A stretch of 63,687 bases of DNA, counting the filler, from Dehalococcoidia bacterium (GTDB lineage: Bacteria; Chloroflexota; Dehalococcoidia; DSTF01; JACRBR01), in NCBI GenBank assembly GCA_041494685.1. It is 3 parts of 3 records of this genome, joined end to end, with 100 filler letters (N's around TTAATTAATTAA, not from the genome) between each part and the next. Parts side by side here need not be neighbours in the genome. Positions count along the whole stretch, not along the records: positions 1 to 24,214 come from JBGQBE010000051.1; 2 more parts are not named here. The stretch is one strand, 5' to 3'. The notes beneath the pieces are model-generated. The model saw only the letters and a program-made list of their open reading frames with translations, ran no database searches and was not told where the DNA came from. The translations under genes and the position numbers were made by a program. Positions 1-63,687 of the stretch are shown one piece after another; positions within the stretch are counted from its first letter, which is position 1, and each line of letters opens with the position of its first letter.

Positions 1-135
1 ACTGCCCTGAGCACGCTCAACCTGACGACCAACACGACCTTCACGCTCGAAGTGAAGCCGCCGTCCGGTTCGTACATGGTGATCCAGCGGACGACCCCGG
101 CGTCGATCAACAAGAGCGTCATCGACCTGAACTAG
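1..135 (+). CDS. arlB: Archaellin, C-terminal part (runs off window start)
   Basis: Frame 1 reads TALSTLNLTTNTTFTLEVKPPSGSYMVIQRTTPASINKSVIDLN*, nearly identical to the C-terminus of 1365..1952; not in ORF track. Confidence 0.9.
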   Translation, partial: TALSTLNLTTNTTFTLEVKPPSGSYMVIQRTTPASINKSVIDLN

Positions 136-167
136 GCACCCGACGCGCGAGGTTCACCGGACCACAC

Positions 168-196
168 AGAGGGGCGGCCGCCACGGCCGCCCCTCT
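168..196 (+). terminator. GC-rich hairpin after first archaellin
   Basis: AGAGGGGCGGCCG-CCA-CGGCCGCCCCTCT inverted repeat; no U-tract. Confidence 0.5.
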
Positions 197-353
197 CGCT
201 GTCCGTGGCGTTGCCGGAAACAGCCGTATAGGGGTTCCCGCCGGCGCGGCTGCGGCGCTCCCCGCCTGCGCAGGGACAGGGCCGGGTTCCGACGATCCGC
301 CATAGACCGCTGCGGGCGGCCGGACGAACACACCCAGGGATGGGGGAGCGTGT

Positions 354-944
354 GTGATGAATGGACTCATCTTCCTGTCGCGCCGTGCGCGCGACGAACG
401 GGGCATCACCGGCCTGGAGACCGCGATCGTGCTGATCGCCTTTGTAGTGGTGGCCGCGGTATTCGCGTTCGTCGTGCTCTCCACCGGCCTCTTCAGCTCC
501 GAACGGGGCAAGGAGACCATCTTCGCCGGCCTGGCGAAGACCCGTGGTTCGATGGAGCTGACGGGCAGCATAATGGCCACCTCCAACCAGACGAAGATCA
601 CGGCCGTTACGTTTGACCTGACGCTGACGGCCGGTGGCGCGCCGGTGAGTCTGGACTCGACGGCGACGGCGAACAAGACGATCATCAGCTTCCACGACGG
701 ACAGTACGACGTGAACAGCGTCAGCTACACGGCCACGGCGATCACCGGCAACGGTGACTCCGCGCTAGAAGCCGGCGAGCTGATGGAGATCACGCTGGAC
801 CTGACGACCGGCAACATGGCGACGGTGGCCGTGGGAGCGAACGCCGTGTTCACCATCGAGATCAAGCCGCCGCAGGGCTCGTACATGGTGATCCAGCGCA
901 CGACGCCGCCGTCGATCGCGCACACACTCATCAACCTGAACTAG
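354..944 (+). CDS. arlB: Archaellin
   Basis: Class III signal peptide RDERG/ITGLETAIVLIAFVVVAAVFAF; archaellin-type GDSALEAGE and FTIEIKPPQGS motifs. Confidence 0.92.
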   Translation: MMNGLIFLSRRARDERGITGLETAIVLIAFVVVAAVFAFVVLSTGLFSSERGKETIFAGLAKTRGSMELTGSIMATSNQTKITAVTFDLTLTAGGAPVSLDSTATANKTIISFHDGQYDVNSVSYTATAITGNGDSALEAGELMEITLDLTTGNMATVAVGANAVFTIEIKPPQGSYMVIQRTTPPSIAHTLINLN

Positions 945-1364
945 CCGCCTGCCCGGGGCGGCGCCCAGTTTTCGCGGGAACACCGGGTCGGACGGCGCGG
1001 CGTGCGACGCCATGACGTCCGCCGTACGCGGCGATTGGGCCGGGCCGAGCGGCGGAGGCGAAGAAGTGCGGCAGTTCCCCGATACGCGGGAAGGGCTCAG
1101 ATCACGAAGCTTCTCACGGTGCATGGATGTACCGCCAGGTAAACGGCAGGGATCGTCGCAACTCTGGTCCCCCGGCCAGCCCCGACGGGCGCAAAGGGGG
1201 GTGGCCGGGCAGCAAGGGAGTGCGCGACCAAGCCTGAGCGAACGAACGAACTAGACCCAGGCCAACGCGCAGCGCGAAGGAGGTGTCGGACCGCCACAAT
1301 AGAAGAGCCCCTGTTCTCCCAGAGAGATCTGGGGCACCCAGCGATTCACGAGGAGGAATACGCA

Positions 1365-1952
1365 ATGAAGCGAATCATGAGGTTCGCACGTCGCACCGCT
1401 GAGGAGCGGGGCATCACGGGTCTGGAAACCGCCATCGTTCTTATCGCGTTCGTCGTCGTCGCGGCGGTGTTCGCCTTCGTCGTCTTGAGCACCGGTCTCT
1501 TCAGCTCCGAGCGGGGCAAGGAGACGGTGTACGCGGGTCTCGCGAAGACCCGTGGCTCGATGGAGCTGACCGGCGGCGTCATCGCCAAGGGCAACACGAC
1601 GAAGCTGAACACCATCATCTTCGACCTGACGCTGGCCGCCGGCGGCGACCAGGTCAACCTGGACGGGGCGGGCGCGACCAACCGCACGGTGATCAGCTAC
1701 GCCGACACCAACATCAACGCAAACGACGTCTCCTACACGACGACCGTGATCACGGGCAACAGCGACAAGCTGCTGGAGCAGGGTGAGCTGTTCGAGATCA
1801 GCATCGACCTGACGCAGACCGCCCTGAGCGCGGTCACCCTGACGACCAACACGACCTTCACGCTCGAAGTGAAGCCGCCGTCCGGTTCGTACATGGTGAT
1901 CCAGCGGACGACGCCCGCATCGATCAACAAGAGCGTCATCGACCTGAACTAA
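1365..1952 (+). CDS. arlB: Archaellin
   Basis: EERG/ITGLETAIVLIAFVVVAAVFAF N-terminus, DKLLEQGE motif, SD GAGGAGG upstream. Confidence 0.93.
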   Translation: MKRIMRFARRTAEERGITGLETAIVLIAFVVVAAVFAFVVLSTGLFSSERGKETVYAGLAKTRGSMELTGGVIAKGNTTKLNTIIFDLTLAAGGDQVNLDGAGATNRTVISYADTNINANDVSYTTTVITGNSDKLLEQGELFEISIDLTQTALSAVTLTTNTTFTLEVKPPSGSYMVIQRTTPASINKSVIDLN

Positions 1953-1981
1953 CGGGAGCTCACGAAGAGCCCGAGAGAAGC

Positions 1982-2001
1982 GGGCCGCCCCCTGGGCGGC
2001 C
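1982..2001 (+). terminator. Hairpin between arlB and accessory genes
   Basis: GGGCCGCCC-CT-GGGCGGCCC-type inverted repeat; no U-tract. Confidence 0.4.
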
Positions 2002-2029
2002 CGCCTATCCCTCGAAAGGCAGGAGTGCC

Positions 2030-2734
2030 GTGGAACCGCAGCAGCTGGCAACAAAGGTCGCACAGCTCGAGTCACGAGTCGCCTCTCTTGAAGACGAAGG
2101 GAAGATCGTCAAGGGCGAGGTGAAGCAGATCCTGACCGAGATCCGCACCGCGATCCTCGTGCGGGACAACCCGTTCGAAGTTGACGGCATGCCTGCGCGT
2201 TCGCACGTGGCTTCGGTCGTCACGAACACCGCCACCACCGAGCGGATCTCCGCCGCGCCTGCGCCGGAGGCGGTGCAGCCCAAGCCGCAGCCGGCCCGCC
2301 CGCCAGAACCTGAGCCGGAGCCCGAACCCGAGCCCGAGATGGAGCTTGAGCCGGAACCCTACCCGGAGCCCGCCAAGGAGCCTGTCATGTTGAGGCCTCA
2401 ACACGCGCCGCCCGTACCGCCGCCGGCACCGGCGCCGGAACCGCAGCAGCCGCAGTGGACGCTGCTGACCATCGCCGGCCTGTCGGCCTGGGCGGAGGAA
2501 GCAATGCGGCGCCTGGGTTCGCTGCGACTCGAGATACTGTTGGACCTTTGCGAGACGGCAGGGCACCTGACGCCGGAAGCGCGCACAGCCCTGGCACGCG
2601 TGACGGAGCTGGATATCGCGGAGCCGGAGCACGCGCCTTCGACCAACGAGACAGTCGTCATCCTCCGGCAGCTGGATGCGCTGGTGAACGACGACGAGGA
2701 GTACGGCGCTCTCCGGATGCAGCGCCGGGTCTGA
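2030..2734 (+). CDS. Putative fused ArlC/D/E-like archaellum switch protein
   Basis: N-terminal coiled coil ending in NPF (ArlC-like), Pro/Glu linker, C-terminal W..EAMRRLG..RLEILLDLCETAGHL segment resembling ArlD/E; lies between arlB and arlG. Confidence 0.6.
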   Translation: MEPQQLATKVAQLESRVASLEDEGKIVKGEVKQILTEIRTAILVRDNPFEVDGMPARSHVASVVTNTATTERISAAPAPEAVQPKPQPARPPEPEPEPEPEPEMELEPEPYPEPAKEPVMLRPQHAPPVPPPAPAPEPQQPQWTLLTIAGLSAWAEEAMRRLGSLRLEILLDLCETAGHLTPEARTALARVTELDIAEPEHAPSTNETVVILRQLDALVNDDEEYGALRMQRRV

Positions 2735-2791
2735 GCGGCCGAAGACCTACACGCAGGAAGCACGCCCACCACACGCTGAAGGAGTGGCGTC

Positions 2792-3268
2792 ATCGATAAG
2801 GCAATCACGACCATCATGCTCACCATCGCGGCGATCGTCTCGATCATCGCGGTGGTCAACGCCGTCCTGCCGTCGGTGAGCCGCACGAGCGGCGCGCTGG
2901 TCGCGGCGTCCGGGGTGGTCGAGGACCGCATCTCAAGCCAGATCGACGTGATCCACGCGACGGGGCAGAACGGCAACCCGACCGCCGACGTGTGGGTGAA
3001 GAACATCGGTTCGTCGTCAATCGAGCCGATGTCGCGCGTGGACGTGTTCTTCGGCCCCAGCGGCAATTTCCAGCGGATCCCGCAGGGGACGGCCGGCTGT
3101 GCGGCGCCGTGCTGGGAGTACACGTTCGAGAACTCGACCCTCTGGGACGCGACGGCGACCCTGCACGTCATCATCCACGCAGCGTCGAACCTGGCGACGG
3201 GCACGACGTACTACGTCAAGGTTGTGACGCCGAACGGCATCACCGACTCCAAGTTCTTCACGGTATAG
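2792..3268 (+). CDS. arlG: Archaellum stator ArlG (probable ATC start at 2792; first ATG at 2816)
   Basis: N-terminal TM helix, SQIDVIHA, VWVKNIGS, VKVVTPNG motifs; SD AAGGAG 7 nt before ATC. Confidence 0.8.
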   Translation: MDKAITTIMLTIAAIVSIIAVVNAVLPSVSRTSGALVAASGVVEDRISSQIDVIHATGQNGNPTADVWVKNIGSSSIEPMSRVDVFFGPSGNFQRIPQGTAGCAAPCWEYTFENSTLWDATATLHVIIHAASNLATGTTYYVKVVTPNGITDSKFFTV

Positions 3269-3275
3269 ACGCGAC

Positions 3276-3788
3276 ATGGAGAACGGACTTCCCGCGATCT
3301 TGATTGCCGCCATCCTGATGCTGTCGACCGTGCTGATGGCGCGCGGCGGCTTCATGGGCGCGGACGCGATCGGCCAGTCGCTGCGGACGTCGGAGACGCG
3401 CTACGGTGAGCAGAACCGCACGGGCCTGACGGTCACGCAGACCGCGATCGATCCGACCGGCGCGAACATCACCATCACGGTGCGCAACGACGGCCAGACA
3501 CCGGTCGCGACCTTCGCGAACATGGACGTCGTGGTGCAGTACTTCGCCGCGGGCGGCACCCGCTACGACAAGTGGATCCCGTACACGTCCGGCCCGCTGG
3601 CGGCCGACACGTGGACCGTGGGCGCGTTCACGAACGACGTCTTCAATCCGGGCATCCTGGACACGGGCGAAAGCGTACAGATCCAGATCCGGGTGAACCC
3701 CGTCGTGGGGCCCGCGACGACGAACCTGGCGATCATCGGGACCGAGAAGGGCGTCACCGTGCGGACGTACTTCGCGGGCCCGCCATAG
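3276..3788 (+). CDS. arlF: Archaellum stator ArlF
   Basis: N-terminal TM helix, ITVRNDGQT, NPGILDTGES, IGTEKGV motifs; follows arlG. Confidence 0.8.
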   Translation: MENGLPAILIAAILMLSTVLMARGGFMGADAIGQSLRTSETRYGEQNRTGLTVTQTAIDPTGANITITVRNDGQTPVATFANMDVVVQYFAAGGTRYDKWIPYTSGPLAADTWTVGAFTNDVFNPGILDTGESVQIQIRVNPVVGPATTNLAIIGTEKGVTVRTYFAGPP

Positions 3789-3801
3789 GGGGCGGACTCG
3801 C

Positions 3802-5397
3802 ATGGCCATCTTCACCCGCTTTCTTCCCGGCGCAAAGGCGCCCCCGCGCAGCGACAACATCGAAGACGCCGCGAACTGGCAACGCCCGACGTCGCTGTTC
3901 CGCCCCGCGTCGACCGAATACGACCTGGTAGCGCAGCTGACGTATATGTCGGCGCTGGCCACGGCGAACGTCGGGCGCGAGAACCTGTTCCAGAAGACGG
4001 CCGAACTGGGTTACTCCACGTCCGGCTACTTCCACCGCGTGCACCTGGTGGCGCAGCGGCTGAACTACGACTACGCGCGCGCCTGCCAGTTGGTAGCAGA
4101 CGCGACAGAGAACGACACCGTACGCAGCCTGCTGCTCCGCTTCAGCAGTTCGCTCGCCTCCGGTGAGCCGGAGACGGTCTTCCTGGCACGTGAGACGGAG
4201 ATCACGCTGGAGCAGTACTCGCGCAAGTACGAGCGCGACCTGGAATCGCTCCAGAAGTGGACCGACGCGTACGTCGCGCTGATGGTGTCGGTGACGCTGG
4301 TGGTCGTCGTCTCGATGGTATCGATGATGATCTACAGCGTGGGGACGGTGTTCATCCTGGGTCTCGCGACGGTGATGATCGGCATCGCCGTGCTGGGCGA
4401 CTGGGTCATCTACCGGACGTCCCCGGTCGAACCGAAGACGCATAAGCGCGCTGAACGTTCGCGCACGCAGGACCAGATGTTCGCGGTGGCAAGAATCCTG
4501 CTGCCCGCGGGCGCGCTCCTGGGCGCGGTCGTCGGCATCGTGTTCAACATCGGCGCGGGCATGATCGCCGCGGGCATCATGGTGGCCCCGGTGGGCGTGA
4601 TGGCGTTCATGGACGACAGCAGGGTGGACCAGCAGGACCGCGACGTGTCGACGTTCCTGCGATCGCTCGGTTCGGTCGTCGGCGCGATCGGCACGACGGT
4701 GACAGAAGGCATGGAGCGGCTGAACCAGCGCTCGCTGGCCTCGCTGGAGCAGGGCGTGCGGCGGCTGCACGTGCGGCTGCGCTCCGGGATCCGGCCGGAC
4801 ATGTGCTGGGACCGTTTTATCTCGGAGACCGGCAGCGAGCTGGTGGACCGCTCCGTCAGCACGTTCTGGGACACGATCAAGCTGGGTGGCGACCCGGACG
4901 CGATCGGATACCTGTCGTCGCTGTTCGCCCTCAAGATCTCGCTGATGCGGGAGAACCGCAAGCTGGTCTCACAGACATTCATGTACCTGATGGTGCCACT
5001 GCACGCCGTGCTGATCGCCATCCTGCTCTTCGTCACCGAGGTCATGGTCGTCTTCGCGCAGCAACTGAACAACGTCCAGACACAGGCGCTGAGCAATACC
5101 GATCCGCAGGCGACCTCTGGGCTCGACGTCACGACCTCCCTGGCGTTCGCCTCGCCGAACATCGCGTTCATCCGGGGATTCGCGCTGGTGGTCGTGCTGG
5201 TGCTGACGGTCGTGGACACATGGGCGCCGCACTCGACCGCCGGCGGCCACCACCACAAGGTGTGGCTGTACGCGGCGATCATGCTGGTGCTCTCCGGGGT
5301 GGCGCTGATGTTTGTGCCGCACGTCGTGGGAGGCTTGTTCCACGGAGTGGCCGGCGACCCAACGAACAACACGCTGACCGCTCCGGCGCAGAGATAG
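3802..5397 (+). CDS. arlJ: Archaellum membrane platform protein ArlJ
   Basis: LTYMSALAT, LLRFSSSLASGEP..FL..E, FLRSLGS, FISETGSEL, LGGDP motifs; polytopic; 531 aa. Confidence 0.92.
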   Translation: MAIFTRFLPGAKAPPRSDNIEDAANWQRPTSLFRPASTEYDLVAQLTYMSALATANVGRENLFQKTAELGYSTSGYFHRVHLVAQRLNYDYARACQLVADATENDTVRSLLLRFSSSLASGEPETVFLARETEITLEQYSRKYERDLESLQKWTDAYVALMVSVTLVVVVSMVSMMIYSVGTVFILGLATVMIGIAVLGDWVIYRTSPVEPKTHKRAERSRTQDQMFAVARILLPAGALLGAVVGIVFNIGAGMIAAGIMVAPVGVMAFMDDSRVDQQDRDVSTFLRSLGSVVGAIGTTVTEGMERLNQRSLASLEQGVRRLHVRLRSGIRPDMCWDRFISETGSELVDRSVSTFWDTIKLGGDPDAIGYLSSLFALKISLMRENRKLVSQTFMYLMVPLHAVLIAILLFVTEVMVVFAQQLNNVQTQALSNTDPQATSGLDVTTSLAFASPNIAFIRGFALVVVLVLTVVDTWAPHSTAGGHHHKVWLYAAIMLVLSGVALMFVPHVVGGLFHGVAGDPTNNTLTAPAQR

Positions 5398-5409
5398 GAG
5401 GAGTCGCAA

Positions 5410-5823
5410 ATGCGAGGTATCTTTCACCGAGACGAGTCACACACCGGGCCGGAGATTCCGCGCGAGCAGATCGACGCGATGCTGCCTGCGTCGGTGCGCA
5501 GCCCGGAGAAGAACCGGTTCACGCCGCTGGGCAGCGACGCGCCCGCCGATACGGAGGACACGGACCTGGAGTTCCTGACGGCGATCGCGCGCGCGGCCGA
5601 AGCTGACGTATCGCGGACGCCGAAGCGGACGATCCGCCCCGCCCTGAAGCGAGTCACCATCGCGCCGGAAAACGACGGTCTCGATGCGTTCCGCGAGATC
5701 AAGCACGATCGCGAGAGGAAGACCACCGCTCCCACAATCCAGGTGGACGACGTCGACCTGATCGACCTGATGGAAGACCTGGCGACGATCGCCGCGGCGC
5801 TGCGCAAGCGCAGGGCCGCTTAG
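5410..5823 (+). CDS. Hypothetical cytoplasmic protein, probably co-transcribed with arlJ
   Basis: SD AGGAGGAG, 12 nt after arlJ stop, 137 aa. Confidence 0.7.
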   Translation: MRGIFHRDESHTGPEIPREQIDAMLPASVRSPEKNRFTPLGSDAPADTEDTDLEFLTAIARAAEADVSRTPKRTIRPALKRVTIAPENDGLDAFREIKHDRERKTTAPTIQVDDVDLIDLMEDLATIAAALRKRRAA

Positions 5824-5830
5824 CGTCACG

Positions 5831-6847
5831 ATGGCTCGCTGGGCAACGCTGCTGCTCGTCGGATCGATGGCCGTCTGGACGGCGCTGACCGCTGCCACCG
5901 GCTGGTACATGCTGCGCGGCGACAGCGCGCCGGCCGCGGCGGCGGCAGGGGCCGCGGTGGTATACGACGTGGCGGGGCCCATGACGCCTCACGCCGTCCA
6001 CTTGCTGACACGCGAGCAGGCCAACGCGACGCTACCGCAGCCGACGCCCGACACGGCGGTGCGCCAGCGCAACATGGGCGTCTCGCAGCCGGTGCCGCAT
6101 TACGCGCAGTCCGCTGACGGCATCAGCAACAAGGTACGCTCGGCAAACCCGGAGATCCCGGCGCAGCTGAAGTCGCCGCGCAGTGCCGTGGCGAAGAAGG
6201 GCGTCATCGTGCTCGACCCCGGGCACGGTCGCGGCGACCCGGGCGCGGTGCACTATCTGCCCGACGGCTCGGGCCGCTGGGACGAGATCGAGGCCGACTC
6301 CAACCTGAAGAACGCGCAACTGATCCGCGACAATCTCGTCGCCATGGGGTACGACGTGTACCTGACGCGGGAGAACGCGGGCGTGGGGCCCGGCGGGCCG
6401 CTTCCGCTGCAGTTCATCACGTCCGACCTGTACTCACGCGTCGCCCTGGCGAAGTCGGTGAACGCCGACCTCTTCCTCGCGCTCCACGGCAACGGCGCGA
6501 CCGTGCACTCGATCAGCGGCGCGGAGACGTGGTACTGCGGCAAGCAATCGAACGGTTCGCTGAACGAGAAGCTCGCGCGGATGGTGCAGCAGGCGATGAT
6601 GGACGGGCTGCACGAATATGGCTACTTCCCGCCGGACCGCGGCATCATGGAAGACGCCGAGCGCCACCACTCCGGTGACTTCTGCCAGTTCGTCGTCACA
6701 CGAGAGGCGCCCGTGCCGGCGGCGCTCATCGAGTTCCTGTTCCTGACGAACGATCAGGATGCGAAGGTGCTTGTCGACGACCGCTCGCACGTGATCCTGG
6801 CACGGCACGTCGCTGAGGCGATCGACGAGTTCATGCGACAACGGTAG
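5831..6847 (+). CDS. N-acetylmuramoyl-L-alanine amidase (Amidase_3) with N-terminal anchor
   Basis: IVLDPGHG..DPGA, E..N, ADLFLALHGN, PAALIEFLFLTN zinc-amidase motifs. Confidence 0.88.
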   Translation: MARWATLLLVGSMAVWTALTAATGWYMLRGDSAPAAAAAGAAVVYDVAGPMTPHAVHLLTREQANATLPQPTPDTAVRQRNMGVSQPVPHYAQSADGISNKVRSANPEIPAQLKSPRSAVAKKGVIVLDPGHGRGDPGAVHYLPDGSGRWDEIEADSNLKNAQLIRDNLVAMGYDVYLTRENAGVGPGGPLPLQFITSDLYSRVALAKSVNADLFLALHGNGATVHSISGAETWYCGKQSNGSLNEKLARMVQQAMMDGLHEYGYFPPDRGIMEDAERHHSGDFCQFVVTREAPVPAALIEFLFLTNDQDAKVLVDDRSHVILARHVAEAIDEFMRQR

Positions 6848-6927
6848 CGAGCGGTCCCGGGCCGCGGGTGCGTGTGGCGGCCCGCCTCATCCGGTGGCCA
6901 GATGTCCGTATCCCGTACAATCGCACC

Positions 6928-7812
6928 ATGGTCAAGATCGCGGTGCTGGCCAGCTTCAACATGGACCTGGTGATGCGCGCCGAACGCCGGCCACGGGCCG
7001 GCGAGACGCTGCAGGGCGCGTTCGCCATGTTCCCGGGCGGCAAGGGGTTCAACCAGGCCGTCGCGGCGCGACGGCTGGGCGCGGACGTCGCGGTGGCGGG
7101 GCGCGTCGGCGACGACGAGTTCGGCCGTTCGTTCCTCGACGCGCTGGACGCCGAGGGCATCGACCGCGCAGCGGGCACGGGCGTCGCAAGCATCATCGTG
7201 GAGACCGACGGCACGAACACGATCGTGCAGGCGCCCCGCGCCAACCGCAGCGTGCGGCGCGAAGACTTCGACGGCGCGGGCATTTTCGACGGCGCGGCGG
7301 CGGCGATGGCGAACCTCGAGACGACCGACGATGCCGCCATCGCGTTCCTGGCGGCGTTGCAAGGACGCGGCCACACGCTGCTGAACCCGGCGCCAGCGCG
7401 GACGGTCCCGCAGGCGCTGCTCGACGTCGCCTCGACAATCGTCGCGAACGATCTGGAGGCTGAGGCGATCACGGGCCTGCGCTGCGACACCGACGCCGCA
7501 GCGTCCGTCGCGGCGGCGCGTCTCGGCGCGTGCGGCATCGTTACCCTGGGCGGCCGCGGCGTCGTCGGTGTCCGCGGCAGCGAATGTGTGCACATCGACG
7601 CGCACGATATCCGCGCGATCGACACGGTCGGCGCCGGCGATGCCTTCTGCGCGGCGCTCGCGGTACGGCTGGGCGAGGGGGCGGCGTTTGGAGACGCGCT
7701 GCGGTTCGCGAACGCCGCGGGCGCCATCGCGTGCACACGCGCCGGCGCGATGCCGTCGATGCCACGCCGGCACGAGGTAGAGGCACTACTGGCGAAAGGA
7801 GTCCCCGCATGA
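6928..7812 (+). CDS. rbsK: Ribokinase / PfkB family kinase
   Basis: GGKGFNQAVAARRLG, DTVGAGDAF; TACAAT 6 nt before ATG 6928. Confidence 0.85.
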   Translation: MVKIAVLASFNMDLVMRAERRPRAGETLQGAFAMFPGGKGFNQAVAARRLGADVAVAGRVGDDEFGRSFLDALDAEGIDRAAGTGVASIIVETDGTNTIVQAPRANRSVRREDFDGAGIFDGAAAAMANLETTDDAAIAFLAALQGRGHTLLNPAPARTVPQALLDVASTIVANDLEAEAITGLRCDTDAAASVAAARLGACGIVTLGGRGVVGVRGSECVHIDAHDIRAIDTVGAGDAFCAALAVRLGEGAAFGDALRFANAAGAIACTRAGAMPSMPRRHEVEALLAKGVPA

Positions 7813-8447
7813 ACCGCGTAGAGTTTGACCGTGATCGCGACCGGCACATCCTGCTGGCGCGAGAGGTGATCAACAACGAGGCGCGCGCCCTGGTCGAGAC
7901 GGCCGCGGGCATCGGCGGAGACTTCGTCGATGCGGTGGAGTTGATGGCGCGCTGCAAGGGGCAGATCGTGGCGTGCGGGGTCGGCAAGTCGGCGCACGTC
8001 GCAGCGAAGATCGCGAGCACGCTGTCATCCACGGGCACGCCCGCGACGTTCCTGAACGCGAACGAGGCCGTCCACGGCGACCTGGGCAGCCTGCGCAAGG
8101 GCGACATCGTCCTGGTGGTCTCGCACAGCGGCAAGAACCCCGAGATCGTGGCCATCCTGCCGGTCTTCAAACAGCTGGAGCTGTCGGTGATCGCGATCAC
8201 CGACAGCGTGGACTCGACGCTCTCGCTTGTCGCGAACATCGTGTTGCTGCCGGGCAAGCGCTCGCAGGACGATCCCATCGGCCTCGCGCCCACCGCCAGC
8301 AGCGTGGCGGCCATGGCGATCGGCGATTCGCTGGCGCTCGCCATCGCGCAGCACCGCGGCCTCACGGTGAAGGACTTCGAGCACCACCCCGGCGGCGCGC
8401 TCGGCAAGCTCATGGATTCCGTCTACGGCAAGTTCCCCGATGAGTGA
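7809..8447 (+). CDS. SIS-domain sugar-phosphate isomerase (KdsD/GutQ-like, no CBS domains)
   Basis: GVGKSAHVAAKIASTLSSTGTPA, EAVHGDLG, APTAS, HPGGALG; ATGA overlap with kinase. Confidence 0.85.
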   Translation: MNRVEFDRDRDRHILLAREVINNEARALVETAAGIGGDFVDAVELMARCKGQIVACGVGKSAHVAAKIASTLSSTGTPATFLNANEAVHGDLGSLRKGDIVLVVSHSGKNPEIVAILPVFKQLELSVIAITDSVDSTLSLVANIVLLPGKRSQDDPIGLAPTASSVAAMAIGDSLALAIAQHRGLTVKDFEHHPGGALGKLMDSVYGKFPDE

Positions 8448-8479
8448 CCGTGAGGCGAAAGCCGGCGCCGTGCCTGCGT

Positions 8480-9739
8480 CTACGCCTCCAACGGCTCCTG
8501 CGCGGTGACGTGGCGCAGCGTGCGCACGGGCGACAGCGCCACGACCGCCGCCGCGGCGAACGCCGCCACCATGGCGCAGAGCACGACGGCACGCGCATCG
8601 ATCGCGCTGGCGATCGCACCTGCGGCCATCGAGCCGACGAGCATCGCCAGCAGGCCGGCGAAGCGCACGGCCGCGTTGACGCGCCCCAGCACCGCGGGCG
8701 GCGCGACCGCCTGGCGCAGGCTCACCTGGTTGATCTCGTAGATCGTCCAGCCAGGGTCGCTGACGCACTGCTGCGCGATCAGGAGCGCCGCCGCCAGCAA
8801 CGACGCGTCACGCGCGAGCGACATGAGGGCGAAGCCGGTGCCGCCCAGCGCGAGGCCCAGGATCATCGCACCGCCGATGCCGAACCGCCGCGCGCACCAT
8901 CCGGCCGCCAGCGCACCGCCGAGCGAGGTGATGCCGCCAACGCCGAAGATCAACCCCAGCACGCCCGGCGAGAAACCAAGCTGGCGGCTCGTGAAGAGCA
9001 AGAACACTGTCCCCATGAGTCCGGACGCCAGCGATAGCATCACCCAGCTGGCCGCGACCGCGAGCAGCACCGGGCTACGCGCGACCGCCCGCAGGCCATC
9101 CGCGATCTCGGTCCGCACCGACTGGCGCTGTTCGATCGGCGCGGTTGGCGGCTCCGGCGTGCGGATGGCGCGCACGAACGCGGCCGAGCACAGGAAAGAG
9201 AGCGCGTCGATGACGATGGCGCCGGGGCCGGTGATCAGCTGCACGAGCCAGCCGCTGGCGCTGAACGCACCGAATTCGGCAACCGAGGCGCTTGCGGTGA
9301 GCTTGCTGTTGCCTTCGATCAGCTCTTCCGGCTCGACGATGGACGGCAGGTACGACTGGTACGCCACGTCGAAGAACGACGTGAGGATGCCCGCGCTGAA
9401 CGCGACGACGTAGAGCTGTTCCATGCGCAGCATGCCGAAGAGCGCCGCCAGCGGGATCGACCCGACGATGGCAGCGCGGCCGAGGTCGGCAGCGATCATG
9501 ATCGGCCGGCGATGCAGCCGGTCCACCCAGACGCCCGCGATGAGGCCGAAGAGGATGCCCGCGACAGTGTCGGACGAGACGAGGACGGCCACCTGCCACG
9601 CGCTGGCGTGGAGGAAAATGATGGCGGTGAACGGCAGCGCCGTGCGCGTGATCAGCGAGCCGAAGACCGAGATCGTCTGTCCGGCCCAGAGTCTGACGAA
9701 GTCGGGATGACCCCAGAGGCCGTCGAGTCGCACGCGCAT
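8480..9739 (-). CDS. MFS transporter
   Basis: DFVRLWAGQTISVFG, GVWVDRLHRRPIMI; about 12 TM helices. Confidence 0.88.
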   Translation of the reverse strand: MRVRLDGLWGHPDFVRLWAGQTISVFGSLITRTALPFTAIIFLHASAWQVAVLVSSDTVAGILFGLIAGVWVDRLHRRPIMIAADLGRAAIVGSIPLAALFGMLRMEQLYVVAFSAGILTSFFDVAYQSYLPSIVEPEELIEGNSKLTASASVAEFGAFSASGWLVQLITGPGAIVIDALSFLCSAAFVRAIRTPEPPTAPIEQRQSVRTEIADGLRAVARSPVLLAVAASWVMLSLASGLMGTVFLLFTSRQLGFSPGVLGLIFGVGGITSLGGALAAGWCARRFGIGGAMILGLALGGTGFALMSLARDASLLAAALLIAQQCVSDPGWTIYEINQVSLRQAVAPPAVLGRVNAAVRFAGLLAMLVGSMAAGAIASAIDARAVVLCAMVAAFAAAAVVALSPVRTLRHVTAQEPLEA

Positions 9740-9772
9740 GGAGGAGTGTACCGCGCGGACGATCCGCCCCCG

Positions 9773-10543
9773 CTAGAGATCGTTGTCGCGCAGGAACTCC
9801 AGCACCGCGGCGTTGAACTGCTCCGGCTGGAAGAGGTTGACCGCGTGGCCCGCCTTCTCGATCACGACTTTGCGTGCGCCCGGGATCTTCGACGCCATGT
9901 ACTCGCCGCCGGCCTTGTAGCGCTCGTCGTCTGCGCCCAGCACGATCAACGTCGGCACGTCGATCTGCTCCAGGTGCTCCATCACCTTCGCGTCGCGCTG
10001 GGTGAGGATGCCGCGCGCCGCGAACGCGAGCCCCTGCGCCGAGCACTGGTACTGGCGCGTGGCGTCGATCTCGATGCCGCGGCCCAGGCCGTCGAGCCCG
10101 CGCTCTTCGAAGCGCTTTGCGTAGTTGATGGAGAAGTCGTTCCAGCCGGCGCGCGCGTCGTCCTTGCGGTAACCGGGGCCCGTGTTGCAGAGGATCAGCG
10201 CCTTCACCATCTCGGGCTGGGCGAGCTGGAATTCCAGCGTCATGTAGCCACCCAGAGAGAGGCCGCCCACGACGGCCCGGCTGATCCCCAGGTGCCGGAG
10301 CAGCGCCGCCATGTCGGCGACGGTGTGCTTCTCGCTGTAGTCATCCGGCGAGGGCGGGCTGTCGGTGCCCCCGTGGCCGCGCATGTCCCAGGCGATGATC
10401 CGGTAGTCGCGCAGGCCTTCGAATTGCGGCCCCCACATCTGCAGCGTCGCCGCGAAGGCGTGGGTGAGCAGGATCGGAGTACCGTAGTGCGAGCCGTGCT
10501 CCTCGTAGTTGATGTGGATCCCGTTCAGCTCGACAAGCGGCAT
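9773..10543 (-). CDS. Alpha/beta hydrolase
   Basis: WDMRGHG, GLSLGG, AGHAVN. Confidence 0.85.
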   Translation of the reverse strand: MPLVELNGIHINYEEHGSHYGTPILLTHAFAATLQMWGPQFEGLRDYRIIAWDMRGHGGTDSPPSPDDYSEKHTVADMAALLRHLGISRAVVGGLSLGGYMTLEFQLAQPEMVKALILCNTGPGYRKDDARAGWNDFSINYAKRFEERGLDGLGRGIEIDATRQYQCSAQGLAFAARGILTQRDAKVMEHLEQIDVPTLIVLGADDERYKAGGEYMASKIPGARKVVIEKAGHAVNLFQPEQFNAAVLEFLRDNDL

Positions 10544-10695
10544 GCTGCTCTCCCGTCCCGGATTCGTCGTGACGCGGCATCTTCGCGCACCCGCGCCGCG
10601 CGGGCAACGGGGGACTGGAGACTGAGCCCAATCCCGAATCCCCAATCTCCAGCTCCGTCTCGCCTCCCCGGCCCCTGCCCCGCTACCATGGCGCC

Positions 10696-11844
10696 GTGGC
10701 TGACGATTTCGCATCGATCACCGAGAGCGGGCCGCTCGTGGCGGAACTGCGCGCGCGCATCGAGCGCGAGGGCGCGATCACCTTCCGCGAGTTCATGGCC
10801 GCGGCGCTGTACCACCCGCGCCACGGCTACTACAGCACTAATACCGGCACGATGAGCCGCGGCGGTGATTATGTCACGTCACCGGAGGTCCACCCGGTCT
10901 TCGGCGCGCTCGTCGCGAAGCAACTCTGCGAGCTGTGGCGCGGCATGGGCGCCCCTGCCCGCTTCGACATCGCCGAGCAGGGCGCGGGCACGGGGCTACT
11001 GGCGCGGGACGTGCTGGCGTGGGCGCACGAGCACGAACCCGCGTTCGCCGCCGCGATCCGGTACAGCATCGTCGAGATCAGCGCGGCGTTGCGGCGCGCC
11101 CAGGAGACGACGCTGGCCGCGGCCGCGTTGCCCGCCGGCGGGGTCGCGTGGCACGACGCCCTGCCGCCCGCTATCGAGGGCTGCGTGCTGTCGAACGAAC
11201 TGATCGACGCGTTCCCTGTACATCGCGTCGTGCGGCGCGGCGGCGATCTCCTCGAAGTCTTTGTCGCACACGACGGCACACGCTTCGTCGATGAGTTGCG
11301 GCCGATCTCCGACCCGGCGCTGCGCCGCTACTTCGACGAGCTGGGCGTGCTGCCGGGCGATGGCTGCTACGCGGAGGTGAATCTCGACGCGCCGCGCTGG
11401 ATCGTGCAGGTCGCCGCGGCGCTGCGACGGGGGTACGTGTTGACGTTCGACTACGGCTACGAGGCGCCGGACCTCTACGCTCCGTGGCGGCGCGACGGCA
11501 CGCTGCTCTGCTTCTACCGGCAGTCGGCGAGCAGCGACCCGTACCAGCGGATCGGCAAGCAGGACATGACGAGCAGCGTCGACTTCACGACGCTGAAGCG
11601 CGCCGGCGAGGCGGCGGGACTGTGCACCGTCGCGATGACGGACCAAGCGTCGTTCCTGGTGCGGCTCGGCATCGGCGAGGGTGTGGCGGCGGTTGCGGGC
11701 GAGCGGGCGCAGATGGAGGAGTACTTCGCGCGCCGCCGCGTGGTGATGGACCTGATCGACCCGGCGCGGCTGGGCCGGGTCAAAGTGCTGCTGCAGGCGA
11801 AGGACGCGCCGGACGCGGTGCCGTGGGGCTTCCGGGACGGCTGA
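10696..11844 (+). CDS. SAM-dependent methyltransferase, MidA/NDUFAF7 family
   Basis: ITFREFM..ALY..GYY, GDYVTSPE, EQGAGTG, SNELIDAFP, FDYG, QDMTSSVDF. Confidence 0.88.
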   Translation: MADDFASITESGPLVAELRARIEREGAITFREFMAAALYHPRHGYYSTNTGTMSRGGDYVTSPEVHPVFGALVAKQLCELWRGMGAPARFDIAEQGAGTGLLARDVLAWAHEHEPAFAAAIRYSIVEISAALRRAQETTLAAAALPAGGVAWHDALPPAIEGCVLSNELIDAFPVHRVVRRGGDLLEVFVAHDGTRFVDELRPISDPALRRYFDELGVLPGDGCYAEVNLDAPRWIVQVAAALRRGYVLTFDYGYEAPDLYAPWRRDGTLLCFYRQSASSDPYQRIGKQDMTSSVDFTTLKRAGEAAGLCTVAMTDQASFLVRLGIGEGVAAVAGERAQMEEYFARRRVVMDLIDPARLGRVKVLLQAKDAPDAVPWGFRDG

Positions 11845-12044
11845 CGTGGCCGGCGCAGAGTCGGCAGATTCAGCGCAGACGCCTTCGGCGGCGATGTGTC
11901 GCCCCTGACAGATCGTGCCGGGCGGCCGTTCCAGACTCAGATGAGCGCGCCCGGTGTGGGGATCTTCTCATTTCCAGCCCGCGGTAGCTATTCGGAAACA
12001 AATCCTTGCGGGCGACGATGTCATCATGGAGCCGGAGGACGCTC

Positions 12045-12287
12045 ATGAGACTCAAGAAGAACCTCAGCGCCAAGATCGTGGCCGTAGTCGCCAGCCTTGT
12101 CGCGCTGATCGGTACCTGGGGCCTGGTGCACCAGAACTCGCCCGCATCCGCAAACGACAACTCCGCCGCGCCGACGGTGCAGCCGACGGCGCTCGCCGGG
12201 CAGCGAGTCGCGCCGGGACGTCCCGCACCCGCTAAGGCCCCCCAGGTGGTTGTGAAGAAGAAGCACACGAGGACGCACGTTTCGTGA
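12045..12287 (+). CDS. Small membrane-anchored Pro/Ala-rich protein (80 aa)
   Basis: SD GGAGG, N-terminal TM helix, ends HTRTHVS; stop overlaps apbE start. Confidence 0.7.
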   Translation: MRLKKNLSAKIVAVVASLVALIGTWGLVHQNSPASANDNSAAPTVQPTALAGQRVAPGRPAPAKAPQVVVKKKHTRTHVS

Positions 12288-13204
12288 TGATCACACGCAC
12301 GTTCCCGGCGATGGGCGGCACGGTCGAACTCCAACTGGTGCACGGCAACGACGCCGATGTCGACCGCATCGGCGAGCTGTTCGCCGCGCACGAGCGTACA
12401 ATGAGCCGCTTCCTGCCGGACAGCGAGCTGTGCGCGCTCAACGCGTCGCCGGCGACGCCGTTCGCCGCGTCACCGCTGCTGTTCGACGCGGTGAGCGAAG
12501 CGGCGGGCTGGGCGGCCATCACGGATGGGATCTTCGACCCGACGGTCATCGACGCGCTCGAAGCGAGCGGCTACGACCGCCCATTTGATGAGATCGCCGG
12601 GGGCGGCGGCACCGCCGTCGCGACGCGGCCCGTACCAGCAACGCGCACGCAGCGCTGGCGCGGCATCCGCTTCGACTACGAACACGAGACGATCACGCTG
12701 CCGACCGACGTGCGCATCGACCTCGGCGGCATCGGCAAGGGCTACACCGTTGACCGCGCCATCGCCGCGCTCGGTCCGGGCGTGAACGCCATGGTGAACG
12801 CATCAGGAGACCTCTACGCCGCGGGCGACGGCCCGGACGGAGACGGCTGGTACGTCGGCGTCGCCGACCCGTTCTCCGCCGCCGAGGATATCGCCCTCCT
12901 GAACGTCAACGACCGCGGCGTGGCCACGTCCGGTTCGGTGCGCCGCAACTGGCTCGCGGGCGACGCGCGCTACCACCACCTGATCGACACGCGCGAAGGA
13001 ACCTCATCGCGGAGCGGCCTGGCGACGGTGACGGTCGTCGCGCTGACGGCGACACGGGCCGACGTGCTGGCGAAGACGGCGTTCTTGCTGGGCGCTGAGC
13101 ATGGCCTGCGCATGATCGAGCGCTTCCCCGGCGCCGAGTGCCTGGCGGTGACACAGCAGGGCGACGTGCTGACGAGCGCGGGTATGGCGGAGTACTTCGC
13201 GTGA
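12284..13204 (+). CDS. apbE: FAD:protein FMN transferase
   Basis: AMGG, SRF..DSEL..LN, FDPTV, IDLGGIGKGY, ATSG, HHLID. Confidence 0.9.
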   Translation: MMITRTFPAMGGTVELQLVHGNDADVDRIGELFAAHERTMSRFLPDSELCALNASPATPFAASPLLFDAVSEAAGWAAITDGIFDPTVIDALEASGYDRPFDEIAGGGGTAVATRPVPATRTQRWRGIRFDYEHETITLPTDVRIDLGGIGKGYTVDRAIAALGPGVNAMVNASGDLYAAGDGPDGDGWYVGVADPFSAAEDIALLNVNDRGVATSGSVRRNWLAGDARYHHLIDTREGTSSRSGLATVTVVALTATRADVLAKTAFLLGAEHGLRMIERFPGAECLAVTQQGDVLTSAGMAEYFA

Positions 13205-14376
13205 ACCACGAGTTCTGGTACCTCTCCCGCGCCGCCGGCTTCACGGCCTACCTGCTGCTCTTCGTGTCGGTGGCGCTCGGCATCTCGATGGGCACGCGGC
13301 TGACGGACCGCGTCGCGCGGCGTAACACGGTCTTCGACCTGCACCGCTTCACGACGATCTTGGCGCTGCTCTTCACGCTCTTCCACGTGTACATCCTGCT
13401 GGGCGACAGCTACTTCAACTTCAACGTGTGGCAGCTCTCGATACCGTTCCTGACGCCCTACCGGACCTGGCAGACGGCGGTAGGCGTCACGAGCATCTAC
13501 ATGCTTCTGCTGCTCGTCATCAGCTTCTACGTGCGGCAGTTCATCGGCTACCGCGCGTGGCGGACGCTGCACTACCTGACGTTCGCACTGTTCGCGGGGG
13601 CGACGCTGCACGGCCTCTCGGCTGGTACCGACACGTCGCAGGCGTGGGCGAAGCTCATCTACATCGTCTCCGGCGCGGGGACGGTCGCGCTGATCATGTA
13701 CCGGGTCCAGTACCACATGCCGGAGAACAGCACCGTGCGGACGCTGCGGCTCGCGTCGGCGATCGGCACAGTCGTCGTCGCGATGGCCATCGCCTTTAGT
13801 ACGGGGCTGTTCACGGCAGGCACAGCGCCGTCGCCCGTCGTCGCGGACGCGGCGTCGGTGCGACAGGGCCAGCCGCAGCTGGTGCAGGCGCCCGCCGGTG
13901 CGCCCGTGCCCACAGGCCCGACGGCCACGCCCGACCCGTATCCCTTCCTCGCCAGCTTTGACAACGACTTCAGCGGCGCGTACCAGCAGACATCCGACGC
14001 GACCGGCACGCACCTCACACTCGACGGTGTTACGTCCGGCGATCTCACGACGAAGCTCCATGTCGAATTGCAGCAGACGCGCGTCGTGCCGACACCCGAC
14101 AACGAGGACATCGAGAAGGTCGCCGACGATGAGGACGCCGAGGCGCGCCCGACGGTCACGGTCACGGTCAACAAGGCCCAGTTGATCGATCCCGTGTCGA
14201 GCCAGGTGGTCTGTGAGGGCAAGCTGACGGCGCTGGACGACGGCTATCTGAAGGCCACGTGCGACGGCGTCGGCCCGTACGCGGGTGTCCGCATCAGCGT
14301 CTCGTCACAGGTGCAGGCGTCGAGAGACGGCTCCTTCAGCGGCGCGCTGAGCGGCTCGATGCGGCGCGTGAGTTAG
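13201..14376 (+). CDS. Ferric reductase-like (MsrQ-like) transmembrane protein with C-terminal extracytoplasmic domain
   Basis: WYLSRAAG, LHRF, FHV, WRTLHYL, LHG..AGTD heme-ligand histidines. Confidence 0.82.
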   Translation: MNHEFWYLSRAAGFTAYLLLFVSVALGISMGTRLTDRVARRNTVFDLHRFTTILALLFTLFHVYILLGDSYFNFNVWQLSIPFLTPYRTWQTAVGVTSIYMLLLLVISFYVRQFIGYRAWRTLHYLTFALFAGATLHGLSAGTDTSQAWAKLIYIVSGAGTVALIMYRVQYHMPENSTVRTLRLASAIGTVVVAMAIAFSTGLFTAGTAPSPVVADAASVRQGQPQLVQAPAGAPVPTGPTATPDPYPFLASFDNDFSGAYQQTSDATGTHLTLDGVTSGDLTTKLHVELQQTRVVPTPDNEDIEKVADDEDAEARPTVTVTVNKAQLIDPVSSQVVCEGKLTALDDGYLKATCDGVGPYAGVRISVSSQVQASRDGSFSGALSGSMRRVS

Positions 14377-14520
14377 CCGCTTTTCACGCCGCTGCTCCCG
14401 GCGGTACAATCCTGTCGACCTCACCACCCATCGCCCGGAACGGAAGGATACGGCCGTGCTCCACTGTATGCCCTTCGCCGCACCATCGCCGTCCCCCGGT
14501 CGCGCCGCGCAGGCGGTGTC

Positions 14521-15024
14521 GTGATGGCGCAGGATGGCGTGACGATCCGCCCTATCGATTTCGCCCGCGACGAGGTCGCCCTCAAGTCTTTTCTGGGAGA
14601 GCGCGACCGCAAGCGCCTGGACCACTGCGAGGCCGCGTGCAAGGCCGGCGACTGCTTCGCTGTGGTCGCCGATGAGGGCGGCATGGCCGTCGGCTGGGCC
14701 GTCGTGCACCTGACCTTCCGCGACGACCAGGACTGGGATCCGCCGGATGACGACACCCGCGCCTTCCAGAGCGGCGACAACGCGTACCTCGAGAACATCG
14801 AGGTGACGGCGCGCGCGCGCAGCAGCGGCATCGGCCGCAAGCTGCTGGAGGCCGTACAGGACGAGTCGCGCAAGCGCGGTAAGCGGCACCTGTGGCTGCA
14901 CACGTCCGAGAACAACACGAAAGCGCACGACCTGTTCGACCGCGAGGGCTGGACGCACGAGCGCAGCGTCAACCCGCCCTGGAAGCCCGCGTCCCGCACG
15001 CGCATCTACCGCAAGGAGCTGTAA
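14521..15024 (+). CDS. GNAT acetyltransferase
   Basis: IEV..RARSSGIGRKLL, N.KA..LF...GW. Confidence 0.8.
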   Translation: MMAQDGVTIRPIDFARDEVALKSFLGERDRKRLDHCEAACKAGDCFAVVADEGGMAVGWAVVHLTFRDDQDWDPPDDDTRAFQSGDNAYLENIEVTARARSSGIGRKLLEAVQDESRKRGKRHLWLHTSENNTKAHDLFDREGWTHERSVNPPWKPASRTRIYRKEL

Positions 15025-15026
15025 CC

Positions 15027-15233
15027 ATGCGCACCACGTTCGTCCGTACGCTGGCGGTGATCGCCATCATGCAGTTCTTCGTCACACGCACCATGGCCGG
15101 TCGGGTCATCGAAGAAGGGCGCGCGGAGCGCATGTGGATGCTCTACCCGGTGAACGTGCTGATGAACGCCCTTGCGTGGACGCTGCTGATCTCGGCGGGT
15201 GGCCGCGTGCTGCGCATCTTCCGCCGCGCATGA
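15027..15233 (+). CDS. Small membrane protein (68 aa)
   Basis: SD AAGGAG, two hydrophobic segments, coupled to both neighbours. Confidence 0.6.
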   Translation: MRTTFVRTLAVIAIMQFFVTRTMAGRVIEEGRAERMWMLYPVNVLMNALAWTLLISAGGRVLRIFRRA

Positions 15234-16108
15234 TGGCGGGCGCGATCCGGCACGTCGACGCGTTCACGACGCGGCCGCTCGAAGGCAACCCCGCCGCCGT
15301 CGTCGATGGCGCGGGCCTCGACGCGGAGACCATGCAGCGCATCGCGCTGAACCAGCGACTCTCCGAGACCGTCTTCCTGCTTCCGCCCCAGTCGCCCGCG
15401 AACCACGCGCGGCTGCGCATCTTCACGCCCGGCACGGAGCTGCCGTTCGCCGGCCATCCGACGGTCGCCGCGTCACACATCCTGGTGAGCGAGGGGCGCG
15501 TGACACCGATCGCGGGCGCGCCGCTGCTGCTGGAGACCGCCGCTGGCGTCATCCCCATTGAGGTGACCGGCGACGATACGCCGCTCTACACCATGACGCA
15601 GGTGGCGCCGGCGTTCCGGGACAGCGCGGTCAGCGCGGCGACGATCGCAGCCGGCCTCGGACTGGCCGCGGGTGATATCGCCAGGGCGGAGTGGGTGAGC
15701 ACGGGCGTCGAGTGGCTGATCGCTCAGGTCGCGTCGCTGGAGGCGATGTTGCGCGTGACGCCCGACATGATGGCGCTGATGCGCATCCCGCACGGCATCT
15801 CGATCTTCTGCATCGGCGCGCAGCACGCAGACGCCGATATCCACGTCCGCGCCTTCGCGCCGGCCGCCGGGATCTTCGAGGATCCCGTCACCGGCAGCAG
15901 CAACGGCTGCATCGGCGCCTTCATCGCGAAGCACAAGCTGATGCAGCCGGCGGGCGGCGAAATCCGCTACGTCGCGGAGCAGGGGATCGAGATGGGGCAG
16001 CCCGGCCGGGTGTACGTGCGCGTCGCCGGCGTGCCGGACGCGCCGCGCGTCCACATCGGCGGCCACGCCGTCACGGTGCTGCGAGGCGAGCTGCTGCTCC
16101 CCGCGTGA
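15230..16108 (+). CDS. PhzF family isomerase
   Basis: VDAFT..PLEGNPAAVV, SETVF, RIFTP..ELPFAGHPT, EDPVTGS, EQG. Confidence 0.9.
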   Translation: MMAGAIRHVDAFTTRPLEGNPAAVVDGAGLDAETMQRIALNQRLSETVFLLPPQSPANHARLRIFTPGTELPFAGHPTVAASHILVSEGRVTPIAGAPLLLETAAGVIPIEVTGDDTPLYTMTQVAPAFRDSAVSAATIAAGLGLAAGDIARAEWVSTGVEWLIAQVASLEAMLRVTPDMMALMRIPHGISIFCIGAQHADADIHVRAFAPAAGIFEDPVTGSSNGCIGAFIAKHKLMQPAGGEIRYVAEQGIEMGQPGRVYVRVAGVPDAPRVHIGGHAVTVLRGELLLPA

Positions 16109-16704
16109 CCGTCACCGCCGCGATCCTGCTGGCGGGCGCGCGCATGCCGGCGTTCGAGGACGCGGTCGCGCTGCTGCCGTTCGGCGACGGCACCCTCGTC
16201 GAGTACCAGGTAGCGCAACTCCGCGCCGCGGGCGTCGATGTGATCGAGGTGGTGCTGGGCCACGAGGCGGAGCGGATCGTCCCGCTCGTCGCCGCGGACA
16301 ACGTCGAGCCGATCGTGGACCCGCGGTGGGGCGAGAGCGCGGCGTCCGCGCTTCGCGTAGGCGCCACGGCCGTGCCGCGCGAGAGCGTGCGCGCACTGAT
16401 CGTGAGCGTCGTGGCGCCGCGTACGGCGGCGGAGTACCGCTGCCTGCTCGATGCGCACGGCGCGGGTGACGCGCCGATCGTCCGCGTCGCGGGCGATGAT
16501 GCGCCCGGTGCGCCGGTCGTCGTCAACCGCGAGCTGCTCGCGGAGATCCGCAACCTGCGCGACGACGCGCCGGGCCTGTTCCCCGTCCTGGAACGTCACG
16601 CCGCCGCCACGCGCGACATCGCGTGCGCGGACGCGGCGGCGATCGGCATCACATCGCGCGAGGAGTACGCGTGGGCGCTTCGGGCGTTCGGGTTCGCGGA
16701 GTAG
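16105..16704 (+). CDS. MocA/MobA-like NTP transferase (degenerate)
   Basis: AAILLAG.RM, LLPFG..TLVE, VVLGH; GTGA overlap with previous gene. Confidence 0.65.
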   Translation: MTVTAAILLAGARMPAFEDAVALLPFGDGTLVEYQVAQLRAAGVDVIEVVLGHEAERIVPLVAADNVEPIVDPRWGESAASALRVGATAVPRESVRALIVSVVAPRTAAEYRCLLDAHGAGDAPIVRVAGDDAPGAPVVVNRELLAEIRNLRDDAPGLFPVLERHAAATRDIACADAAAIGITSREEYAWALRAFGFAE

Positions 16705-17407
16705 CGGGGCGCCACCATATTCCGATGTGTACGTCGTGCCCCACTCCGGAATCGTCCATGCGATGAAGCCCGAGCTGGATGATCCGGTCGTCTCGAGGAT
16801 GGTACGGACGCGCCGGGTTGTCTTGCCCTAAGACACATTCCAAAGAATCGATCGCGGGTTTCCATAGCGTCGACCAATTTCGCTTAGGGCTCACGCGGAA
16901 GCAGATTTCCAGCTCGACGCCGCCTTCACAAACGACCTCTTGTGTCTGCGCAGCGATCTGCTGCGAAACCTGATCCTTCCAGGCCGCCGTCTGAGACGAG
17001 GCGTTGGTCACCGCTGAGGCGAACCGCCAGCGATCATCTGAGCTAACCGGCGCTGGGACGGCTCGCTCAATTTCAATGACCGATTCGGCAACGCCTTTCG
17101 CCGCCCATACGGAGACGAAACGCGACGCGCCAAGCCGGCGCACGATAGGGAATAGGTAGTTATCGAGATCGCGTCCACGTGAGAGGACATCAACGCTGGC
17201 GTCAAAACCGACGAACAGACGCAACGCCAGCGGCGCATCGCTGAGCGCGAGCATTCTTGGGCGCGTTAGCGTTTCTACGTGATCCAGATAACGACCTAAC
17301 GCGATCTGCGAGGGCGACGTCTTCGAGTCCCAGCTTTCGAGCCGCGGCGGAATCCCCAACGGGACGCCGACCTGGTCGGGCTGGCGGTATCTCACGAACG
17401 TGACCAT
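16649..17407 (-). CDS. Hypothetical protein with RusA-like motifs, lower GC than flanks
   Basis: RDLDNYL and LWKPAIDSL...DDRI motifs; TAGACT 6 nt before ATG. Confidence 0.6.
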   Translation of the reverse strand: MVTFVRYRQPDQVGVPLGIPPRLESWDSKTSPSQIALGRYLDHVETLTRPRMLALSDAPLALRLFVGFDASVDVLSRGRDLDNYLFPIVRRLGASRFVSVWAAKGVAESVIEIERAVPAPVSSDDRWRFASAVTNASSQTAAWKDQVSQQIAAQTQEVVCEGGVELEICFRVSPKRNWSTLWKPAIDSLECVLGQDNPARPYHPRDDRIIQLGLHRMDDSGVGHDVHIGIWWRPATPRTRTPEAPTRTPRAM

Positions 17408-17416
17408 GGCGTCAGT

Positions 17417-18592
17417 CTACGCCACCGGCTCCGGCAGGAGGCGCTGGAACAGCTCGTTGCTCAGCAGGCGGCCGCGCGGCGTCAGGCGCAGGTGCGTCGC
17501 CGTGCGCTCCAGCAGGCCGTAGCCGGTGAATTCCGCGATCAGCGCTCCGTGCACCTCGTCCAGGCCGCGGCCATAGCGCGACGCGAACGCCGCCAGATCG
17601 ATGCCCTCGTTCAGCCGCAGGCCCAGGATCAGCGTATCGGCGATCGATAGCTCTGGCGTGATCTGCTCGGCGCCGTGCACATGGCGCAGCAATCCGTCGG
17701 CGGCCGCCACTGACTCGTCGACAAGTTCGGCGTAGCGGTTCGGCAGCAGCACGGTCGAGAAGCGCACGCCGTTGAGGAACGAGTGCGCGCCCGCGCCAAG
17801 GCCCAGGTACTCGCGGTTCTGCCAGTAGACGAGATTGTGGCGGCATTGCCGTCCCGGACGCGCCCAGTTCGAGATCTCGTAGTGCTCGTAGCCGTCGCGC
17901 GCGAGGCGCTCTTCCGTCCACTCGTACTGCTCCGCCTGCATGTCTGCGTCCGGCGCGGGCACGCGGCCACGCTTGACGTCGCGGGCGAGCGGCGTGTTGT
18001 CCTCGACCGTCAGCGCGTAGAGAGAGAGGTGCTCCGGCGCGAGCACCAACGCCTGCTCCAGGGTGCGCTGCCAGGCGGCCATCGACTGCTCCGGCAGGCC
18101 GTAGATGAAATCGAGGTTCACGTTGTCAAAGCCCGCCTCGCGGGCGGCGGCGAACGCTTGTCGCGCATCGTCGGCCGTGTGGATGCGGTCCAGCATCACC
18201 AGCTCTTCGTCGTCGAACGACTGCACGCCGATCGACAGGCGGTTGAGGCCGATCGAGCGCATGCCGCGCAGGTATTCCGCGCTGAGGCTGCCGGGGTTGG
18301 CTTCCATCGAGATCTCGGCGTCGGGCGCGAAATCGAATGTGGCGCGCAGGCCGTCCAGGATCTTCGCCATCTCCTCGACGGGGTTGAGGCTGGGCGTGCC
18401 GCCGCCGAAGAACACCGTCTCGACCGCGCGGCCGCGCACGGCCTCGGTCCAGAGCTTCGCGTCCTTGACGATGGTGCCTGCGTACGACGGGATCATGTGC
18501 TCGTGGCCGGCGTACGAGTTGAAGTCGCAGTAGCCGCACTTCGCGGTACAGAACGGGATGTGCAGATAGAGGCCGATGCCGCGAGAGGTCAC
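17417..18592 (-). CDS. hemW: Radical SAM heme chaperone HemW (HemN-like)
   Basis: LYLHIPFCTAKCGYCDFNS, FFGGGTPS, EANP, YEISNW, HNLVYW. Confidence 0.9.
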   Translation of the reverse strand: MTSRGIGLYLHIPFCTAKCGYCDFNSYAGHEHMIPSYAGTIVKDAKLWTEAVRGRAVETVFFGGGTPSLNPVEEMAKILDGLRATFDFAPDAEISMEANPGSLSAEYLRGMRSIGLNRLSIGVQSFDDEELVMLDRIHTADDARQAFAAAREAGFDNVNLDFIYGLPEQSMAAWQRTLEQALVLAPEHLSLYALTVEDNTPLARDVKRGRVPAPDADMQAEQYEWTEERLARDGYEHYEISNWARPGRQCRHNLVYWQNREYLGLGAGAHSFLNGVRFSTVLLPNRYAELVDESVAAADGLLRHVHGAEQITPELSIADTLILGLRLNEGIDLAAFASRYGRGLDEVHGALIAEFTGYGLLERTATHLRLTPRGRLLSNELFQRLLPEPVA

Positions 18593-18639
18593 GATTGAGG
18601 GTAGCAGTTGGCCGTCGGCGGCCGGAAGCGTTGCTGGCG

Positions 18640-19539
18640 TCAAGACACGGCGGCGAGCCAGCCGGCGGCCAGGATCGCAGCGCCAATGCCGAGGAGGCCG
18701 AAGCCGAACTGCAGCGCGCCACCGTCCCGGCGCAGCGCATAGGCCGCCATGCTGAGGGCAAGGCACGCCGCACCAAACGCCGCCGCCGGCGCGTAGATCG
18801 CCGCGTCGTAGCGGACGAGCGGCACGATCGCCGCGCTGAGCGCGAGGGCGGCGCCGAACGACGCCCAGCTGGCGATCATCGACCCGCGCGCTCCGAGGCG
18901 ATGCGCGAGGCCGCGCACGCCGTGCGCCGCGTCGGCATCGATGTCAGGGAGCGTGTTGGCGAGGTGCAGCGCCAGGCCGATCAGCGCGCCGAGCGGCAGC
19001 AGCCACCAGAGCGCGTCCCGCCACACGCCCAGCACGGTCCACACCCATAGCGGCAGCACAGGGATCGCGATCATGTACGGCACCGCGCTGAAGACGGAGC
19101 GCTTGAGGCGCACGTCGTACGCGAGGCCGCAGGCCATCCCGAGCATCGCCAGCGCGAAGCCCCCCGCACCGAGCGTCGCCGCGACGAGCGCGGCCGCCGT
19201 CACCAGCGCACACGCGGCGGCGAGCGCGACGCGTGGGGCGATGAAGCCGGCGGCGATCGGCTTCCACGGCTTCGCCGCCGCGTCGAGCGCGCGGTCGCAG
19301 TAGTCGTTCGCCACACCGATCGCCGACTGCGCAAGCAGCATCACGAGCAGCATGCGGCCCAGCAGGGACGCATCGGGCATGCCGCGCGCTGCGACGCACG
19401 ACAGCGCCGCGGTCGCAGTGACGTTCAGCAGCGTCGGGAACGGGTGCACGATGCGGGCAGCGCGCAGCCAGCGCGCAGCGCCGTGCGGAGCGGGCGCGCG
19501 CGGCGGTGCGACCGGAAGCGTCAGGATGGGGGTCCGCAT
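18640..19539 (-). CDS. UbiA family prenyltransferase
   Basis: NDYCDRALD..AKPWKPI, NTLPDIDAD..GV aspartate-rich motifs; polytopic. Confidence 0.85.
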   Translation of the reverse strand: MRTPILTLPVAPPRAPAPHGAARWLRAARIVHPFPTLLNVTATAALSCVAARGMPDASLLGRMLLVMLLAQSAIGVANDYCDRALDAAAKPWKPIAAGFIAPRVALAAACALVTAAALVAATLGAGGFALAMLGMACGLAYDVRLKRSVFSAVPYMIAIPVLPLWVWTVLGVWRDALWWLLPLGALIGLALHLANTLPDIDADAAHGVRGLAHRLGARGSMIASWASFGAALALSAAIVPLVRYDAAIYAPAAAFGAACLALSMAAYALRRDGGALQFGFGLLGIGAAILAAGWLAAVS

Positions 19540-19642
19540 GCGCCGTCTCCCGCGGTACTCTCGCTGATCATACTCCTCCGCGGCGCGCGTGGATGTCGCA
19601 TGTCGGTACCGTCACAACCGCGCCAAGTAGACGGACGGCATC

Positions 19643-19671
19643 TTGACACACTACGGATTCCGCAATATGGT
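19643..19671 (+). promoter_or_regulatory. Sigma-70-type promoter
   Basis: TTGACA-N17-TATGGT. Confidence 0.75.
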
Positions 19672-19732
19672 GGATCGGTCCGGACGTGTTCCGGGCCCAT
19701 GAGCGACTCCGTAGTGATAAGGAGGTCTTCTC

Positions 19733-19774
19733 ATGAACAACCGCATCCGGTGGGGTATCTGGCAGGTCGACTGA
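19733..19774 (+). CDS. Putative 13-aa leader/micropeptide MNNRIRWGIWQVD
   Basis: SD TAAGGAGGT 6 nt before ATG, downstream of a consensus promoter. Confidence 0.55.
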   Translation: MNNRIRWGIWQVD

Positions 19775-19927
19775 CTAGCCCTGTTCCCGTGGGGCAGGGC
19801 GCGCCGACCAGGCAGGCTCCACACAGTCTGTGGGCATCGGGACGCCAATTTGAGCGCTTTTCCCAACCATGACGGAGGTTACCCGTTCTGGAGCCTGCTG
19901 GAGATCCCGGTTCAAATATCCGTACGT

Positions 19928-19959
19928 GAAAAGGCTTTCCGAAGCGGAGAGCCTTTTTC
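19928..19959 (+). terminator. Intrinsic terminator (possibly bidirectional) just before pyrE-like gene
   Basis: GAAAAGGCTTTCCG-AAG-CGGAGAGCCTTTTTC. Confidence 0.75.
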
Positions 19960-19973
19960 CATGCGCGTGACTG

Positions 19974-20624
19974 ATGCCTGAAGACCTGACCAGCCAGTCC
20001 AACCTGTGGCTCGCTGACACGCTCTGGCGCCTGGGTGCCGTGCAGTTCGGCGACTTCACGCTCGGACGCACCACCGTCAACTCCCCGATTCACGTCAACC
20101 TGCGCCTGCTCATCGCGCATCCCACCGCGCTCGCGCGCGCCGCGCACATCGTGCTGCAGGAGGTGCAGACGCTCCAGTCGATGCGCCACCCGCAGGTGGA
20201 CCCGTTCGACCTGGTATGCGGCGTCCCGTTCGGCGGGCTGGTCGTCGCGGAGGCGTTCTCGCTGACCTCGAAGATCCCGCTGATCTACCCGCACCCGCAC
20301 ACCGACGACCTGGAGTCGGACGTGGAGGGGCTGTATCACCCCAGCCAGACGGCGCTGATCATGGACGACCTGATCACCGGCGGCGGCAGCATCATCGTCG
20401 CGGCGAACCGGCTGCGCGACGAAGGACTCTTCGTGCGCGACGCGGTCGTCCTGTTCGACCGACAGTCGGGCGGCCACGCGAAACTGGAAGAGCACGGGAT
20501 CCGGCTTGTGTCGGTGCTGACGTTGGAAGTGCTGCTCACCTACCTGCGGTCGAGCGGCAAGATCGGCGACGACTGGTACCGGAAGAGCATGGCGTTCTTC
20601 GAGGCGCACCGCCCGCGCGACTGA
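19974..20624 (+). CDS. Orotate phosphoribosyltransferase-like PRTase
   Basis: VQFGDFTL, SPIHVNLR, GVPFGG, MDDLITGGGS, VLFDR. Confidence 0.8.
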   Translation: MPEDLTSQSNLWLADTLWRLGAVQFGDFTLGRTTVNSPIHVNLRLLIAHPTALARAAHIVLQEVQTLQSMRHPQVDPFDLVCGVPFGGLVVAEAFSLTSKIPLIYPHPHTDDLESDVEGLYHPSQTALIMDDLITGGGSIIVAANRLRDEGLFVRDAVVLFDRQSGGHAKLEEHGIRLVSVLTLEVLLTYLRSSGKIGDDWYRKSMAFFEAHRPRD

Positions 20625-20640
20625 ATCGCCGGCCGCGCTG

Positions 20641-20856
20641 CTACAACAGGCGGCGGATCGGCTTACGGCCCGGGCGCGGGTCGTAGTTCGACTTGAACAT
20701 CTCGAGCTTGTCGCGCTCGATGAGGTACTTCCCCGCAAAGAGGACGGCAGGGACTTTCTTCTGCTTGATCAGCCGGCGCAGGCTCTGGGGATGGATGTTG
20801 AGAAGCCGCGCCGCCTCGACGAGGTCCAGATAATTCTCGAACGGGCTCGTGACCAT
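20641..20856 (-). CDS. Small excisionase-like HTH DNA-binding protein
   Basis: YLDLVEAARLLNIHPQSLRRLIKQKKVPA...GKYLI. Confidence 0.8.
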   Translation of the reverse strand: MVTSPFENYLDLVEAARLLNIHPQSLRRLIKQKKVPAVLFAGKYLIERDKLEMFKSNYDPRPGRKPIRRLL

Positions 20857-20930
20857 GCCACGCCCTCAACCTATAACACGCTATATCAGATGAGTGATTG
20901 TATCACGCGCGGCGCGGCACTGGTAGTGCG

Positions 20931-21419
20931 TTATGTAGTGTTTTTTCTGCCGCGCCCGAACGGCCACCGCCGCTTCCCTGCCGCCTGTTCCGCCGTCGCC
21001 CGGTCAGCCGCCGCCGCGCCGCTTACTGCGCGCTCCATGCGGCGATGCAGCATCACCATCGCCTCGGCGACATCCAGCGCCGCTTCGGCATCCTCCAACA
21101 GCGCTGGGAACAGCGCGAGCGCAGTCTGAGTGAACTCCGGTACCGTGCCCGGCCGCCCGTCGCGCATATGGTGGCCCCGCAGCTCCGTCGAGCAGCCGTA
21201 GATCGCCGAGAGCAGCTTGCGGTACTGGGCGGCGTCCAACTCGATCACGGCGTCGCCGCCGCGCTGCGCTGCGAGCGCATCGTACACGGCGCGCAGCCCG
21301 CGTTCGACGGGCCGTTTCGTATCCGGATCGAGCTCGGAGCCGGGACGGCCCAAGTGGTATACCAGCGCCAGCTCGACCAGCCGCGGTTCGTCGTGCGTCA
21401 GCTTCAGCGCGAACGTCAT
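20931..21419 (-). CDS. Hypothetical protein
   Basis: MTFALKLTHDE...; TACACT 7 nt before ATG 21419; protein-like composition. Confidence 0.6.
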   Translation of the reverse strand: MTFALKLTHDEPRLVELALVYHLGRPGSELDPDTKRPVERGLRAVYDALAAQRGGDAVIELDAAQYRKLLSAIYGCSTELRGHHMRDGRPGTVPEFTQTALALFPALLEDAEAALDVAEAMVMLHRRMERAVSGAAAADRATAEQAAGKRRWPFGRGRKNTT

Positions 21420-21583
21420 CGCCGCCAGTGTAGCCGCCTCGGCCACGCCGAATCGGCAGGCGGCAGGCAATTCGGCGATCGCGCGCGACGTGCAGACGCC
21501 CCCGCCGTGGCGAGGGCGTCTGCGTCGTGTCTCGGTTTCGGCGCCGACGGCGTCAGATGGCGCCAGCCAAGGGCGAGCCGCGG

Positions 21584-21682
21584 CTACCCCTTGTGCTTGC
21601 GTTGCCAGCGCGTCTTCTTGAGCATCTTGCGGTGCTTGTGCTTGCGCATCTTCTTGCGCCGCTTCTTCACCACCGAACTCAT
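21584..21682 (-). CDS. 30S ribosomal protein bS22 (AURKAIP1/COX24 domain), 32 aa
   Basis: MSSVVKKRRKKMRKHKHRKMLKKTRWQRKHKG, SD GAGGAGG; below ORF-track cutoff. Confidence 0.9.
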   Translation of the reverse strand: MSSVVKKRRKKMRKHKHRKMLKKTRWQRKHKG

Positions 21683-22001
21683 ACGCGTTCCTCCTCTGCA
21701 CCCGCTCCGGGCTTCGTGGCCCGTGCGGGCCGTCTGGCACGATCATGGCGGCGGGCGCGCAGGCTCCGCCCGCCGTCAGGGTGCGGCCGCGCCGTCCCTG
21801 CGCCCCGGTAATGGGGGCAGCGCGCAGTATACCCCAGCGATTGCGCAAACACGAGACGCCGCGAAGCTGTACGCTGTTGTTGGCCGCAGCTCCTGTGATA
21901 GAATCGTCGCAGAAGCCGGACCGGCCGCATCGCATGGGGACCGTGGGGTCCGCTGCACGCGACCGGAGCGGCTCATTTTGTCGTAGGGAGGATCAATCCA
22001 G

Positions 22002-23564
22002 TTGACCGAATTCAGTAGCGGCGGAGTCGCAAACCCCGAGGTCGAGGCGGCCAGCGACGAAGTCTTCACCATGCAACACTGGCTGGACTCAGGCACGGAC
22101 TTCAAGACGCTCCGCCGAGGCGAAGTGGTCGAAGGCACGATCATGGGGATCCAGCGCGACGGCGTGATCGTCGATCTCGGATCAAAATCCGAGGGCGTGA
22201 TCCCGCCGCACGAGATGCACTCGATGGGCGCGGACCCGATGAGCAAGGTCGCGGTCGGCGAGAAGATCCTCGTGTACGTCATGCAGCCGGAGGCGGACCA
22301 GGGCCAGGTGGTGCTGTCCGTCGATCGCGCGCGCGGCGAGCGCGGCTGGCGCGTACTGCAGACGCGGTTCGAGGAGGGCGAGGCGTTCGACGGCGAGGTC
22401 ACCGGCTACAACAAGGGTGGCCTGCTGGTGAACGTCGAGGGCGTCTCCGCGTTCGTGCCGTTGTCGCAGGTCGTGGGCGTACGCCCGGATCAGGACGGCG
22501 AGGGCGGACTGGCGTCGGCCGTCGGCAAGCAGCTGCGGCTCAAGGTCATTGAGATCAACCGCCGGCGCAACCGCGTCATCCTGTCGGAGCGCGCGGCGCT
22601 CCAGGAGTGGCGCTCGCAGCAGAAGGACCGCCTGCTGGCGGAGTTGAAGGAAGGCGAAGTCCGCAAGGGCCGCGTCTCCAGCGTGCGCAGCTTCGGTGTG
22701 TTCATCGACCTCGGCGGCGCCGATGGCCTGGCGCACCTGAGCGAGGTCTCATGGGATCGCAACAAGTCGCCCGAGGAGATGTACCGCGTCGGCGATGAGG
22801 TCGACGTATACGTGATGAAGGTCGACCCGGAGACGAAGAAGATCGCGCTGTCGTTGCGCCGAGCGCAGCCGGAGCAGTGGGACCTGATCGTCGACAAGTA
22901 CCAGGTCGGCCGCGTCGTGGTCGGCATGGTCACCAAGCTCGTGACGTTCGGTGCGTTCGCGCGCATCGAGGGTCCCGTCGAGGGCCTGATCCACGTGTCC
23001 GAGCTGGTGGACCGCCGCATCGCGCACCCGAAGGAAGTGGTGCGCGAAGGCGACCTGCTGCCGCTGAAGATCGTCCGCATCGAGCGCGACCGGCACCGCC
23101 TGGGGCTGAGCCTTCGCGACGCCCGGGACGAGGGCACGCGCATGGGCTTCACGTTCAACGACACCGGCGAGGTGATCGCGGTGCCGGACGACCTGCGCAA
23201 GGAGTTCGAGGAGCGCGAGGGCGTGACGGTGCCGCCGCGCGAGCCGCGCGAAGAGAGCGAGACTCCGGCCGCCGTGACCGCCTTCGCCCCCGCCGCCGAC
23301 GGTGACGAGGCAGCCGCGGCCGCCGCGCCGCCGCCCCCCCCACCGCCCGCAGCGCCGCCTGTCGCGCAGGAGCCGGTGCGATCGGCGATGGCGGAGGCGT
23401 TCGCCGCGGCCTCGGCCGCGGCCGCCGGCACGACGGATGCTGTTCCGGCGGAGACCGTCGCCACGGATGTGGCAGCCGAAGAGAGCGTCGCCGATGCGCC
23501 GGCGGACGGGCCTGCCGAAGAGAGCATCGCCGATACATCGGCGGACGCGCCTGCCGAAGAGTAA
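22002..23564 (+). CDS. rpsA: 30S ribosomal protein S1 (4 S1 repeats plus acidic Ala/Pro tail)
   Basis: KSEGVIP, NKGGLLV, FGVFIDLGGADGLAHLSE, FGAFARIEG..EGLIHVSE; TTG start with SD. Confidence 0.93.
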   Translation: MTEFSSGGVANPEVEAASDEVFTMQHWLDSGTDFKTLRRGEVVEGTIMGIQRDGVIVDLGSKSEGVIPPHEMHSMGADPMSKVAVGEKILVYVMQPEADQGQVVLSVDRARGERGWRVLQTRFEEGEAFDGEVTGYNKGGLLVNVEGVSAFVPLSQVVGVRPDQDGEGGLASAVGKQLRLKVIEINRRRNRVILSERAALQEWRSQQKDRLLAELKEGEVRKGRVSSVRSFGVFIDLGGADGLAHLSEVSWDRNKSPEEMYRVGDEVDVYVMKVDPETKKIALSLRRAQPEQWDLIVDKYQVGRVVVGMVTKLVTFGAFARIEGPVEGLIHVSELVDRRIAHPKEVVREGDLLPLKIVRIERDRHRLGLSLRDARDEGTRMGFTFNDTGEVIAVPDDLRKEFEEREGVTVPPREPREESETPAAVTAFAPAADGDEAAAAAAPPPPPPPAAPPVAQEPVRSAMAEAFAAASAAAAGTTDAVPAETVATDVAAEESVADAPADGPAEESIADTSADAPAEE

Positions 23565-23775
23565 GAGCGTCGCGAACGCGACACGAATGCCAGGTCCGGC
23601 CGCCCGGGGCGGCCGCGTGAAATCAGGGGGAACACCGGTCGAGAGGTCACTGATAGCGCCCGACCATGCTATCAGCAACGGTTCTGAAACACGCCTGTAG
23701 CACGCTCCTACTAGACTTGCCCGCATCGGGTGTGGTAGATTGGTTATAGAGAGTTAGCAATTCTTCTGGAGCGCT

Positions 23776-24214
23776 ATGATGGCTGACAGATTCGACAAGT
23801 TCACAGAGCGCGCACGCCGGGTCCTGACGCTGGCCCAGGAAGAGGCCCAGCGGTTCAACCACAACTACATCGGTACGGAGCACCTGCTGCTGGGCCTCGT
23901 CCGCGAGGGCGACGGCGTCGCCGCCAAAGTGCTGGCCAACCTGGGCGTTGAGCTCAACAAGGTCCGCTCGGCGGTCGAGTTCATCATCGGCCGGGGCGAC
24001 CGCGCCGTCCTCGGCGAGATCGGCCTGACCCCGCGCGCCAAGAAGGTCATCGAGCTGGCCGTCGACGAGGCGCGCCGGCTCAACCACCACTACATCGGCA
24101 CCGAGCACCTGCTTCTGGGTCTCGTCCGCGAGGGCGAAGGCATCGCGGCGGGCGTGCTGGAGAGCCTGGGCGTCAACCTCGAGCGCGTCCGCGCCGAGAC
24201 GACGCGCATCCTCT
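23776..24214 (+). CDS. clpC: ClpC-type ATPase, N-terminal Clp repeats (cut by assembly gap)
   Basis: DKFTERARRVLTLAQEEA..NHNYIGTEHLLLGL, repeated twice. Confidence 0.85.
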
Positions 24215-24314
24215 NNNNNNNNNNNNNNNNNNNNNNNNNNNNNNNNNNNNNNNNNNNNTTAATTAATTAANNNNNNNNNNNNNNNNNNNNNNNNNNNNNN
24301 NNNNNNNNNNNNNN
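24215..24314. other. Artificial contig spacer
   Basis: N runs flanking TTAATTAATTAA (stops in all six frames). Confidence 0.97.
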
Positions 24315-24862
24315 AGGTGCTGCATGTGCCACGGGTACCACGCGATGCGCTGCGCCTTCGCCAGCGTGCCCGGCACGTGCCGCAGCCCGTTCGCCAGGTC
24401 CACGTCGAGCGGGTGATGCACGTTCGCCACCACGGCCCGCCCCACGACGGAGCGCATCAGCAGGACGCCGTAGCTCAGCGTCTGGTTGTCGTGCACGATG
24501 TCGAACGCCCCGCCCTCGGCCTCCAGCCGCTTCAGCTCGTGCAGCGCCCGCATCGCGAACACGTTGATCAGCGACGAGAACGTCAGCCGCGTCGTCGCGA
24601 ACTCGAAGAAGTTCACCGGGTGCAGATGCGTCAGCGGCGGGCGCTTGCCGAAGTACCCCACGCGGTCCATCAGCATCGACTGGAAGCTGTGCGTCACCAG
24701 CCGGTGGTGGCGCACGGCCGGGTCCAGGGCAGGGTACGGTGGCCCCGAGATCACGTGCACCTCGTGGCCCAGCCGCGACAGCTCGCGCGTCACGTTGGCC
24801 AGGTACACGCCCTGCCCGCCCGACTCCATCGAGCCGTGGTACATCAGGAAACAGACGCGAAT
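24315..24862 (-). CDS. GT4 glycosyltransferase, N-terminal part (probable ATT start; cut by gap)
   Basis: RVCFLMY..GGQGVY, GHEVHVISGPPYP, FDIVHDNQ; SD GGAGGT 6 nt before ATT; own -10 TATAGT. Confidence 0.8.
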
Positions 24863-24980
24863 CGCGGCACCTCCGCCCGTCCAAACACGCGGACTATAGC
24901 GGATGCCGATCCCGGACGAGCCGCCGGGCACGCGAGCGTAGCGGACCGGGATGAGCGCGAGAAATCGCGGGCAACGAAAC

Positions 24981-25108
24981 GCCCCGAGTAACCTCGCTGC
25001 CGGCCCGGTTTCATCCTCCCCCGGTTCCTCGGTTCTGCAAGGACTTTCGCCCTCGCCTACTACGTCTCTCCGGGTTCGTCCGCCGGGCCGCGCTTAACTA
25101 CTCGGGAC
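24981..25108 (-). ncRNA. Candidate 128-nt structured ncRNA, family unassigned
   Basis: Starts 7 nt after a consensus promoter; 5' and 3' ends pair; nested stems with G-U pairs favour the minus strand; GAAA tetraloop. Confidence 0.7.
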
Positions 25109-25115
25109 AAGAGCT

Positions 25116-25144
25116 ACGTTATCAGCAGCCCGGAAGGCTGTCAA
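25116..25144 (-). promoter_or_regulatory. Sigma-70-type promoter of candidate ncRNA
   Basis: TTGACA-N17-TAACGT with TGn extended -10. Confidence 0.75.
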
Positions 25145-25320
25145 TCGCGTTATGACGACATCGCGATTGATCTTTTCGCATAACGCGGCGCCACCTATCG
25201 ACAGTTGACCGATCCGCCCCGTTATGCCGAGCAGGCGCGAGGCGCACTCGCTCCGCGACAACGTTGACCACTGGACAACCCGCTTCTAGCAGGTACTATG
25301 GAGATAGGATCGGAGGCATC

Positions 25321-25473
25321 ATGATCCATCGAATCATCCTGGCCGTGGTCGTTGCGCTCGTCGTCCTTGCCGTCCTTTCGGTCGTCTTCGGGATCGTGAC
25401 GTTCGTGGGCTCCAACGAGTCACCCGTGACGACTGTTTCAACGGCCGTTCCGTCACCGACGGTGTCGCATTAG
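25321..25473 (+). CDS. Small single-TM protein (50 aa)
   Basis: SD GGAGG, hydrophobic helix, Ser/Thr/Pro tail. Confidence 0.55.
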   Translation: MIHRIILAVVVALVVLAVLSVVFGIVTFVGSNESPVTTVSTAVPSPTVSH

Positions 25474-25737
25474 CTGCAATCCACCGACCGGCCACATTCA
25501 GATGCGCCAACGTGACCGTGCTGGCAAGCGCCGTGTGGGCGAGCGCTGCACTGGCGCTGGACAGCGACGCGCAGTTGCGCATCATCGCGGACAAGCTGAA
25601 CGCCCGCTGCACTGAATTACGTCCCCTGCCTGCGACGCCCGGCTCGCCCGCCTCAACCGCTTCTGCCGCCGCCTGATCCACATCGCGCCCGCACGCACTC
25701 CCTGCGCCTCCCCGCCCTCCCCCGCTAGACTGCGCCC

Positions 25738-26826
25738 GTGAAGAAGATCCGTTTCGACCGCGCCGACGGCCGCTACCTCTACTGGTACGCGTTCGACGCC
25801 CCGCCGCCGCAGCTGCTCCACGCCGGCGAGCAGGAGCGCGGCCGCGACCAGATCGAACTCCGCTGGAACGCCCTCCTCGGCGAGCAGGTGATCGTCTCCA
25901 CCGGCCGCCAGGCCCGCACCTTCCTCCCCCCCGACGAGCACTGCCCCCTCTGCCCCACCGCCGCCGCCGGCGCGTTCGCCACCGAGATCCCCTCCGCCGA
26001 CTACGAGATCGCCGTCTTCGAGAACCGCTTCCCCAGCTTCCGCCCCGACGCACCCACCGTCGCCGACGATTCGCCGCTGGAGCGCCGCACGCAAGCGCTC
26101 GGTGCCTGCGAGGTGATCGTCTACGCGCCCCAGCATGACGCCGCGCTCGGCTCGCTCACCGAGCGCCAGGTGCGGAACCTCATCGACGTCTGGGCGGACC
26201 GCTACGACGAGCTGTCCGCGCGGCCCGACGTCGCCTACGTCTTCATCTTCGAGAACCGCGGCAAGGAGATCGGCGTCACGCTGACGCACCCCCACGGCCA
26301 GATCTACGCCTTCCCGTTCATCCCGCCGCACGTCGAGCAGGAGCAGCGCGCCGCCGCCGACCACCACGCCCGCACCGGCCGCTGCGTCGTCTGCGACGCC
26401 GTCGCCGCCGAGGTGGCGGACGGGCGCCGCATCGTCGCCGAGGACGAGGGCTTCGTCGCCTACGTGCCGTTCGCCGCGCGCATGCCGTACGAGGTGCACG
26501 TCGCGCCCGTGGCGCACCGCCCGTCGCTGCGCGAGCTCAGCCCCGGCCAGCGCGCCCGCCTCGCCCGCCTGCTCCGCACCGTCCAGCAGAAGTACGACAA
26601 CCTCTGGGGTTTCCCGATGCCCTACACCATGTCGATGCACCAGCGCGCCGCCGACGGCGTCCCCCGTCCCGGCGAGCACCTGCACATCGAGTTCCTGCCG
26701 CCGTACCGCACGCGGGACAAGCTCAAGTACCTCGCCGGCGTCGAGACCGGCGCCGGCACCTTCATCAACGACACCGCGCCCGAAGAGAAGGCGCGCGAGC
26801 TGCGCGAGGCCTCGCCACGGACGTAG
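25738..26826 (+). CDS. galT: Galactose-1-phosphate uridylyltransferase
   Basis: CPLCP, FENRFP, FENRGKEIGVTLTHPHGQIY, KYLAGVE. Confidence 0.92.
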   Translation: MKKIRFDRADGRYLYWYAFDAPPPQLLHAGEQERGRDQIELRWNALLGEQVIVSTGRQARTFLPPDEHCPLCPTAAAGAFATEIPSADYEIAVFENRFPSFRPDAPTVADDSPLERRTQALGACEVIVYAPQHDAALGSLTERQVRNLIDVWADRYDELSARPDVAYVFIFENRGKEIGVTLTHPHGQIYAFPFIPPHVEQEQRAAADHHARTGRCVVCDAVAAEVADGRRIVAEDEGFVAYVPFAARMPYEVHVAPVAHRPSLRELSPGQRARLARLLRTVQQKYDNLWGFPMPYTMSMHQRAADGVPRPGEHLHIEFLPPYRTRDKLKYLAGVETGAGTFINDTAPEEKARELREASPRT

Positions 26827-26846
26827 CCGTACCGCACGAGCAGCGC

Positions 26847-28010
26847 GTGCAGGCGCTCGTCAGCGCGTTCCGGCGCGAGTTCGGCCGCGCGCCCGACGGC
26901 ATCTCCGAGGCGCCCGGCCGCGTCAATCTGATCGGCGAGCACGTCGACTACAACGACGGCCTCGTGCTCCCGTTTGCGATCGATCGCAGCGTGCTGTGCG
27001 CGTGGGCGGCGCGCAACGACGGCGTGGTCCGTGCGTATTCGGCCGACTACGCGGAGCACGCGCGCTTCAGCCAGCCGGACGTGGCGCACTTCGGGAGCGG
27101 CGCGTGGGCGCCGTACGTCCGGGGCGTCATGGCCGCGCTGGCCGGCGCCGGCCATTCATTCTGCGGTGCGGACATCGCGATCGCGGGCGACGTGCCGCAG
27201 GGCGCCGGGCTCTCCTCGTCCGCCGCGCTCGAAGTCGCCGTCGCCGGCGCGTTCCGCGACGCGTGCGGCCTGCCGCTCGACGACATCGCGCTCGCGCAGC
27301 TCTGCCAGCGCGCCGAGAATGACTACGTCGGCGTCCAGTGCGGCATCATGGACCAGTTCGCGTCCACGCTCTCGCGCCGCGACCACGCGCTGCTCATCGA
27401 CTGCCGCTCTCTCGCCTACGAACACATCCCCCTGCGCCTCGAAGCCGCCGGCCTCGCCGTCGTCGTCGCCAACAGCGCCGCCAGCCGCACCCTCGCCGGC
27501 AGCGCCTACAACGAGCGCCGCCGCGAGTGCGAGGCCGCCGTCGCCGCACTGCGCGAGCGGCTCGGCCGCGACGACCTCCGCTCGCTGCGCGACGTCCGCA
27601 TCGCCGAGATCGTCGACCTCGACGTCACGTACGCTCCACCGCTCCGCCGCGCCCGCCACGTCGTCTCCGAGATCGCCCGCGTCGCCGCCGCAGTCGCCGC
27701 GCTCGCGGCAGACGACTTCGCCCGCGTCGGCGCGCTCATGCAGGAGTCCCACCTCAGCCTCCGCAACGACTACGAGGTCAGCAGCCGCGAGCTGGACCTG
27801 CTCGTCGGCCTCGCCACCGCACAGGACTACGTGCTCGGCGCACGCCTCACCGGCGCCGGATTCGGCGGATGCACCGTCAACCTCCTCCGCGCCGACGCCG
27901 TCGAAGCCTTCGAGCGTGACGTCATCGCCCCCTACCGCCAGCGCACCGGCCTCCCCGCCCAGCTCTACCTCACCCCGCCCCACGACGGCCTCCGCACCTG
28001 GCGCCTATAG
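26847..28010 (+). CDS. galK: Galactokinase
   Basis: APGRVNLIGEHVDYN, GAGLSSSAA, CGIMDQ, GARLTGAGFGG. Confidence 0.93.
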   Translation: MQALVSAFRREFGRAPDGISEAPGRVNLIGEHVDYNDGLVLPFAIDRSVLCAWAARNDGVVRAYSADYAEHARFSQPDVAHFGSGAWAPYVRGVMAALAGAGHSFCGADIAIAGDVPQGAGLSSSAALEVAVAGAFRDACGLPLDDIALAQLCQRAENDYVGVQCGIMDQFASTLSRRDHALLIDCRSLAYEHIPLRLEAAGLAVVVANSAASRTLAGSAYNERRRECEAAVAALRERLGRDDLRSLRDVRIAEIVDLDVTYAPPLRRARHVVSEIARVAAAVAALAADDFARVGALMQESHLSLRNDYEVSSRELDLLVGLATAQDYVLGARLTGAGFGGCTVNLLRADAVEAFERDVIAPYRQRTGLPAQLYLTPPHDGLRTWRL

Positions 28011-28036
28011 CGCGGCGCCCTCCGCAAGCCGTGCGT

Positions 28037-28200
28037 TGCCTGCTGTCTGTTGTCTGTTGTCTGCTGTCCACCTCTGCTGTTTGCCGTTTGCTGTTTGCTG
28101 TCTCTCGTCTGCTGTCTCCTGTTTGCTATCTCCCGTCTGCTGCGTCCCGCCCGCCGTCTCCCGCCTGCCGTCTATTGCCTGCTGTCTGCTGTCTGTTGTC
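28037..28200 (+). repeat. Degenerate heptamer tandem repeats (TGCTGTC/TGTTGTC/TGCCGTT)
   Basis: Visible 7-nt periodicity between galK and dapL. Confidence 0.75.
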
Positions 28201-28265
28201 CCCCGCCTCGCCTTCCGGCAGACATTCCCGTTCCCTACACTGCCCCCATCCACGGAGGGATCGGT

Positions 28266-29432
28266 ATGAGATTCGCTGACCGCATCGAGAAGCTGCCGCC
28301 GTACCTGTTCGCGCAGATCAGCAAGAAGGTCGCCGCGAAGAAGGCGCAGGGCATCGACGTCGTCTCGTTCGGCATCGGCGACCCCGACCTGCCGACGCCG
28401 CCGCACATCATCGACGCCCTCTGCGACGCCGCCCGCGAACCCGCGAACCACCGCTACCCCGAGACCGAGGGCCTGCCGGAGTTCCGCCAGGCCGTCGCGT
28501 CCTGGTACGAGCGCCGCTTCGGCGTCACGCTCGACCCGGCGAAGGAAGTGCTCTCGCTGATCGGCTCCAAGGAGGGCATCGGCCACATCGCCCTCTGCTT
28601 CATCGATCCGGGCGACGTCGCGCTCGTGCCCGACCCCGCGTACCCCGTCTACGAGATCGGCACGATGTTCGCCGGCGGCGAGACCTACAAGCTGCCGCTC
28701 ACCGGCGAGCGCAACTTCCTGCCCGACCTCGACGCCGTGCCGCTCGACGTGGCCGGCCGCGCGAAGGTGCTCTGGCTCAACTATCCCAACAACCCCACCG
28801 GCGCCGTCGCCGATATCGACTTCTTCGAGCGCGCGGTGCACTTCGCGAAGCGCCACGACATCGCGATCTGCCACGACGGCCCGTACAGCGAGGTGTCGTA
28901 CGACGAGTACGTGCCCGTGAGCTTCCTCCAGGCGAAGGACGCGCGGGACGTCGGCATCGAGTTCCACTCGCTCTCCAAGAGTTACAACATGACCGGCTGG
29001 CGCATCGGCATGGCCGTTGGCAACGCGCGGATCATCGACGCCCTGATGCGCGTGAAGTCGAACCTCGACTCCGGCGCGGCGCAGGCCATCCAGCGCATGG
29101 CGATCGCCGCGATGGAGGGGCCACAGGACGTGATTGAGGACCACAACCGCATCTACCAGCGTCGCCGCGACCGCGTCGTCGACGCCCTGCGCAAGCTCGG
29201 GCTGCAGGTGACGCCGCCCAAGGCCAGCCTCTACGTCTGGGCGAAGGTGCCCGACGGCATGACCTCGGCGGGCTTTGCCGAGCGGCTGCTCGACGAGGCC
29301 GCCGTCATCGTCACGCCGGGCAACGGCTACGGCGCGCACGGCGAGGGCTACGTGCGCCTCTCGCTCACCCTGCCCGACGACCGCATCGACGAAGGCCTCC
29401 GCCGCATCGCCGCGCTCCCCGCACTGGCCTGA
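28266..29432 (+). CDS. dapL: LL-diaminopimelate aminotransferase
   Basis: [50 protein letters not shown]. Confidence 0.88.
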
Positions 29433-29552
29433 CGCCCGCGGACGCCGCGAAGCGCGTGGCACAGCCGTCCCCGGCTGTGCGTCCGGCGCAGCCGGACTGT
29501 CCGCTCCACCTGCTACGATGAACGGGACGTACTGGCAGAATCGAGGCACAGC

Positions 29553-30779
29553 ATTCCCGCACGACACAGCACCGCAGAAGAGTCCGAGCGCGCCTACCTC
29601 GTCGGCGTGCAGCGCACCGGCGACCGCGAGGCGTGGCGCGGCGAAAGCTCGCTCGAAGAGCTGAGCCTGCTCGCCCAGACCGCCGGCGCCGTCGTCGTCG
29701 GCGCGTCGCTGCAGCGCCTCGCCGCGCCCAATCCCGCTACCTACATCGGCAAGGGCAAGCTCGAAGAGATCCGCCTCGGCGCGGCCGAGGGCGACTACTC
29801 GATGGTCATCTTCGACGACGAACTCTCACCGTCACAGCAGCAGCACGTCGAGGACGCCCTCAAGGTGAAGGTCCTCGACCGCACCGCGCTCATCCTCGAC
29901 ATCTTCGCCATGCGCGCGCGCACGCGAGAGGGTCGCCTCCAGGTGGACCTCGCGCAGTCGGAGTACCTGCTGCCGCGCCTCAAGGGCCAGTGGAGCCACC
30001 TCGAACGCCTCAGCGGCCGCAGCGGCGCGCCCGGCGCCATCGGCGTGCGCGGCCCCGGTGAGACGCAGATCGAGACGGACCGCCGCCTCGTCCGCAAGAA
30101 GATCACGAAGCTCAAGCAGGAGATCGAAGAGGTGCGCCAGCAGCGTTCGCTCTACCGTCGCCGCCGCGAGCGCGAAGGCGTGCCCGTGATCGCGCTCGTC
30201 GGCTATACGAACGCTGGCAAGAGCACACTGATGCGCGCGCTCACCCGCGACAGCGACGTCTTCGTGCAGAACCAGCTCTTCGCCACGCTCGACCCGCTCA
30301 CACGCCGCGTCTATCTCGACGAGACGCACCCGGCGTTGCTCACCGATACCGTCGGCTTCATCCAGAAGCTGCCCACGCAACTCGTCGCCGCCTTCCGCGC
30401 CACGCTCGAAGAGCTCACGGACGCGTCGGTGCTGTTGCATGTCGTCGACATCACGCACCCCGACGCGGCGCACCAGAGCCAGACCGTGGAACAGACGCTG
30501 CGCACCCTCGGCCTCGCCGACAAGCCGCGCATCACCGTGCTCAACAAGGTCGATCAGCTGCCCGACGCCGACGGCCACCCGGCCCGCTCGCTCGCCGAGC
30601 TGACGCCGTTCCAGCAGTCGCTGGGCGAGAACGTCCCCGGCGCGCTGCTCATCTCGGCCGAAAAGAAGTGGGGCATCGACGCGCTGAAGGCGCGCCTCAT
30701 CGAAGTGCTGCCCGAAAAGGTGCAGGCCACGGGTGACGCCCTACGTTCGAAGGACGAGGAGCTAACAGCTAACCGCTAA
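29553..30779 (+). CDS. hflX: GTPase HflX (probable ATT start at 29553)
   Basis: ERAYLVGV upstream of first GTG, DRTALILDIFA, GPGETQIE, GYTNAGKST, DTVGF, NKVD. Confidence 0.92.
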   Translation: MPARHSTAEESERAYLVGVQRTGDREAWRGESSLEELSLLAQTAGAVVVGASLQRLAAPNPATYIGKGKLEEIRLGAAEGDYSMVIFDDELSPSQQQHVEDALKVKVLDRTALILDIFAMRARTREGRLQVDLAQSEYLLPRLKGQWSHLERLSGRSGAPGAIGVRGPGETQIETDRRLVRKKITKLKQEIEEVRQQRSLYRRRREREGVPVIALVGYTNAGKSTLMRALTRDSDVFVQNQLFATLDPLTRRVYLDETHPALLTDTVGFIQKLPTQLVAAFRATLEELTDASVLLHVVDITHPDAAHQSQTVEQTLRTLGLADKPRITVLNKVDQLPDADGHPARSLAELTPFQQSLGENVPGALLISAEKKWGIDALKARLIEVLPEKVQATGDALRSKDEELTANR

Positions 30780-30786
30780 CAGCCGG

Positions 30787-31335
30787 CTAATCCCCCAGCA
30801 GCGTCTTGTAGCCCAGCGCCACGATCTCCTCGACGTACTCGCTGCGCCAGCCCGAGTTCGGTATCCGCATCTGGTGCTCGCGGTACCAGCGGTGGTAGCT
30901 CAGGTACTCGTCCTCGAGCTTGCGCCGCCACTCATCCTCTTCCGCGAAGATGTCAGGCTCCACGTCCTCGAGGCGCGCATCGATGTCGCTCGGGTCGATG
31001 TCCAGGTCTTCCTGCCAGTAGTCGGCCAGGTAGTCCAGGCAGTCTTCCAGGTCCTTGCGACAGTCGTTCACCAGCAGGCTCATCATGGCTTCCTGGTCGA
31101 CCGGGTTAGCGCGCAGCCGCAGCTCGCGGGCGCAGTTCTCGCACACCACCACCAGGCGGCGGGCGTCGCACTCTTCCTTGTTCTTGCAGTTGTGAGTCCG
31201 GGGGGCGTATTCGGCGGCCGCCGGCGACCGGGTGTACCCCGCCACGAGGGTGCTGTTCAGCGAGCCGCAGCGCAGGCACGAGAGCTTGTCCGCGAAGATG
31301 TCGTCGATCGTTTGGTCCCAGTTGATCTGCATCAT
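30787..31335 (-). CDS. Hypothetical protein with Cys-rich (putative Zn-binding) N-terminus and acidic helical C-terminus
   Basis: CLRC..C-x5-C..CENC; SD GGAGG. Confidence 0.7.
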   Translation of the reverse strand: MMQINWDQTIDDIFADKLSCLRCGSLNSTLVAGYTRSPAAAEYAPRTHNCKNKEECDARRLVVVCENCARELRLRANPVDQEAMMSLLVNDCRKDLEDCLDYLADYWQEDLDIDPSDIDARLEDVEPDIFAEEDEWRRKLEDEYLSYHRWYREHQMRIPNSGWRSEYVEEIVALGYKTLLGD

Positions 31336-31498
31336 GCGCCTCCCCTCCGGCCCGTTCGAAACTGCACAGCCATCTTACTGGAACCTCGGTAGGCGGACAA
31401 CGCGCCGAATCTGAAACGGCCCGCGAATCGTGGGTGGACTACCCGTTCGGGGACGCTGGCGGCAGCCGATACTAGTACCGGTAAAGGGGGTAGCAATC

Positions 31499-32335
31499 GT
31501 GAGCATGCGTCGCGGACGTTCCATCCGTTTCGTGCCGGACCAATCCCAGGGGCCCGTGATCACGTCGCGCGGCCGCCCTCGCGAGAAGCGCCCGCCGATC
31601 TCGTGGATGACGCTCCTCGTGCGCCTGCTCGTGGGCGCCTGGGCGTTCACCATCATTGTCGCGTTGCTGGATGAGTTCGGCCTCGTAGCGCACCTGCCGT
31701 TCCTGCTCGCCATGGGCATGACGGGGCTGCTGGTCACCGTGTCCTTCCTCATCACCCGCGAGGACATGGCGCCCGCGCCGGAAGCGGCCGGCGATGGCCG
31801 CCGCACCGACGGCGATGACACCACCGCGGCTCATGACCCCCTGACCGAGTTGCCCACGTTCAACTACTTCGCACGCCGCCTCAACGACGAATTCGGACGG
31901 TCGCGCCGCCTGGGCAAGCAGGTATCCATCGTGCTGATCGACGTCAACAACCTCAGCGCCGTCAACAAGGAGTACGGCGTCCGGGCCGGCGACGAGGTGC
32001 TGAAGCACGTGGCGAAGGTCATCGACAACACGCGTCGCTACAACGATGTCGCCGCCCGCCTGGGCGACGATGAATTCGGCGTCATCCTGCTGGATACCGG
32101 CGAACAGGGCATCGGCGCGTTCATCGACCGGCTCGAAGATCGTCTCGCGCGCGACTCCGCGGTTGCCGAGGTCGGCGGACGCAGCATCTCGCTCTGGGCC
32201 GGAGTCTGCTCCGGAAGCGCCAGCTCAAACCCCACCATGATGCAGTCCGAAGCGGTACTGGAGGCCGGGATGGCCAGCCTGAACCAGGCCAAGCAGGAAC
32301 GCGAGCGCCGCCGCCGCATGTGGCTGTCGGCGTAG
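31499..32335 (+). CDS. Two-TM GGDEF-domain protein with GDDEF variant
   Basis: HDPLTELP, VLIDV, GDEVL, RYND-x5-GDDEF. Confidence 0.85.
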   Translation: MSMRRGRSIRFVPDQSQGPVITSRGRPREKRPPISWMTLLVRLLVGAWAFTIIVALLDEFGLVAHLPFLLAMGMTGLLVTVSFLITREDMAPAPEAAGDGRRTDGDDTTAAHDPLTELPTFNYFARRLNDEFGRSRRLGKQVSIVLIDVNNLSAVNKEYGVRAGDEVLKHVAKVIDNTRRYNDVAARLGDDEFGVILLDTGEQGIGAFIDRLEDRLARDSAVAEVGGRSISLWAGVCSGSASSNPTMMQSEAVLEAGMASLNQAKQERERRRRMWLSA

Positions 32336-32437
32336 GAAGCGGTCAGCGGGTCAGCCCGTCAGCCCCCGCGGGCTTGCTGGCGGACGCTCTGATCAGCTTG
32401 ACAAGCTGACTCGCGCCGACAAGCTCACAAGCTGCCC

Positions 32438-32947
32438 TCACGCCGCCTTCGGGATCCCCAGCCGCCGGGCGGCGGCTTCCGCGTCGATCTCGTCCGAGCG
32501 CGTCAGCATCTGGATCAGGGCCCCGATCCGCAGGATCTCGGCCAGGGCACCCGCGCCCGCCGCCAGGCTGCGCTCGGCACAGGCCTCGTAGGCGGCTCGC
32601 AGCTGCCCGCGCAGCGCGTCGTCCCTCGATGCCTCAGCCCACACCTCGATCAGCACCCTGCCGATGGCGCTGGGCGCCAGCGACGGCAGTTCTGCCGCCT
32701 CGAACGGCGGCAGGATCGCCCCCACCTCCGCCAGGCGCTTGACAACCCCGGCCAGCACGGCTGACTTCGTCGGGAAGTGGTGGTAGAGTCCGCCCTTGGA
32801 ACATGCCGCCGCCATGCAGATGTCGTCCATCGAGGCCGCCGTATAACCTTTCAACGCGAACACGGTCAGCGCCGCTTGCACGATCTGCTCGCGGGCATGC
32901 TGGGACCGCTGTGCCTGGCGATTCGGGCTCGTTGGGTTGACGCTCAC
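32438..32947 (-). CDS. TetR family regulator
   Basis: IVQAALTVF..KGY..ASMDDI..AAACSKGGLYHHFPTK. Confidence 0.88.
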   Translation of the reverse strand: MSVNPTSPNRQAQRSQHAREQIVQAALTVFALKGYTAASMDDICMAAACSKGGLYHHFPTKSAVLAGVVKRLAEVGAILPPFEAAELPSLAPSAIGRVLIEVWAEASRDDALRGQLRAAYEACAERSLAAGAGALAEILRIGALIQMLTRSDEIDAEAAARRLGIPKAA

Positions 32948-32954
32948 ATCTGAT

Positions 32955-32982
32955 GTATCGGCCGCAATACACAGGGTCTGTA
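32955..32982 (-). promoter_or_regulatory. Sigma-28-like promoter (leaderless tetR)
   Basis: TACA-N16-GCCGATAC, 7 nt before GTG start. Confidence 0.55.
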
Positions 32983-33031
32983 CGGCGGCCGTCGGGATTC
33001 GTCAAGTTTTTCACTTTTGACCGGATCACGG

Positions 33032-33079
33032 TTGACAGGATCTCCCGGCGGGCGTATAAAGATACCGACGAGTCGGTAT
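33032..33079 (+). promoter_or_regulatory. Sigma-70-type promoter with palindromic operator over +1
   Basis: TTGACA-N17-TATAAA, then ATACCGAC-GA-GTCGGTAT. Confidence 0.75.
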
Positions 33080-33151
33080 TGCTACCGGCCTGGCGGCAGA
33101 AGGACGAAGCGCTCCCTGTTGGGGCGGCCCGGATCGAAGGAGGATAGGCAA

Positions 33152-33172
33152 ATGTTCCGCGTGATGTGGTAA
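33152..33172 (+). CDS. Putative 6-aa micro-ORF MFRVMW
   Basis: SD AAGGAGG 8 nt before ATG; only SD-led ORF between promoter and hairpin. Confidence 0.4.
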   Translation: MFRVMW

Positions 33173-33200
33173 ACGGCTGCACCTCAGTCACTCAAGCAAC

Positions 33201-33232
33201 ACGAATGGGCTCCCGACCGGGAGCCCATTCGT
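33201..33232. terminator. Strong hairpin between micro-ORF transcript and convergent HD-GYP gene
   Basis: ACGAATGGGCTCCC-GACC-GGGAGCCCATTCGT (14 bp). Confidence 0.7.
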
Positions 33233-33255
33233 TATGTAGCGCACTCGGTTCCCTT

Positions 33256-34758
33256 CTACGCCGCGGCTCTCGGGGCTGCGGCCGCGTGGTGCTCCGTCTC
33301 CTCGTCATGTTCCTGGTACCGGATCTCCACGATCTTGTCCCACGCCAGAAGGAACGCCTGCGCGCACCGCGGGTCGAACTGCGTGCCGCTGCAGCGGATG
33401 ATCTCCTCGCGCGATGCGTCCACCGAGAGCGCGGCGCGGTACGGCCGGTCGGAGGTCATCGCGTCGAAGGTGTCCGCCAGCACGAAGATCCGCGCGCCCA
33501 GCGGGATCTCGTCGGCCGTCAGCCCGCGCGGATAGCCCTTGCCGTCGAACCGCTCGTGGTGCGTCAACACGATCCGAGAAGCGCCGCTGAGGAAGCTGAT
33601 GTCCTTCAGCATGTCGAAGCCGATCTTCGGGTGCCGGCGCATGTCCACCCACTCGTCTTCCGTGAGCGAGCCGGGCTTGTGCAGGATCGTGTCCGACACG
33701 CCGATCTTGCCGATGTCGTGCAGCAGGCCGCCCCGCTGCATGTCCACCCACTCGTCGGTCCCCGGCTCGATACCCATATGGAACGCGATCTCCATCATGT
33801 ACTTCGCCACGCGGATCGAGTGGCCCTTCGTCTCGCGGTCGCGCGCGTCCAGCGCCGATACCAGCGCTTCCAGCGTGCCGTCGTAAGTATCGCGAAGCTG
33901 CTCCGCCATGCCTAAGATGTCCCGGTTGGCCTTCTGTAGTTCGCGGTTACGCTGGTTGAGTTCCTCGACGTTCTGGGCCGTCTTGTCGATGTACTGCTTG
34001 ATCGCGAAGCGCATCATCAGCGGCGGCGCCACGAACGCCAGCAGGCCAAAGTAACTCAACCCCTCGTACGCGACCGCCAGCGCCAGGCCGAGCAGGCCGA
34101 AGACCAGGTAGTGCGGCAGCAGCCATTCGAACTTCTCGCGGAACACCGCCGTGATCGACTGCCGCGTGGCAAGGCTGACCGCCACAGTCACGAGGCTGAT
34201 GTTCATCAGGTAGTACAGCCCGATGCCGAGGACCGCAATCGGGATGAGCCATCCCGTGATCGGCAGGCGCTGCGGCCCCGTCAGCGACACCAGGCTGTGC
34301 ACCATGGCCGCCATCGTGACGTTGACCACGATGACCGAGCCCACGTTGAACAGGCGCTTGTACCAGGCACTGCCGCCCAACGGATCGGTCGCAAGGGCGG
34401 CGAAGGGGCTGGCTATCACGGCGCCGGCGGGGCCGTACAGGAACGCGATCGCAAAGTCGCCGACCATGGCGATGGAGATCGTCGTGTCGCCGTAGATCGG
34501 CACGCGGGTGCGCTCCATCGCGAGCGCCAGCAGCGCCAGCACGACGAATCCGGGGAGATCGTTCGTACTCAGGCGGGGCGCGAAGAACGCGATGCTGAGC
34601 AACCCCGCACCGAAGACAGCCAGGACGTACGCGAGCGCCCTGGGGGGCAGACTCTCGGCCGGTTCCGGCCGGGCGGACGCCACCGGCAATTCGATGATCT
34701 TCGAATTGGGGCCCGTTTCGGAGCGCGCGGGCAGTTCCCGGATAGGCTCGTCGAGCAT
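33256..34758 (-). CDS. Membrane-bound HD-GYP phosphodiesterase
   Basis: Multi-TM N-terminus; TKGHSIRV, LHDIGKIG, HHERFDGKGYP, DTFDAMTSDRPYR. Confidence 0.9.
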   Translation of the reverse strand: MLDEPIRELPARSETGPNSKIIELPVASARPEPAESLPPRALAYVLAVFGAGLLSIAFFAPRLSTNDLPGFVVLALLALAMERTRVPIYGDTTISIAMVGDFAIAFLYGPAGAVIASPFAALATDPLGGSAWYKRLFNVGSVIVVNVTMAAMVHSLVSLTGPQRLPITGWLIPIAVLGIGLYYLMNISLVTVAVSLATRQSITAVFREKFEWLLPHYLVFGLLGLALAVAYEGLSYFGLLAFVAPPLMMRFAIKQYIDKTAQNVEELNQRNRELQKANRDILGMAEQLRDTYDGTLEALVSALDARDRETKGHSIRVAKYMMEIAFHMGIEPGTDEWVDMQRGGLLHDIGKIGVSDTILHKPGSLTEDEWVDMRRHPKIGFDMLKDISFLSGASRIVLTHHERFDGKGYPRGLTADEIPLGARIFVLADTFDAMTSDRPYRAALSVDASREEIIRCSGTQFDPRCAQAFLLAWDKIVEIRYQEHDEETEHHAAAAPRAAA

Positions 34759-34807
34759 ACGCCCTGCCTGACTGCGTCGTAGCCCCCGACCTCAAGGGCC
34801 TAGTCCA

Positions 34808-34835
34808 TTATCGACGCAATCAGCTTCGGCCCGTA
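34808..34835 (-). promoter_or_regulatory. Sigma-28-like promoter of HD-GYP gene
   Basis: TACG-N16-GTCGATAA. Confidence 0.5.
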
Positions 34836-34838
34836 GTG

Positions 34839-35573
34839 CTAGGCCGCCTCATCAAACTGCAGGGCCATCTGCCGCCGCAGGGAGGAAAGGATCCGCTTGT
34901 GAAGCTGGCAGACACGGGATTCGGACAACCCCATCATCTGGCCAATCTCGTGGAACGGCCTCGCGTCGGAGTACCGCAGGCGCAGGATCGCCCGGTCGCG
35001 GACGCTCAGGTGCTTGAGAGCCAAATCCAGCATCCCCAGCGCGGCGTTGTGGTCGGCGACCTTCGCCGGGTCGCCCGACTCGTCCTCGTCCGCCGGGTCC
35101 AGCGAGGGCGAGCCCTCCCCGTCGCGATCCTGGAGCGCGTGCTCCAGCGAGATGAACTTGGAGCCGGCATGCTTCTGGATGCTGCCCAGCTGCTCGACCG
35201 GCATGCCCATCCGGAACGCGATCTCCTTCTGCGTCGGCCAGCGTCCAAGCACCGCCGAGAGCTCCTGGGAAGCCGCCTCGACCTCCCTCGTGCTCCTGCG
35301 CAGCGAGCGCGGCAGCGGGTCCATCTTCCGGATCGCGTCGAGGATCGAGCCGCGGATGCGGCGGACGGCGAAGCTGGCGAAGCTGGTGCCCCGCTCTTCG
35401 TCGAAGGCGTCCACCGACTGGATCAGGCCCTCGATGCCATACGCCAGCGCATCCTCCCGGTCGAGTCCGAGCGTCTTCTGATTGTCCGTGGACATGCGGC
35501 CGACGACGAACGCCACCAGCGGCATGTGCTTCATGATCATCTCTTGGCGGGCTTGAGCGCTTGCCGTCACCAT
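34839..35573 (-). CDS. FliA/WhiG-family sigma-28 factor
   Basis: PLVAFVV, GLIQSVDAFD.ERG..F..FA.RRIRGSILDAIRKMDPLPRSLR, EIG.MMGLSESRVCQLH. Confidence 0.9.
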   Translation of the reverse strand: MVTASAQARQEMIMKHMPLVAFVVGRMSTDNQKTLGLDREDALAYGIEGLIQSVDAFDEERGTSFASFAVRRIRGSILDAIRKMDPLPRSLRRSTREVEAASQELSAVLGRWPTQKEIAFRMGMPVEQLGSIQKHAGSKFISLEHALQDRDGEGSPSLDPADEDESGDPAKVADHNAALGMLDLALKHLSVRDRAILRLRYSDARPFHEIGQMMGLSESRVCQLHKRILSSLRRQMALQFDEAA

Positions 35574-35595
35574 CGTCGGACCCCCCTCTGCTGCC

Positions 35596-35634
35596 AAACA
35601 GAAACGCCACCTGTCCAGAGGGAGACAGGCGGCG
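35596..35634 (-). terminator. Intrinsic terminator in sigma-28 leader (riboswitch expression platform)
   Basis: CGCCGCCTGTC-N8-GACAGGTGGCG followed by TTTCTGTTT on minus strand. Confidence 0.75.
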
Positions 35635-35671
35635 CTATCGCTTCGACTTCGAACCTGGCGGGGTCCGAGGT

Positions 35672-35752
35672 GGTCGGCGGCCCGGCTTTCCGCCTGCCTG
35701 GCGGACCCGTGGCTTTGCGTCCTCGCCTCGCGGCGAGTTTGCCCGTTCGTAA
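35672..35752 (-). promoter_or_regulatory. c-di-GMP-I (GEMM) riboswitch
   Basis: GGGCAAACTCGCC-GCGA-GGCGAGGACGCAAAGCCACGGGTC...AGCCGGGCCGCCGA matches the class I consensus. Confidence 0.9.
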
Positions 35753-35959
35753 CCTCTGGACGAACTCACTCCGCCCTCCTGGCCGCGCCTCGTCCACCGC
35801 ATCGTGCAGTACGCTCGACAACCCATAACGCGGCTCATCGCCGTTTGTTACAGGTCCGGACGGGAGAATTTCCGACCCTCCCGCCACAACGAGCCACACC
35901 GGCCACAATTTGTGATGTCAACAACACTGGAAAAACACGCGCCCAGGATGCATACTCTG

Positions 35960-35987
35960 TAGTTGGACGGCGGATGCCGGCCGATAA
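35960..35987 (+). promoter_or_regulatory. Sigma-28-like promoter of tetR/sugar operon
   Basis: TAGT-N16-GCCGATAA. Confidence 0.55.
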
Positions 35988-36001
35988 GTCTAGGGGACGA
36001 T

Positions 36002-36631
36002 ATGCCGAGGACAACCATCGACCGCTTCGAGCAGCGGAAGCTCACCCGCGCAAAGCTCATCGACGCCGCGCTCCAGCTCTTCTCGACGAGCGGGTACGAG
36101 CACGCCACCGTGGACGACATCTCGCAGGCGGCCGGCTACTCGAAGGGCGCCTACTACTTCCACTTCTCCACCAAGGACGACATCCTGCTGGAGCTGCTGC
36201 GCATCTGGACCGAAGCCCGAAGCGCGGTACTCAACGCGAACGCGGCCGACGGCACACCGTCACGTGACGAGTTGCACGACATGATCGAGGCGTTCTTCTC
36301 CTACCAGGACGCGCCGCAATGGCCCGGCGTGCTGCTCGAGTTCTGGGCGCAGGCCGTCCGCAACCCCGAGGTCAGCAAGCGGCTCAGCCAGGCGTACGCC
36401 GGCTGGCGAAAGCAGATCTCGGCGGCGTTCCAGGCCGCCGCGGCTGCGGGCAACGTCGGCACCGCATCCGCCGAGGACGTCGGCGCGGTCGTGCTGGCTG
36501 CACACGACGGGTACGCCGTGCAGATCGCCATCGGCTCGCCCGGCGGGCGCGCGATGACGCCCGGCGAGCTCGCCGACTCCCTGCTGACGCCGCTGCAGGC
36601 GGCCGCGGGACGGCGCACCGGCACGGGGTAG
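36002..36631 (+). CDS. TetR family regulator
   Basis: TRAKLIDAA..LF...GY..ATVDDI..AAGYSKGAYYFHF. Confidence 0.88.
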   Translation: MPRTTIDRFEQRKLTRAKLIDAALQLFSTSGYEHATVDDISQAAGYSKGAYYFHFSTKDDILLELLRIWTEARSAVLNANAADGTPSRDELHDMIEAFFSYQDAPQWPGVLLEFWAQAVRNPEVSKRLSQAYAGWRKQISAAFQAAAAAGNVGTASAEDVGAVVLAAHDGYAVQIAIGSPGGRAMTPGELADSLLTPLQAAAGRRTGTG

Positions 36632-36676
36632 CCGCGGCCTCCGACGGCCTCATCGCCCCCGTTTCGTTGATCGCAG

Positions 36677-37681
36677 GTGATCGTGCGCGCCCTCATCCTC
36701 GCCCCCTTCGACGCAAACGTCCTGGCCCGCCTGCGCGCGCGTCTCGACGTCGCCTACGAGAGCTGGACCGACACCAGGCTGCTGCAGGATCCTGACGCGC
36801 TCGGCACGCGACTCGCCGCCGAAGACATCGGCATCCTCATCGTCGAGGCGGATTTCGTGTTCGAAGAAGTCTTCGAGGCGGCGCCCGGGCTGCGGCTCGT
36901 CGGCGTCTGCCGCAACGCGCTCAACCAGGTCGACGTCGAAGCCGCGACGGCGCACGGTGTCGCCGTTACGCACGCTCCCGGCCGCAACACCAACGCCGTC
37001 GCCGAGATGACCCTGGGGCTGATGCTGTCGCTCGCGCGGCGCATCCCGCAGGCCAACGCGCTCGTCAGCGGCGCCGGCTGGCGCGACCCGGCTATGGGAT
37101 ACCGCATCTTCCGCGGCCGCGAGATCGCCGGCTCGACCGTCGGCGTCATCGGCTTCGGCCAGATCGGCCGTGAGGTCGCGCGGAAGTCCGTCGCGCTCGG
37201 CGCCACGGTGCTTGCATACGACCCGCTCGTGCCCGAGCGCCATGTCTCCGAGCTCGGCGCCACGCCGGCGTCTCTCGACGACCTGGCGGCGCGCGCGGAC
37301 TTCGTAACGCTGCACGTGCCGGAACTCGATGACACGTACCGCATGGTCGACGCCGCGTTCCTCGCCCGCATGCAGCCCGGCGCGTTCCTTGTGAACACAA
37401 GCGCCGGCAGCGTCGTCGACAGCGACGCGCTGGTCGATGCGCTGGAATCCGGCCGCCTCGCCGGTGCCGCGCTGGATGTCTTCGACGGGCACCCGCTGCC
37501 GCTCAGCAGCCGCCTCATCGGCGCCCCGAACATCATCCTGACGCCGCACATCGGCGGCGCAACAGCGGAGACCATCTCCCGTCACTCGCGGATGATGGCC
37601 GGCGAGATCGAGCGACTGCTCGATGGCGCGCCGCTCCAGCACGTCGTCAACCCCCGGTACGCGGCCGCCCGTGTCCGCTGA
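36677..37681 (+). CDS. D-isomer-specific 2-hydroxyacid dehydrogenase (SerA-like)
   Basis: GVIGFGQIG, YDP, LHVP, AALDVF, LTPHIGGAT. Confidence 0.85.
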   Translation: MIVRALILAPFDANVLARLRARLDVAYESWTDTRLLQDPDALGTRLAAEDIGILIVEADFVFEEVFEAAPGLRLVGVCRNALNQVDVEAATAHGVAVTHAPGRNTNAVAEMTLGLMLSLARRIPQANALVSGAGWRDPAMGYRIFRGREIAGSTVGVIGFGQIGREVARKSVALGATVLAYDPLVPERHVSELGATPASLDDLAARADFVTLHVPELDDTYRMVDAAFLARMQPGAFLVNTSAGSVVDSDALVDALESGRLAGAALDVFDGHPLPLSSRLIGAPNIILTPHIGGATAETISRHSRMMAGEIERLLDGAPLQHVVNPRYAAARVR

Positions 37682-39143
37682 CCGCGTCCTCGTCATCGAC
37701 GCGGGCACCAGCGCCCTCCGCGCACTGATCGTCGGCGTCGACGGCGCGGTCTCGCCAGTCGCCGCGGAGCCCTGGCGCACGGTCGTGCCGGACGACGCCG
37801 CGCCCTTCGGCCGCGAGTTCGTCCCGGCGGCGGTAGCGGCCGCCCTGGCGCGGCTGCTCGACGCGGCGGCCCCTCACCGCGACCACATCGCCGGCATCGC
37901 CTTCACCGGCCAGCGCGAGGGGCTCGCGTTCGTCGCGGAAGACGGCGCCGCGATCTTCGCCGCGCCGAACGTGGACGCCCGCGCCTCCGCGGAAGGCATC
38001 GCCATCGACACCGCCCGCGCCGCCGATGTGTACGCCACCACCGGCCATCTGCCGTCGCTGATGCAGGCGCCCGCGAAGCTCGCATGGCTCCGCGCCCACC
38101 GCCCGCACGATGCTGCCCGCGTCCGTTACGTGCTGCCTCTCGCCGACTGGCTGGCCAACCTGCTGACCGGCGCCCCGGCGATCTCGCGCAGTCTGGCCGC
38201 CGAGAACGGCCTGCTCGACGTCACGACGTGCGCGGTCGCCGCGCCGCTGCTCGCCAGCCTGGGCTTCGCACCTGCTCTTGTCCCTCCAATCCTGGACGAC
38301 GGCGCGCTCGCCGGCGCCGTCGCATCAGGGCCGTTCGCCGGCGTCCCGGTCGCGCTCTGCGGCGCAGATACGCAGTGCGCCCTCGTTGGCATGGGCGCGA
38401 TCGACGCGGGCGCGGCGGGCGTGCCCGCTGGGTGGAGCGCACCTGTGCAGTGCGTCACGGCCGCGCCGATCTTCGACGCGCAGCGGCGCACGTGGACCGG
38501 CACACACGTCGCCTCCAACCGCTGGATCCTCGAGTCGAACGCCGGCGAGACCGGCCGCGTCTGGCAGTGGGCCTGCGCGCTCCTGCGGGTCGCCCCGGAG
38601 GAAGCCTCGCGCCTTGCGGCCGCCGCGCCGCCCGGCGCGCACGACGCGATGGCTGTGATCGGCGCACGGTCGATGCGCGCCGGCGAGATGAACGCCGGCA
38701 TGGGCGCGCTGACCTTCCCCTTGCCCCTGGTGATGTCCGCCCCGGAACGCGGCGACGTGCTGCGCTCCGTGCTGGAGGCGACCGCGTACGCCATCCGCGC
38801 GAACCTGGAGCAGATCGAGGAGATCGCCCGCACGCGCATCGGCACGCTGCGCCTGGGAGGCGGCATGTCCCGCGCGGCGGTCTTCGCGCAGATCGTCGCC
38901 GACGTCGTGGATCGCCCCGTCGAGGTCGCCGCATCCGCCGAAACGTCCGCCCTCGGCGCGGCGGCGCTTGCGTCCGCGGCGCTGGGGCTGCACGCTTCTC
39001 TCGACGCGGCAGTCGCGACGATGACCGGCGGCCGCCGCGCTCTGACGCCGGATCTCGCCGTCTCGGCGGCGTACGAGGACTACTACGCGCGGTGGTGCGC
39101 GCTCAGTGACGAGGCCGCGCGCCTCGCGACGGAGATCGGATGA
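37671..39143 (+). CDS. FGGY carbohydrate kinase
   Basis: LVIDAGTS, TGQREG, GADTQCA, RSVLEATAY, GGGMSR. Confidence 0.85.
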   Translation: MSADRVLVIDAGTSALRALIVGVDGAVSPVAAEPWRTVVPDDAAPFGREFVPAAVAAALARLLDAAAPHRDHIAGIAFTGQREGLAFVAEDGAAIFAAPNVDARASAEGIAIDTARAADVYATTGHLPSLMQAPAKLAWLRAHRPHDAARVRYVLPLADWLANLLTGAPAISRSLAAENGLLDVTTCAVAAPLLASLGFAPALVPPILDDGALAGAVASGPFAGVPVALCGADTQCALVGMGAIDAGAAGVPAGWSAPVQCVTAAPIFDAQRRTWTGTHVASNRWILESNAGETGRVWQWACALLRVAPEEASRLAAAAPPGAHDAMAVIGARSMRAGEMNAGMGALTFPLPLVMSAPERGDVLRSVLEATAYAIRANLEQIEEIARTRIGTLRLGGGMSRAAVFAQIVADVVDRPVEVAASAETSALGAAALASAALGLHASLDAAVATMTGGRRALTPDLAVSAAYEDYYARWCALSDEAARLATEIG

Positions 39144-39805
39144 CGCAGGACTATCTCGCCGAGCGCCAGGAGGTGCTGGACGCCGTGCGCCGCATCGTCG
39201 ACGCGGGACTGGTCGCCATATCGAGCGGCAACGTCAGCCGCCGCATCCGTACGCCCAGGGGCGACCTCTACGCGGTCACCGCCAGCCGCGTGCCCTACCA
39301 CCGCTTCGGCATCGACGATGTACTCGTCGTCGATACCGAGGTCGAGCCCGTCGTCGGCGACGGCGTCCCGTCCAGCGAGTCGTTGGCTCACATGGCGGTC
39401 TACAACGCTCGCCCGGACGCCGGAGCCGTCATCCACACGCACTCCGTGCATGCCAGCGCCTTCGCCGCCGCCGGCCGCGCTATCCCGCCCGTGCTCGACG
39501 AGATGGTGGTGACGATCGGCGGCGCGGTCGAGGTCGCCGAGTACGGCGCGTCCGCCAGCGAGCAGCTCGCCGCGAATGCTGTCGCCGCGCTGGGCGACCG
39601 CGCCGCGGTGCTGCTCCGCCATCACGGCGTCCTCGGTGTCGGCGCGGATCTCGAAGAAGCGGTCGCCGTGGTCGAGCTTGTGGAGCGCGTGGCGCGCATC
39701 TGCATCGCCGCGGCGGGCATTGGCGGGGCGCGGGAGTTACCGGCGGACGTCGTCGCGTCGGAGCAGAAGATCTACCGGATGATGAAGGGGTTCAGGGAGG
39801 GTTAG
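39140..39805 (+). CDS. Class II aldolase (FucA-like)
   Basis: SGNVS, PSSE..AH, VIHTHS, LLRHHG. Confidence 0.88.
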   Translation: MTQDYLAERQEVLDAVRRIVDAGLVAISSGNVSRRIRTPRGDLYAVTASRVPYHRFGIDDVLVVDTEVEPVVGDGVPSSESLAHMAVYNARPDAGAVIHTHSVHASAFAAAGRAIPPVLDEMVVTIGGAVEVAEYGASASEQLAANAVAALGDRAAVLLRHHGVLGVGADLEEAVAVVELVERVARICIAAAGIGGARELPADVVASEQKIYRMMKGFREG

Positions 39806-40210
39806 ATGCAGGTACCAGGCTTCTTGCTGCGGCGTCTCTACGTGAAGGGCAGCCTCCGGAATACCCAGGAGGGTTTCCAGTTCGACCTGAAGAACTCGCT
39901 CGGCTCCGGCTACGCCGAGCAGGTGCTGCCGTTGACTGTCGACGGGGACCTCATCCCCGTCGCGGCCGCGTACTTCGTCGTGGACGGCACGACGATCCGC
40001 TTCGGCGACGTCACCGCGGAGAATCCCATCACGCTGGCGATGAACCGCACCGTCACCATCGGCGCCGACGGTCGCGCGCTGCCGGAGGGCAAGCACAAGC
40101 TCGGCATCGGCTTCATCGTCAGCGGCATGGGGAAGATGGAGTTCGATGTCACCGACGCCATCGGCGCCGGCTCCGGCGACGACAACGACGGTGGTGGCGC
40201 CGATGCCTAG
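39806..40210 (+). CDS. Hypothetical beta-rich protein
   Basis: SD GGAGG; MQVPGFLLRRLYVKGSLRN; coupled to neighbours. Confidence 0.7.
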   Translation: MQVPGFLLRRLYVKGSLRNTQEGFQFDLKNSLGSGYAEQVLPLTVDGDLIPVAAAYFVVDGTTIRFGDVTAENPITLAMNRTVTIGADGRALPEGKHKLGIGFIVSGMGKMEFDVTDAIGAGSGDDNDGGGADA

Positions 40211-41069
40211 CGCGCTCCCGCCCGAGGTGCCGCCGATCGACTTCGCCGCACGCTGGGCCGCGATCGTCGAGCGCCGCCGCGCCCAGATGGACGCCGCGTA
40301 CGAGGCGGCCGGCATCGTGCACGCGGACTACTGGGGCCGCCGCGCGAAGCAGTATCGCGCCGCCCTGCATGCCCGCATGGACGAGGACCCGTTCCTCCTG
40401 CGCGTCCGCGCCGCCACCACCAGCGACAGCACTGTGCTGGACGTCGGAGCCGGCACCGGCCGCCACACCCTCGCGCTGGCGCCGCACGTGCGGCGCGTCA
40501 CCGCCGTCGACCCGTCGCAGGCGATGCTCGGTCTCCTGCGCGAAGACATCGCAGCGCAGGGCCTCCGCAACGTCGACGTGGTCGAAGGCGAATGGCTGCA
40601 GGCGGAAGTACAGCCCGCCGACGCCGTGATCTGCTCGCACGTCCTCTACCCCATCGGCGATGTCGTGCCGTTCATCCGGAAGCTCGACGCGGCGGCGACA
40701 CACAGCGTCTTGATCTACCTGCGCACCGACCCGCTGCCGACCGACCTGGGCCTGTGGAGCGAGTTCTACGGCGTGCCGCTCCAGCCGCAGCCGACCCACA
40801 TGGACCTCGTGCCGCTGCTCGCGCAGATCGGCATCTACGCCGACGTCGAGGTCGTGCATCATCGCTTCACGTGGACGTTCGAGACGCTGGACGAGGCGGT
40901 GGAGCAGGTCCGCAACGCGCTCTGCCTGCGCGAGGGCGATGCCGCGCTCGACGAGCGCCTGCGCTCGCTCTTGCAGCAGCGCCTCGTGCCGTGGGAGGGC
41001 GGCCGCCTCGGCCCGGAGATCGCCAGCGCCCGCTCCGCGATCATCTCCTGGCAGCCCGCCGCGCAGTAG
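40203..41069 (+). CDS. Class I SAM-dependent methyltransferase
   Basis: VLDVGAGTG, VTAVDPS..ML, DAVICSHVLY. Confidence 0.85.
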   Translation: MPSALPPEVPPIDFAARWAAIVERRRAQMDAAYEAAGIVHADYWGRRAKQYRAALHARMDEDPFLLRVRAATTSDSTVLDVGAGTGRHTLALAPHVRRVTAVDPSQAMLGLLREDIAAQGLRNVDVVEGEWLQAEVQPADAVICSHVLYPIGDVVPFIRKLDAAATHSVLIYLRTDPLPTDLGLWSEFYGVPLQPQPTHMDLVPLLAQIGIYADVEVVHHRFTWTFETLDEAVEQVRNALCLREGDAALDERLRSLLQQRLVPWEGGRLGPEIASARSAIISWQPAAQ

Positions 41070-41072
41070 CGT

Positions 41073-41900
41073 CTAGCGCCCGAGCCAACGCAGGACGATC
41101 GGCGCGAGATCCTCGGGACGGTCCGTCGGCACCGAATGCCCGGACTCCGCCACCTCGACGAGTTCCGCGTCCGGCATCGCCGCGATCATCCGCTCCGCCA
41201 CGTCGCGCGGGAGCACCAGCGTCTTGCCGCCGCGCACCAGCAGCACGGGCATCGTCAGCGAACCCACACGGGGCCATAGGTCCTCCGGCGCCCAGCCCAT
41301 CTGCACCTTCGCGTCGTACTTGAATATCAGGCCGCCGTCGTCGCGTGCCTTGAGATTCCAGTGGGTGCGATAGCGCAAATGCTCCTCGGGTGCGGTCGGC
41401 GTCCCTGCGCGCGCGTTTGCCACCGCTTCGTCGAACGTCGCAAACGGGCGATGCCCGGTCTTCGCCAGCCTTGCGGCGACCTCCCAGTTCGGCGTGCCTT
41501 CGCGCGACATGCGCGGCGGGATGTCGATCACGATCAGCCGCTCGACCCGCTCCGGGTGCGCCGCCGCGTAGGCCATCGCGTTGTGCCCGCCCATCGAGAG
41601 TCCCATCAACACGAAGCGGCTCACGCCCCAGAGCGCCACCAGCGCCTCCAGGTCGGCGACGAAGTCGCCGGTGGCGTACGACTCCGCGTGCCCCGTGTCA
41701 CCGTGCCCGCGCTGGTCGGGCGCGAACACGTGATAGTGCTCGGCCAGCGCCGGCGCCATGTGGTCCCAGATGTGCGCGTGACCCGTCAGGCCGTGCAGCA
41801 GCACCATCGGCGGCGCCGCTGGATCACCCCGCTCCAGGTAGTGGAAGTCGATGCCGCGCGCCTGGGCGCGGCGGTCCGTGTAACCGGCGATCGTCTGCAT
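41073..41900 (-). CDS. Alpha/beta hydrolase
   Basis: LLHGLTG, DQRGHGD, GLSMGG, SGHSV. Confidence 0.85.
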   Translation of the reverse strand: MQTIAGYTDRRAQARGIDFHYLERGDPAAPPMVLLHGLTGHAHIWDHMAPALAEHYHVFAPDQRGHGDTGHAESYATGDFVADLEALVALWGVSRFVLMGLSMGGHNAMAYAAAHPERVERLIVIDIPPRMSREGTPNWEVAARLAKTGHRPFATFDEAVANARAGTPTAPEEHLRYRTHWNLKARDDGGLIFKYDAKVQMGWAPEDLWPRVGSLTMPVLLVRGGKTLVLPRDVAERMIAAMPDAELVEVAESGHSVPTDRPEDLAPIVLRWLGR

Positions 41901-41978
41901 CGGTGTGTGCTCCTCGCTCCCAGCGAGGATGGCGCAGGGCGGGGCTGCTGTCAACGCGGCACGGCGCTATCATGCCGC

Positions 41979-42740
41979 ATGCCCTGGGACCCCGAACGCT
42001 ATCGCGCATTCCAGTCCGAGCGGTTCGCACCGTTCGACGATCTCGTCGCGCTCATCCGCGTCCGCGACGGCATCAGCGCCGTCGACCTCGGCTGCGGCAC
42101 CGGCGAGCTGACGCGGCGGCTGGCGGATCTCCTGCCCGGCAGCGACGTAGCCGGCATCGACTCCTCGCCCCAGATGCTCGGGGAAGCCGCCCGGCTCGCG
42201 CGTCCGGGGCTCCGGTTCGCGCTCGGCGCGATCGAAGACGTCACGGGAGCGTGGGATCTCGTGTTCTCGCACGCCGCCCTGCAGTGGGTAGACGGGCACC
42301 GCGACCTCATCCCGCGCGTCTGGTCGCTCGTGCGGCTCGGTGGCCAGCTCGCCGTCCAGGTGCCGTCCAACCACGCCCACCCGACGCACACGCTGATCGC
42401 CGAGACGGCCGCCGAGGCGCCGTTCCGCGACGCGCTCGGCGGCTGGACGCGCACAGCGCCCGTCCTCGGCATCGAGGACTACGCATCGATCTTGTTCGCC
42501 GAAGGTGCGGAGCGGATCACCGTGTTCGAGAAGGCCTACCCGCACGTCCTGGCCGACGCCGACGCGCTGGCCGACTGGACCTCCGGCACGGCGCTCGTGC
42601 CGTACATGGAGCGCCTGCCCGACGAGCTGCGCGCCGCGTTCATGGAGCGCTACCGGACGCGGCTGCGCGCGCGCTTCCCCGAGACGCCCGTCTTCTACCC
42701 GTTCAAGCGCACCCTCTTCGCCGCTACGAAGCCCGCGTAG
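41979..42740 (+). CDS. tam: Trans-aconitate 2-methyltransferase-like
   Basis: WDPERY..F..ER..PF.DL, DLGCGTG, SHAALQWV, LAVQVP, YPFKR. Confidence 0.8.
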   Translation: MPWDPERYRAFQSERFAPFDDLVALIRVRDGISAVDLGCGTGELTRRLADLLPGSDVAGIDSSPQMLGEAARLARPGLRFALGAIEDVTGAWDLVFSHAALQWVDGHRDLIPRVWSLVRLGGQLAVQVPSNHAHPTHTLIAETAAEAPFRDALGGWTRTAPVLGIEDYASILFAEGAERITVFEKAYPHVLADADALADWTSGTALVPYMERLPDELRAAFMERYRTRLRARFPETPVFYPFKRTLFAATKPA

Positions 42741-42818
42741 CCGCCCGCGCTTCACCCAGCCGCTTCCACGGCCTACAATTGCGGCATCTCGCACGGGTGA
42801 AATCAGAACGGAGACCGT

Positions 42819-43949
42819 ATGCTGACGCCGCTCGACGACTACCTGGCGCACCAGACACCCGACACACTCGACCGCGTCGCCACCAGCGACCGTAACTTCT
42901 ACGACCGCTACTACTTCAACGCTCACTCACTGGACGGCGAGGCCTTCCTCGTCGTCGCGATGGGCGTCTACCCCAACGTCGGCGTCATTGACGCGTTCGC
43001 CACCTGCGCTATCGAGGGCAAGACGCAGTACAACGTGCGCGCGTCGCGCGAGCTCGGCAGCGACCGCATGAACACGAAGGTCGGGCCGATCGGCGTCCAG
43101 GTGCTCGAGGGGCTGCGCCGCTTCCGGGTCTACGCCGAGCCGACCGAGCACGCGCTGAGCTTCGACCTCACGTTCGAGGGCATCACCTTCCCGTACGAGG
43201 AGCCGCACTTCTTCCGCCGCATCGGCAACCGCGTGTTCATGGATTACACCCGGCTGACGCAGTGCGGCCGCTGGTCCGGCACGATCACCGCTGGCGGGCG
43301 CACCTACACCGTCGACCGCGACTCGTGGCGGGGGGCGCGCGATCACTCTTGGGGCATCCGCCCCGTCGGCGGCGGCGAGCCTCCGTCGGCGCCGGCGCCC
43401 GGCGCGGGGCCCACGGGCTTCTTCTGGATCTGGACGCCGGTGGGGTTTGACGACGCCAGCATCATGTACACCGTCAGCGAGGACCCCGACGGCACGCGCT
43501 GGCACGCCGCGGCCGAGCTGCTGCACGCCTACAAGAAGGACCTCCCGCCCGAGCAGCTCACCGTCGTCTCCCACGACATCACGATGGTGCCCGGCACGCG
43601 CACCTTCGAGCGCGGCCGCCTCACCGTCGCCCGCCGCGACGGTACGATCGCCACGATCACCATGGAGCCGAAGACGACGCTCTACATGGCCGGCGCCGGC
43701 TATGCCTACTTCGGCGGCTGGCGGCACGGCCAGTACCACGCGCCGCTCGCCGTCGAAGGCGAGACGTGGGATCTCACCGACGCCGATCTCCTCAAGCGCA
43801 TCGGCGGCCAGACCGAGACGATCTGCGACTACATCGTCGAAGGCCTGGGCGACATCGGTACCGGCCACGGCATCATCGAGTTCCTGCTGCTCGGCGCGTA
43901 CGAGCCCTACGGATTCAAGGGCTTCGGCGACGTCGCCCCCGCGCGCTGA
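42819..43949 (+). CDS. Conserved hypothetical beta-rich protein
   Basis: LDDYLAHQTP, DRNFYDRYYF, ARDHSWGIRP; function unknown. Confidence 0.75.
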   Translation: MLTPLDDYLAHQTPDTLDRVATSDRNFYDRYYFNAHSLDGEAFLVVAMGVYPNVGVIDAFATCAIEGKTQYNVRASRELGSDRMNTKVGPIGVQVLEGLRRFRVYAEPTEHALSFDLTFEGITFPYEEPHFFRRIGNRVFMDYTRLTQCGRWSGTITAGGRTYTVDRDSWRGARDHSWGIRPVGGGEPPSAPAPGAGPTGFFWIWTPVGFDDASIMYTVSEDPDGTRWHAAAELLHAYKKDLPPEQLTVVSHDITMVPGTRTFERGRLTVARRDGTIATITMEPKTTLYMAGAGYAYFGGWRHGQYHAPLAVEGETWDLTDADLLKRIGGQTETICDYIVEGLGDIGTGHGIIEFLLLGAYEPYGFKGFGDVAPAR

Positions 43950-44368
43950 TGAGCCGCCGCATGCCGCCTGATCGCGGGTACCGCGTGCTCATCGCCGAGG
44001 ACGACTACAAGTACAGGGCGGGCATCGTCCTCCTCCTGGAGCCGCTCGGCCTCATCTGCGTCGCCGTCGAGGACGGACTGCTGGCGGCCGAGTTGCTCCG
44101 GGACGAATCGGAGCGCTTCGACCTCGTCATCACGGACTTTCGCATGCCGCGCCGCAGCGGCTGGCACGTCATCGACGCCGCACGCACGCATCGCGGCGAC
44201 GCGCTCCCGATCATCATGCAGACCGCGGAGTCACAGTACCCCGACGTCTACCTGCAAGCCGAGGCCCTGGGCGTCGCGCTGATCGCGAAAGACGACATCC
44301 TCGCCCTCCTGGTACCCGCCGTCCGCGCCGCCCTGGGCATCGTCGACGAAGCGCCCGGCACGCGCTGA
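43949..44368 (+). CDS. Single-domain response regulator
   Basis: VLIAEDD, DLVITDFRMP..SG, IMQTA. Confidence 0.8.
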   Translation: MSRRMPPDRGYRVLIAEDDYKYRAGIVLLLEPLGLICVAVEDGLLAAELLRDESERFDLVITDFRMPRRSGWHVIDAARTHRGDALPIIMQTAESQYPDVYLQAEALGVALIAKDDILALLVPAVRAALGIVDEAPGTR

Positions 44369-44440
44369 GACGCGACGCCGCGCGGCGCCTGTGAGCGCGT
44401 GGCGCGCGTGCGCGCGGTGCGGTGTCGCGGAGGGGAAAAA

Positions 44441-44516
44441 TGGTGCCGAGGGGCAGAGTTGAACTGCCGACACCACGATTTTCAGTCGTGTGCTCTACCA
44501 GCTGAGCTACCTCGGC
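44441..44516 (-). tRNA. tRNA-Phe (GAA)
   Basis: GCCGAGGTAGCTCAGCTGGTAGAGCACACGACTGAAAATCGTGGTGTCGGCAGTTCAACTCTGCCCCTCGGCACCA; cloverleaf with encoded CCA. Confidence 0.97.
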
Positions 44517-44525
44517 TTGCCGGTG

Positions 44526-44560
44526 ATTGTATCTGCGCCCCCGATCCACGGGCAAGCCAC
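44526..44560 (-). promoter_or_regulatory. tRNA-Phe promoter
   Basis: TTGCCC-N18-TACAAT upstream of tRNA. Confidence 0.6.
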
Positions 44561-44656
44561 GACGAGCAGGACCGGCCGCAGATGGATGATGTCAATACCC
44601 TAATTCGCAGCGGGTGGATCAGGCGTATACTGGTGATCTTCCAGAGAGGGGTTGCC

Positions 44657-45343
44657 ATGCGTCGCATCATGATCGCGTCCATCGTCAGCGCCGCGATCAC
44701 CGTCGTCTTCGCGGGACGACCATCTCCGGGCTACGCGAATCCGGCGTCCGTCTGGGTCGCGAACCTGGACGTTGTGAACGCGTCAAGCGCGGCTGGCGGC
44801 TGCACAATTCCGCACAATTGCGACCTCACGACGACGGCGGATCGCGCCGCTTTGCTCTCGAGTTTCGGCACGCTGCAGACGCAGAGCGGTGGGCGAGTCG
44901 AACAGGAACCAACAGGGTTCGTGGGCACGCCTCCTGCCGGGTTCACCTATGTCCTCGTCCAGACGGACGGGTCGCTCACGCAGCTGCGGCTCAATGGTCG
45001 CGGCCTGACCTGCACCCCGGCGTGCGACGCGCTGACGACGACAACGCCGAACGCAACCGACCATTTCGTCGCGTACAAGATCACGGATACGGGGTCGCAC
45101 CACGTCGGCGACATGCTGGTGGCGACAGCGATGCAGGATGCCGTCACGCTCGACTCCGCCACGATCGTGATCGTCGGGCCGTCAGTCGGCGGCATCGCCG
45201 AACAGCCCGACGTAGCGGCGCTGCCGGCGCGCACCTCATCGGGCGGCGACCCCATGGCCTACACGCTCGGCGGCGCTGCGCTGGCCCTGGTCGCCGTAAT
45301 CGGCGCCGGTAGCTGGTACGTGCGCCGGAAGCGGCCAGCGTAG
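44657..45343 (+). CDS. Secreted/surface protein with C-terminal TM anchor and basic tail
   Basis: Signal peptide; ends VGGIAEQPDVAALP...TM...WYVRRKRPA. Confidence 0.7.
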   Translation: MRRIMIASIVSAAITVVFAGRPSPGYANPASVWVANLDVVNASSAAGGCTIPHNCDLTTTADRAALLSSFGTLQTQSGGRVEQEPTGFVGTPPAGFTYVLVQTDGSLTQLRLNGRGLTCTPACDALTTTTPNATDHFVAYKITDTGSHHVGDMLVATAMQDAVTLDSATIVIVGPSVGGIAEQPDVAALPARTSSGGDPMAYTLGGAALALVAVIGAGSWYVRRKRPA

Positions 45344-45352
45344 AGCGGCATC

Positions 45353-45613
45353 GCTGCGCCCCCGACCCCCGGCAAGCCACCACCGCCCTCGCCGACGGAG
45401 AAGCCCCTCCGCTGCCGTCGTGGCTGCGAAGGGGCTTCTCGATCGATCGTGCTACGCGAGCCGCGCCGCCTAGAGCCCCGCGGCGATCTTCTTCGCGGCC
45501 GCCAGGACTGCATCCGCGTTCACGCCCGTCGCCGAGACCGCCAGCGCGATCTGCATGTTGCCCTTGAGGAACACCACCGTCACCGCGTCGGCGTCCTTCG
45601 TCTGGAAGCCCCC
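45353..45613. repeat. About 260-270 bp imperfect direct repeat, copy 1
   Basis: Matches 46246..46515: tRNA promoter -35 segment, hairpin and lipoprotein 3' end. Confidence 0.85.
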
Positions 45614-46069
45614 CACATCGCCGAGGCCGTCGACCTTCTCGACCAGCTCTGTATCCATCTTGGTCTTGATCGCGCCGACAGCGGCGCTGATCTTAAAGTC
45701 GTTCGCGACGAGCATGATCCGATTGGTCGTGCCCACCCCCCACGAACACGTCGTCTGCTTCGCGGCAGAGGTGTCCGCCGAGGTGACCCGCGCCGCGCCG
45801 GGGTTCGCGAGTAGCGCCGAGGCCTCGTCCGCGCTGAGGTACTTGCACGTGTCGCCGCCGCCGCTATTGGCCGCAGACGCGGACGTCGGCGCCGCTGCCG
45901 CCGGCGTCGTGCCGCTCGACTTCGTTGCGCTCGGCGTCGTCGCAGCGACCTTGGTCGTCGCCGCGGCCGATGCCGCCGGAGTCGTGCTCGTCTTGCTGTT
46001 GCTTCCGCCGCATCCCGCGATCGCGGCCGCAACCCCGAGGAACACCGCGCCGGCCATCACTGCCTTCAA
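45470..46069 (-). CDS. Lipoprotein with Ser/Thr/Ala linker
   Basis: Lipobox IAGC; TTG start with SD GGAGG; C..LS..EA..LL and VDGLGD motifs. Confidence 0.75.
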   Translation of the reverse strand: MKAVMAGAVFLGVAAAIAGCGGSNSKTSTTPAASAAATTKVAATTPSATKSSGTTPAAAAPTSASAANSGGGDTCKYLSADEASALLANPGAARVTSADTSAAKQTTCSWGVGTTNRIMLVANDFKISAAVGAIKTKMDTELVEKVDGLGDVGGFQTKDADAVTVVFLKGNMQIALAVSATGVNADAVLAAAKKIAAGL

Positions 46070-46213
46070 GTCCAACTCCTCCACTACAACACGAGCGGAA
46101 TAGAGTCGACAACGCATCGCCCGCCGCACGGTCCGCGCAGTCTAGCAGACTCCCACGCTACGCAGTGATCGAGAGAACGGACGCACAGTTGAGTGACCGC
46201 CGAACTGGTGAGC

Positions 46214-46237
46214 GCTCTACCACCTGAGCTACTCGCC
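46214..46237 (-). pseudogene. Degenerate tRNA 5' fragment
   Basis: GGCGAGTAGCTCAGGTGGTAGAGC, matching the acceptor 5' strand and D-arm of tRNA-Phe. Confidence 0.65.
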
Positions 46238-46245
46238 TGCCCGCC

Positions 46246-46515
46246 CTGCGCCCCCGATCCCCGGGCAAGCCACATGCCGCCCCGCCCGTCCGTCTCGACG
46301 GAGAAGCGCCTCCACTGCCATGTGGCCGCGAAGGGGCTCCTCGATCGATCGTGCTACGCGAACCGCGCGGCCTAGAGCCCGGCGGCGATCTTCTTCGCGG
46401 CCGCCAGGACTGCATCCGCGTTCACGCCCGTCGCCGAGACCGACAGCGCGATCTGCATGTTGCCCTTGAGGAACACCACCGTCACCGCGTCGGCGTCCGT
46501 CGTCTGGAAGCCCCC
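46246..46515. repeat. Direct repeat copy 2, containing a 3' remnant of the lipoprotein gene (46372..46515)
   Basis: GGFQT.DADAVTVVFLKGNMQIAL.VSATGVNADAVLAAAKKIAAGL duplicated without its N-terminus. Confidence 0.85.
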
Positions 46516-46723
46516 GCAACTCAAATCGAGACACGGCGAGTACGGTACCCTCGGTCCCATCGCAATCAACTACGACGAAGTGATCTGCAACGGGAATCAC
46601 GCCCGCTGGGCGACCGTCGCGGCCACGCGAGCAGGGCCAGGCGAAAGCCAACGCTCCACCCGCGTCCAGGCGGCGACGCAAGAGCTTGACGGGCCGGCCA
46701 CGTAGGGGATAGGCGCGCCGCTC

Positions 46724-47551
46724 CTATCCGGCTGTCGGGGGCCCTTCCGACGCCGTTGAACCAATCAGTTGTACGAACTCAGCATGCAAAGAGTCGTGTA
46801 GCATGCCCGCAAAGGAAAAGAGCGTAAACGCGATCTCTTGGATGTCGAGCCCGCCGAACACGACGTGACTGCCCAGTCCCCAAGTCTTGGTTCGATCCTC
46901 GAATTGAAATCCAATCGTTTGGCCAGCTTCGACCTTCGGTTCTCGCTCAGCATCCGGTATCGGCTCGCCGTCGCGTAGAAGGACCATCCGGCGCCAAGCG
47001 ATTCCTTCGATCAGCTCGGTGTCCTCTTCACCGACGATTCCCGCTCGGTGTGTGATACATCGACGGACAGCGCAGAGACCCCTGAACCAGCGCGTTCCCG
47101 CCGCGATATTCTCGTCTTGGGATCGCTCCAAATCCTGGAGTTGGCCGTCCAAGGAGCGATGACGCGCTGCCGTCCGCGCGCTCGCCATGATCGCGAGGAA
47201 TTCCTCGCCCTTCATCAGCCCTTTGCGATCTCCGACAGCAAGAGCAACGCGCCGAAGAATGTTCAGTTCCACCAAGTAGCGCTCCCAATGGGCCAGCATG
47301 ATCAGCAACGCGTAACGGCACATTTCGATGCAGAATTGATCCTTCGCGAGACGAGGCATATCCGCATTGCTAGTGCCAAGTGCGAACAGAAAACGAGTCG
47401 GCGGGGCGTCGCTCAACGTGCCGTCAATGGAGTCCGCGTGGCGCGCCAGAAGCGCAGCATATTCCGACGCTCCGACCACGCGCCCGTGAGATTCTCCTAT
47501 CATCGCCGTCAGACTGAGTGGCTTAGCGTTTTCGGGTATGTCGGACGCCAT
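46724..47551 (-). CDS. Hypothetical lower-GC protein, possible HEPN domain
   Basis: Helical; LAHWERYL and R-x4-H (RRCITH-RAG). Confidence 0.55.
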   Translation of the reverse strand: MASDIPENAKPLSLTAMIGESHGRVVGASEYAALLARHADSIDGTLSDAPPTRFLFALGTSNADMPRLAKDQFCIEMCRYALLIMLAHWERYLVELNILRRVALAVGDRKGLMKGEEFLAIMASARTAARHRSLDGQLQDLERSQDENIAAGTRWFRGLCAVRRCITHRAGIVGEEDTELIEGIAWRRMVLLRDGEPIPDAEREPKVEAGQTIGFQFEDRTKTWGLGSHVVFGGLDIQEIAFTLFSFAGMLHDSLHAEFVQLIGSTASEGPPTAG

Positions 47552-47874
47552 CGGCTCATTCCCCCAAGACTAGGCGACGCCCGTGCGCGTCGGTACCCCC
47601 GCCGTTGCCCAACCACCGATAATAGGCGTGCAGTTCAGTGGCGAGAGTGGCGACGCGATTATAACGGTGGTGTTGGTATTCTATCCCCGCCTTTGCCGAG
47701 ACGAACGCCGCGTGCCTCCGCATACCGGAGGAAGAACTCGCCCCACGTCACTGGCATAAGGTGGCGACGCTAGGGTACCCCGCCAACCAAGAGCAACCCT
47801 TTCTTACGGCACCTAAATGGACAAGCTGTCGGAAGGTTCGTAGCTACGGAAGCACGGCGTTAGCCGCCAGATGG

Positions 47875-47911
47875 TTTCAGCCGCGTGCTCTACCACCTAA
47901 GCTACGTCGCC
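47875..47911 (-). pseudogene. Degenerate 5' half of tRNA-Phe ending in the anticodon loop
   Basis: 31/37 identity to 44480..44516 by manual alignment; retains CTGAAA. Confidence 0.8.
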
Positions 47912-48037
47912 CCGCCGGCCCCTTCCATCGGCAAACCAGCCCCCACACTCCCCCCACCCGCCACCCGCTGATATACTGCGCCGATTTCCGCTGGAGGGTG
48001 GTGCACCGCATGTCCGTCCTGCTCGTCGCCTCGTCGG

Positions 48038-48137
48038 NNNNNNNNNNNNNNNNNNNNNNNNNNNNNNNNNNNNNNNNNNNNTTAATTAATTAANNNNNNN
48101 NNNNNNNNNNNNNNNNNNNNNNNNNNNNNNNNNNNNN
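48038..48137. other. Artificial contig spacer
   Basis: N runs with TTAATTAATTAA. Confidence 0.97.
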
Positions 48138-49060
48138 ACGCCCGCGGCGGCGAGCACCGCGAGGCCGAGCGCACGGCGTGTCGTGGCGTCGCGCATGATC
48201 GTGCTCGCGACGAGGGGGCGCGCGCCGGCGGCTTCGACGCGGCCCGCGTCCGCCGCGTCCGACTCGTCGATGACGAGCGCGTCGATCAGGCCGGCGTAGA
48301 CGCGAGCGACGCCCGCCACGTCGACAGGGAAGCCGAGGCCGCGCAGCATCTCCGCGGCGGGCGGCTGGAGCGAGCACCCGCCGACGATCGGGCTGACGGC
48401 GACGCGGGGCACCCTCGTCGCGGCGATCGCGTCGCGGACGCCGGGTATGGCGAGGATGGGGCCGATGCTGCCGATCGGGTTGCTGGGCGCGATGACGATC
48501 GCCTCGGAGTTGGCGATGGCGTCGAGCACGCCCGGGGCGGGCCGTGCGGCGTCCGCGCCGTCGAAGCGGATCTGCGTCACGTTGTCGGGGGCATGGCGGT
48601 GCACCAGATACTCCTGGAAGGGAAGTTCTTCGCCGCCGGAGGTGACGATCGTGCGGACGCGGCCGTCGCTCATCGGCAGCAGCCGCACGCCGACACCGAA
48701 GGCGCGCGCGATGTCCGCCGTGATCTCGCTGAGCGGCACGCCCTCGCCGAGCAGGCGCGTGCGGTGGAGGTGGGTCGCCAGGTCGCGGTCGCCGATCTGG
48801 AACCAGGTGTCGTGACCGAAGCGCTCTAGCGATTCGAGCCAGCGGAAGGTGTCGCCGCGGAGGCCCCAGCCGCGTTGCTCGTCCACCTCGCCCGCGAGCG
48901 CGTAGGTGATGATGTCGGGGTCGGGCGAGACGTAGAGGCCGTGGAACCAGTCGTCGTCGCCGGTGTTGACGATGGCCGTGATGCGCTCGGCCGATAGCAC
49001 GGCCGACAGCGCGCGGAGCAGGCGCGATCCTCCGACGCCGCCGCAGAGCACCGTGATCAT
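48138..49060 (-). CDS. cofD: 2-phospho-L-lactate transferase (F420 biosynthesis), 3' end cut by gap
   Basis: LCGGVGG, VNTGDD, SPDPD, WFQIGDRDLATH, APSNP..SIGPIL, VSPIVGG. Confidence 0.92.
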
Positions 49061-49088
49061 CGTGCGTGGCCTCGCGCGGGCGTGTGCG

Positions 49089-50369
49089 TCACGAGACGGC
49101 GACGGTATCGCGCGCGGGCTCGCGGCCGTACAGTTCGCGATTCAGCTCATCCAGCTCGGCCTGCTCCTGCACTTCGGCGCGGTTCCACAGGACGAGGATG
49201 GCGGACATCAGGACGAGCGTGGCGACGCCGGCGGTGAGGAACAGAGCGCGCAGGCCGAGGTGGTCGGCGATCAGTCCGGCGATGGGCTGCGATCCGGCGA
49301 GCGCGAAGTTGCCGGCGACGCTCTGGACCGAGAGGATCGTGGCGCGGCGCTCGCTGGGGATGCGCTTGTTGACGTAGGTGGCGAGGATGGGGTTGCCGGC
49401 GCCGGCGACGAGGCCGACGCCGAGGAACGCGCCGAAGGCCCAGGCGTGGTCGATGCCGGCGAGCGCGACGTAGCAGAGCGCCAGCGTGACGGGCAGCGCG
49501 AAGAGGGCGCCCTTCTGCCCCATGCGCGAGAGGAAGCGGTGCGCCGCCAGCGCCGACAGGATGCCGACGCCGCGGACGGGAGCCTGCCAGAAGCCCAGGC
49601 TGCCCGTGCCGATGCCGTGGTGGTTGAGGAACGGCTGCTGGAAGACGAGCGGCGTGAACGTCGCGGCGACGAGCACGCCGCTGTAGGCGATGACGTAGCG
49701 GAGGGTCGGCTGGTCCCATGCCTGACGGATGCCGCGCGCCAGCGTCTGGAAGTAGTGGTCGCGGGACTCGTCGTGCTCGCCGCGCGGCTCGTGCATGAAG
49801 AAGGCGACGGGGATGGCGAGCGCTGCGATACCGACGCTGAGGAAGATCGGCACGGTGAAGCTGGTGGCCTGGGCGATGGGGGCGCCGACGAGGAGCGCCA
49901 GCAGCGCGGCGAAGGAGGTGAGCGCCCAGATGCGGCTGTTAATGCGCTGGAAGTCGTCCTCGCGGCCGATCTGCTTGAGGCTGTCGTAGAGGATGGCCTG
50001 GTCCGCGCCCGACTGGAAGGTCTGTCCGAAGCCCCATGCGGTCCACGAGATCAGGATGACGACGTAGCTGTCGGCGATGCCGAAGATGAAGAACGCCAGG
50101 GCGATGAGCGCGCTGCCGAGCATCAGCGAGAAGCGGCGGCCGAAACGGTCGGCGATGGCGCCGGTGGGGACCTCGGCCAGCACGACGAGGAGGAAGAACG
50201 GGATGTCGAGCATGGTGATCTGGGTGAGCGAGAAGCCGCGCTGCTTCTGGAGGTAGATCACCCAGATGGGCAGCCACAGTTCGAGCTTCATCAGGAAGCG
50301 GTACAGGTACGACTTCCAAATGTTGCCCTCGAAGGCCATGTCGTCGCGGATCTGCGCCAGAAGGTCCAT
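49089..50369 (-). CDS. MFS transporter
   Basis: EVPTGAIADRFGRR, SGADQAILYDSL, PSERRATILS. Confidence 0.88.
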   Translation of the reverse strand: MDLLAQIRDDMAFEGNIWKSYLYRFLMKLELWLPIWVIYLQKQRGFSLTQITMLDIPFFLLVVLAEVPTGAIADRFGRRFSLMLGSALIALAFFIFGIADSYVVILISWTAWGFGQTFQSGADQAILYDSLKQIGREDDFQRINSRIWALTSFAALLALLVGAPIAQATSFTVPIFLSVGIAALAIPVAFFMHEPRGEHDESRDHYFQTLARGIRQAWDQPTLRYVIAYSGVLVAATFTPLVFQQPFLNHHGIGTGSLGFWQAPVRGVGILSALAAHRFLSRMGQKGALFALPVTLALCYVALAGIDHAWAFGAFLGVGLVAGAGNPILATYVNKRIPSERRATILSVQSVAGNFALAGSQPIAGLIADHLGLRALFLTAGVATLVLMSAILVLWNRAEVQEQAELDELNRELYGREPARDTVAVS

Positions 50370-50457
50370 CGCAGCGAGTATAACGAGGCAGGATGGCCGG
50401 ATGAACGAGAAAGGGGCCCCTGCGGGCCCCTTCGATGTCAATCAGCGGGACGTCCTG

Positions 50458-51060
50458 CTAGTAGACCGGCGCGAAGATGAATACGCCGGGCGCGAGGATG
50501 TTGTCGCGCGTGACGAGCAGGTTGAGCACGATCACCCATACCGCGAAGCCGGCCGCGTTGGCGGCGAGCGCCTTGCCGGCAGGGGCGTCGGTGGCGGACT
50601 GGACGGCGATCTGGGTTGTCCCGAAGAGGATGCCGAGCACCGCGATACCGATGCCGTAATCCAGCTTATGGATGCACATGAGCAGGCCGAGTGCCAGCGG
50701 GGCGGCGGCGAAGCCCATCACGCGGACGAGTTCCTGCGCGTCGACGCGGGCTCGGAAGACCTGCCCCAGCATCACGTAGACGATGCCGAGCCAGACGAAC
50801 CAGAGGACCACCGAGACGATCGTGCCGATCACCGCCGACTTACTGAGGATCGTGCCGGCGTCCGAATAGCCGCCGAAGATCCACCAGAGCCAGCCGCCGA
50901 GGCCGGACAGCAGTGTCGCCACGACGACGATCAGGATCGCGGGGAGCGTGGAGGCGGCGTCGGTGCGCACCTCGTCGAACACGCTCGTGTCCAGCATGGC
51001 GAGGCGGCGAAGCCGCATCACGATGGCATTGACGTCCATGCCGCCCGTCTGTGAAACCAT
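50458..51060 (-). CDS. Yip1-like membrane protein
   Basis: LD..VFDEVRTD, RVMGFAAAP; about 5 TM helices; SD AGGAGG. Confidence 0.65.
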   Translation of the reverse strand: MVSQTGGMDVNAIVMRLRRLAMLDTSVFDEVRTDAASTLPAILIVVVATLLSGLGGWLWWIFGGYSDAGTILSKSAVIGTIVSVVLWFVWLGIVYVMLGQVFRARVDAQELVRVMGFAAAPLALGLLMCIHKLDYGIGIAVLGILFGTTQIAVQSATDAPAGKALAANAAGFAVWVIVLNLLVTRDNILAPGVFIFAPVY

Positions 51061-51191
51061 GTTGAGCCTCCTTCGACCGCCCGGCGTTCAGGGGCGCGTG
51101 TGAGCCCTCCAAACGATCAACTGCCTATCTCATACAACACTTGGGGGAAGTTGTCTAGTGCCGCGATCGCCTCGCATGAGGGCGAATGAAG

Positions 51192-51905
51192 CTAGAGCGG
51201 TGATTTCGCCGGGATACCGTCGCGCCGCGGGTACTCGGCGGGCGTCGCGCGCTGCTTGACGACGGCGACGATGGTCTGGGGCGGCCCGGCGACCGGGAAG
51301 GGGGCGATGAACGCCTTTCCGCCCAGCACCTGCAGGGCGCGCGCGGCCGCGGCGACCTCTTCGGCGGCGCGCGAGCCCTTGGGCGTGACGACGCGGCCGC
51401 CGATGCGGGCGAAGGGTAGCGTGAGTTCGAGCAGCGCGGGCAGGGGGGCGACGGCGCGGGCGAGGACCAGGTCGAACGCGCCGCGCAGCGCCGGGTCGTG
51501 GCCGAGGGTCTCGGCACGGCCGGTCAGCACCGTGGTGCCGTCGAGCGCGAGGGCGTCGACGACGGCGGAGAGGAAGGCGGTCTTCTTGGCGGTGGCCTCG
51601 ATCAGCGTGAGGCGGATGCCGGGCCAGGCGATCTTCAGGGCGAGGCCGGGGAATCCGGCGCCGGCGCCGACATCGAGGACGGAAGCGTCGGGGCGCAGGA
51701 TCTCGCGCTCGCGGAGGGCGGCGCCGAGGGCGAGCGACTCGGCGAAGTGGCGGCGCTGCACGACGTCGGGGTTGACATCGCCCACCAGGTTGACGCGGGC
51801 AGACCACTTCGTTAGCAGTGCAAGATAGGCTTCGAACTGCGCGACCTGCGCGTCAGTGAGTCGGATCCCGTACACTGACAGTTCCTGCAGCAGCGTTTCC
51901 AGCAC
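51192..51905 (-). CDS. rsmG: 16S rRNA m7G527 methyltransferase
   Basis: RHFAESL, LDVGAGAGFPG, EATAKK..FL, GRAE, ARAVA, YPRRDG.P.K.PL. Confidence 0.9.
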   Translation of the reverse strand: MLETLLQELSVYGIRLTDAQVAQFEAYLALLTKWSARVNLVGDVNPDVVQRRHFAESLALGAALREREILRPDASVLDVGAGAGFPGLALKIAWPGIRLTLIEATAKKTAFLSAVVDALALDGTTVLTGRAETLGHDPALRGAFDLVLARAVAPLPALLELTLPFARIGGRVVTPKGSRAAEEVAAAARALQVLGGKAFIAPFPVAGPPQTIVAVVKQRATPAEYPRRDGIPAKSPL

Positions 51906-51987
51906 GCGCAGAGCATACCTCATGTTGGTTTGACGCCCCTTCCGGAAGATGCCTACAATTCCGAACCGGGCAGGAGGGACAGATCGT

Positions 51988-52803
51988 ATGGCGGCGGACA
52001 CCACGACGGAACAGAGCACGCTGCAGGCTGTGGCGCGCACGTACCTTGCATCGCTGAAGGCGGTGGTGAGGCGGGAGGCACAGCCGGAGGTGCTCAAGTT
52101 CGTCCGGTGGGCGGGCCCCGAGCGCGATCTCGCCACGATGCGCGGGCACGATGTCGCACAGTACGCCGAGAACTTTCCGCCGACGGTCTCTGATGCGGCG
52201 AAGCGCGCTGACTACGTCCGGGCGTTTCTCAAGTGGGCGAAAGAGAAGGGCATCACGACCGAGAACCTGGGCACGCACCTGCGTGTGCGCAAGGCGTCCA
52301 AGTCGAGTTCCAACGCGCGTCTGCTGGAGGTCCAGCCCATCTACCTGACCAAGGCAGGCCACGAGGCGCTCGTCACCGAGATGGACGGCCTGAAGGAGCG
52401 GCGGCCGCTGATCCAGGCGGACCTGGCGCGGGCGATGGCCGACAAGGACTTCCGCGAGAACGCGCCGCTGGACTCGGCGCGCAACGAGCAGGCACACCTG
52501 GAGGCGCGCATCCGTGAGATCGACGGGACGCTGCGGCGGGCCGTGGTGCTGGACAGCGCAGCGGAGCACCCGGGCGACGTCTCTCAGCTGGGCGACCAGG
52601 TGACGATCCGCGACCTGCGGACCGGGCAGCAGAAGGTCTACACGCTGGTGAACTCGGACGAGGTGCGCTCGGGCTCGGGCAAGATCTCGATCGCGTCGCC
52701 GGTGGGGAAGGCCGTGTACCAGCGGCGCGCCGGCGAAGAGGTCGAGGTAGAGGCGCCGTCGGGCACCTTCCGCGTACGCATCGAGTCGATCACGCAGAGC
52801 TAG
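51988..52803 (+). CDS. greA: GreA elongation factor with extra N-terminal domain of about 115 aa
   Basis: YLTK.G, DFRENA..DSARNEQ..LEARI, KISIASPVGKA, VEAPSG. Confidence 0.85.
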   Translation: MAADTTTEQSTLQAVARTYLASLKAVVRREAQPEVLKFVRWAGPERDLATMRGHDVAQYAENFPPTVSDAAKRADYVRAFLKWAKEKGITTENLGTHLRVRKASKSSSNARLLEVQPIYLTKAGHEALVTEMDGLKERRPLIQADLARAMADKDFRENAPLDSARNEQAHLEARIREIDGTLRRAVVLDSAAEHPGDVSQLGDQVTIRDLRTGQQKVYTLVNSDEVRSGSGKISIASPVGKAVYQRRAGEEVEVEAPSGTFRVRIESITQS

Positions 52804-52846
52804 TCGCTGCTTCGAGAGCGGACACGCACCATCCCGCGCACAAAGT

Positions 52847-52879
52847 AGAAGGACCGCCATCATGGCGGTCCTTCTTTTC
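52847..52879. terminator. Terminator between convergent genes
   Basis: AGAAGGACCGCCAT-C-ATGGCGGTCCTTCT-TTT. Confidence 0.8.
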
Positions 52880-52896
52880 GCTATTCCTGCACCCTG

Positions 52897-53739
52897 TTAG
52901 ACGCCGCGGAAGGTCGGCTGGCGTTTCTCGACGAATGCCTTCGCAGCCTCGCGGTGGTCGGATGTAGTGCTCGAGAGGTTCATGTTCAGCGCTTCCTGGT
53001 CGAGCAGCGTCTTCAGGTCGCAGTCCTCGGCGCGGTTGAGGTTCTCTTTCATGCGGGCGTAGGCGAGCGTCGGGCCGGCGGCGAGCTGCGCCGCGAACTT
53101 CAGCGTCTCGTCGAGCAGCTGTTCGTGCTCGACGACGCGGTTCACCATGCCGATCGCGAGTGCGTCTGCGGCGCTGAGGATCTCGCCGGTGAAGTAGAGT
53201 TCGCGTGCTTTGCCGTTGCCGACGAGGCGGGGGAGGAAGTACGAGCCGCCGAAGTCACCGCTGAAGCCGACGTTGCGGAAGATCGTGCCGAGCTTCGCCT
53301 TGTCGGAGGCGATGCGAATGTCGCACGCCAGCGCCAGGCTGAGGCCCGCTCCGACGGCGTGGCCGTTGACGGCCGCGATGGTGGGCTTGGGCATGGTGTG
53401 CAGCACGAGGCTCGTGCTGGCCTGCGACTCGCGCAGCATCGCGACGCCGCGCGCGAAGGCCGACGCGGGCGAACTGTCCGTTGGCGCGGCCGCGCCGTCG
53501 GCGTTGAGGATGGCGTCGCGGCCGGCGGCCATGCCCTTGACGTCGCCTCCGGCGCAGAAGGCGCGGCCGGCGCCGGTGAGCACGACGCAGCGCACGTTGC
53601 GGTCGTGCGAGACGTCGGCGAGGTACTGCGCCAGCACGGGCATGAGCATGCCGCCCATGGCGTTGAGGCTTTCGGGCCGATTGAGGGTGATCAGCGCCAC
53701 GCCGTCCGTGCGCTTATCGATGAGTACGTCGTCTGCCAT
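52897..53739 (-). CDS. Enoyl-CoA hydratase/isomerase
   Basis: ITLNRPESLNA, AFCAGGDV, AAVNGHAVGAG..LALACDIR, F.EKR.P.F. Confidence 0.9.
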   Translation of the reverse strand: MADDVLIDKRTDGVALITLNRPESLNAMGGMLMPVLAQYLADVSHDRNVRCVVLTGAGRAFCAGGDVKGMAAGRDAILNADGAAAPTDSSPASAFARGVAMLRESQASTSLVLHTMPKPTIAAVNGHAVGAGLSLALACDIRIASDKAKLGTIFRNVGFSGDFGGSYFLPRLVGNGKARELYFTGEILSAADALAIGMVNRVVEHEQLLDETLKFAAQLAAGPTLAYARMKENLNRAEDCDLKTLLDQEALNMNLSSTTSDHREAAKAFVEKRQPTFRGV

Positions 53740-53826
53740 GGGAACTCCCTTTCTGGATGCTGGCGACCGGCGACTGGAGACTGGTGATTGGGCCACATGC
53801 AACCCCCAGATTCCAGTCTCCAGAAG

Positions 53827-55389
53827 CTAGCCCTTCGCTTCGGCCTCCTTCGCGCGCTCCTGGTCGATGAGCTGGCGGCGGAGGATCTTGCCGGACGGGT
53901 TCTTCGGGATCGCGTCCACGATCTCAATGTGCCTGATCTTCTTGTAGGGCGCGACCTTCTCGGCCACGAAGGCCAGCACGGCGTCCAGGTCGAGCCCCGG
54001 CTCGCGGGGGACGATGAAGGCCTTGGGCACCTCGCCGGCTTCCACGTCCGCCTTCGGGATGACGGCGGCGTCGCGCACGCCGGGGTGCTCCATGAGCAGC
54101 GACTCTAGTTCGGCGGGCGCGACCTGGTAGCCCTTGTACTTGATCATCTCCTTCTTGCGGTCGTGGATGCGGACGTAGCCGTCCGGGTCGGCGGAGGCGA
54201 TGTCGCCGGTGCGGAGCCAGCCGTCGGGCGTCATCGTCTCGGCTGTGGCATCGGGGCGGCCCCAGTAGCCCAGCATCACCTGCGGGCCGTAGACCAGCAG
54301 CTCGCCGATCTCGCCGGGCGGCAGGACTTCGCCGGTGTCCAGGCTGACGATCTTCTCCAACGTGTCGGCGACGGCGGGGCCGACGGTGCCTTCGCGCGGG
54401 CTGGCGATCGGGTTGACGTTAGTGATCGGGCTGGACTCCGTCATGCCGTAACCCTGCATGACGATGCAGTTGAGCTTCTCCGCGGCCTGGCGGCCGACCT
54501 CGAGCGGCAGCGGCGCCGCGCCGGACATCAGGAAGCGCAGCGACGACATGTCGAACTCGGCGAGGCGCGGCTGGTGGACGAGCGCGAGCACGACGGGCGG
54601 CACGCAGTAGAGGTCGGTGACCTTGTATCGCTGGATGATGCCCATCGCTGCCTCGGGCTCGAAGCGCGGCAGTATGATCTGCGTCGCGCCGGCGGCGAGG
54701 CCGCAGTTGAGCAGCACCATCATCCCGTAGATGTGAAAGAAGGGCAGGAAGTCGAGGACGATGGCGTCCTCCGTCGTCATGCCGAGCGCCATCGTCTGGC
54801 GGATGTTCGCCGTGAGGTTCTGGTGGCTGAGCATGACGCCCTTGGGCATGCCGGTCGTGCCGCTGGAGTACGGCAGCACTGCCAGGTCCTTGAGCGGGTC
54901 GATGTGCACCGGCGCGGGATCGCCCTTCGCGGAGCGGGCCATGTCCCATGCGCCTTCCAGCTCGAACACGTCGCGGAGCTGCGGCACGTTGGCCTTCGCC
55001 TCGTCCACGATGCCCTTGAGCTGGCTGAGGGTAAAGACCATCTTTGCGCCAGCGTCGTGGAGCTGGTGCTCGACCTCGCGCTCGCGGTACAGCGGGTTGA
55101 GCGTGGTGACGATGGCACCGGCCATCAGCGCGCCGTGCAGCACGACCGCGTACTCGACGGAGTTCGGGGCAAAGAGCGCGATCATGTCGCCCTTGGCGAT
55201 GCCGCGATCCTGGAGCGCACGCGCCATGCCGCGCACGGCGGCCCAAAACTCGCCGTAGGTGTACGCCGTGCCCTCGGCGGTCATCAGTGCGGGCTTGTCG
55301 GGCAGGCGGCGGACGGTGGCCTCCATGAGCTGCGGCACGCTGAGGGGCGTGTAGGGCTCCAGGCTTGGCCACGGGCTGCTGAAGATCAT
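53827..55389 (-). CDS. AMP-dependent acyl-CoA ligase (4-coumarate-CoA ligase-like)
   Basis: PYSSGTTGMPKGV, QGYGMTE, WLRTGDI, IKYKGYQVAPAELE, PKNPSGKILRR. Confidence 0.9.
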   Translation of the reverse strand: MIFSSPWPSLEPYTPLSVPQLMEATVRRLPDKPALMTAEGTAYTYGEFWAAVRGMARALQDRGIAKGDMIALFAPNSVEYAVVLHGALMAGAIVTTLNPLYREREVEHQLHDAGAKMVFTLSQLKGIVDEAKANVPQLRDVFELEGAWDMARSAKGDPAPVHIDPLKDLAVLPYSSGTTGMPKGVMLSHQNLTANIRQTMALGMTTEDAIVLDFLPFFHIYGMMVLLNCGLAAGATQIILPRFEPEAAMGIIQRYKVTDLYCVPPVVLALVHQPRLAEFDMSSLRFLMSGAAPLPLEVGRQAAEKLNCIVMQGYGMTESSPITNVNPIASPREGTVGPAVADTLEKIVSLDTGEVLPPGEIGELLVYGPQVMLGYWGRPDATAETMTPDGWLRTGDIASADPDGYVRIHDRKKEMIKYKGYQVAPAELESLLMEHPGVRDAAVIPKADVEAGEVPKAFIVPREPGLDLDAVLAFVAEKVAPYKKIRHIEIVDAIPKNPSGKILRRQLIDQERAKEAEAKG

Positions 55390-55546
55390 CTGGTACCTCC
55401 GGTTGCGGCGGTGGATAGGGAGCCTACGCTATCACGCGGAGCGCGGCGCTTCAACTTGCCGGGGATTCACCACCGAGGCGCAGGGGACACAGAGGTAAGG
55501 CGCAGAAGCACTGAGGTCGGGGCGGGGAGGGCCGGGCGGGTCGGGA

Positions 55547-56191
55547 TTAGCGGCGGACGACTTTGCGGCCGGTGGCCTCCAGGTGGGCCGTCCACTCGGT
55601 GGCAGCGCGAGCGAAGGCTTCCTCGGCGGCGCGCACCTGCTCGAGCATCCACTCGGGCTCGTCGCCGGCTTCGGCCTTGCGCTTCTCCAGCACCTTGCGC
55701 GCGTCGCGCAGGGCGATCTGGGCCTCGCGGAAGGCTGCGCCAAGTTCGATGGAGCGCGGGTCCTGCGGCACCGGCGGCTCGAACGAGCGCGGGCCGCGGT
55801 CGCGGTCGCGCGAACTGCGCTCGCCGCCGCGCCCCGGTGGCCTGCCTTCGCGTGCGGGCCGTCCGTCACGCGCCGGGCGAGACTCCCGTTGCGGACGGGC
55901 TTCGCGTGGCGGGCGGTCGGACGCGCCCGGAGCGCGCTGGATACGGCCGGCCGACGGCGGGCCCGGCGGCTCGCCGGGGGGGCGGTCGCCGCGGCCACGG
56001 CGGTTGTCCTGGCGCTGCGATCGGCCCGATGCCGACGGGCCGGGCTGGCCGGGCGGGGCTGTCGGGCCGGGAGGGCCTGGCGGTCCCGGAGGCGCGCCCT
56101 CGGGGCGGCCGCCCTCCGGGGCGCCGCTTCCGGAGCGTCCGCCGCGCCCGCGCCGGCGCCGCTTGCGTGCTGGTTGCTGCTGCTCTTCCAC
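55547..56191 (-). CDS. Hypothetical Arg/Pro/Gly-rich protein with helical C-terminus
   Basis: TACCCT 6 nt before GTG; C-terminus SIELGAAFREAQIALRDARK is protein-like. Confidence 0.6.
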   Translation of the reverse strand: MEEQQQPARKRRRRGRGGRSGSGAPEGGRPEGAPPGPPGPPGPTAPPGQPGPSASGRSQRQDNRRGRGDRPPGEPPGPPSAGRIQRAPGASDRPPREARPQRESRPARDGRPAREGRPPGRGGERSSRDRDRGPRSFEPPVPQDPRSIELGAAFREAQIALRDARKVLEKRKAEAGDEPEWMLEQVRAAEEAFARAATEWTAHLEATGRKVVRR

Positions 56192-56286
56192 AGGAGAAGG
56201 GTATCGGATGTTGCCCGCAGACACACCCGCCGCCGGCATGGTGCTGGTGCGGCTGAGGGTCTACGCTCAGGCGAGGAGGCGACGCT

Positions 56287-57375
56287 ATGAAGGTGAACGA
56301 GATCCCGACGCCGGCCCTGATCGTCGATGTGCGGGCGATGGAGCGGAACATCGAGCGGATGGCGGCGTACTTCGCCGGGCGGACGTGCAAGCTGCGGCCG
56401 CACTTCAAGGCGCACAAGACGCCGGCCATCGCCAGGCGGCAGCTCGCGGCGGGCTCGTGCACCGGGCTCACGTGCGCCACGGTAGGCGAGGCGGAGGTCG
56501 TGTTGCGCGAGCGCCTGACGGACGAGATCCTGATCGCGAACCAGGTCGTCGGCCCGGGCAAGGCGGAGCGCGTCGCGAAGATCGCCGGACAGGCGAGCGT
56601 CATCGTCGCGGTCGATTCGGAGTACGGCCTGCGAGACATCGCGCTGGCGGCACGGATGGCGGGCACGCAGGTGGGCGTGCTGGTGGACGTGGGTGTGGGG
56701 CTGCCGCGCTGCGGCATCGCGCCGGGCGAGCCGGCGGTGGCGCTGGCGCGGCTGGTGCAGGAGACCGAGGGCGTCGTTCTGCGCGGCGTCATGGGCTACG
56801 AGGGCCACGTGGTCGGCATCGAGGACCGCGCTGACCGCGAGGAGAAGACGCAGAAGGCGATGGAGCGGCTGCTCCGCACAGCGACGATGGTGCGCGAGGC
56901 GGGGCTGCGCTGCGACATCGTCAGCGGCGGCGGCACCGGCACGTACGACATCACCGGCGCGATGGAGGGGATCACCGAGGTCCAGGCGGGGTCGTACGTG
57001 CTGATGGACACGGCGTACGCGAAGCTCGACATCCCGTTCGCGCAGGCGTTCAGCGTGCTGGGCACGGTGCTGAGCCGGCCGCGTCCTGAGCAGTGCGCGG
57101 CGGACAACGGGCACAAGGCCTGCTCCGTCGATCACGGCAACCCGGCCGTGAAGGGCGTCGCGGGCGCGACGGTGCTCTTCCTCAGCGACGAGCACGCGAC
57201 GATCGGGCTGCCGGCGGACTGCGCGCTCGCGGTCGGCGACCGCATCGAACTGTGGCCCTCGCACATCGACCCGACGATCAACCTGCACGATGCGATGTAC
57301 GCGGTGGAGGGCGACGACGTGGTGGAGGTGTGGCCGATCGCCGCGCGCGGCTACCCGGAGCAGCGGGCGCGCTGA
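56287..57375 (+). CDS. DSD1/D-threonine aldolase-like PLP enzyme
   Basis: PTPALIVD, LRPHFKAHK, MGYEGH, GGGTGT, QAGSYVLMD, SDEH, HIDPT.NLHD. Confidence 0.88.
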   Translation: MKVNEIPTPALIVDVRAMERNIERMAAYFAGRTCKLRPHFKAHKTPAIARRQLAAGSCTGLTCATVGEAEVVLRERLTDEILIANQVVGPGKAERVAKIAGQASVIVAVDSEYGLRDIALAARMAGTQVGVLVDVGVGLPRCGIAPGEPAVALARLVQETEGVVLRGVMGYEGHVVGIEDRADREEKTQKAMERLLRTATMVREAGLRCDIVSGGGTGTYDITGAMEGITEVQAGSYVLMDTAYAKLDIPFAQAFSVLGTVLSRPRPEQCAADNGHKACSVDHGNPAVKGVAGATVLFLSDEHATIGLPADCALAVGDRIELWPSHIDPTINLHDAMYAVEGDDVVEVWPIAARGYPEQRAR

Positions 57376-57379
57376 CGGG

Positions 57380-57820
57380 TCAGCCCGCCTCGCAGTGACG
57401 CTTGATGGCGCGCAGCGACGCGCCGACCGTAGCCTTCGTGGCCCGGCCGATGTAGGCGCGCTCGATCAGCGCGCCGAGCAGCGGCCACGGCACGCGCACG
57501 AGCATCGCGGCGGTGAGCCGGGTGCCTTCGCCCAGCGGTTGCAGCGTGTAGGTCTCGTCGAAGCGGAAGGGGCCGACAGCAAGCAGAGAGCGCAGGCGTT
57601 GCGACGCAACGACCTCCCGTGGACGATCGTGCAGGAGACGGAAGGGGCCGTTGGCGTAGCGCCAGCGGACGTGCTGGCCGGGCTGCGGATAGTCGGGCGG
57701 GGCGTCGAGCGCGCCGGCGACGCCGGTATCCCATTGCACGACCTCAGCGGGGTCGCAGAGCGCGCGCCAGACGCGCGCGGGCGGCGCGGCGATCTCGACC
57801 GTCACATCGAAGGCGTACAC
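57380..57820 (-). CDS. SRPBCC family protein
   Basis: VEIAAPPARVWRAL.DP..W; C-terminal LRAIKRHCE. Confidence 0.75.
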   Translation of the reverse strand: MYAFDVTVEIAAPPARVWRALCDPAEVVQWDTGVAGALDAPPDYPQPGQHVRWRYANGPFRLLHDRPREVVASQRLRSLLAVGPFRFDETYTLQPLGEGTRLTAAMLVRVPWPLLGALIERAYIGRATKATVGASLRAIKRHCEAG

Positions 57821-57825
57821 GCCGC

Positions 57826-58725
57826 TCAGTCTCCCGGCGCGAGCAGCCGCTCGAGCAGCGCGGCGTCGCGCGAGAAGAGTCCGGCGGCGGGCAGGCGGCG
57901 CAGCAGCTCCGCCCAGCGGGGGTCGGCGCGCACCGCCTGCGCGATGAGCGCGCGCGCCTCGGCGGGCTGCGTGCGGGCGAGGCTGAGTCCGAGCCAGAAC
58001 GCGATCTCCACGTTGTCCGGCGCCAGCTCGCGCGCGGCGCGGATGTGGGGCATCGCCTCGTCGATCTTGCCGGCGGTGAGCAGCTCTTCGCCGCGGCCCT
58101 GCGCGTCGTAGGCGCGGCGCAGCGTGAGCAGACGGCGCAGCTCGACGAGCGGCTCCGTGTGGTCTTCGACGCGCAGGTCGACCGGCCGATCGAGCCACGG
58201 GCGGCGGGTGTTCGTGCTGTTGACGACGACGATCGCCGCGGACTGGCGGCCGCGGAGATCGCCGCCCTCGGCCTCGGCGGCATCGAGCGCGGCGAGCATA
58301 CGGTGAGCGAGATCGCCGGATTCGGCGTCGTAGGCGCGGAGCATGGCGTCCGGGACGGTGTCGCGCTCCATCATGTTGGCCTGCACGCTGACGGCTGCGC
58401 CGATGCGGTGCCCGGCGTGGGCGATGCAGCGGTCGCCGGTGTGCGCGGCGACGTTGCCGACGGCGTCGATCATCGCCACCTGGCGCAGCGCCGCGCCGGG
58501 GTCGGCCGTTAGCAGCGCCCGCAGCGCGTCGGGCGCGGTCATGCCGCTGCGCATCAGGTCGAGGCCGCGCGGGCCGTAGGCGGGCTCGACGATCGACTGG
58601 GTCGCCACGGCGCCGACGCCCGTTTCGAGCCAGGGCACGACGGGGCCGACGGAGAAGTAGTGCGACTGGACGGCGACGCCCATCTGCCCGGTGACAGCGT
58701 CGCGCGCGACGATGGAGTAGGTCAC
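57826..58725 (-). CDS. DUF1028 (Ntn-hydrolase-like) protein with TPR-like tail
   Basis: TYSIVARD, GAVATQS, GGDLRGRQSAA, DLRVEDH..P..EL.RL. Confidence 0.85.
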   Translation of the reverse strand: MTYSIVARDAVTGQMGVAVQSHYFSVGPVVPWLETGVGAVATQSIVEPAYGPRGLDLMRSGMTAPDALRALLTADPGAALRQVAMIDAVGNVAAHTGDRCIAHAGHRIGAAVSVQANMMERDTVPDAMLRAYDAESGDLAHRMLAALDAAEAEGGDLRGRQSAAIVVVNSTNTRRPWLDRPVDLRVEDHTEPLVELRRLLTLRRAYDAQGRGEELLTAGKIDEAMPHIRAARELAPDNVEIAFWLGLSLARTQPAEARALIAQAVRADPRWAELLRRLPAAGLFSRDAALLERLLAPGD

Positions 58726-59612
58726 GAGGCGGCCTCCGCGGTGACGCCCGCGCGCGTGAGCTGCTCGCTGACTTCCCAGAGCCGCTTCGCGACGGCCTCG
58801 TCGCGCGACTCGGCGTTCGATTCGCGCTGGCGGCACTTCACGAAGTAGGCGCCGGTGACGCCTTCGACGTCCGGCGACGAGGCCAGGTAGATCGTCGTCT
58901 CCGCGCCCTTCTCGGGCGTGATGAAGAACGGACGGCCGATCACCTGGAACACGGCGAACGCGCCGCCGACGAAGCCGCCGTTGCTCTTGCCGAAGTTGGT
59001 CCGCACGACGCCGGGGTGCAGGCAGTTCGCCGTGACGCCGGTGCCGGCGAGCCGTCGCGCCAGTTCGTAGGTGAAGAGCACGTTGGCCAGCTTGGACTGG
59101 CCGTACGTGCGCATGCCGCTGTAGCGCCGCTCGCCCTGCAGGTCGTCGAAGTTCATGTGGCCGCCGACGTGCGCGTCGGAGCTGACGTTGACGACGCGGG
59201 CCGGGGCGCTGGCCTTCAGCGTGTCGAGGAGGAGCTCCGTGAGCAGGAAGTACGCCAGGTGGTTGACGGCGAAGGTGGTCTCGTAGCCGTCGACGGTGGT
59301 GGAGCGGCCGGCGTTGTAGGCGCCGGCGTTGTTGACCAGCACGTGCAGCCGGTCGTGGCCGGTCTTGAAGTCGGCCGCGAGCCGGCGGACCTCCGCGAGC
59401 GACGAGAGGTCCGCGACGAGCAGTTCGACGGCGTCGTTGCCCGTCTCACGCTTGATCTGCGCCGCGGTCGCTTCGCCTTTCGCGCGGTTGCGCGCGACGA
59501 TCACGGTGCGCGCGCCCATGCGGGCCAGCGCGGTGGCCGTCGGCACGCCGATGCCGCTGGTGGCGCCCGTCACGAGCACCGTTTTGCCGCTGAGGTCGGG
59601 GCTGGTTGCCAT
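58722..59612 (-). CDS. SDR oxidoreductase (retinol dehydrogenase-like)
   Basis: TGATSGIG, NNAG, FAVNHLA, YGQSK, HPGVVRT. Confidence 0.9.
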   Translation of the reverse strand: MATSPDLSGKTVLVTGATSGIGVPTATALARMGARTVIVARNRAKGEATAAQIKRETGNDAVELLVADLSSLAEVRRLAADFKTGHDRLHVLVNNAGAYNAGRSTTVDGYETTFAVNHLAYFLLTELLLDTLKASAPARVVNVSSDAHVGGHMNFDDLQGERRYSGMRTYGQSKLANVLFTYELARRLAGTGVTANCLHPGVVRTNFGKSNGGFVGGAFAVFQVIGRPFFITPEKGAETTIYLASSPDVEGVTGAYFVKCRQRESNAESRDEAVAKRLWEVSEQLTRAGVTAEAAS

Positions 59613-59785
59613 ATCGACTCCGTTCGCTATGCCGGTTGCGGGGAGGGCCGTCCTCCACAGATTACACAGATGACGCCGATGGGGTTTGGTTGAGGTGTTG
59701 TTTTTCGGGAAATTGCGTTCTTTCTGATTGAGTTGCATCGGCAACCGGGGTGCGCTGGCTGATTGATGCGCGGGCGCCTGCGGCG

Positions 59786-59910
59786 CACAGCAAACGGCCG
59801 GCGACAGCAGACAACAGACAGCAGACAACAGAGGGGGGCCGGCGCCGCGCGGGGGTAGGTGACGGCAAACAGCAAACGGCAAGCAGCAAAGGGCAGGCGA
59901 ACGGCAACCG
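59786..59910 (-). repeat. Heptamer tandem repeats, same family as 28037..28200
   Basis: GACAGCA/GACAACA/AACGGCA units on plus strand. Confidence 0.7.
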
Positions 59911-59929
59911 GCGGGCGGCAAGGCGCGCA

Positions 59930-60520
59930 TCAGGCTGGTGGTGCATCAAAGGGCCAGTTGTCGTCCGGGTCATCGGCTCGTTCCACTTCTTCCATCAGGC
60001 CGGGGGTGAACCAGGCTTCCATGACGGGGACGAATCGTGCCTCGCGGAGGCGGCGGACGTGTTCGGCGCGGTCGAGTTGGAGGTTCGTGGCGCGGAGCCT
60101 GGCGAGGAGGCGGGCCGTGCGCAGGAGTTGCTGGGGGCTGCGGCGGGCGGGGCGCGTGAGGCGGCGGCCGGTGAAGGCGTCGCGGCCGTGGGTCTGCTCG
60201 TAGATGGCGATCTCGGCGAGGACGGCGTCGGATTCGGCGCCGAGCTGGGCGGTGTCGGCGAGGGCGCCGGTGGTGGCGCGGAGGTGGGCGGCGGCGGGGT
60301 GGTCGTGGAGGAAGCGGGCCATGACGAGGCCGACCTCGCGGATGGCGGTGTTGCGGGCGCGGGCGGACGCGCCGAGATGCAGGAGTACCTCGCGGGTCTC
60401 GGGGTCGTGCATGAGGGCGAGCACGACGGCCTTGACACGCCCGGAGTGAGCGCCGGTCTTGAGTGCGTTCGTGTTGCCGAGCGGCGCGCCTGCGCCCGGG
60501 CGGCGTCCTCCTCTCGGCAT
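59930..60520 (-). CDS. Hypothetical protein with N-terminal GAP.GN.NALK.G motif
   Basis: MPRGGRRPGAGAPLGNTNALKTG resembles small-terminase-like N-termini; SD AGGGGG. Confidence 0.6.
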   Translation of the reverse strand: MPRGGRRPGAGAPLGNTNALKTGAHSGRVKAVVLALMHDPETREVLLHLGASARARNTAIREVGLVMARFLHDHPAAAHLRATTGALADTAQLGAESDAVLAEIAIYEQTHGRDAFTGRRLTRPARRSPQQLLRTARLLARLRATNLQLDRAEHVRRLREARFVPVMEAWFTPGLMEEVERADDPDDNWPFDAPPA

Positions 60521-60788
60521 GTTGGCCCCCCTTTCTTCCGCAGATGGCGCAGATGCCTGGGGGCGATGGTACGCGGGCGGGGGCGGAAGTCTAAGGGCGG
60601 CGTGTCACCGGGGGCTGGGCGGTCAGAGAACGGAGACTGGGATTACAGCACGCACGTTCTAGTTCAAATCCTCAAGCAGCCCTGACTTGACGCCGATGCT
60701 ATAGTGACTGCAGAGGGATTGACGGCCATCTACGTTGCTCGCTAAGGTAGAGGCCAGCCAAGAAAGAGCGAGGGAGGAGGTACATGAC

Positions 60789-60980
60789 GTGGCTAAGCCC
60801 ATAGAAGGCATCCCCGTATTCAAAGGGCCGGCGGCCGCATGGCTAGACGAGTACCTCGATAACGCTAAGCCCGCTAGCAAGAAGGTGCGCGCTGATGCCG
60901 CCTTTGACTTAGAGGTTCGCAAGAGGGTCGTACCTCTTGCTGAGCTCCGTGCGTTGAATGCAAAGCGGCCCACCACCTAG
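60789..60980 (+). CDS. Small protein (63 aa), possible antitoxin
   Basis: SD GGAGG before GTG; MAKPIEGIPVFKG; upstream TG-n-TATAGT. Confidence 0.6.
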   Translation: MAKPIEGIPVFKGPAAAWLDEYLDNAKPASKKVRADAAFDLEVRKRVVPLAELRALNAKRPTT

Positions 60981-61003
60981 GTGGGTCGCTCGCTTTCGCC
61001 CGG

Positions 61004-61555
61004 TTACCTGGACGCGTAGAGGTCGTAGAACATCCAGTACATCGAATTTTGCACGTAATCTCTGTACGTGGCGTTCTCGTCCTTCTCGCGCATTCTTATG
61101 AACCTCTGACGTTCGTAGAATCCAACAGCAGCAACGTTCTCCACGTCGACCTGTAAAGCGAGCATGCGACAGCCGATCGGGAGTTCTCGCGCCATCTGAC
61201 GTACGACAGCTATGATCTTCTTGCCGTAGCCTCGTCGCTGTTCCGCCTCCGAAACCCCCAACCTACCGATAAGCAAGGCCGGGACGATTTCGTATGGGAG
61301 GCGATGCCCCTTTACGTTCGCACGGTTAATGTGAGCAGCCGAGACAGCCACAAACCCTACCGGCTCAGCTGAAGCTCCGTAGCACAAGTAGGTCTTACTG
61401 ACCTCATAGGCTTGATGCGCAAGAGCATCGTCGCGCAAGTACTCATTCAGGTCAACGTGCCACGCTTCGGCGCCACACGAGAACCCGGCGAAGTCTCGAA
61501 GCCCCTCTTCGGTTAACGGCTCGAAGGCAAATTTGTCGTCTGACGTGAGTGTCAC
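61004..61555 (-). CDS. GNAT acetyltransferase, toxin-like
   Basis: FSCG....DLNEYL, PALLIGRLGVS..QRRGYG, AVGFYER; GTGA overlap with upstream ATPase stop. Confidence 0.8.
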   Translation of the reverse strand: MTLTSDDKFAFEPLTEEGLRDFAGFSCGAEAWHVDLNEYLRDDALAHQAYEVSKTYLCYGASAEPVGFVAVSAAHINRANVKGHRLPYEIVPALLIGRLGVSEAEQRRGYGKKIIAVVRQMARELPIGCRMLALQVDVENVAAVGFYERQRFIRMREKDENATYRDYVQNSMYWMFYDLYASR

Positions 61556-63195
61556 GGAACGCGCTCCCGCAGCGAGCCGAGGCGCTGCCCCAGCACTCGC
61601 TTTACGGCCATCTCGATGTGGTAGCGTGGCATGACGGCGGCCGTCAGGGCTTCCTCGGACAGTGATTGTCTCAGATTGTCGATGTCCCATTCGCGCGAAC
61701 CGCGTAGCGCACGTGTGCCGATCACCGTCTCGATGAGTGCTTGCTCAAACCACTCCCGGACAGTTTCGCGCACCGTGTCGCGGGCACCGGGCACGTCCTG
61801 GTAGCGCTGCGTCCACCGCTCGATGAAGTCTGTGAACGCTCTGAAATCGGCGTTGATGAGGAGACGGTTCTGATCGTGTAGGTATTTCGCCGCTCTATCC
61901 TCGAGGTCTGGGGCCGTACGTGTTCCCGCCTCAACGGAGATCCAAATCACGTCGGGATCGGCATTGCCGATGATTTCATCCGCGTTCTCTCCTTCTTCGG
62001 CGAGGAACAGCGCATAGACGTTGCCGGCTTGTCCCCCGCCGCCGCGCGATCCTCCTCGACGACCACCGCCGGACGGCTCGTCCGTGGCTTCGCTCTTGTC
62101 GTGTCCCAGGACAATGCTGTCCGGGTCAACCTTGTGTTTCCCGCTCGGCGCAGGACGATACCGACTAAGTCGGAAGAGTTCGCGGATCTGCTTCAGCCTC
62201 TCGCGGATCGCCTGACGGTGATCCCCAGAATGCGAGCCCGACGCTACGTCCTCCATCAAAGACTTGATCTCGTCCGGCATGGCCGCCCGGAACTCTGCCG
62301 CCCATTCGGCCCACGGCATAGGGTTAGCGTCGATCAAGAGATGCGTCCGGGCGGTATTGGACGTTAACCGGCGATCTTGTGCCGGCTGAGGTTCGATGTA
62401 GATCACGACTCGCTGTGAGCCGAAAATCACACCAAAGTTCTGCAGCCGTGCGGTGCCGGCTCGCCCGGCAGCCATTTCGTACAGCTCGTCTTTGTACAAG
62501 GCAGCGACGTGACCCGTGGACGCCAGGTTACCGGAGTTCTGAGAAAGTGATGCGTCATCCTTCAAGATCCACCAATGCGCCGTCGCGCCTGAAAGCTCGA
62601 CCGAACCTTTCGACTCCGCCTGCCTCTCCAAATACGGTGATTGGCCAGTTAAGGTGCGGAGCAAGTTGCTATCGGTGTTGCTCCGCGGGTGTTCCCAGCC
62701 TTCTCGCGCCCTGACGACGACGCCGTCCGGGAAGCGAAAGAACCGAGTATTGAGGTAATAGGTCACCCAACGTGAAGGACTCGGTGCGCCTACGGGAGCC
62801 GCCATCGTATCAGCCTCCTCGTCGTTCCCCGGTAGGACGACCATTGTCCCATGCTCCCCGATCTGAGGTGGCTTCACGTCATCGGTTACGGCGACCCAAT
62901 GGGCGAACGATCCGTCGCGCTTTTCGAACTGACGCAGCCCGTAGGTGCCAGTTTCTGGATCGCGCCACAGATGAATCATGGCACCGTGACCATCCTTCCA
63001 CGATAGGTAGATCAGCCCGGCATGATTTCGCGTGGCGGCGGCGATCTTTGCGCCGACGCCAAAGTTGGTGTCATAGCTTTGAAGGCGGCCGGACGAAGAA
63101 AGCTTGTTGATGTACTCGACCATCTCGGGACCGGTCATACCGATTCCGGAGTCGACAACCGAAAGCTTAAAGATGTCGGTGAGCGTGTGAGTGCA
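61552..63195 (-). pseudogene. GHKL (HATPase_c/MORC-like) ATPase, apparently 5'-truncated
   Basis: VVDSGIGM, NFGVGAK and HGTMV boxes present; no E-x3-N box upstream. Confidence 0.6.
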
Positions 63196-63393
63196 ATCGG
63201 CTCGTGGACAGTCGTTCGGACAACTCATTCTACACGATCTACACATCTATCGCTCACCGGAAGCACGCCTCGTCGCCAGGCGGGGAGGCCGGCTGCGCCT
63301 GCATCGGCGAACGGACCTCCCCTCGGGCCCGCTTCGGCGCCAGAATCCGCGAGCCGCTGTGGCGGTCTTTCGTGCGGGGTAGGACGGCTGTGC

Positions 63394-63687
63394 TCAGCTG
63401 GCGAAGACTTCTTCGGCGGGGGTGATGCGGATGGCTACGGGGCGGATGGCGAGGTCGCGGGCGCCGATCACCTCGTCTTCTTCCAGCACGGACGGCGGTT
63501 TCGGGGCGTCGTAGGCGATCGTCGCGGGCTCGCGGGAGAGGAGGGCGGCGCGCAGGGCGTCGGCGTCGTGCGTGACGGCGACGACGCTGAGGTCGCGGTA
63601 CGAGAGGTGGCGGCGGAGGGCGTCGTTCACGGCGGCGACGGTGAGCGCGGACATGCGGGCGCGCATGGTCGAGGTGAACTCGCCGAT
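63394..63687 (-). CDS. C-terminus of probable M16 family peptidase (runs off window)
   Basis: LTVAAVNDALRRHL, I.YDAPKP..VLEED..I pattern. Confidence 0.5.
   Translation of the reverse strand: MGEFTSTMRARMSALTVAAVNDALRRHLSYRDLSVVAVTHDADALRAALLSREPATIAYDAPKPPSVLEEDEVIGARDLAIRPVAIRITPAEEVFAS

Follow-up and report, generated by a model that had tools for sequence, protein, structure and literature searches.

The question raised by this locus is whether archaellum-like genes at the start of a bacterial contig belong to a genuine archaellum and, if they do, whether a cluster from which arlH and arlI are missing can still be part of a working machine. The window (the whole stretch of DNA that was analysed, 63.7 kb) consists of three contigs of one genome joined by N runs at 24215-24314 and 48038-48137; therefore, the cluster is physically linked only with positions 1-24214 (contig C51). 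The genome, binned as 87 contigs, is 97.6% complete, and its host is probably a member of Dehalococcoidia, order DSTF01, family JACRBR01, judging by the names of its relatives.

Bacterial archaella have been described before, as the earlier note had stated. Sivabalasarma et al. 2025 (PMC12488501) report them in 243 of 3,780 Chloroflexota genomes, show archaellum function in Litorilinea aerophila, also cover the SAR202 bacterium 'Ca. Lucifugimonas marina', and conclude from an ArlIJ phylogeny that the Chloroflexota lineage was acquired from Euryarchaeota. The find leaves the concept of the archaellum unchanged, since the machine itself is known; what is new is a genomic variant in which arlHI is far from arlJ. 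We interpret the window as encoding one module of a bacterial archaellum, namely filament, stator and platform, with arlHI split off, and the split set most likely still works (probability of about 0.8).

Archaellum genes of the window and their bacterial contig

The features of contig C51 used in the analysis are given below; all arl genes in 1-5397 lie on the plus strand.

1..135, plus strand: 3' end of arlB (frame 1, last 44 codons and stop), truncated by the contig start
168..196, plus strand: perfect, GC-rich 13-bp hairpin (loop of 3 nt) located 33 nt 3' of the arlB stop (repeat search)
354..944, plus strand: arlB, 196 aa, class III signal peptide; PF01917 86.3 bits and TIGR02537
1365..1952, plus strand: arlB, 195 aa; PF01917 96.4 bits
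1975..2009, plus strand: hairpin with 16-nt arms, 88% complementary, after the last arlB and ahead of the accessory genes
2030..2734, plus strand: ArlCDE-like accessory protein X, 234 aa, without a Pfam match of its own
2816..3268, plus strand: arlG-like gene, putative stator/anchor component, 150 aa; NF052591 E 9.5e-8, PF01917 31.6 bits
3276..3788, plus strand: arlF, stator/anchor component, 170 aa, weakly assigned; NF052590 E 3.8e-5, PF22201 E 0.0016
3802..5397, plus strand: arlJ, polytopic membrane platform, 531 aa; NF004703 E 8.4e-137
5410..5823, plus strand: small ORF, 137 aa, beginning 12 nt 3' of arlJ
5831..6847, plus strand: N-acetylmuramoyl-L-alanine amidase (Amidase_3), 338 aa, 7 nt 3' of the small ORF; PF01520 113 bits
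21584-21682, minus strand: bS22; NF047430 57.7 bits (cut-off 34)
22002-23564: rpsA, a bacterial gene
23833-24213: start of clpC (Clp_N repeats), cut off by the contig end

The archaellins and the ArlG-, ArlF- and ArlJ-like genes claimed in the earlier note were thus recovered by profile searches. Both whole archaellins are well above the PF01917 cut-off of 29.5 bits, match TIGR02537 (the N-terminal domain of archaellin) and carry the motif ...ERG|ITGLETAIVLIAFVVVAAVFAFVVL; we take the cleavage point to be the ERG|ITGLE motif. The truncated archaellin at 1..135 and the 1365-1952 product share the same last 37 residues, and contig C33 terminates in an N-terminal part of arlB (106 aa) preceded by one whole arlB; the fragment at 1..135 is probably the continuation of the gene in which C33 ends. 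Archaellin copies comprise at least four tandem arlB genes and one orphan, which stands alone between ribosomal-protein genes and ftsH. On C33, a divergent response regulator gene of the NarL type lies upstream of arlB, together with a histidine kinase gene. The hairpin at 168..196 has no T tract and may be a terminator-like or transcript-stabilising element, and that at 1975..2009 has at most a putative function. No sigma-70-like promoter emerged from a consensus scan, in which terminator matches were at chance level.

The accessory protein X consists of an N-terminal coiled coil, a proline-rich variable linker and a conserved helical C-terminal domain. Its slot is reached by 22 of the 23 relative loci, and X is conserved in all 22; at E<=0.001 it has 954 relatives. 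The archaeal family Arch_fla_DE (PF04659) was matched by two of 128 scanned relatives (best E 2.1e-6) and by none of 40 in a scan covering 40 out of 127, with no match in X itself or anywhere in the host genome. An Atlas lead connects X, at 0.86, to an archaeal cluster bearing PF04659, and the same slot is filled by arCOG02396 in the published tables (source data of PMC12488501). The 120 matches listed by a word-based homologue search are close relatives without Pfam domains, save one with PF05887, and a profile search of solved structures gave nothing meaningful (best E 0.18).

The best solved relative of ArlG is FlaG 5tug (E 1.3e-10), and the match of ArlF to FlaF 4p94 is weak (E 0.014); the placement of arlF after arlG is consistent with the arl2 order. 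Both proteins score far under the curated cut-offs of 110 bits. ArlJ aligns with NF004703 over residues 38-513 at 456.7 bits, under the curated equivalog cut-off of 570, and is therefore a divergent member.

These low scores, together with the failure to find the archaeal adaptor CheF (PF04283) in the host genome, would fit genes for an archaeal-type adhesion pilus, a type IV filament that does not rotate, instead of a motility archaellum. We consider this very unlikely: of the archaellum-specific components, ArlH, putative ArlF/G and an ArlCDE-like protein are all present, ArlI clears the equivalog cut-off for the archaellum motor (NF058587, 636 bits vs 550), and among solved structures the archaellin (1365-1952 product) is closest to that of L. 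aerophila (9i5h/9sie/9sii, E 6.6e-41), the filament of a bacterium that swims according to PMC12488501. The proteins also match archaellum families and do not show the grouping with Tad/type IV pilins that would have spoken against the earlier identification. A Tad or type IV pilus was rejected, as ArlI matches FlaI 4ii7 at 7e-127 and CpaF at 1.5e-43, ArlJ gives a sub-threshold E of 0.025 on the TadB/C-type (T2SSF) family PF00482, and the filament genes are archaellins.

The bacterial setting of the cluster is firm. The genes rpsA, bS22, clpC and the peptidoglycan amidase are all on C51, as had been stated, and the composition of the cluster agrees with that of its surroundings: GC is 0.655-0.668 in the cluster vs 0.67-0.70 in the flanking sequence, and GC3 is 0.82-0.95 in arl genes vs 0.82-0.93 in neighbour genes. 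Directly behind arlJ, the small ORF (no family found by Pfam and NCBIfam profile searches) has tblastn counterparts, 34-51% identical, in 19 of the 23 relative loci; its position is conserved and its sequence is fast-evolving (dN/dS 0.81). The amidase is found 3' of arlJ in 20 of 23 loci and is possibly co-transcribed with it; a part in archaellum assembly is conceivable for this enzyme. Among the contigs of the 19 closest relatives, 18 likewise have arlJ followed by the small ORF and the amidase; the 19th contig ends ahead of the amidase, and two further relatives have the order in relaxed form. A closed chromosome is included in these. An archaeal fragment misjoined to a bacterial contig, or a contaminated bin, might be suspected in a bin of 87 contigs when C51 starts inside an archaellin gene. 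The shared contig, the uniform composition and GC3, and the same junction in 18 independent relatives' contigs (plus the two relaxed ones), among them a closed 3.6-Mb chromosome, exclude a chimeric join between 5.4 kb and the bacterial genes and leave an artefact of either kind with practically no weight. The transfer looks old and ameliorated, as proposed earlier: composition is native, and ArlJ is present in 68 of the 93 genomes of the order, with identity falling to 46%.

Detached arlH and arlI and the layouts of relatives

Missing from the window locus, arlH and arlI are both encoded at C19:34639-37143, between an acetate-CoA ligase subunit gene on one side and thiolase genes on the other, with the contig ends 34.6 kb and 16.2 kb away. 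On NF004723 (cut-off 194), ArlH reaches 263.6 bits, and it matches FlaH 4yds at E 3.7e-32. Walker A and B are intact in both proteins (in ArlI, Walker A GETASGKTT and Walker B region IIIGE). The earlier note had suggested that the gene layout may be new, and the absence of arlHI from the locus bears this out. The last 18 kb of C33 contain no arlHI; from contig geometry, with a putative C33-C51 join, arlHI and arlJ are separated by at least some 35 kb. In the closed relative chromosome (3,617,538 bp; it holds locus L041), ArlJ is at 1,630,826 and ArlI at 56,920, i.e., 1,572,146 bp apart. The genes 3' of arlHI are kept in three far-split relatives.

We surveyed 93 genomes across the order, comprising the window's family (f1) and its sister families (f2-f5). 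In the sister families, arlHI and arlJ are adjacent in all 33 genomes in which both were found. In the window's family, ArlJ is present in 31 of 36 genomes and ArlI in 32 of 36, and among the 28 genomes with both, they are far apart or on different contigs in 22: on different contigs in 21, where distance is proven only if flanks are long, and on a single chromosome, separated by 1,572,146 bp, in the remaining one. In another four, arlHI is upstream on the opposite strand, about 6.2-6.4 kb from arlJ, and in two it is adjacent. One different-contig genome (G012, locus L029) clusters with those of near-inverted type and may share their layout.

In the flanking sequence available (up to 10 kb), none of the 19 ArlJ loci closest to that of the window has arlHI. 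An inverted arlHI is present upstream in L037 and L039, and the canonical arrangement is seen in L038 and L040. The ArlJ tree unites the 19 far-split or arlHI-lacking rows in a single clade (support 88/99), with the near-inverted rows in a basal position and the canonical ones outside. Three layouts are thus found in relatives: the canonical B-X-G-F-H-I-J, arlHI inverted some 6 kb upstream, and arlHI distant. They suggest a sequence of rearrangements from canonical through near-inverted to far-split, an order of events that rests on outgroup comparison because the tree is midpoint-rooted.

The split also affects how often such systems are counted. The locus definition of PMC12488501 is the co-localisation of core genes arlC-J and arlB in a single locus, and here these genes are not co-localised. 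In the tables of that paper, sheet 1 gives Archaeal-T4P = 0 in 8/8 g__JADMII01 and 11/12 g__JACRBR01 genomes, and f__JACRBR01 is positive in 4/24 genomes; L025, on a contig with the WGS prefix JADMII01, carries arlB-X-G-F-J despite the score of 0/8. As far as its tables go, the census probably undercounts the window's family because co-localisation was required, and more generally, gene-clustering censuses undercount split systems.

Selection on the split gene set

If the system had become non-functional once arlHI left the operon, the window locus would be a remnant heading for loss. Losses do occur within the family: G030 has neither ArlJ nor ArlI, and G031 (97% complete) has lost the main locus, with no ArlJ, and keeps arlI and one archaellin, with otherwise just a 25-residue archaellin fragment elsewhere. 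In addition, one relative (G005/G008) has frameshifts in ArlJ, X, ArlH and ArlI, which are likely to be sequencing errors because its genome is a long-read bin with a stated completeness of 51%. Against decay, every arl ORF of the host genome is intact, and the far-split layout spans, and has persisted over, many genera. In the comparison with the closed relative, i.e., between two far-split genomes with dS of about 0.5-0.8, dN/dS is 0.13 for ArlJ, 0.15 for ArlI, 0.18 for X and for ArlG, 0.22 for ArlF and 0.25 for ArlB. These low values (0.13-0.25) indicate that the split gene set is maintained by purifying selection and, therefore, most likely still builds a working archaellum; decay is an unlikely explanation. 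The ATPase-platform pair of type IV filaments is usually kept together; here, a bacterium shows its megabase separation with all parts under purifying selection.

Proposed working and comparison with known systems

Judging from the protein families, pre-archaellins would be cut after the ERG motif by the single A24 prepilin peptidase of the genome (class III signal peptidase; the only PF01478 match, 48 bits, C20:37037-37342, a gene with no NCBIfam match). The hexameric ATPase ArlI would assemble archaellins on the ArlJ platform and then turn the filament with ATP, modulated by ArlH; ArlF and ArlG would anchor the motor in the envelope, and the ArlCDE-like protein may be a cytoplasmic accessory or switch part. 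By analogy with L. aerophila (PMC12488501), such rotation would result in swimming. Under this scheme, arlH-arlI left the operon, and the peptidase, the orphan archaellin and the che genes (CheW/CheA-type genes are on C2 and C1) are encoded elsewhere as well. No FlhA or bacterial flagellin was found in the host genome (97.6% complete).

A more far-reaching reading, which we regard as tentative and rather doubtful, is advanced domestication of an archaeal machine: the operon would have been dismantled, the filament module placed under the bacterial NarL-type two-component system, the amidase recruited behind arlJ for passage through the bacterial wall, and chemotactic input received without CheF. 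If this were true, the published census would clearly understate how common archaellated bacteria are, and the family would offer a natural experiment in integrating a foreign nanomachine. The conserved amidase and two-component genes beside the locus are candidates for fitting an archaeal machine to bacterial envelope and regulation.

The split archaellum of the window shares with the L. aerophila/SAR202 systems, as described in PMC12488501, the gene families, the arl2-type order arlB - accessory gene - arlG - arlF, a prepilin peptidase outside the locus and the lack of a bacterial flagellum; it differs in that arlHI is unlinked and an amidase stands behind arlJ. The arl2 operons of Archaeoglobus fulgidus and Sulfolobus acidocaldarius, named in the same paper, also have G before F. 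With archaeal arl2 archaella, the genome shares the ATPase, platform and KaiC-like ArlH families, and the solved relatives of its proteins are FlaI 4ii7, FlaH 4yds, FlaG 5tug and FlaF 4p94, whereas its host is bacterial and has peptidoglycan enzymes, arlHI is detached, CheF was not found and a bacterial NarL-type pair lies upstream. Genome-wide dispersal of archaellum/type IV filament genes, invisible to an ordered MacSyFinder search, is described for Prometheoarchaeati (Asgard) and Nanobdellati (DPANN) in PMC13705601; those hosts are archaea, and the available part of that paper reports no Chloroflexota case. The Tad (Flp) pilus is likewise a machine of the type IV filament superfamily with archaeal ancestry that is found in bacteria, but the filament proteins of the window are archaellins, not Flp pilins. 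Two more ATPases of the T2SSE type are encoded in the host genome, one each on C9 and C10, and are candidates for a Tad or pilus ATPase.

The archaellum locus and its contig

The window (63,687 bases) consists of three contigs with runs of N between them, at 24215-24314 and 48038-48137, and physical linkage to the archaellum locus applies to the first of them only (C51, 1-24214). The genome itself, G000, comprises 87 contigs and 3.29 Mb, and is 97.6% complete.

Features of contig C51 (window coordinates)
1-135, plus strand: 3' end of an archaellin gene (arlB), last 44 codons, cut by the contig start
168-196: GC-rich hairpin after an arlB gene
354-944, plus strand: whole archaellin; PF01917, 86 bits; TIGR02537
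1365-1952, plus strand: whole archaellin; PF01917, 96 bits; TIGR02537
1975-2009: GC-rich hairpin after an arlB gene
2030-2734, plus strand: accessory protein X, 234 aa, coiled-coil and proline-rich
2816-3268, plus strand: ArlG-like; FlaG soluble domain 5tug, E 1.3e-10
3276-3788, plus strand: ArlF-like; weak FlaF match 4p94, E 0.014
3802-5397, plus strand: ArlJ; NF004703, E 8.4e-137
5410-5823, plus strand: small ORF, no family named
5831-6847, plus strand: Amidase_3 peptidoglycan amidase
21584-21682, minus strand: bS22
22002-23564: rpsA
contig end: clpC, with N-terminal Clp_N repeats

Ribokinase, KpsF and other bacterial genes lie further along C51, and the arl genes do not differ from the adjoining genes in GC or GC3. 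The earlier note had described archaellins and ArlG-, ArlF- and ArlJ-like genes on a bacterial contig; every element that it observed, i.e., the family matches, rpsA, bS22, clpC, the amidase and the GC content, is borne out.

The best solved relative of the archaellin is the Litorilinea aerophila filament protein 9i5h (E 6.6e-41; identical in sequence to 9sie/9sii), followed by archaeal archaellins. ArlI matches FlaI (4ii7) at 7e-127, compared to 1.5e-43 for CpaF, ArlH matches the FlaH structures 4yds and 4wia, and ArlJ reaches E 0.025 at best against the TadB/C-type T2SSF domain. The scores of ArlJ, ArlG and ArlF are all under the NCBI equivalog cut-offs, which makes them divergent members of these families. 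The gene set belongs to the published Chloroflexota lineage of archaella; it is genuine, native and probably functional. The interpretation in the earlier note is supported, including its remark that the phenomenon was already known: the published census reports that 243 of 3,780 Chloroflexota genomes carry archaellum loci, with demonstrated swimming and a solved filament structure for L. aerophila, and an inferred donor in the Methanotecta group of Euryarchaeota (Sivabalasarma et al. 2025, PMC12488501). Two more T2SSE-type ATPase genes of G000 (C9:25174-26010 and C10:14280-15137, about 230-240 bits) probably encode Tad or type IV pilus ATPases, which fits the Tad clusters listed for the family in PMC12488501.

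Position of arlHI in the genome and among relatives

In the window locus, arlF is followed directly by arlJ, without arlH or arlI between them. In archaellum operons, these two genes sit between arlF and arlJ. The whole-genome search located them on C19, a contig of 53 kb, at 34.6 and 16.2 kb from its ends. ArlH (240 aa) scores 263.6 bits against NF004723 (cut-off 194) and ArlI (590 aa) 636 bits against NF058587 (cut-off 550), and the Walker motifs of both are intact.

Features on other contigs of G000 (the same features in the numbering of loci L008 and L009 in brackets)
C19:34639-37143: arlH-arlI, between acetate-CoA ligase subunit and thiolase genes
C33:29589-32570 (L008:12590-15571), minus strand: large histidine kinase, ahead of arlB and divergent from it
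C33:32686-33438 (L008:15687-16439), minus strand: NarL/LuxR-type response regulator, divergent from the first arlB
C27:10478-11134 (L009:10478-11134), plus strand: orphan archaellin (PF01917, 86 bits), distant from the main arlB array and flanked by rplU-rpmA-rpmE and ftsH

The end of C33 carries a complete arlB and the 5' part, 106 codons long, of a second copy. The near-identity of the arlB copies explains the assembly break at this point; most likely, C33 runs on into C51, so that at least four arlB genes would stand in tandem. There is one A24 prepilin peptidase gene, on C20, and CheW/CheA-type genes are found on C2 and C1; the search of this 97.6% complete genome found no CheF, FlhA or bacterial flagellin.

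An ArlJ scan of species-representative genomes yielded 23 loci, each of them on a MAG assigned to Dehalococcoidia or Chloroflexota; their layouts were read by tblastn of the window's proteins. We define three placements of arlHI relative to arlJ: (i) far-split or no arlHI, in 19 loci (ArlJ identity 76-89%), in which arlHI is absent within the flank, of up to 10 kb and short in ten of these contigs, and the order is arlB(1-5 copies)-X-G-F-J-small ORF-amidase in contigs that are long enough; (ii) near-inverted, in L037 and L039 (73-75%), in which arlH-arlI has the opposite orientation and lies upstream, about 2.4 kb from the first arlB; (iii) canonical, B-X-G-F-H-I-J, in L038 and L040 (47-52%). 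The closed chromosome that carries locus L041 (3,617,538 bp) has ArlJ at 1,630,826-1,632,415 and ArlI at 56,920-58,680, 1.57 Mb apart.

Of the 93 genomes of the order, 68 have a detected ArlJ at E<=1e-30 and 66 an ArlI at E<=1e-100, and genomes were classified by the positions of the two genes. The window's family (36 genomes, G000 included) has both in 28: on different contigs in 21, a class that proves distance only with long flanks; 1,572,146 bp apart on one chromosome in 1; about 6.2-6.4 kb apart on opposite strands in 4, one of which has an additional adjacent locus on another contig; and adjacent in 2. In the four sister families (57 genomes), both genes occur in 33 and are adjacent in all 33, with no genome in any other class; in one of the 33, a further ArlJ fragment lies elsewhere. 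The other genomes, many of them incomplete, have one gene or neither. Second divergent ArlI or ArlI-ArlJ copies, of about 50% identity, lie on other contigs in G024 (C48), G045 (C2) and G071 (C36); they could come from contamination of the bins or belong to a second archaellum-like locus.

In the midpoint-rooted ArlJ tree (24 rows, i.e., the window and all 23 loci, L036 by its longer fragment only), the 19 far-split/no-arlHI rows form one clade (88/99), with the near-inverted loci basal and the canonical loci outside. G012 (L029), scored as different contigs, groups with the near-inverted type and may belong there. Most simply, arlHI would have been excised and inverted once and later relocated once, the order of events being inferred. 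A small ORF and a BbsA-like gene downstream of arlHI are kept in three far-split relatives.

The published census and accessory protein X

Locus L025 is a contig whose WGS prefix, JADMII01, by GTDB naming habit probably belongs to assembly GCA_015478665.1; it has the order arlB-X-G-F-J-amidase, with arlHI absent within 10 kb on either side. In the accessible census data, this assembly, the JADMII01 species representative, is listed with Tad clusters only, and archaellum loci are defined by co-localisation (PMC12488501). Sheet 1 of the census gives Archaeal-T4P = 1 for 3/4 genomes of o__DSTF01;f__JACRBR01 with no genus name, 1/12 of g__JACRBR01 and 0/8 of g__JADMII01 (PMC12488501). The sole positive g__JACRBR01 genome reads ATPase, ArlH, gap, pilin, pilin, arCOG02396, gap, arCOG01824, platform (PMC12488501), an order that corresponds to the near-inverted layout. 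To go by these data, the position of the ATPase outside the cluster is very probably the reason why far-split genomes were scored negative.

Scattered archaellum genes are described in Asgard and DPANN archaea, in the part available of PMC13705601. Our full-text literature search found no description of a split archaellum in Chloroflexota, and the available passages of a 2026 chemosensory preprint contain neither "split" nor "arlH". As far as the literature was searched, two points are new: arlHI is separated from arlJ across the family, in agreement with the earlier suggestion of a possibly new layout, and surveys that rely on gene clusters are consequently blind to such systems.

Protein X occupies the same position in 22 of the 23 relative loci, i.e., those whose contig reaches there, and has 954 relatives in the representative library (E<=0.001). 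X itself has no Pfam and no solved-structure match; PF04659 (Arch_fla_DE) is matched by 2 of 128 scanned relatives (best E 2.1e-6), and an Atlas lead (0.86) connects X to an archaeal cluster, 20% of which bears PF04659. In the source data seen (PMC12488501), arCOG02396 takes the place between arlB and arlG; a full-text literature search gave no name for this arCOG. With moderate confidence, X would be the ArlCDE-like component mentioned in the available text of PMC12488501.

Selection, loss and proposed working

We compared G000 to the closed relative, both far-split, at dS of 0.48-0.83. The dN/dS values are 0.13 for ArlJ, 0.15 for ArlI, 0.18 for X and ArlG, 0.22 for ArlF and 0.25 for ArlB, indicative of purifying selection on the arl genes; the amidase has 0.40, and the small ORF (0.81) is barely constrained. 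Losses in two genomes of one genus count against universal maintenance of the split set. G031 (97% complete) retains arlI (85% identity), one archaellin and, elsewhere, a 25-residue archaellin fragment, and ArlJ was not found; in G030 (95% complete), arlI, ArlJ and archaellin were all not found. The two halves of the system appear to have been lost independently in this genus. In one relative (L036, L046; G005/G008), ArlJ, X, ArlH and ArlI are interrupted by frameshifts or TGA stops, which could be decay or, since the bin is given as 51% complete, sequencing errors.

By what is established for these families, the A24 peptidase would cut off the class III signal peptide, ArlI and ArlJ would assemble and then rotate the ArlB filament with ATP, ArlH would modulate ArlI, ArlF and ArlG would anchor the motor, and ArlCDE would be the link to the switch. 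Gene identities, layout, distribution and selection are the observed part of this mechanism here. The hairpins after arlB might make arlB transcripts abundant and let transcription run on into X-G-F-J, and the divergent NarL-type pair could control the filament module. The small ORF starts 12 nt after arlJ, and a gap of 7 nt separates it from the amidase; the amidase might open peptidoglycan for the archaellum, a role analogous to, yet different from, the one that has been proposed in L. aerophila for LysM-PilO/PilN proteins. Of the 23 relative loci, 20 have the amidase downstream of arlJ, whereas it was not seen in the two with the canonical layout, and the response regulator upstream of arlB is kept in nine relatives (70-90% identity); these positions could equally reflect plain family-level synteny. 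A GGDEF diguanylate cyclase (660 aa; C19:28345-30327, L018:2346-4328, minus strand) lies about 4.3 kb upstream of arlH, and a c-di-GMP link to motility is conceivable.

Follow-up and report, generated by a model that had tools for sequence, protein, structure and literature searches.

A small RNA gene with a conserved 13-codon reading frame and a covarying domain ahead of a pyrE-like gene in a Dehalococcoidia bacterium

The analysed window is a stretch of 63,687 nucleotides from a Dehalococcoidia bacterium (Chloroflexota), and all features described here lie on its plus strand. A small RNA gene occupies positions 19643-19959, in which a promoter, a start-codon hairpin, a 13-codon ORF (sORF), the hairpin P0, a multi-helix domain and a terminator follow in turn. 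The sigma-70-type promoter (19643..19671, TTGACA-17 nt-TATGGT, 10 of 12 matches) is the sole promoter-like site between 19400 and 20200, where shuffles give an expectation of 0.1, and its hexamers, TTGACA and TATCGT/TATGGT, are retained in the aligned relatives. The transcript 5' end is inferred to lie at about 19679-19683, and a 5'-terminal hairpin, H1 (19678..19696), is obtained by folding at this predicted start; the same position also holds a hairpin in relatives, built there from other sequences such as GCCCG..CGGGC. Hairpin H2 (19698..19735) encloses the SD TAAGGAGGT (19718-19726) and pairs the start codon through CAUGAG at 19698-19703 and CUCAUG at 19730-19735. The sORF, MNNRIRWGIWQVD followed by UGA (19733..19774), has an SD, a coding signature and an in-frame stop, and the GC-rich hairpin P0 (GCCCTGTTCC/GGGGCAGGGC, 19778..19800) begins 6 nt past its Asp codon. 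The multi-helix domain (19811..19899) is a covarying junction composed of the closing helix P1 (19811-19820/19890-19899), a variable stretch, the hairpin P3 (19839-19864) and the hairpin P4 with the loop GGUUA (19872-19886). A linker (19900..19927), for which no conserved structure was found in the aligned relatives, leads to the intrinsic terminator (19928..19958), a 14-bp hairpin with U5 that was seen by RNAfold but missed by a simple terminator scan; all 30 aligned relatives keep the hairpin, 92.7% of its cells being paired. All features listed in the original prediction, namely the promoter, the SD within a stem, the ORF, the stems, the terminator and an SD-less phosphoribosyltransferase gene, are indeed present in the sequence, its 10-bp helix being P1 with coordinates that had been placed one base off.

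The terminator ends 14 nt upstream of an OPRT-type phosphoribosyltransferase (PRTase, pyrE-like) gene (19974..20624), which has neither an SD nor a recognisable promoter of its own; its ATG lies at 19974 and is preceded by an in-frame TGA (19968-70). The product scores 139.5 bits against NCBIfam PRK13809, under the cutoff of 208, and 53.3 against TIGR00336, whose cutoff is 106.8. Its best solved relative is the OPRT 2wns_A (E = 3.7e-33), and it is called OPRT-like because all six PDB matches are OPRTs or UMP synthase. A second OPRT-like gene, with a better TIGR00336 score, occurs in all three relatives' genomes searched. The sORF is carried by 39 of 80 PRTase loci, and the sORF-less relatives of the PRTase have a short leader closed by a terminator-like hairpin whose tail, CTCTTTCGTT, is the same, hence attenuation of the PRTase gene seems to be general. 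In the present clade pyrE probably depends on read-through of the terminator of the small RNA unit, so the word leader is correct for this unit in a topological sense.

Concerning the sORF, the coding test was made on the 38 PRTase-anchored loci (34 distinct sequences), which form the only unbiased sample for this purpose since the members found by DNA pattern were chosen on the peptide motif. In the 34 distinct sequences, codon differences from the consensus are synonymous in 75 cases and non-synonymous in 19, the in-frame stop falls at codon 14 or 15 without exception, and W10, Q11, V12 and D13 are invariant. Arg4 is written as CGN and as AGR among relatives, and between the two PRTase-linked groups the RNA sequence has been replaced but the peptide retained. 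As judged from these alignments, the 13-codon ORF is shown to be under purifying selection at the amino-acid level. The conserved core of the peptide is ...R-I-R-W-G-[VI]-W-Q-V-D. The unit had been described beforehand as a Trp-containing leader; its Trp codons are conserved, but so equally is the whole C-terminal decapeptide, which argues for a peptide-specific role and not for Trp-codon sensing. A hairpin within the ORF was rejected as an RNA-level cause of this conservation, being broken where Arg4 is AGG or AGA. Stop-codon read-through from the sORF to the PRTase start was also discarded, as the next in-frame stop is scattered over the 38 loci, from 9 to 284 codons on; in the window, the frame past the sORF UGA stays open for 68 codons and ends in overlap with the PRTase ATG.

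Pooling genome and metagenome sequences, the sORF-RNA family comprises 100 distinct members. The N-terminal part of the peptide is variable, with 5 to 14 residues ahead of the first Trp. UGA directly follows the Asp codon in 32 members, all 32 direct stops being UGA, while 53 have a single variable codon between Asp and the stop, and in 15 the frame extends at least two codons beyond Asp, in some of them crossing P0 for 10-29 codons. From the extended frames and the extra codon it follows that no single termination-arrest geometry fits all members. In 85 of the 100, P0 begins 6 or 7 nt from the Asp codon, and its median stem measures 9 bp.

At the level of RNA structure, the whole-transcript fold is better than all 200 shuffles (z = -3.27). 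The AUG is paired with probability 1.00 in the H2 of the window, and across 30 sequences 91.4% of the H2 cells are paired, with slight covariation; another helix, CACCC/GGGUG, masks the 3' part of the SD in the distant PRTase-linked group. Because H2 buries the start codon, translation of the sORF may be rare. P0 shows nine pairs, 97.7% of cells paired and four pairs changed on both sides. The multi-helix domain is recovered by a covariance model, R1, in 72 of the 100 family loci, and in these 72 loci two-sided changes occur in 24 of 31 helix pairs. Covariation there scores 0.305, compared with 0.152 for shuffled alignments (none of 500 reaches 0.305) and 0.04-0.08 for slid partners, and 89% of helix cells are paired against 79.5% after shuffling. 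The P4 loop and the junction nucleotides are conserved among family members. Peptide conservation and covariation, both named beforehand as checks on the prediction, are found in the relatives. In the 65 sequences where the terminator rule gave a terminator, this lies mostly 146-168 nt from the Asp codon, in PRTase-linked and unlinked members alike.

The genomic distribution shows that the unit adjoins the PRTase gene in several diverged groups, with PRTase identities of 54-92%, and that it also recurs with its own promoter and terminator and no PRTase behind. In one Chloroflexota genome (G345) the unit (locus L213) precedes a convergent glycosyltransferase gene, and the PRTase lies on a separate contig behind a short leader of its own. 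A single copy of the unit per genome was found in four of the five genomes searched, and a strict exact 21-nt pattern, blind to variants, matched 3 genomes out of 401 drawn from across the phylum. Two family contigs (L097 and L158) have 46-48% GC. A phage or mobile origin was considered and rejected, just one of six viral-contig pattern matches being a true member, on a 2-kb contig.

Four contigs from RNA libraries (metatranscriptomes of four studies; 230, 234, 222 and 156 nt) fall wholly inside 19690-19921. Their 5' ends lie at 19690-19693, one contig carrying 9 extra letters at this end, and their 3' ends at 19910-19921, within the linker. Within the ORF their differences keep Arg (CGG to AGA) and Val (GTC to GTT) and replace Ile by Val (ATC to GTC). 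These contigs are evidence that the unit is expressed alone, a contaminating DNA source being possible in principle.

Searches of databases and literature returned no known relative. Rfam 15 at gathering thresholds, run over the whole window, gave nothing at the unit and only a tRNA and a c-di-GMP-I riboswitch elsewhere; with E up to 10, the region 19500-20100 yielded two chance-level minus-strand matches and nothing meaningful, and 20 related loci gave no Rfam match, in line with the earlier statement that the element is no recognised riboswitch, T-box or PyrR site. A tRNA-like or tmRNA-like domain was rejected, ARAGORN giving no matches. Six extended sORFs had no match in Pfam or NCBIfam, and none of the gene-caller proteins of 25-83 residues contains the peptide motif. 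No paper with the string WGVWQVD was found, and the literature on arrest peptides and small ORFs, OPRT leader peptides, stalling dual-function sRNAs and Chloroflexi held no description of the unit in the portions of text accessible to us.

Among characterized systems, the 14-residue PepNL of E. coli, encoded upstream of pepN, is a ribosome arrest peptide that ends Ile13-Asp14-UGA and arrests with tRNA-Asp in the P site; its hairpin-forming residues are Ile3, Leu4, Ile8 and Tyr9, and stem-loops were predicted around the pepNL stop codon by its authors (Ando et al. 2025, PMC11890864, cited here from part of its text). Both ORFs are very short (14 codons vs 13 here), both end with a beta-branched aliphatic residue, Asp and UGA (Ile13-Asp14-UGA vs Val12-Asp13-UGA here), and both lie upstream of a metabolic gene. 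On the part of the text cited, the likeness is confined to length, the last two residues and UGA, and arrest at the present sORF would be an extension by analogy. PepNL differs in that no conserved RNA domain and terminator follow it and in that it is not described as a stand-alone RNA, again as far as that part of the text goes, whereas many members of the present family carry an extra codon before the stop or have no nearby stop.

The interval 19643-19958 is an autonomous small gene, whose transcript of ~280 nt has a translated part and a structured part. The explanation that we consider best is a stand-alone small RNA bearing the sORF and doubling here as the pyrE leader; taken whole, with ribosome arrest included, we give it roughly even chances of being right. 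By analogy with PepNL, the mini-ORF would be a ribosome-arrest, or parking, module. Peptidyl-tRNA-Asp would stand in the P site, with the A site holding either UGA or one further codon that is followed by the stop, and the nascent ...WG[VI]WQVD would interfere with release or with peptide transfer in the manner of PepNL in E. coli. Counted from the P-site codon, mRNA enters the ribosome at ~10-11 nt, and it is at this entrance that P0 would then have its first base pair. H2 would re-form behind the ribosome and limit loading to rare, single ribosomes. The paused ribosome may set the stability or the folding of the downstream RNA domain, which would have a putative function of its own, in trans or through protein binding. 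Since the gene lacks a promoter and SD of its own, the proposal holds that OPRT would be made only from terminator read-through transcripts, giving a low and possibly translation-dependent level of pyrE expression. It should be noted that adjacency to the PRTase gene, kept across groups, suggests a link in cis, which the proposed model covers only by this read-through.

Leader-peptide attenuators are known from trpL, pyrL/pyrBI and rph-pyrE of E. coli, pyrE being a classical attenuated gene, and the original prediction had put forward, on the basis of alternative pairings, a ribosome-coupled attenuator. On the trpL/pyrL model, the downstream RNA would be re-paired, and the fate of the terminator settled, by ribosomes that translate the leader ORF or stall at its two Trp codons. 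We regard such an attenuator of pyrE as unlikely. The short ORF, translated as judged by its coding signature, SD and in-frame stop, is followed as in those systems by a terminator just ahead of a biosynthetic gene, here SD-less and promoter-less; the sORF-less PRTase relatives with their leader and terminator-like hairpin and the linkage to PRTase in diverged groups also speak for it. The window MFE fold does join the 3' half of the ORF to the P1 3' strand, the stretch after 19890, as had been predicted, but this pairing is unconserved in relatives; it is missing in the distant PRTase-linked group and feasible in close relatives only because the ORF resembles the P1 5' strand, and as a switch it was rejected. 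The pairings proposed for 19852-62 are not conserved in relatives either, and that with the left arm of the terminator was discarded because the stretch itself is not conserved. No conserved antiterminator is found among the 34 sequences: the best upstream partner of the terminator 5' arm is no better than shuffled (-11.5 vs -10.9 kcal/mol in the window), and its position is scattered, none being conserved. Unlike the classical leaders, the unit lacks a series of antiterminator and terminator hairpins that exclude each other and whose first segment the ORF would overlap, ~155 nt separate ORF and terminator, conservation spans the decapeptide beyond a regulatory run of Trp codons, and the position before a regulated operon is not invariable, since unlinked copies without the downstream gene exist, as in G345. 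A riboswitch or protein-binding leader, where the P1/P3/P4 junction would bind a ligand or regulator and control the terminator, with the ORF as an accessory, appears very improbable to us: a conserved junction with a long closing helix does precede a terminator and a metabolic gene, and its junction and P4 loop nucleotides are conserved, but the P1 3' strand pairs with the terminator no better than expected by chance, stand-alone copies precede convergent genes and no Rfam family matches the unit or its 20 relatives.

The copies without PRTase, the separation of unit and gene in G345 and the RNA contigs covering only the unit support the other half of the prediction, a stand-alone dual-function sRNA of ~280 nt. 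SgrS/SgrT, RNAIII/hld and SR1/SR1P are dual-function sRNAs whose peptide is released as a product and whose RNA part forms base pairs with targets. Like them, the unit combines a short frame with a structured RNA in a single transcript that spans a few hundred bases and has a promoter and a terminator to itself; it differs in that the ORF lies at the extreme 5' end with a buried RBS and that a hairpin stands at ribosome-entry distance. Were the 13-residue peptide likewise released to act on an enzyme or as a signal, with the RNA as a stabilising 3' UTR, the strong amino-acid-level conservation, the strong SD and the abundant, discrete RNA in libraries would be accounted for, but we think this improbable, given that 15 of 100 members, whose stop does not lie within one codon of Asp, would be extended by 10-29 unconserved residues, that the number of residues ahead of the first Trp ranges from 5 to 14, that a fixed P0-Asp spacing of 6-7 nt is meaningless for a free peptide, that a covarying domain of ~90 nt exceeds the need of a stabiliser and that the motif is absent from gene-caller proteins of 25-83 residues. 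In the microcin C operon, the 7-codon ORF mccA shows ribosome-controlled termination and its peptide is the substrate of downstream enzymes. There too a terminator follows a tiny ORF, so that a short transcript is made in abundance and read-through to an enzyme gene is limited, but mccA is not known to have a structured domain of ~150 nt, and no tie of OPRT to peptide modification is known.

A more far-reaching and tentative idea makes the family a novel class of bacterial RNA, in which an abundant sRNA with a structured part loads and parks one ribosome on itself by means of a buried RBS, an arrest peptide (with UGA or a slow codon in the A site) and a hairpin set exactly at the mRNA entrance. 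The paused ribosome would then sense, for example, RF2 or Trp-tRNA activity (cf. PepNL and TnaC), and its state would govern the stability or activity of the RNA and, in this clade, read-through into pyrE. We hold this idea to be possible and rather doubtful. Should arrest be disproved, an undescribed, expressed and structured RNA family would still stand. For the uncultivated Chloroflexota lineage the locus poses a question of pyrimidine control, that of an RBS-less OPRT gene behind a strong terminator. Arrest peptides and dual-function sRNAs are each known from a handful of cases in model organisms; the 100 natural variants seem to join both kinds and would provide a ready mutational series for a 13-residue peptide acting inside the ribosome, and for experiments the family offers an invariant WQVD, a fixed-distance hairpin, a covarying domain and evidence from environmental RNA libraries.

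Every feature named in the original prediction is present upstream of a type I phosphoribosyltransferase gene (PRTase, 19974-20624, plus strand), in the intergenic stretch that separates it from a divergent UbiA-family gene (18640-19539, minus strand). On the plus strand, a TTGACA-17-TATGGT promoter (19643-19671), the sole such site within 800 bases, is followed by a 5' hairpin (19678-19696) and by a second hairpin, H2 (19698-19735), which encloses the Shine-Dalgarno (SD) sequence (19718-19726) and pairs the start codon. The small ORF (sORF, 19733-19774) comprises 13 codons, MNNRIRWGIWQVD, and a UGA stop. Next come hairpin P0 (19778-19800), the closing helix P1 (19811-19820/19890-19899) with hairpins P3 and P4 inside, a 28 nt linker, and a terminator made of a 14-bp hairpin and U5 (19928-19958). 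P1 is the long helix originally predicted, there placed one base off. The PRTase ATG lies 14-15 nt past the terminator, closely preceded by an in-frame stop and devoid of an SD. The fold of the whole transcript beats 200 of 200 shuffles (z = -3.27).

Conservation of the peptide was assessed on 38 PRTase-anchored loci, unselected for the peptide, yielding 34 distinct sequences. The sORF evolves as a coding sequence, with 75 synonymous and 19 non-synonymous differences from the consensus over codons 4-13; six of the latter come from the outlier L052 alone, and the remainder are mostly Ile/Val/Met exchanges. W10, Q11, V12 and D13 are invariant, Arg4 is encoded by both CGN and AGR codons, and an in-frame stop occurs at codon 14 or 15 in all 34, the 6-7 nt spacer having room for two codons only. 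RNA pairing does not explain this conservation, since a small RNAalifold hairpin within the ORF is disrupted by the AGR codons. It is the ten C-terminal residues, which would lie closest to the peptidyl-transferase centre, that are conserved; the N-terminal part is variable in length.

The RNA downstream of the sORF is likewise a real structure, whose helices covary. R1, a covariance model of P0, P1, P3 and P4, recovers the window, 32 of 32 close loci and L052 (E = 5.7e-4), and L035 more weakly (E = 0.015). In the R1 alignment of the 72 family loci that it matches, which was fitted to the model, 89.0% of cells are paired versus 79.5% with shuffled partners, 24 of 31 pairs show changes on both sides, and the covariation score is 0.305 versus 0.152 for shuffled (0 of 500 reach 0.305) and 0.04-0.08 for slid partners. 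P3 is the most variable helix and covaries strongly, and P4 is a covarying stem around a conserved loop. The start-codon helix and the terminator, with 91-93% of cells paired, vary little within the close group.

Concerning distribution, 80 loci were collected via the PRTase protein, all labelled as Chloroflexota or Dehalococcoidia MAGs save four distant ones, and the region upstream of the PRTase is alignable by blastn in 30. The sORF is found in 32 of 32 loci with 69-92% PRTase identity and in five more at 54-58% (L034, L035, L039, L044 and L045). In L039, a complete-chromosome MAG, a one-base deletion falls inside the sORF (around 2800), within the GGGG tract formed by the Trp and Gly codons; it may be a homopolymer assembly error or mark a dead copy. 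Two further loci carry variant peptides, L052 ending RRWQVDR and L042 reading ...WGVLQTDR.... The distant group retains architecture and peptide, yet its RNA sequence is swapped nearly throughout: the SD helix is CACCC/GGGUG versus CAUGAG/CUCAUG, P0 is GCCUCGUCGG/CCGACGAGGC and P1 is CCGAGUUCUGC/GCAGAAUCGG. At the other PRTase loci inspected there is just a promoter followed by a leader of some 75 nt, with a terminator-like hairpin at its end and the same CTCTTTCGTT tail. In sORF-less L036, L037, L041, L046, L047, L051 and L054, the region upstream of base 3001 presents a TTGACA-17-TATCGT promoter, alternative hairpins rich in GGCC, and a stem resembling a terminator, with CTCTTTCGTT after it. 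The short leader of these orthologues is possibly a peptide-free attenuator of the same gene.

Members of the family also occur outside the PRTase leader. Searching with a degenerate DNA pattern that encodes WG[VI]WQVD returned at least 120 metagenome stretches and six viral-contig stretches. Strict membership (an SD with an in-frame start at most 25 codons away, and a hairpin stem of 6 bp or more that starts a few nt past the Asp codon) was found in 68 of 126 stretches among the matches listed, and six more were accepted by eye; the remaining listed matches are chance occurrences in long ORFs. Among the matches listed, a PRTase lies downstream in about 46 members, and none is present in the 700 nt of downstream sequence of about 13 others. 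R1 matches 72 of 100 family loci (a family drawn partly from the matches listed), scoring also the PRTase-unlinked members L111, L122, L186 and L187. Among the 100 distinct members listed, P0 starts 6 or 7 nt past the Asp codon in 85, and the stop comes directly after Asp in 32 (UGA in 32/32), after one codon in 53 (UAA 25, UGA 17, UAG 11) and later in 15. The distance from Asp codon to terminator is mostly 146-168 nt, in PRTase-linked and unlinked members alike. Across the phylum, 3 of 401 sampled genomes contain the exact pattern, and four of five genomes have one match each. In G345, one of the three genomes with the exact pattern, the unit is flanked on one side by a 441-residue ORF and on the other by a family-2 glycosyltransferase gene in convergent orientation, and the PRTase orthologue (61% identity) is on a separate contig behind another, short leader. 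The unit of about 280 nt is shown to be autonomous and conserved, combining a mini-ORF constrained at the peptide level with an RNA domain that covaries.

Among proteins of solved structure, the PRTase is closest to OPRTs and UMP synthase (2wns_A, E = 3.7e-33). It scores below the NCBIfam cutoffs and another OPRT-like gene scores higher on TIGR00336 in 3/3 related genomes searched, hence OPRT-type paralogue is the safe name. One such second gene (G001:C1:3149914-3150435; L085 5870-6502; TIGR00336 92 bits, below cutoff) is flanked by NaMN adenylyltransferase and GH1 beta-glucosidase genes; either paralogue may be the working pyrE. Convergent to the PRTase lies a 71-residue excisionase-family HTH protein (20641-20856, minus strand), 84-100% identical in about 50 of 80 PRTase loci, a conservation far above that of the PRTase, and remaining its neighbour even in loci without the sORF-RNA; it has the look of a core small DNA-binding protein rather than of a mobile-element excisionase. 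Elsewhere in the window, a c-di-GMP-I riboswitch aptamer was detected (35673-35753, minus strand; 60.1 bits versus a gathering score of 35).

Five RNA-library runs shared a small fraction of the words of 19600-20700, and four, from four studies, were compared. Each yielded one short contig wholly within the unit, of 230 (19692-19921), 234 (19693-19919), 222 (19690-19910) and 156 nt (19692-19833, plus nine extra 5' letters), 93-97% alike to the window; these four runs gave no comparable contig on the pyrE-like PRTase gene. Within the ORF, the substitutions either leave the peptide unchanged (CGG to AGA, GTC to GTT) or replace Ile by Val. Such contigs do not prove RNA ends and RNA libraries are open to DNA contamination, so we take them as a consistent hint, short of proof, that an abundant, discrete RNA exists; the unit of about 280 nt is apparently expressed.

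The original prediction favoured either a ribosome-coupled attenuator with alternative pairings or a stand-alone dual-function sRNA. The former finds no support, nor does a riboswitch expression platform: over 34 members, the best upstream duplex for the terminator's 5' arm does not exceed the strength reached when the upstream sequence is shuffled, its position is scattered (SD region, spacer, P3, P1), and the family as a whole does not share the ORF/P1 pairing of the MFE fold in the window. UGA read-through into a frame reaching the PRTase start, conceivable in the window, is not conserved in relatives. Past the UGA the window's sORF frame remains open for another 68 codons (19775-19981, plus strand), the next stop overlapping the PRTase start (ATGCCTGA); this also holds for L024 and is absent from most relatives.

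The conserved C-terminal ten residues, the UGA or near stop and the hairpin distance suggest that the mini-ORF holds a ribosome paused at Asp13. The A-site codon would be UGA or one at once succeeded by a stop, and the stable P0 hairpin starts some 10-11 nt from the Asp codon's first base, at the point where mRNA would enter a ribosome with Asp in the P site. The buried ribosome binding site would make loading rare and single, and the paused ribosome may act on the downstream domain through stabilisation, folding or sensing. Having neither promoter nor SD of its own, the pyrE-like gene of the window's clade would be expected to be expressed from transcripts reading through the terminator, and the U-rich tail directly before its AUG could act as an SD-independent loading site. 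A precedent for the pause is E. coli PepNL, a 14-residue arrest peptide which ends Ile13-Asp14-UGA with RF2 blocked and tRNA-Asp in the P site (PMC11890864).

No family in Rfam (at gathering or permissive thresholds), Pfam or NCBIfam matches the unit or its peptide, ARAGORN returned nothing on the unit, the motif is absent from predicted proteins of 25-83 residues, and titles and abstracts yielded no description of the element. We file the unit as related to two known kinds, the dual-function sRNA and the arrest-peptide leader, and there is a fair chance that the two together make up a distinct kind.

Follow-up and report, generated by a model that had tools for sequence, protein, structure and literature searches.

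6S RNA (ssrS, RF00013) is a stand-alone, strongly promoted RNA that forms a rod with paired ends and a conserved loop near its middle, all features that it shares with the RNA described here. Known 6S RNAs are 150 to 200 nt long. Subsurface, marine, and dechlorinating communities contain abundant Dehalococcoidia, although few of these bacteria have been cultured, and to our knowledge RNA regulators from this class are almost unknown. An RNA-seq study of Dehalococcoides mccartyi CBDB1 published in 2026 describes sRNA1, a 187-nt RNA encoded between tRNA-Arg and hpt (PMC12961961). According to the available part of that report, sRNA1 is the third most abundant transcript, has no Rfam match, and is described with its own sigma-70 promoter and a hairpin-like fold. 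It also bears short antisense transcripts, which its authors read as product RNAs, and they propose it as a putative 6S RNA (PMC12961961). Dehalococcoides is also included, as the accessible portion of the article indicates, in a survey of 50 genomes from the Breaker laboratory (PMC11109978).

Here, we present a 128-nt structured RNA gene from a Dehalococcoidia bacterium. The gene lies on the minus strand at 25108..24981 of the window (the whole stretch of DNA that was analyzed, 63,687 nt including filler), and comparative evidence supports its being real and separately transcribed. The window comprises three contigs joined by N-runs around TTAATTAATTAA, at 24215–24314 and 48038–48138, and the RNA is located 670 bases into the middle contig. 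Because of the contig junction, the S1 and Clp (N-domain protein) genes to the left of 24315 are not true neighbors of the RNA.

The predicted promoter of this RNA appears to be strong and of the sigma-70 type, with a perfect −35 hexamer (TTGACA; 25139..25144, minus strand), which is also present in distant family members, and a TG-extended −10 element (TGaTAACGT; 25116..25124, minus strand), which reads TATCGT in most relatives. Within the latter, TAACGT occupies 25121–25116 and TG occupies 25124–25123, leaving a spacer of 17 nt to the −35 hexamer. The preliminary description called this a consensus promoter. That wording suits the −35 hexamer, which matches at 6/6 positions, but not TAACGT, which matches TATAAT at only 3/6. 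A simple promoter scanner run on the window did not list the promoter, and a terminator scanner listed nothing at the RNA; both calls therefore rest on comparative conservation. Across the window and 30 relatives, TTGAC[AGT] is found at −34 to −37 in 30/31 sequences and TAnnnT at −12/−13, likewise in 30/31. Just 5′ of the −35 hexamer, at about −42 to −52 (25145–25160, minus strand), there is an A-rich block, which in many relatives takes one of two conserved forms before TTGACA, CATAACGnGA or CGnAACCGA. This block could serve as an UP-like element or as a binding site for a regulator.

The predicted +1, G25108, is the first base of the closing helix and lies seven bases past the extended −10. 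The start proposed in the preliminary description is supported by blastn, in which homology to relatives begins exactly at that base. The 3′ end of the closing helix is 24981, the final C of UUACUCGGGGC, which gives the length of 128 nt, and the sequence directly past it is GTTTCGTT. The T-rich tract after the helix (GTTTCGTTGCCCGC; 24967..24980, minus strand) is weaker in the window than in most relatives, with 5 T in 14 nt, compared with at least 6 T in the 14 nt past the helix in 23/31 sequences. The closing helix and this tract likely act as an intrinsic terminator.

The minimum free energy (MFE) fold of the RNA with small flanks (138 nt) is a single rod of −65.2 kcal/mol. Dinucleotide shuffles of the same 138-nt stretch average −50.6 kcal/mol (sd 3.8; z = −3.83), and none of 200 was equally stable. 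Every helix listed previously is present, including the terminal helix opening at G25108, which extends to 13 pairs. This closing helix, P1, pairs GUCCCGAGUAGUU (25096..25108, minus strand) with GGUUACUCGGGGC (24981..24993, minus strand), as supported by the fold, the alignment, and covariation. P2 pairs GGCCCGG (25083..25089, minus strand) with CCGGGCC (25002–25008), and P3 pairs CCCGG (25070..25074, minus strand) with CCGGG (25020–25024). Between P2 and P3 is an internal loop formed by CGGACGAA (25075..25082, minus strand) and GGAGGAUGAAA (25009..25019, minus strand), the first of which contains a GGAC.A motif that is invariant or nearly so among 31 sequences. The remaining apical domain (25025..25069, minus strand) is variable and, in the MFE fold, consists of an AGUAG/AGAA loop and a GCGAGGGC-GAAA-GUCCUUGC hairpin, with the GAAA tetraloop at 25045–25048 on the minus strand. 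A coding reading, based on ORFs of 56 and 55 amino acids that overlap the RNA, is not supported: relatives have ACG in place of the AUG of the first ORF, and indel lengths are not divisible by three.

Homologues of the RNA are widespread in the same order. Full-length matches occur in the genomes that carry the closest relatives of the downstream glycosyltransferase, at sites elsewhere in those genomes (G003, G004, and G005; E = 5.5e-34 to 1.6e-20), and G001 has a diverged match. When blastn was run with a flanked query, three alignments opened exactly at the counterpart of G25108 and extended to about 24977. An alignment that takes in the flanks shows conservation of the T-tract and of both promoter elements (−35 and extended −10), in contrast to a divergent spacer and divergent flanks. 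In the order to which G004 belongs, 39/92 genomes have a blastn match to the RNA, and 57/92 have an end-to-end match to a covariance model, R1; the RNA is single-copy in all of the latter, except that G003 has an additional truncated copy. The unpublished genome G029 is counted in these tallies. Among the 35 genomes without an R1 match are incomplete assemblies as well as the order's most distant portion. We aligned 31 sequences with MAFFT (alignment A2, which leaves out the G029 copy and the truncated G003 copy); in this alignment the RNA is 117 to 140 nt long.

Homologue search and covariation analysis support a conserved structure. In A2, 91.9% of cells are paired, and 20/34 pairs have changed on both sides, compared with 7.8 ± 1.8 in shuffles (0/500 had as many) and with 5 to 9 pairs in controls where the 3′ partners were slid by 1 to 3 columns. 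P1 has 96.3% of its cells paired, with both-side changes in 5 pairs. Both-side changes were also found in 4/6 pairs of P2 (helix 3 of the covariation test) and in 4/5 pairs of P3 (helix 5), which is 97.4% paired. Promoter, RNA, and terminator are independently conserved, the helices covary, and carrier genomes of the order have one copy each. The best explanation is a stand-alone small-RNA gene.

Several elements are constant throughout the order: the closing helix, an adjacent AA/GA or GA/AA step, P2, P3 (CCCGG/CCGGG), and the loop between P2 and P3. This 8 × 11-nt loop has the consensus YGGACGAA / GGAGGAYGAAR and holds two kept pairs, G:Y (GU in 19 sequences, GC in 11, and AU in 1) and C:G (30/31). 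The apical third varies in length and sequence between relatives. Not all of the structural motifs first proposed are retained here. A kink-turn has a C-stem, a 3-nt bulge, and then tandem sheared G.A pairs on the bulged strand; by inspection, this pattern fits no register of the central loop, so that the kink-turn-like reading first suggested for GAUGAA/GGA is not supported. An AGUA-hairpin-GAA arrangement is found in about half of the sequences (19/31 by a loose regular expression, about 15 of them at the apical site); the window copy, AGUAG...AGAA, is one base out of that register. The GNRA tetraloop was correctly identified; a GNRA loop is kept in 26/31 sequences.

The genes around the RNA differ between loci. 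In the window, the downstream neighbor is a GT4-type glycosyltransferase gene on the same strand (24315..24862, minus strand), which is cut by the contig end, lies 118 nt 3′ of the RNA and outside the element, and has a probable ATT start at 24862 after GGAGG. Upstream and divergent are galT (25738..26826, plus strand) and then galK (26847–28010). A GalT gene (PF01087/PF02744) is likewise divergent and upstream in 18/30 related loci of the order. The downstream gene could be named by Pfam in 25 loci, where it belongs to many families and is convergent with the RNA in 20/25. In 6/30 order loci, all among the more distant ones, the downstream gene is a convergent hpt (TIGR01203 above cut-off in 6/6 tested), which is not the case in the window.

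Given the arrangement in the window, the RNA might be expected to act in cis, as a leader or riboswitch of the glycosyltransferase gene that follows it by 118 nt. The two share a strand, and the weak T-tract in the window means that some read-through into the gene is possible. Against this, we fetched 72 loci of glycosyltransferase relatives (50–84% identity) and found the RNA at 0/72 (best blastn E = 0.52; no nhmmer match); the upstream regions of these relatives are unrelated to each other. There is also no Rfam riboswitch match at the locus, and the downstream gene differs between loci and is mostly convergent. We therefore regard a leader as highly improbable, and independent transcription, as claimed in the preliminary description, agrees with the kept promoter and T-tract and with the varying downstream gene.

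Two further features of this neighborhood were observed. In the glycosyltransferase orthologues (window 24862, minus strand; L001–L011 and L046), GGAGG is followed after 6 to 8 nt by ATC or ATT (CTG in one locus) and then by codons for (R/K)ICFLMYH, so that the ATC/ATT codon is about 18 nt before the ATG of MYH. Such a pattern points to conserved initiation at a non-canonical ATY codon. A short ORF from 25321 (plus strand), located between galT and the RNA promoter, could encode a hydrophobic peptide, MIHRIILAVVVALVVLAVLSVVFGIV...; in L074, the gap between RNA and galT is only ~180 nt and thus leaves no room for it.

Repeats are found elsewhere in the window. CTGTT/CTGCT-rich repeats (GTCTGTTGTCTGCTGTC-like) at 28010–28200 and 59803–59892 comprise direct copies as well as inverted copies, the latter ~31.7 kb apart and 91 to 93% complementary. 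Direct repeats with a period of 1008 nt and 75 to 95% identity occupy 1–1951, and a 194-nt pair (45420–45613 and 46322–46515; 96% identity) is spaced 902 nt apart.

The RNA falls outside known families, as had been claimed. With Rfam 15 at gathering scores, the whole window yields only a tRNA and a c-di-GMP-I riboswitch, both elsewhere; the riboswitch aptamer is at 35673–35753 (minus strand; 60.1 bits). At E ≤ 10, 24800–25300 returns nothing beyond a Guanidine-III match on the opposite strand, which we attribute to chance (E = 7.3). Searches at E ≤ 5 of 14 loci with family members return no match at the position of the RNA, and relaxed thresholds on 17 further loci return only unrelated matches (T-box, Moco, and noise). 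Two of these neighboring elements are close to family members: the T-box leader (L129, 1102–1397), encoded on the opposite strand, precedes one member by ~100 nt, and the Moco riboswitch (L127, 1814–1928) follows another by ~150 nt.

Two known RNA types of comparable size were rejected as identities. Bacterial small SRP RNA (RF00169) is likewise a hairpin of ~100–130 nt, capped by a GNRA loop and containing conserved internal loops, but in the 128-nt RNA it is the part near the cap that varies, and the conserved loop lies at a distance from it. There is no RF00169 match at the locus, and genuine full-length SRP RNA is encoded elsewhere in 5/5 related genomes (71–78 bits). Y RNA, the partner of Ro60 (Rsr), resembles the 128-nt RNA in size and in that its 5′ and 3′ ends pair into a closing helix of conserved sequence. 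Rfam gave no match to a Y RNA, and the TROVE/Ro60 domain (PF05731) was detected in 0/5 carrier genomes, with a positive Deinococcus control.

We find that the RNA belongs to a large, uncatalogued family across Dehalococcoidia. Among 151 genomes sampled from the class, R1 detects it in 15 and a second covariance model, R2, in 23; in a phylum sample, R2 detects it in 8/151 genomes. Distant members are mostly 110 to 179 nt long, although two measure only 73 and 84 nt. These members retain the TTGACA and TGnTAnnnT boxes, a 5′ GUCCCRAGUARYC, a 3′ GGUUACUYGGGRC, and a U-tract; between the conserved ends, a reorganized series of short helices and purine-rich loops makes up the interior. The closing helix is almost invariant across the family (GYCCCRAGU.../...ACUYGGGRC), with a tandem purine-purine step adjoining it, and P1 itself is nearly invariant in sequence throughout the class. 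Purine-rich internal loops and an apical hairpin with a cap are further characteristics of the family.

The gene hpt recurs as a neighbor in the wider family, being convergent beside the RNA in 20/44 distant loci and 7/10 others. In the hpt flanks of five small genomes, a family RNA is present and convergent in 3/5 and absent in 2, and no tRNA is found in any; the three genomes with the RNA had been missed at default search filters. A degenerate end-to-end pattern applied to metagenome contigs gave 5 loci, of which one or two are real members, with neither hpt nor a tRNA at any of the 5.

One family with genomes of 0.6 to 3.4 Mb stands out, in that R2 detects the RNA in 111/119 genomes at 1 to 6 copies. 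Its paralogues fall into size classes near 110, 140, and 158 nt, and thirteen paralogues in six loci are surrounded by mixed accessory genes with no common neighbor. This multi-copy family is not Dehalococcoides, since the 119 genomes carry at most one reductive dehalogenase gene each. On one contig (L177), three paralogues lie within 11 kb, and a 140-nt paralogue (2026–2166, minus strand) is convergent with a full-length sigma-70 (RpoD-type) gene (142–1611, plus strand).

From the shared hpt neighbor and the description in the available part of the report alone, sRNA1 of D. mccartyi probably belongs to the same family as the 128-nt RNA (PMC12961961). Both are found beside hpt, and the longest hpt-linked member that we found is 179 nt, close to the 187 nt given for sRNA1. 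There are also differences: the BPROM boxes given there for sRNA1 (TTGCTG / TGGCATATT) are not the TTGACA / TGnTAnnnT of the family, and the tRNA-Arg neighbor reported for sRNA1 has no counterpart in any of the family loci examined. Used as a pattern on the 119 genomes, the reported sRNA1 boxes gave 11 matches, about chance level; four identical matches are antisense to a yidC-like coding region. The suggestion that the 128-nt RNA is possibly a new class thus needs qualifying: it is absent from Rfam, but a probable hpt-adjacent member has been reported in D. mccartyi, insofar as the available text describes it (PMC12961961).

Canonical 6S RNA is rare in these genomes. At the locus, RF00013 gives no match at gathering score or at E ≤ 10, and on 14 family loci none at E ≤ 5. 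In related genomes, the Rfam 6S model finds 0/5, and in the class sample it finds 4/151, 3 of them above cut-off. These four canonical 6S RNAs (L183–L186, in G161, G099, G133, and G136) score 43 to 81 bits, are mutually alike, and have a textbook 6S fold; they share CCUGCYGUG..CGUGA and ACACGRCAYRGCRGG ends, and none is beside hpt. A model built from them, R3, finds 0/40 genomes of the order, nothing in the window, 0/5 further carriers, and, in the class sample, only its four seeds. Thus, most of the class has no detectable canonical 6S RNA. Both a canonical 6S and a family RNA are present in the assemblies G099 (5.6 Mb) and G136, which either is a true pairing or reflects mixed bins.

Our preferred, though tentative, reading is that the 128-nt RNA is a stand-alone protein-binding RNA, most likely 6S-like, and that it may substitute for 6S RNA, which is otherwise apparently missing from these genomes. 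Transcription would start at or near G25108 from a strong sigma-70-type promoter, and the 13-bp closing helix and U-tract would end the transcript near 24975, giving a rod-shaped RNA of ~130 nt. We infer that this RNA would act as an abundant protein-binding decoy; in the leading specific model, it would, like 6S, sequester RNA polymerase holoenzyme, and the invariant central loop (YGGACGAA / GGAGGAYGAAR) would be the section held open. The 128-nt RNA is single-copy in the order, in genomes without a detected canonical 6S. The preliminary description called the RNA short for 6S, and the 128-nt RNA is indeed shorter than the usual 150–200 nt. However, the available account of sRNA1 as a putative 6S means that short length does not dispose of a 6S-like role (PMC12961961). 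We consider 6S-like function the best single explanation, while placing its probability somewhat below even. Several features differ from 6S: the length is 128 nt (110–179 nt in the family); no covariance-model match appears even at E ≤ 10; no large open bubble is apparent, the conserved 8 × 11-nt loop containing two conserved Watson-Crick pairs; and one family has up to 6 paralogues per genome. MFE folds of the longer members likewise show many small purine-rich loops and no dominant bubble. Furthermore, the closing helix is conserved in sequence class-wide, a pattern that points to sequence-specific recognition by a partner and not to mimicry of nonspecific downstream DNA.

These differences give weight to other readings. 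The RNA could instead be part of a ribonucleoprotein unrelated to 6S, in which a protein recognizes the closing helix and the tandem purine pairs; we see this as possible, if doubtful. Recognition of the invariant closing helix by such a partner ranks almost level with a 6S-like role. In such a particle, the purine-rich loops (GGA/GAA-rich) might bind or titrate further protein copies, making the RNA a sponge or scaffold, which we likewise hold to be possible but short of probable. GC-rich and GC-poor lineages alike retain the sequence of the closing helix and the AA/GA step despite a changing interior, the purine-rich loops are repeated in longer members, and canonical 6S co-occurs in 2 assemblies. 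The expansion of paralogues to 1–6 copies in three size classes also accords with what is known for sponge RNAs. Against a ribonucleoprotein of this kind, no RNA-binding-protein gene is a conserved neighbor, Ro/TROVE is found in 0/5 genomes, and CsrA is found in 0/6 multi-copy carriers (G203 and five more). CsrB/RsmZ-type sponges do share with this family several GGA-containing purine-rich sites and the formation of paralogue families, and in this order specifically the RNA might titrate CsrA, the facing GGACGA and AGGAUGA of the central loop binding a CsrA dimer. AGGAUG resembles the CsrA SELEX consensus, and CsrA genes are present in 4/4 tested genomes of the order, with 2 to 3 matches each. 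Unlike those sponges, however, the GGA motifs here are in an internal loop of the rod rather than in hairpin loops, there are two sites only, and the wider family thrives without CsrA; we therefore consider CsrA titration improbable. A trans-acting base-pairing sRNA, for example one that regulates the neighboring gal operon, is also quite unlikely. Spot 42 regulates the gal operon in Escherichia coli, and the divergent galT-galK linkage is seen in the window and 18/30 loci, but the conserved bases of the RNA are nearly all in the rod or in structured loops, leaving no conserved single-stranded seed, and elsewhere in the class the conserved neighbor is hpt, not gal. What may be weighed against a 6S-like role is chiefly that the RNA is the subunit or decoy of a new Dehalococcoidia-wide ribonucleoprotein other than 6S, with up to six paralogues of three fixed sizes in the small-genome lineages, a reading that we regard as plausible without favoring it.

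Our results define an RNA family that annotation pipelines currently miss, and describe it by a pair of covariance models, a signature for its promoter, and linkage to hpt and galT. The family spans 57/92 genomes of one order and 111/119 genomes of another family. If it is the 6S RNA of this lineage, then the 6S architecture would extend to a much shorter, sequence-conserved rod, and this would explain why canonical 6S goes undetected in most of the class. Otherwise, the family would be a new and widespread ribonucleoprotein RNA. D. mccartyi is culturable and has existing RNA-seq data, so that either outcome is directly testable there. Should the ribonucleoprotein reading be true, the family would add a new housekeeping RNA class to a phylum in which RNA biology has scarcely been explored.
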